Positions 1 to 12,971 of a DNA stretch of 12,971 nt are shown piece by piece. The notes under the pieces were generated by a model, which was given only the letters and a program-made list of their open reading frames with translations, ran no database searches and was not told the origin of the DNA. Numbering within the stretch: the stretch's first letter is position 1; the number at the start of each line of letters is the position of its first letter. The translations under genes were made by a program, and so were the position numbers. This DNA is from Octopus sinensis (Eukaryota), in contig NW_021826897.1 of NCBI RefSeq assembly GCF_006345805.1, positions 1 to 12,971 of the forward strand, written 5' to 3'.

Positions 1-20
1 CTCATCAGGACATGAAATTA

Positions 21-160
21 AAGCACCCAGTACACTGTAAAATGGTTGGCATAAGGAAGGGCACTAAGCTGTTGAAATCATGCCAAAGCAGATATTGGAG
101 CTCAGCTCAGCAGCACCCTCTGGTTTGTTGGTTCCTCTTGAACCATCCAACCCATGCTAG
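21..160 (+). mobile_element. Degenerate 3' end of the RTE-type repeat family
   Basis: TGGTTGGCATAAGGAAGGGCA...TTGAACCATCCAACCCATGCTAG aligns with the better-preserved copy at ~12622-12751 (TGGTTGGCGTTAGGAAGGGCA...TTGAACCGTCCAACCCATGCTAG). Confidence 0.7.
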
Positions 161-188
161 TAAGGGGCAAAGGGACACTAAATAACAA

Positions 189-270
189 TGGGCTTCTTTC
201 AGCTTCCATCAACCAAATTCACTCACTAGGCTTTGGTTCACTCAAGGCTACTGTAGAAGACACTTGCCCA
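189..270 (-). mobile_element. Internal fragment of an octopus-type tRNA-derived SINE (antisense)
   Basis: GGGCTTCTTTCAGCTTCC...GGCTACTGTAGAAGACACTTGCCCA resembles a common octopus SINE segment as I recall it; there is no in-window second copy to confirm. Confidence 0.5.
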
Positions 271-639
271 GTTGTTGATATAAATACAATTAAAATAATG
301 GAGCCAACTCAATTGAGAATATCTCTTGACATAAAAGAATATTTTGCCTAGACAAAAGATTCTTTTAATTATCATTATAAATAATGATAATTATAAACAA
401 ATTGGTAATATCTTCTACAACCTTAGTCTTGAAACATCTGAATGAACTTATTTTGAGGGACAGTGACAGAAATACAAAGTTGTTAGTATAAGATTTAAGG
501 GTATTGTATTTGATCATCACTTGTACAACCTTTTATTCTGTATGCCCAAGAAATAAACTTCAATATTCAGTATTAGTTTTATCTGAATTAAGATTTTAAT
601 GTAATTACATAAGAAACATCTTAGCTTACTCAAATCTGA

Positions 640-824
640 CTCTTACAAGTTTAAAAAATAGCAGCTAAATATCCCTCAGAATTACAACTTCACCATCTTG
701 AAAAGAGAAGGGCACATTGAATAATGCAGTCTTAATTATGCAATGCCTGAAAGAATGATGGGATGGTCACAGCTGGAACATTCTCTCAATCACAGTTAAC
801 TTGGGTAGGGTTCAACAACAACAA
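640..824 (+). mobile_element. Unclassified retroposon-like repeat fragment with (CAA)n tail
   Basis: Ends in CAACAACAACAA (813-824); the body resembles a recalled octopus interspersed repeat. The boundaries are approximate. Confidence 0.35.
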
Positions 825-2201
825 ATATGTAGATAAGGTGAGATAGTCAAATACAAAATATTTGACAGAGGACAGGGGCATTGCAGAGCTAACATTTTAA
901 CTGAGCTTGTCAGGCAAAATTTATATTGCCTTTATATTAAGTTAAAGTGTGATCAGAAAGCCACAAGAGGACTTGAAGGGAGTACAAAATTTATTAGAGA
1001 AAGTAGTATGGTTAATAAGGAAGTAGAACTAGGCAAATATGTTTAGGGAAAAAGGGAGAGAGGAACATAGAACAAGTCTTGTTGAAATAAACAAGTAATA
1101 GCAGTCAGAAGATAAAGTCTGGAAACAAGTTATGCTTTAAGCATTTTTAATTATACAAATTAAAATTAATTAAATATTTTCACTAACTTTTAAGTCTTGA
1201 AATAGATTTTGAACTGTTTCAGTAGAGTAATAAGTTTTTATTTTAGGAGATAAGTTGGTATCTGTGATTATTTATTTTATGAACAAAAATAAGAAGGATT
1301 AAAAAAAAAAATCAAGTATTTATATATAATGTGTAAACAAATTTAAATGCACTGTCCAATAAATTGCTGGTTGACTTAGCTCACCTAATCTAGGTATCAA
1401 TAGCAATCCCTACAATCTGTATCATGTCTTAACTTGTCAGTGGCTGCTGAAGTTTATCCAACAATTTTCATCTACAAAGATAAACATTAGCTGATAAAAG
1501 ACTATAATCATTGACATTGTGTCAAACATAATCAATGATTAATAGTAAACTCTAAACAACTTACTTTGACCTTACTTTGACTAAAGAAAACTTCAAGAGT
1601 TTACTTTACAACAGTTTGGTTAGTGAAAAAATATTTAAATGAATTATTAAGGAAAGAATTTGATTTAGAATGAATTTTCAGAATGTTACATAAAAACTAA
1701 TTTTTTGATCTTGTATACCATTATCATAATCACACATCATTAATCTTAGCCTAAAATATCCCATTTAAATGAAAGACAGAAAAATATTTACTTTCAGTTG
1801 CAACAACTATATATTTCTAGGTAAATAAGATTGGCGGCAGGGGATTAGATAACATCTTCATAATAGAGTGAGGTTGGAGAGAATATATTTATGAACTTCA
1901 AAACTTTACAAAATATTTGAAGAGTTGATAGATATGTTGATAGATATGTTGTGAATATTATTAACTTAAGATCATTAAACATTCAAGGAAAACAATTTTA
2001 TTGAATGACATGCACACAATTTTTCAAAACATTTCCCTGTTCAGAGCTTGTTTAAATCGTCACATCTTTTCTAGTTTGTTCACATGTCTAATATGGAACA
2101 ATCTTGACTAGTTGGTAAAGAAAAATCAAAATAAATTCTTCTTGATAGGCAAGATTTTAACCACCCATTTTCTTAATAGTTTAAACAAGGTCATCTTCTG
2201 A

Positions 2202-2741
2202 ATGTCTCAAAATGTGCAGCATATGAGCTACTGGGAAAGACTCAAGAGATTAAAGCTCTATTCCCTGGAGCGTAGGCGAGAAAGATATGCCATAATATAT
2301 ATCTGGAAGATCCTGGAAGGTCTTGTCCCAGACTTTGGCATCGAGAGTCACACAAATGCCAGAACCGGACGCCACTGCGTAGTACCAAGGACTCCAAATT
2401 TGCCATCAAGATGTAGGACAAGATATTGTGATAGCCTGGGCTTCGAAGCCATGGCTCTTCATATCCTCCGAAGAACCTGAGGGACCTGCATGGTGTAGAT
2501 GCGGATGTTTTAAGTAGGACTGGACCTCTTCCTGTCAGGTGTCCCAGATGAACCAACTTCACGGCAGGAGGTGCAGATGAGGGCAGCTGCATCGAACTCT
2601 CTCATGCATCAGATGGCGTTTGCTAAAAAGCATCCGTGAGGTAAAATCGTGTAGCAAACCAAATGGCAGTGCCCCAGCATGGCCACAGCTCATTAGCTGA
2701 AACTGGAAAAATCAAATCAAATCAAAATCAAAATCAAATCA
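2202..2741 (+). mobile_element. 5'-truncated CR1/L2-superfamily LINE (ORF2 C-terminus, 3' UTR, (AAATC)n tail)
   Basis: Translation YWERLKRLKLYSLERRRERYAIIYIWKILEGLVP continues after frameshifts as PKNLRDLHGVDADV and LDLFLSGVPDEPTSRQEVQMRAAASNSLMHQMAFAKKHP* (stop 2637-2639). This is typical of post-RT CR1-group C-termini. The tandem AAATC tail lies at 2708-2741. Confidence 0.8.
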
Positions 2742-2878
2742 TATAATGTATAATCAGACAACTGATGTCAGAGGGGCGTATGAGGAAGGGGCGGGATGAC
2801 ACTATCAGAGTGTAAACATAATCCATTATCTCTTGTCACCAAGTTGATGAAATTTTAAAATACTTTTATTTTATATTT

Positions 2879-4422
2879 GGATCTTTTCCTTTTGAACGGC
2901 AGTTTTCGAATTTTAACCAATCAATGGCCTCTATTGAGCTAAAATCATTTGCTGCATCTAAAACTGAGACAACATCCTGTCACTAACCCTAACCCTAAAT
3001 TTTAGCCCTTCGTTTTTTTTTTTCTTAATTGTTACGCGTGTGTCTAAAATTATTCGTTTTGTTTTTGTCTTGAGTTTTTGCTTTCGTTTTTTTTTTCTTA
3101 ATTGTTAAATTTAAGGATAACAATTAAGAAAAAAAAAACGAAAGGCTAAAACGAAAGCAAAAACTCAAAACAAAAACAAAACGAATAATTTTAGACACAC
3201 GCATAACAATTAAATCAATTTAACAATTAAGAAAAAAAAACGGAAGTCTAAACTTAAGGGTTAGGGTTAGGGACAGGATGTTGTCTCAGTTTTAGATGCA
3301 GCAACTGATTTTAGCTCAATAGAGGCCATTGATTGGTTAAAATTCAAAAAAATTAAACTACGTTAAACTTACAATTTTCTCAAGAAAGCCAAGAGGGATC
3401 TTTTCCTTTTGAACGGCAGTTTTCGAATTTTAACCATCAATGGCCTCTATTGAGCTAAAATCATTTGCTGCATCTAAAACTGAGACAACATCCTGTCACT
3501 AACCCTAACCTAAATTTTAGCCCTTCGTTTTTTTTTTTCTTATTGTTACGCGTGTGTCTAAAATTATTCGTTTTGTTTTTGTCTTGAGTTTTTTGCTTTC
3601 GTTTTTTTTTTCTTAATTGTTAAATTTAAGGATAACAATTAAGAAAAAAAAAACGAAAGGCTAAAACGAAGCAAAAACTCAAAACAAAACAAAACGAATA
3701 ATTTTAGACACACGCATAACAATTAAATCAATTTAACAATTAAGAAAAAAAAACGGAAGTCTAAACTTAAGGGTTAGGGTTAGGGACAGGATGTTGTCTC
3801 AGTTTTAGATGCAGCAACTGATTTTAGCTCAATAGAGGCCATTGATTGGTTAAAATTCAAAAAAATTAAACTACGTTAAACTTACAATTTTCTCAAGAAA
3901 GCCAAGAGGGATCTTTTCCTTTTGAACGGCAGTTTTCGAATTTTAACCATCAATGGCCTCTATTGAGCTAAAATCATTTGCTGCATCTAAAACTGAGACA
4001 ACATCCTGTCACTAACCCTAACCTAAATTTTAGCCCTTCGTTTTTTTTTTTCTTATTGTTACGCGTGTGTCTAAAATTATTCGTTTTGTTTTTGTCTTGA
4101 GTTTTTTGCTTTCGTTTTTTTTTTCTTAATTGTTAAATTTAAGGATAACAATTAAGAAAAAAAAAACGAAAGGCTAAAACGAAGCAAAAACTCAAAACAA
4201 AACAAAACGAATAATTTTAGACACACGCATAACAATTAAATCAATTTAACAATTAAGAAAAAAAAAACGGAAGTCTAAACTTAAGGGTTAGGGTTAGGGA
4301 CAGGATGTTGTCTCAGTTTTAGATGCAGCAACTGATTTTAGCTCAATAGAGGCCATTGATTGGTTAAAATTCAAAAAAATTAAACTACGTTAAACTTACA
4401 ATTTTCTCAAGAAAGCCAAGAG
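2879..4422 (+). repeat. Three tandem copies of the element A left portion (517, 513 and 514 bp), each containing a ~438-bp palindrome
   Basis: Units start at 2879, 3396 and 3909, each with the TIR, and each ends in GCCAAGAG. In unit 1 the palindrome spans 2908-3345 with a 10-nt loop at 3108-3117. The units differ only by homopolymer-length indels. Confidence 0.95.
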
Positions 4423-5176
4423 GGATCTTTTCCTTTTGAACGGCACATGTCAACACAATTTCTAAACTTCGTATACTGGTAGAATGTGCTTATAAAACAT
4501 CATTTTTTCTTGGCTTTATTGAGAAAATTCTATAGTTTGTAAGATATTTCGAGCATTTCGGCAATTTTAACCAATCGCTGACCTCCATTTGGGGTGAAAA
4601 CATTCCGTGCTGTATGAATATCTCCCTCGTTTAAGAAATAGATTGGGTTTATTTACATTTGCGAAGAAAAAAAAGACACCCTTCCCCCACCCCTAAATCT
4701 AAAATAGATTGAAATGCAATAGATCGATACTAGGGTTATAATTATGGGTGACATTTTCATTTGACACCGCTAGAAAAAAATCCCATTTTCCGTAGCGGTG
4801 TCGTATGAAATTGTCACCCATAATTATAACCCTAGTATCGATCTATTGCATTTCAATCTATTTTAGATTTAGGGTTAGGGGTGGGGGAAGGGTATCTTTT
4901 TTTCTTCGCAAATGTAAATAAACCCAATCTGTTTCTTAAACGAGGGACATATTCATACAGCACGGAATGTTTTCACCCCAAATGGAGGTCAGCGATTGGT
5001 TAAAATTGCCGAAATGCTTGAAATTAAAGTGGAAATATGTTACAACATATAGAATTTTCTCAATAAAGCCAAGAAAAATGATGTTTTATAAACACATTCT
5101 ACCAGTATACGAAGTTTAAAAGTGTTTAGTTAACTAGAAATTGTGTTGACATGTGCCGTTCAAAAGGAAAAGATCC
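4423..5176. mobile_element. Element B: 754-bp foldback MITE of the same TIR family, inserted into element A
   Basis: Near-perfect palindrome with a 20-nt loop at 4773-4792; termini GGATCTTTTCCTTTTGAACGGCACATGTC and its complement. The 8-bp TSD is GCCAAGAG (4415-4422) / GCCAACAG (5177-5184). Confidence 0.9.
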
Positions 5177-5184
5177 GCCAACAG

Positions 5185-5288
5185 AAAAAAATGTTTTATT
5201 TTGACACATTCTACCAGTATACGAAGTTTAAAAGTGTTTAGTTAAGTAGAAATTGTGTTGAAAACTGCCGTTCAAAAGGAAAAGATCC
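5185..5288. mobile_element. Right end of outer element A
   Basis: Resumes after the TSD of B, is homologous to the right subterminal region of B (CACATTCTACCAGTATACGAAGTTTAAAAGTGTTTAG), and ends in the A-type TIR AAAACTGCCGTTCAAAAGGAAAAGATCC. Confidence 0.85.
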
Positions 5289-5398
5289 TTATAGTTCTTC
5301 TGCCTTCTAAACAAAATTCCATTTTATCCACTTGTAAAGCAAATTGTATATGAAGTCGTTTAAAACCTGCCGAAGTCAACTTTGCTTTTCATTTTTTC

Positions 5399-5478
5399 GA
5401 TAATATAAAGTACCAGTCTGGTACTACTTGCCGCCTTCCCCCGAAATTGCTGGCCTTGTGCCAAAATTCGAAACTATT
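5399..5478 (+). mobile_element. Degenerate SINE 3' fragment
   Basis: GATAA..AAGTACCAGT...CCCCGAAATTGCTGGCCTTGTG parallels the SINE fragment at 8756-8870. Confidence 0.55.
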
Positions 5479-6927
5479 GTAATTTTAATTTGTTTATATC
5501 ACTGATATTGTTATTTATTATATTCACTGATATTCGGGAATAACGGATTTATGAACAGTTTCTGTACACGAAAGGGTGACACCAACTTGTGACACTGTGT
5601 TGCGAAAGAAACTCCAAAGTACAACGAATAAACAAACAACATTCCAGTGTTCAAAAGGATGTGAATATCAGATTAAAAATCACAGACATATGTTGAAGAG
5701 AAAAAACACAACTAAAAAACAAAAACTGATATCTAGGTAGGTACCTGATCAGTATCTGGGCAGTTGAACAGCATGGCTGATTTTGGTAACAGAACGTGTA
5801 CAATTATTGCATACATACACAAGTGTGTGTGTATGTGCGTGTGTATGAGTGTGAATGTATGCATTTAGATATATGCATTAGCTGGAAATGGGAGAGTGAA
5901 AGAAGTCAACGAAGACAAGAATAGAGAGGAAAGGGATTAAAAGGAGGGTGGGCAATTAAAAGAATGTTTTGACTCAGCAAAAGAGAGTGTGTTTACGTCA
6001 GCTGATGACTTCCCACAGTCAGTTAACCCCTCTCCTCAGCACACTCACTAACATATGGTAGAAGAACCAACAAGTTAGAAGGAATATCGCTGTTAATGGT
6101 GAGGTTGTATTACCAATAAAAGCAGTGGTTAGACTTTCAGGACAAAATTTCTGCAAGCACAGCAAATGAAACTTGTCACATTTAAAAACACATACACTAT
6201 TTATGATAGATCGGAAATAAATTTTATAAAAGTAACAAGTTTGTTAATCAGATACCGTGAACAGTTATATATTGCAGAAGTCAGTGAAATTTAAGTGACG
6301 TTTCATGCTCACAGGGAACAGAATCGGCTGTGATATCGTCCTCGATTATAATTCTGTTCGACCATATTTAACAGATAATGCACACACACACAACTTTTAG
6401 AATACACAATTTACACTAGTGTTGTATTTTAAATCGCATGCACCGGGTATGAATATTCAAAGTATAAAAACCTTTCCTATGTAGAATAATTAATCATCTG
6501 GAGCATATTTGCATTAGCAAAATAGTCACATTTTTGTATTTGGATACACACATTTGTATGTATACATTCATACACACACAGTCGAGCTAGGTCAACTCAG
6601 GTTGTTGAATACTATACAATCTCATTTTTGCCCTCTTAAAACTGATTTCAAACATAGTATATGTGCGCATGTGTATCTGTGTATATAAACGTAAGCTCGT
6701 GTTCTACAAATATATTAACTCATAAAAAAACACACAGTGAATAACGTGGGATACACTGCATATTTGTAAATACACCTACACAAAGTTTTGTGAGACTAAG
6801 ATAACTGTTGGCACAGCTGTGCCAGGACTATACAATAGACTTCAGCCGGACAAAGTGTTCGACCAGTTTATTGTAGCAGCACTTCTTAACTACAAGAATA
6901 TAACGATGCATATTATTTATATATAAC

Positions 6928-6980
6928 ATATGTATGTATACCTGAATATCAGAACTGTTTAACACACACATATAAATCAT
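6928..6980. repeat. 53-bp inverted repeat, left copy (partner at 8699-8751)
   Basis: ATATGTATGTATACCTGAATATCAGAACTGTTTAACACACACATATAAATCAT matches the reverse complement of 8699-8751 at 52/53 positions. Confidence 0.9.
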
Positions 6981-7477
6981 GTTTTGTGACAACATTTGGT
7001 AGTGGTGGGGTCAATATTCAACTGAACTTTGATTTCGATTTCGGATTCTATCAACGAATGTTTATAGTAGAAAACTAACATGCAACGGGTGAGGGTTACA
7101 GTCAGCTGTGTGCGTGATTGTTAATAGTTCACTTGAAGTGGAAACAAATTCGACAGATGGAATTTTTATTTACGCTTGTGTGTCTGCCCGTGTATGAGAG
7201 AGGGAGATTAACATGTAACTGTAATTTTGTGTGTATGCGAGTTTTGTAACTTCTAATAAACTACATTTCTGTTAGAAAAATAACGATTTGAAACTATTTA
7301 CACAGCCCACTCAATATTATCGAACGTGAAAGAATAAGAAAACTAAAGTATTTTTCAGAGAAATAAAAGAAATAGAAAATTATTGAGATTCTGACTTTCA
7401 GAAACAATGACTGATAAAATCAGTTGAAGTTTAAACCATTGGGCGTTCAACACCAGCATGGTCAAATCAAAAGCACT

Positions 7478-7524
7478 TCATACGTTAGAATATATCATTT
7501 CAGCAGGGTCATAATCAACATTAT
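7478..7524 (-). CDS. Candidate terminal coding exon (phase 1): (D)NVDYDPAEMIYSNV*
   Basis: On the minus strand: branch-point-like CTAAC (7552-7548), a pyrimidine tract, a TAG acceptor (AG at 7526-7525), an open frame to TGA at 7480-7478, and a downstream AATAAA at 7170-7165. No upstream exon was found, and the peptide is too short to identify. Confidence 0.3.
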
Positions 7525-7821
7525 CTACAAGGAGTGTAAGTGGTAAAGTTAGTTAAGAGGACAGCTGTAGATCCATGTAACATATGGTAAGAGTTGAGGT
7601 GGGAAGCTACGGGAGCGCAGAAAGTAGTATTAATTAAAATCGACACAATGGACTACAGAAGGGAGAGTAAACTGAACATACAATTAATGCAGTATTGAAG
7701 GAACTGATTAAATTTACAAATTGGGAAAGAAAATTATAAATTTGAGCTTTAAACATTATTTGAATTTGTTGGTTCAGTGTTACACATCCATACACACACA
7801 TTGCATATGTTTATATATGCA

Positions 7822-7869
<48 letters not shown>
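7822..7869. repeat. (TG)n(TA)n microsatellite
   Basis: Direct reading; it abuts the left end of the hammerhead palindrome. Confidence 0.95.
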
Positions 7870-7870
<1 letters not shown>

Positions 7871-7900
7871 GCGAGAAAGAAGCAACAAGAATGGATAGTT

Positions 7901-7987
7901 TTTAGTACAATCGTTTCATACAAGGACAGGCTTTATTAAAAGTTGTAAAAATTACAGCATAAACGTGTCCCGTACTCATCAGCTAAA
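7901..7987 (-). ncRNA. Type I hammerhead ribozyme motif, left-arm copy
   Basis: The minus strand reads UUUAG-CUGAUGA-[stem II]-GAAAC-GAUU-GUA-CUAAA, giving a 5-bp stem I. Predicted cleavage lies between positions 7906 and 7905. Confidence 0.75.
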
Positions 7988-8344
7988 GTACATGTGAGTT
8001 CTCTAGACATCCTAGTGGTTGAGGCTATACTCATGAGTAATGTAGATAATTAAGTAACATAAACAATTTCCAAAGTTCATTAAAGTTCTTTAAAGATGAT
8101 GTACAGTCTTATCACAGAATTTTAAAAAAGTTTTAATAGCATCACAGAGAAGGTGACCTAATCCATATGTGCACTATGGATTAGGTCACCTCTGTGATGC
8201 TATTAAAACTTTTTTTAAATTCTGTGATAAGACTGTACATCATCTTTAAAGAACTTTAATGAACTTTGGAAATCTGTTTATGTTACTTAATTATCTACAT
8301 TACTTCATGAGTATACACTAGGATGTCTAGAGAACTCACATGTA

Positions 8345-8435
8345 TTTTAGCTGATGAGTACGGGACACGTTTATATGCTGTAATTTTTACAACTTTTAAT
8401 AAAGCCTGTCCTTGTATGAAACGATTGTACTAAAA
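8345..8435 (+). ncRNA. Type I hammerhead ribozyme motif, right-arm copy
   Basis: Stem I TTTTAG (8345-8350) / CTAAAA (8430-8435); core CTGATGA (8351-8357); stem II 8358-8417 (GTAC/GTAT, GGGACA/TGTCCT, TTTAT/ATAAA, TGTAA/TTACA); GAAA (8418-8421); 2-bp stem III with GATT loop; GUA triplet 8427-8429. Confidence 0.8.
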
Positions 8436-8585
8436 ACCTATCCATTCTTGTTGCTTCTTTCTCGCTTATAATCACCCCACATTACTGTATTGTTAAAACA
8501 GTATAGTTTTTTTTGGTGCATCTAAGTTAGGTACCATATTCAAGTAAATTCATTTAAATTAACTTGAATCTTTATTGCTTTTTGA

Positions 8586-8698
8586 GTATATATATATATA
8601 TATATGCACATTTATAATTTATATATATATATAAATATGCATAAATAAATATAGATATGGATACAGATATATACATATTTATTATACATAGACAATAT
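8586..8698. repeat. TA-rich low-complexity tract
   Basis: Direct reading. Confidence 0.85.
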
Positions 8699-8751
8699 AT
8701 GATTTATATGTGTGTGTTAAACAGTTCTGATATTCAGATATACATACATAT
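8699..8751. repeat. 53-bp inverted repeat, right copy (partner at 6928-6980)
   Basis: 52/53 match to the reverse complement of 6928-6980. Confidence 0.9.
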
Positions 8752-8755
8752 ATAT

Positions 8756-8870
8756 GCCTTTCATTCTTTCGGAGTCGATAAATTAAGTACCAGTTGCGTA
8801 CTGGGGTCGATCTAATCAACTGCCCCCCCCTCCAAAAATTTCAGTCCTTGTGTCTAGAGTAGAAAAGAAT
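8756..8870 (+). mobile_element. 3' half of an octopus-type SINE
   Basis: GTCGATAAATTAAGTACCAGTTGCGTACTGGGGTCGATCTAATC...CCTTGTGTCTAGAGTAGAAAAGAA is a recalled abundant octopus SINE 3' region, and it partly matches 5399-5478. Confidence 0.7.
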
Positions 8871-9035
8871 ATATGTATAAATATTTACAGATAAATATGT
8901 GTATACAAATATACACATGTATGCATATACATACATATATACACACACATGTATACATACATATATACACACACATGTATACATATACATACATACACAC
9001 ACATATATACATATACATACATGCACATATATATA
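8871..9035. repeat. Compound (TA)/(TACA)/(CA) microsatellite
   Basis: Direct reading. Confidence 0.9.
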
Positions 9036-9085
9036 TCACCCGTGATAGGTGAAAATCTGCGAAGTAAAAACAGTACTGTACTGTA
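9036..9085. mobile_element. Possible terminal fragment of a Tc1/mariner/pogo-type MITE
   Basis: Ends ...CTG followed by TA, the typical terminus plus TA target site; the body resembles a recalled octopus MITE end. Only one end is present. Confidence 0.35.
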
Positions 9086-9130
9086 TATTTCTTTTATTAT
9101 TTTTATAATTTGTATATATTTATTCTATTA

Positions 9131-9162
9131 CTAGCTGACCATGTGCCGTCAATAATGACGGC
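9131..9162 (-). mobile_element. Helitron 3' terminus
   Basis: On the minus strand, the hairpin GCCGTCA-TTAT-TGACGGC (9162-9145) is followed by 10 nt, then CTAG (9134-9131) and a host T. This is the canonical Helitron 3' signature. Confidence 0.6.
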
Positions 9163-9183
9163 TAACTGTAGTTTTTAATATAT

Positions 9184-9730
9184 AAACAAGAGCACTCAGA
9201 GAGTGCAAACCTCAGCCAAGGCAACATCAACGTCCACTCAAAGATTAGCCAGAGATGATTTTTAACTCAGCTGCTCTCACAAACAAGAATACTAAAAATG
9301 AACCCAACCACTCTCAAAAATTAGGTAAAAAACATGGAAAAATAATCCAGAATCTTTGTTCGGTACCTGATCGATCCTAATGGTAGTTATGGAATGTGAA
9401 TGTGGCTGTAGAAAATTTAGTAAAAGTAATAAATAGGTAATCCTTATCTAAATACAAATTCACCATTCAAAATAGTTACTGCCTAAAGGGAGATAACTGA
9501 GAAAGACTTGAAAGTTAACATAAGATCGTAATCACGCAAAGTAAATATAACAAATAATCCAGAATCCTTCTTAGAGACCAGATTGATCCGAAAATGTAAT
9601 TAGTTCATGCCAAACATTCCTGAAAGTTTCATCTGAATACATCCAGCGGTTCTTGAGATAACTTGTCCAAAGACAAACAAACAAACACGGCTGAAAAAAA
9701 TTCCTCTGCCTTAGCAAAGGCAGGAATAAT
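9184..9730 (-). mobile_element. DINE-1/HINE-like (Helentron-associated) non-autonomous element
   Basis: 5' subterminal repeat with a short inverted repeat (CTGCCTT/AAGGCAG, 9706-9723) followed by a (GTTT)n microsatellite. The 3' end has a related subterminal repeat, a stem-loop (GCACTC/GAGTGC, 9192-9206) and a T-rich terminus. An internal direct repeat AAATAATCCAGAATC is present. Confidence 0.6.
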
Positions 9731-9883
9731 AGAGTATAAAGCAAGATACATAATAATCACACATACACTCATTCACATATTTATGTCATACACACACACT
9801 TATACACTCACACAGAGTTTAAAGGATGATTATTTTTCACCCCTTCCTTTCCCTCATTGCTATTATGTTCTCTCACTACATCT

Positions 9884-10193
9884 CTTCCTAAGGCCAACCA
9901 CTCCGAGAGTGTAGCGGGTGCTTTTACATGCCACCGGCATGTGGGCCAGTCAGGCGGTACTGGCAACGGCCACGCTCAAATGGTGTTTTTACGTGTCACC
10001 TGCACAGGAGCCAAATATGTGGTGCTGTCATCGAATTTGATTTCGATTTCCTTGCCTCAACAGGTTTTTGCAAGCAGAGTTTAGTGTCCAATAGAAGAAA
10101 GGTATGCCTAAGTGGGTTGGTTACACCACTGGTATAGGCCATGGGTCATGGTCTCACTTGGCTTGCCGGGTCTTCTCAAGCACATCATACATC

Positions 10194-10195
<2 letters not shown>
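9884..10195 (-). mobile_element. RTE LINE 3' fragment (ORF end plus 3' UTR), antisense
   Basis: Its reverse complement aligns with ~11385-11875 but has fewer internal tandem units. Confidence 0.85.
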
Positions 10196-10254
<59 letters not shown>

Positions 10255-10698
10255 ATATGTATATATATGTATATATCTATGTGGTATATATAATGTATAT
10301 ATAATATATGTGTATATATATGTTATATATATTGTGTATATATGTATATCTATTGGTATATATATGTATATATATACACATATATATACACATATATATG
10401 TATATATATACACATATATAATATATCACATATATTGTATATATACACATATATATATATACACATATATATGTATATATATACACATATTATATATACA
10501 CATAATATGTATATATATACACATATATATATATATACCTATATATGTATATATATACACATATATACATATATATATGTATACACATATATATATAAAT
10601 ATATATAATATATATATGATACATATACATATATATATATATTATAAATATATATATGTATACATATACATATATAGATAATATACACATAAATATAT
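10196..10698. repeat. ~500-bp (TA)n-based compound microsatellite
   Basis: Direct reading; it is the source of many spurious Y/I-rich ORFs. Confidence 0.95.
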
Positions 10699-10786
10699 GC
10701 CAGTATTATACGATGGATGTGTAATGTCAGTATGCATATTCGACAGAGTGTAAGTACCTTGAGAGAAAAGTTGGACTTCAGGAGCA
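10699..10786 (+). mobile_element. 88-bp RTE ORF fragment
   Basis: Ungapped match to 11097-11184 with 12 mismatches (86% identity). Confidence 0.85.
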
Positions 10787-11998
10787 ATAAACACTGAAAA
10801 TGTGCAGAGAACATCTTCCACTACATTCTAGGGAGAAAAACTAGAAGTAGTTGATAGCTTCCATTACCTAGGTGACCTAGTCAGTAGCAGGTGAGGGTGC
10901 GCTGAAAGTGTAGCTGCTAGATTAAAAATAGCCTGTACAAAGTTCAGAGAGCTCTTACCTCTGCTGGTGACAAAAGGCCTCTCGCTCAGAGTAAAATGTA
11001 TGACTGTATGGCGCATGTGTACGAACAGCCATGGTACACGGCAGTGAAACATGGGCCGTGACTGCTGTGGACATGCGTAAGCTCACAAGGAATGAAGCCA
11101 GCATGCTCCGATGGATGTGTAATGTGAGTGTGCATACTCGACTGAGTGTAAGTACCTTGAGAGTAAAGTTGGACCTAAGAAGCATCAGATGTGGTGTGCA
11201 AGAGAGACAACTGTGCTGGTATGGTCATGTGGCAAGAATGGATGAGGATAGCTGTGTGAAAAAGTGCCACACCCTAGCAGTTGCAGGAACCTGTGGAAGA
11301 GGTAGACCCAGGATGACCTGGGATGAGTTTTCGAACATTAGGCATCACCGAAGCAATGACTAGTGACCAAGACTTTTGGAAATATGCTGTGCTTGAGAAG
11401 ACTCAGCAAACCAAATGAGATCATAACATCGTGGTCTATACCAGGGGTGTAACCAGCCCACTTATGCATACCCTACCTTCATTGGACACTAAACTCTGTT
11501 TGCGAAGATCTGTTGAGGTAAGTGAAATCGAAATCAAATTCGATGACTGGCATCGGTTCTAGTAGAGCACTAAGAGCACCATCCGAGCGTGATCGTTACC
11601 AAAGCGGGTAACTGGCTTCTGTGCCGGTGAGACATAAAATGCACCATTAGAGAGTGATTGTTACCAGCGACGCCTTACTGGCACTTGTGCTGGTGGCATG
11701 TGAAGAAAAATTCGAGCGAGGTCGTTGCCAGTGCCACTGGACTGGCACCTATGCAGCTCGCACGTACATAACAACATTTGAGCGTGACCATTGCCAAAAC
11801 CGCCTGACAGGCACGCGTGCCGGTGGCATGTATAAACCACGTTCACACTCTCGAAGTGGTTGGCATTAGGAAAGGCATCAAGCTCTAAAAATTCTGCCAG
11901 AACAAGATTAGTGATTGGTGCAGCAATCTGGTTCACCAGTCCTCAGTCAAATTGTCCAACTCATGCTCCCATGTGGAAAGCGGATATTCAATTATGAT
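10787..11998 (+). mobile_element. 5'-truncated RTE-clade LINE (end of RT, C-terminal domain, repeat-containing 3' UTR)
   Basis: Encodes LEVVDSFHYLGD (last RT motif), HGSETWAV, WYGHVARM and GRGRPRMTWDE. The 3' UTR has four degenerate ~65-bp units and a decayed (TGA)-type tail. Confidence 0.85.
10841..11418 (+). pseudogene. Disrupted RTE ORF (reverse transcriptase C-terminal part)
   Basis: In-frame stop after LVSSR, a frameshift before MVHGSETW, and a frameshifting deletion after TWDE. The original end ...LGITEAMTSDQDFWKYAVLEKTQQTK* stops at 11416-11418. Confidence 0.8.
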
Positions 11999-12020
11999 AT
12001 ATATACGTATATATATACAC

Positions 12021-12130
12021 GGCCGAAACAGCTGTCAGCTACAATGTAAATGTATTTCTATGTCTTGTTATATTTGTACTATATTAATGTATAATATCAT
12101 TGCTATTATGTAGTGGTCTAATAAAGTATT
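12021..12130 (+). other. Possible truncated Penelope-like terminal repeat with the 3' half of a hammerhead
   Basis: GGCC-GAAAC-AGCT-GTC (12021-12036) has a palindromic loop and a GUC triplet, with AATAAA about 85 nt downstream. The CUGAUGA half is absent. Confidence 0.3.
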
Positions 12131-12235
12131 GATTGGGTATTATCTGAGAGTTGATGATTGATTTAGATATATTCTTTTCTCCATTTTCTCATTTTGTATA
12201 TATATATATTATATATAATACATATATATATACAC

Positions 12236-12786
12236 AAACCTTCTTGTGACACTTGTGAAGGCCTGTTGAGGCAAGTGAAAATCAAATCAAATCAAAACAA
12301 ATCAAAATAGATGAACATCAATGGAATTTGTATCTTTGTGGTACCAGTGCCGGTGGCACACAAGATAACCATCCGACGTGGCCGTAGCCAGTACCGCATC
12401 GACTGCCTCCGTGCTGTGGGCACGTAACAAACACCATCCGATCGTGGCCGTTCGCCAGCCTCATCTGGCACCTGTGTCGGTGGCACATAAAACACCATCC
12501 GAGCGTGGCCGTCTGCCAGCCTCGTCTGGCACCTGTGTCGGTGGCACATAAAAAAAAAACACCATCCGAGCGTGGCTGTTCGCCAGCCTCGTCTGGCACC
12601 TGTGTCGGTGGCACATAAAATCACCCACTACACTCTCGGAGTGGTTGGCGTTAGGAAGGGCATCCAGCTGTAGAAACACTGCCAGATCTGACTGGCCTGG
12701 TGCAGCCTTCGGGCTCCCCAGACCCCAGTTGAACCGTCCAACCCATGCTAGCATGGAAAGCAGACGTTTGATGATGATGATGATGA
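12236..12786 (+). mobile_element. RTE-family 3' UTR copy with intact (TGA)n tail
   Basis: Homologous to 11490-11998 and ends CATGGAAAGCAGACGTT(TGA)6. Confidence 0.85.
12432..12620 (+). repeat. Three near-identical 61-67 bp tandem units inside the RTE 3' UTR
   Basis: Units start at 12432, 12493 and 12560 (CACCATCCGAGCGTGGCCGTTCGCCAGCCTCGTCTGGCACCTGTGTCGGTGGCACATAAAA); a more diverged unit lies upstream. Confidence 0.9.
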
Positions 12787-12971
12787 ATATGTACGTATAT
12801 ATATACATATTCATATATAAATATATACATATACATATATACACATATACAGATATATATACACATACATATATATGCATATATATATATATATATATAC
12901 ACATACATATTATATATACATAAATATACATATATATACATAAAAATACATATATATACATATACCTATAT
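12787..12971. repeat. (TA)/(TACA) compound microsatellite
   Basis: Direct reading; it runs to the window edge. Confidence 0.95.

Follow-up and report, generated by a model that had tools for sequence, protein, structure and literature searches.

A 595-bp foldback in the genome of Octopus sinensis is probably a genuine relic of a hammerhead-bearing retroelement of the Penelope-like element (PLE) type. It lies within a stretch of 12,971 nt, here called the window, and each of its arms carries a complete type I hammerhead ribozyme motif, which is far beyond chance expectation for a sequence of that length. The PLE origin itself we infer from the arrangement of the locus, in which two truncated copies stand head to head, with their ribozymes at the outer ends, beside a (TA)n tract. 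This setting matches both the published anatomy of PLE insertions and that of a PLE locus from a weevil; a link to PLEs had already been raised in the first-pass annotation of this DNA. Taken as a whole, the interpretation given there is partly supported, and the element is better explained as an inert insertion than as a functional RNA unit.

The foldback is a near-perfect palindrome at positions 7871-8465, running from G7871 to C8465, and the limits first proposed for it are borne out by the repeat finder, by the arm-versus-arm alignment and by the predicted fold. Alignment and fold define a left arm (7871-8167), which is a sense copy on the minus strand with its 3' end at 7871, and a right arm (8175-8465), which is a sense copy on the plus strand with its 3' end at 8465. 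The palindrome has no true spacer, as its centre, TGTGCAC (8168-8174), is only the 7-nt loop of the hairpin. The arms measure ~291-297 nt, have a GC content of ~31% and end at one template position to within ~1 nt, the outermost bases, C7870 and T8466, being unpaired. In the alignment, 2 substitutions and 6 indels (3, 1, 1, 8, 2 and 1 nt) separate them; thus, the 8-nt and 3-nt indels noted at first reading are both real, but they are accompanied by four further indels and the two substitutions. The 595-nt RNA folds into a single hairpin of -460.2 kcal/mol, compared to -118.8 +/- 6.1 kcal/mol in shuffled sequences. No direct repeat was detected within the element by the repeat finder, nor any further copy of the arm in the 12,971-nt window.

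A (TA)19 microsatellite at 7832-7869 (TRF: period 2, 19 copies, 100% matches) abuts the left end of the element, and the right end is followed by TATA at 8467-8470, the right flank reading T-TATA-ATCACCCC, unlike the left flank. The (TA)19 tract is the likely target of the insertion. A target-site duplication is unreadable here, because the insertion lies inside the TA repeat, and the one-sided tail of 30-40 nt that is typical of PLE insertions is absent from the foldback.

The two hammerheads lie one on each strand and read outward, in agreement with the first-pass annotation. The right copy is found at 8345-8435 on the plus strand (by descriptor, by full-length alignment to the Rfam model and by folding), and the left copy at 7988-7900 on the minus strand (by descriptor and sequence inspection). 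In the right copy, helix I is formed by 8345-8350 with 8430-8435 (6 bp), followed by the core CUGAUGA at 8351-8357. Helix II pairs 8358-8361 with 8414-8417 (4 bp) and then 8363-8367 with 8407-8411 (5 bp); the 39-nt loop at its end can itself fold further. The GAAA element is at 8418-8421, with G12-A14 at 8418-8420, and helix III (8421-8428) consists of A8421-U8428 and C8422-G8427, closed by a GAUU loop. Position H17 is A8429, so that the predicted cut falls after 8429, where the first-pass annotation had placed it. In the left copy, the core is at 7982-7976, helix II at 7975-7918, G12 at 7917 and helix III at 7914-7907, and H17 is 7906, after which cleavage is predicted. Helix I of this copy has just 5 bp (7987-7983 with 7905-7901), as its outermost pair is lost because U8345 is replaced by C at the matching position 7988. 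This U-to-C change is the sole difference between the arms that affects a helix; the others within the motif are a 2-nt indel in loop 2 and a 1-nt indel just 3' of helix I. From C3 to H17 the motif measures 79 nt. Each cut site lies 36 nt from its outer end, leaving beyond the ribozyme a 3' terminal segment at 8436-8465 on the plus strand, whose counterpart in the left copy is 7871-7899 on the minus strand.

Both arms therefore hold every element of a type I hammerhead in the right order, as was claimed at first reading: the core bases C3 U4 G5 A6 N7 G8 A9 and G12 A13 A14, the A15.1-U16.1 pair, an H17 other than G, and three helices of which helix I is open-ended. The canonical G10.1-C11.1 pair is not kept, as 10.1-11.1 is a G-U pair in both arms (G8358-U8417 in the right one). 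C11.1 followed by G12 would form a CpG, and its decay to TpG is conceivable, yet the T is common to both arms. Canonical contacts between loop 1 and loop 2 are not recognisable in the motif.

A descriptor asking for CUGANGA, a helix II of at least 4 bp, GAAA, A15.1-U16.1, H17 and a helix I of at least 4 bp matches these two sites only on the two strands of the 12,971 nt, and the CUGANGA heptamer itself occurs just six times in the whole window. The descriptor recovered its positive controls, namely the Poseidon_Ac unit junction (supplement of PMC11167929) and two fetched PLE loci. In a relaxed form it gave 0.0085 hits per window over 2000 dinucleotide shuffles, and none of the 2000 yielded a motif as good as the observed one, so that the descriptor search, a check which the first-pass annotation had proposed, came out clearly in favour of the motif. 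As the arms are copies of each other, the two motifs count as one independent event.

The Rfam search proposed alongside it gave a mixed answer. No hammerhead was reported for the whole window at the gathering threshold, nor for 751 nt at E<=10. When only 8335-8445 (111 nt) was searched, Hammerhead_1 (RF00163) was the top family and its alignment was full-length (model 1-45/45, window 8345-8435), with all core bases matched, but the score was 18.4 bits, under the gathering value of 34 (E = 0.028). This low score is mainly due to the 54-nt insertion in helix II and to the weak A-U and G-U helices. At E<=1, Rfam reported no hammerhead in the PLE loci of the weevil and the lamprey either, and the same loci hold clear minimal hammerheads according to the descriptor. 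Since genuine PLE hammerheads are missed by Rfam, a sub-threshold score is no evidence against the octopus motif.

Folding predictions point to a ribozyme that would depend on dimerisation. When the 92-nt domain is folded alone, helix I forms with pair probabilities of 0.56-0.79 and helix II with 0.88-0.99, whereas helix III, being just 2 bp long, reaches only 0.02; the minimum-free-energy structure of this domain is more stable than its hammerhead fold by 1.9 kcal/mol. The sequence of helix III and its loop, ACGAUUGU, pairs with itself over 8 bp, G-U pairs included, so that positions 15.2-16.2 and loop 3 are self-complementary and capable of joining two molecules. When two copies are folded together, the minimum-energy structure is a double hammerhead, in which two copies of ACGAUUGU make up an intermolecular helix III of 8 bp and helix I forms in trans; it reaches -33.2 kcal/mol, while the separate monomers amount to 2 x -13.2 kcal/mol. 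On this model the ribozyme depends on a dimer, owing to its 2-bp helix III and self-complementary tetraloop, and published hammerheads of PLEs and of the metazoan type I show the same design (PMC4209133, PMC7229834). RNA stability is not unusual, either over 111 nt (z = 0.20) or over the 297-nt arm (z = -0.08), and the latter value led to the rejection of the arm as a rod-like, retrozyme-type RNA.

Hammerheads have been found in the flanking repeats of all PLEs, and dual hammerheads on opposite strands, 100-700 bp apart, were described in Schistosoma and ascribed to truncated PLEs (Cervera & De la Pena 2014, PMC4209133). PLE insertions show heavy 5' truncation, often with an inverted truncated copy beside the 5' end; their hammerheads lie near the 3' ends, and (TA)n is among their preferred targets, where duplications are indiscernible (Craig et al. 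2021, PMC8557442). Biochemical work on a PLE protein (Frangieh et al. 2024, PMC11167929) has shown that it favours AT-rich DNA and cuts and extends both DNA strands, that reverse transcription starts internally, just downstream of the hammerhead, and that without the protein the hammerhead does not cleave. In Octopus vulgaris, 30 recently active Penelope families have been reported (PMC13282606).

Two control loci that encode RT-bearing PLE proteins were fetched, one from the weevil Sitophilus oryzae (L026) and one from a lamprey (L027). In the weevil locus the RT ORF spans 3001-5286, and two hammerheads face outward, at 5308-5342 on the plus strand and 2309-2275 on the minus strand, within inverted arms at 2219-2762 and 4854-5398. 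From the cut to the end of the element there are 56 nt; a one-sided 29-nt tail is present, and the element is flanked by a target duplication of ~12 nt (ATATTTTGTGTT; flanks 2177-2190 and 5399-5412). Its inverted truncated copy is accompanied by a partial upstream pseudo-LTR (2189-2276 / 2773-2860). The octopus foldback shares with this locus the head-to-head copies, the outward hammerheads and an end that lies a few tens of nucleotides past the cut (36 versus 56), and with PLE insertions in general the 5'-truncated inverted copies and the AT-rich, (TA)n target (PMC8557442, PMC11167929). Like the dual motifs of PMC4209133, the two ribozymes are on opposite strands and near the 3' ends of the inserted unit, and as in the PLE hammerheads of that study, the topology is of type I, helix III is very short and 15.2-16.2 plus the loop are self-complementary. 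Unlike the weevil locus and other PLE insertions, both copies are cut to ~297 nt at one point, giving a perfect palindrome, and there is no full-length copy, tail or readable target duplication as in the weevil, nor any RT/EN ORF or pseudo-LTR partner in the window.

The motif also departs from the minimal form of the PLE hammerhead. In PAc, the weevil and the lamprey, this form has 35 nt, a bulged base after A9, G10.1-C11.1, a short-looped helix II of 6-7 bp, and a helix III that lacks a loop; the PLE hammerheads of PMC4209133 have a helix II of 6-8 bp, also with a short loop. The octopus motif lacks both the bulge between A9 and 10.1 and the 6-8-bp helix II, and has instead G10.1-U11.1, a helix II of 4+5 bp with a 39-nt loop, and a 4-nt helix III loop. 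A helix III of 2 bp with a tetraloop is the invertebrate type of retrozyme hammerhead (Cervera & de la Pena 2020, PMC7229834), and the octopus helix III is nearer to this canonical type I form than to the minimal form of the PLEs examined.

The search for coding remnants supports the initial observation that no RT or endonuclease ORF is present. With 120 PLE proteins as queries, tblastn gave 0 hits at E<=1e-3 to a PLE RT or GIY-YIG remnant in the window, Pfam returned nothing relevant for ten ORF segments of the window, and the ORFs within the arms do not exceed 44 codons. A tRNA-derived SINE head was considered and rejected, as no tRNA-like gene was found. Relatives of the arms were sought in several collections. 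A metagenome scan with CTGATGAGTAC-gap-GTATGAAAC returned 23 loci, all of them chance matches by blastn; two scans of viral contigs gave nothing useful, and one scan of bacterial and archaeal genomes gave no relative. A protein search with the stop-to-stop translations of the arms, aimed at spurious gene calls on other copies, found none. No named cephalopod PLE was among the best 120 of 4581 hits to the Poseidon_Ac RT-EN query, these 120 being either assigned to other taxa or unnamed, and a locus of Argonauta hians, reached through a LINE match, shares only the LINE (70% identity) and holds no copy of the element.

The proposed model is that the template was an RNA whose type I hammerhead lay a short way upstream of the start of reverse transcription; this RNA would be either the end of a PLE pseudo-LTR or a non-autonomous, retrozyme-like derivative. 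This template would have been copied into a break within the (TA)n microsatellite in one PLE-mediated, target-primed event, with reverse transcription beginning ~36 nt downstream of the predicted cut; by analogy with PAc (PMC11167929) and the weevil PLE, the segment 8436-8465 may mark where this internal start took place. The product would be two head-to-head, 5'-truncated copies with their 3' ends outward, which accounts for one hammerhead per strand at 36 nt from each end. The palindrome itself could have arisen if the RT switched template to the cDNA that it was making, or if both cut strands served as primers and a jump took place; a switch step of this sort is suggested by the way in which the arms meet. 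As both arms stop at one template position, a single act is probable and two independent truncations are less likely. The arms would later have diverged by the 2 substitutions and 6 indels. The ribozymes of this locus are probably inert relics, because each strand holds one sense ribozyme in need of a partner and a read-through transcript would form a hairpin of ~290 bp.

An origin unrelated to PLEs has been weighed against this model, and we give it a small but real chance. The foldback would then be a MITE with a TA duplication, or an inverted duplication made by repair in a fragile (TA)n tract, and the hammerhead a chance match. The whole element is indeed one inverted repeat, and the TA and TATA at its ends fit a TA duplication if one terminal base has mutated, although a TA repeat makes such flanks uninformative and the outermost bases, C7870 and T8466, are mismatched. 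The lack of a PLE coding remnant in the window, the failure to find family copies in the metagenome, viral, bacterial/archaeal and protein collections scanned, the sub-threshold Rfam score and the G-U at 10.1-11.1 are also compatible with this origin, and the relaxed descriptor, at 0.0085 hits per 13 kb, would yield chance hits genome-wide. Moreover, the window contains a second spacerless foldback (~4423-5177) devoid of a hammerhead, so palindromes arise here by other routes too. What speaks against a chance match is that none of the 2000 shuffles gave an equally good motif, and that several further properties which lie outside the descriptor also fit, namely the self-complementarity of helix III with its loop, the textbook double hammerhead of the predicted dimer, and the placing of the motif 36 nt from the end and reading outward, as in real PLEs. 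The termini (CGCGAGAAAG...) resemble, to our knowledge, no known transposon end. An artefactual palindrome, created by fold-back during sequencing or assembly, is hardly credible. The absence of a spacer and the predominance of indels over substitutions between the arms (6 versus 2), as a noisy long-read consensus gives, would suit it; however, the 8-nt and 3-nt indels, which the first-pass annotation had already cited against an artefact, lie outside homopolymers, and the boundaries fall at the edge of a microsatellite, as those of a true insertion would. Within the window, each side is followed by a different, non-palindromic sequence and the contig end is not reached, so the palindrome is not a fold-back artefact that runs to the end.

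The first-pass annotation had further read the locus as a non-autonomous, purely RNA-level unit. In its strongest version, the locus would be a working non-LTR retrozyme, whose ~300-nt arm RNAs self-cleave, circularise and are mobilised in trans by PLEs, which we regard as improbable. Metazoan retrozymes measure ~150-450 bp with a GC content below 45-50% (PMC7229834), and a 2026 preprint derives them from PLE pseudo-LTRs (10.64898/2026.07.22.740005), a pedigree that favours such a unit here. The octopus arms resemble them as units of ~300 nt (~297 nt and ~31% GC, within the published range) that have low GC and no coding capacity, and the motif does so in its 6-bp helix I, its 4-bp proximal helix II and its 2-bp helix III with a tetraloop of the invertebrate type. 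It differs from the retrozyme ribozymes in its expanded helix II and in the lack of evident loop 1-loop 2 contacts, and the degree of self-pairing in the arm RNA is ordinary (z = -0.08), whereas the reported circular RNAs are highly self-paired. Retrozymes form head-to-tail tandems of 150-450-bp repeats, whereas this locus is an inverted pair only, and with one sense ribozyme per strand and no tandem, no RNA of unit length could be excised. A read-through transcript would, in addition, be trapped in the -460 kcal/mol hairpin. A unit working at the RNA level is therefore not favoured, on account of the single sense ribozyme per strand, the 2-bp helix III and the ~290-bp hairpin, and a truncated insertion that was dead on arrival is the simpler reading.

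It is conceivable, though we hold it unlikely, that the locus belongs to a family of non-autonomous, hammerhead-bearing retroelements of octopods that has yet to be described. The ribozyme of this family would be an unusual variant that has a long inserted hairpin in place of loop 2, together with G10.1-U11.1, and that retains activity as a dimer or in the presence of PLE protein, and the palindromic insertions would record template switches of the PLE RT. Small-RNA and A-to-I editing pathways are prominent in cephalopods, and if such a family exists, hairpin loci of this kind could yield long dsRNA that feeds into them. As for the PLE-type relic itself, no paper on hammerhead-bearing Penelope-type retroelements in octopus was found in the literature searched; confirmation would add cephalopods to the animals known to carry them. 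As spacerless palindromic insertions go, the foldback is a very clean one, and it could help to explain the inverted copies that arise from PLE reverse transcription. It does not involve a new kind of biology, as opposite-strand hammerhead pairs of truncated PLEs were already reported in 2014 (PMC4209133).

The rest of the window is AT-rich and crowded with microsatellites. Degenerate tracts of the (AT)n and (ATAC)n types, up to ~500 bp long, are found at 8587-8709, 8900-9036, 10196-10698 and 12796-12964, and the hammerhead foldback is located at the edge of one microsatellite tract of this kind. Two decayed fragments of LINE RT C-termini lie on the plus strand, at 2211-2627 and 10778-11406, the second of which includes an 86% direct repeat (10699-10786 / 11097-11184); their best named relatives are proteins of Argonauta hians (67%) and Octopus bimaculoides (77%), which points to an octopod as the source. 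There is also a tandem triplet of 61-67 bp at 12429-12625. A GC-richer repeat (...GGCACCTGTGTCGGTGGCACATAAAA...), which we take to resemble an abundant octopus SINE, has dispersed inverted copies at 9885-9987/11770-11872 and 10051-10141/11432-11522.

The second foldback (4423-5177, ~755 bp, centre at ~4782) has arms that are 90-92% complementary, the indels between them measuring 6, 12 and 18 nt. On the left, the arm enters an array of ~3.1 tandem copies of a 513-bp unit (2879-4494), which itself bears palindromes, and the right end of the foldback holds a 112-bp direct duplication (5074-5288). A ribozyme was sought in this foldback and in the tandem array and rejected, Rfam having returned only sub-threshold, generic miRNA-like hairpins. 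Telomere-like (CCCTAA)2 or (TTAGGG)2 runs occur at 2987, 3261, 3774, 4288 and 4869, once per 513-bp unit and also in the second foldback. Endonuclease-lacking PLEs carry reverse-complement telomeric stretches, which these runs recall; yet no ribozyme core adjoins them.

Two further observations come from the database searches. One PLE reverse transcriptase (P0120), 62% identical to the lizard query, is attributed in its source record to 'Escherichia coli' and is presumably eukaryotic contamination of a bacterial assembly. Two metagenome contigs, L002 (4981-5113) and L003 (195-327), each contain two CTGATGAG-type matches on the same strand, ~120 nt apart, possibly tandem hammerheads of microbes or phages that have no relation to the octopus window.
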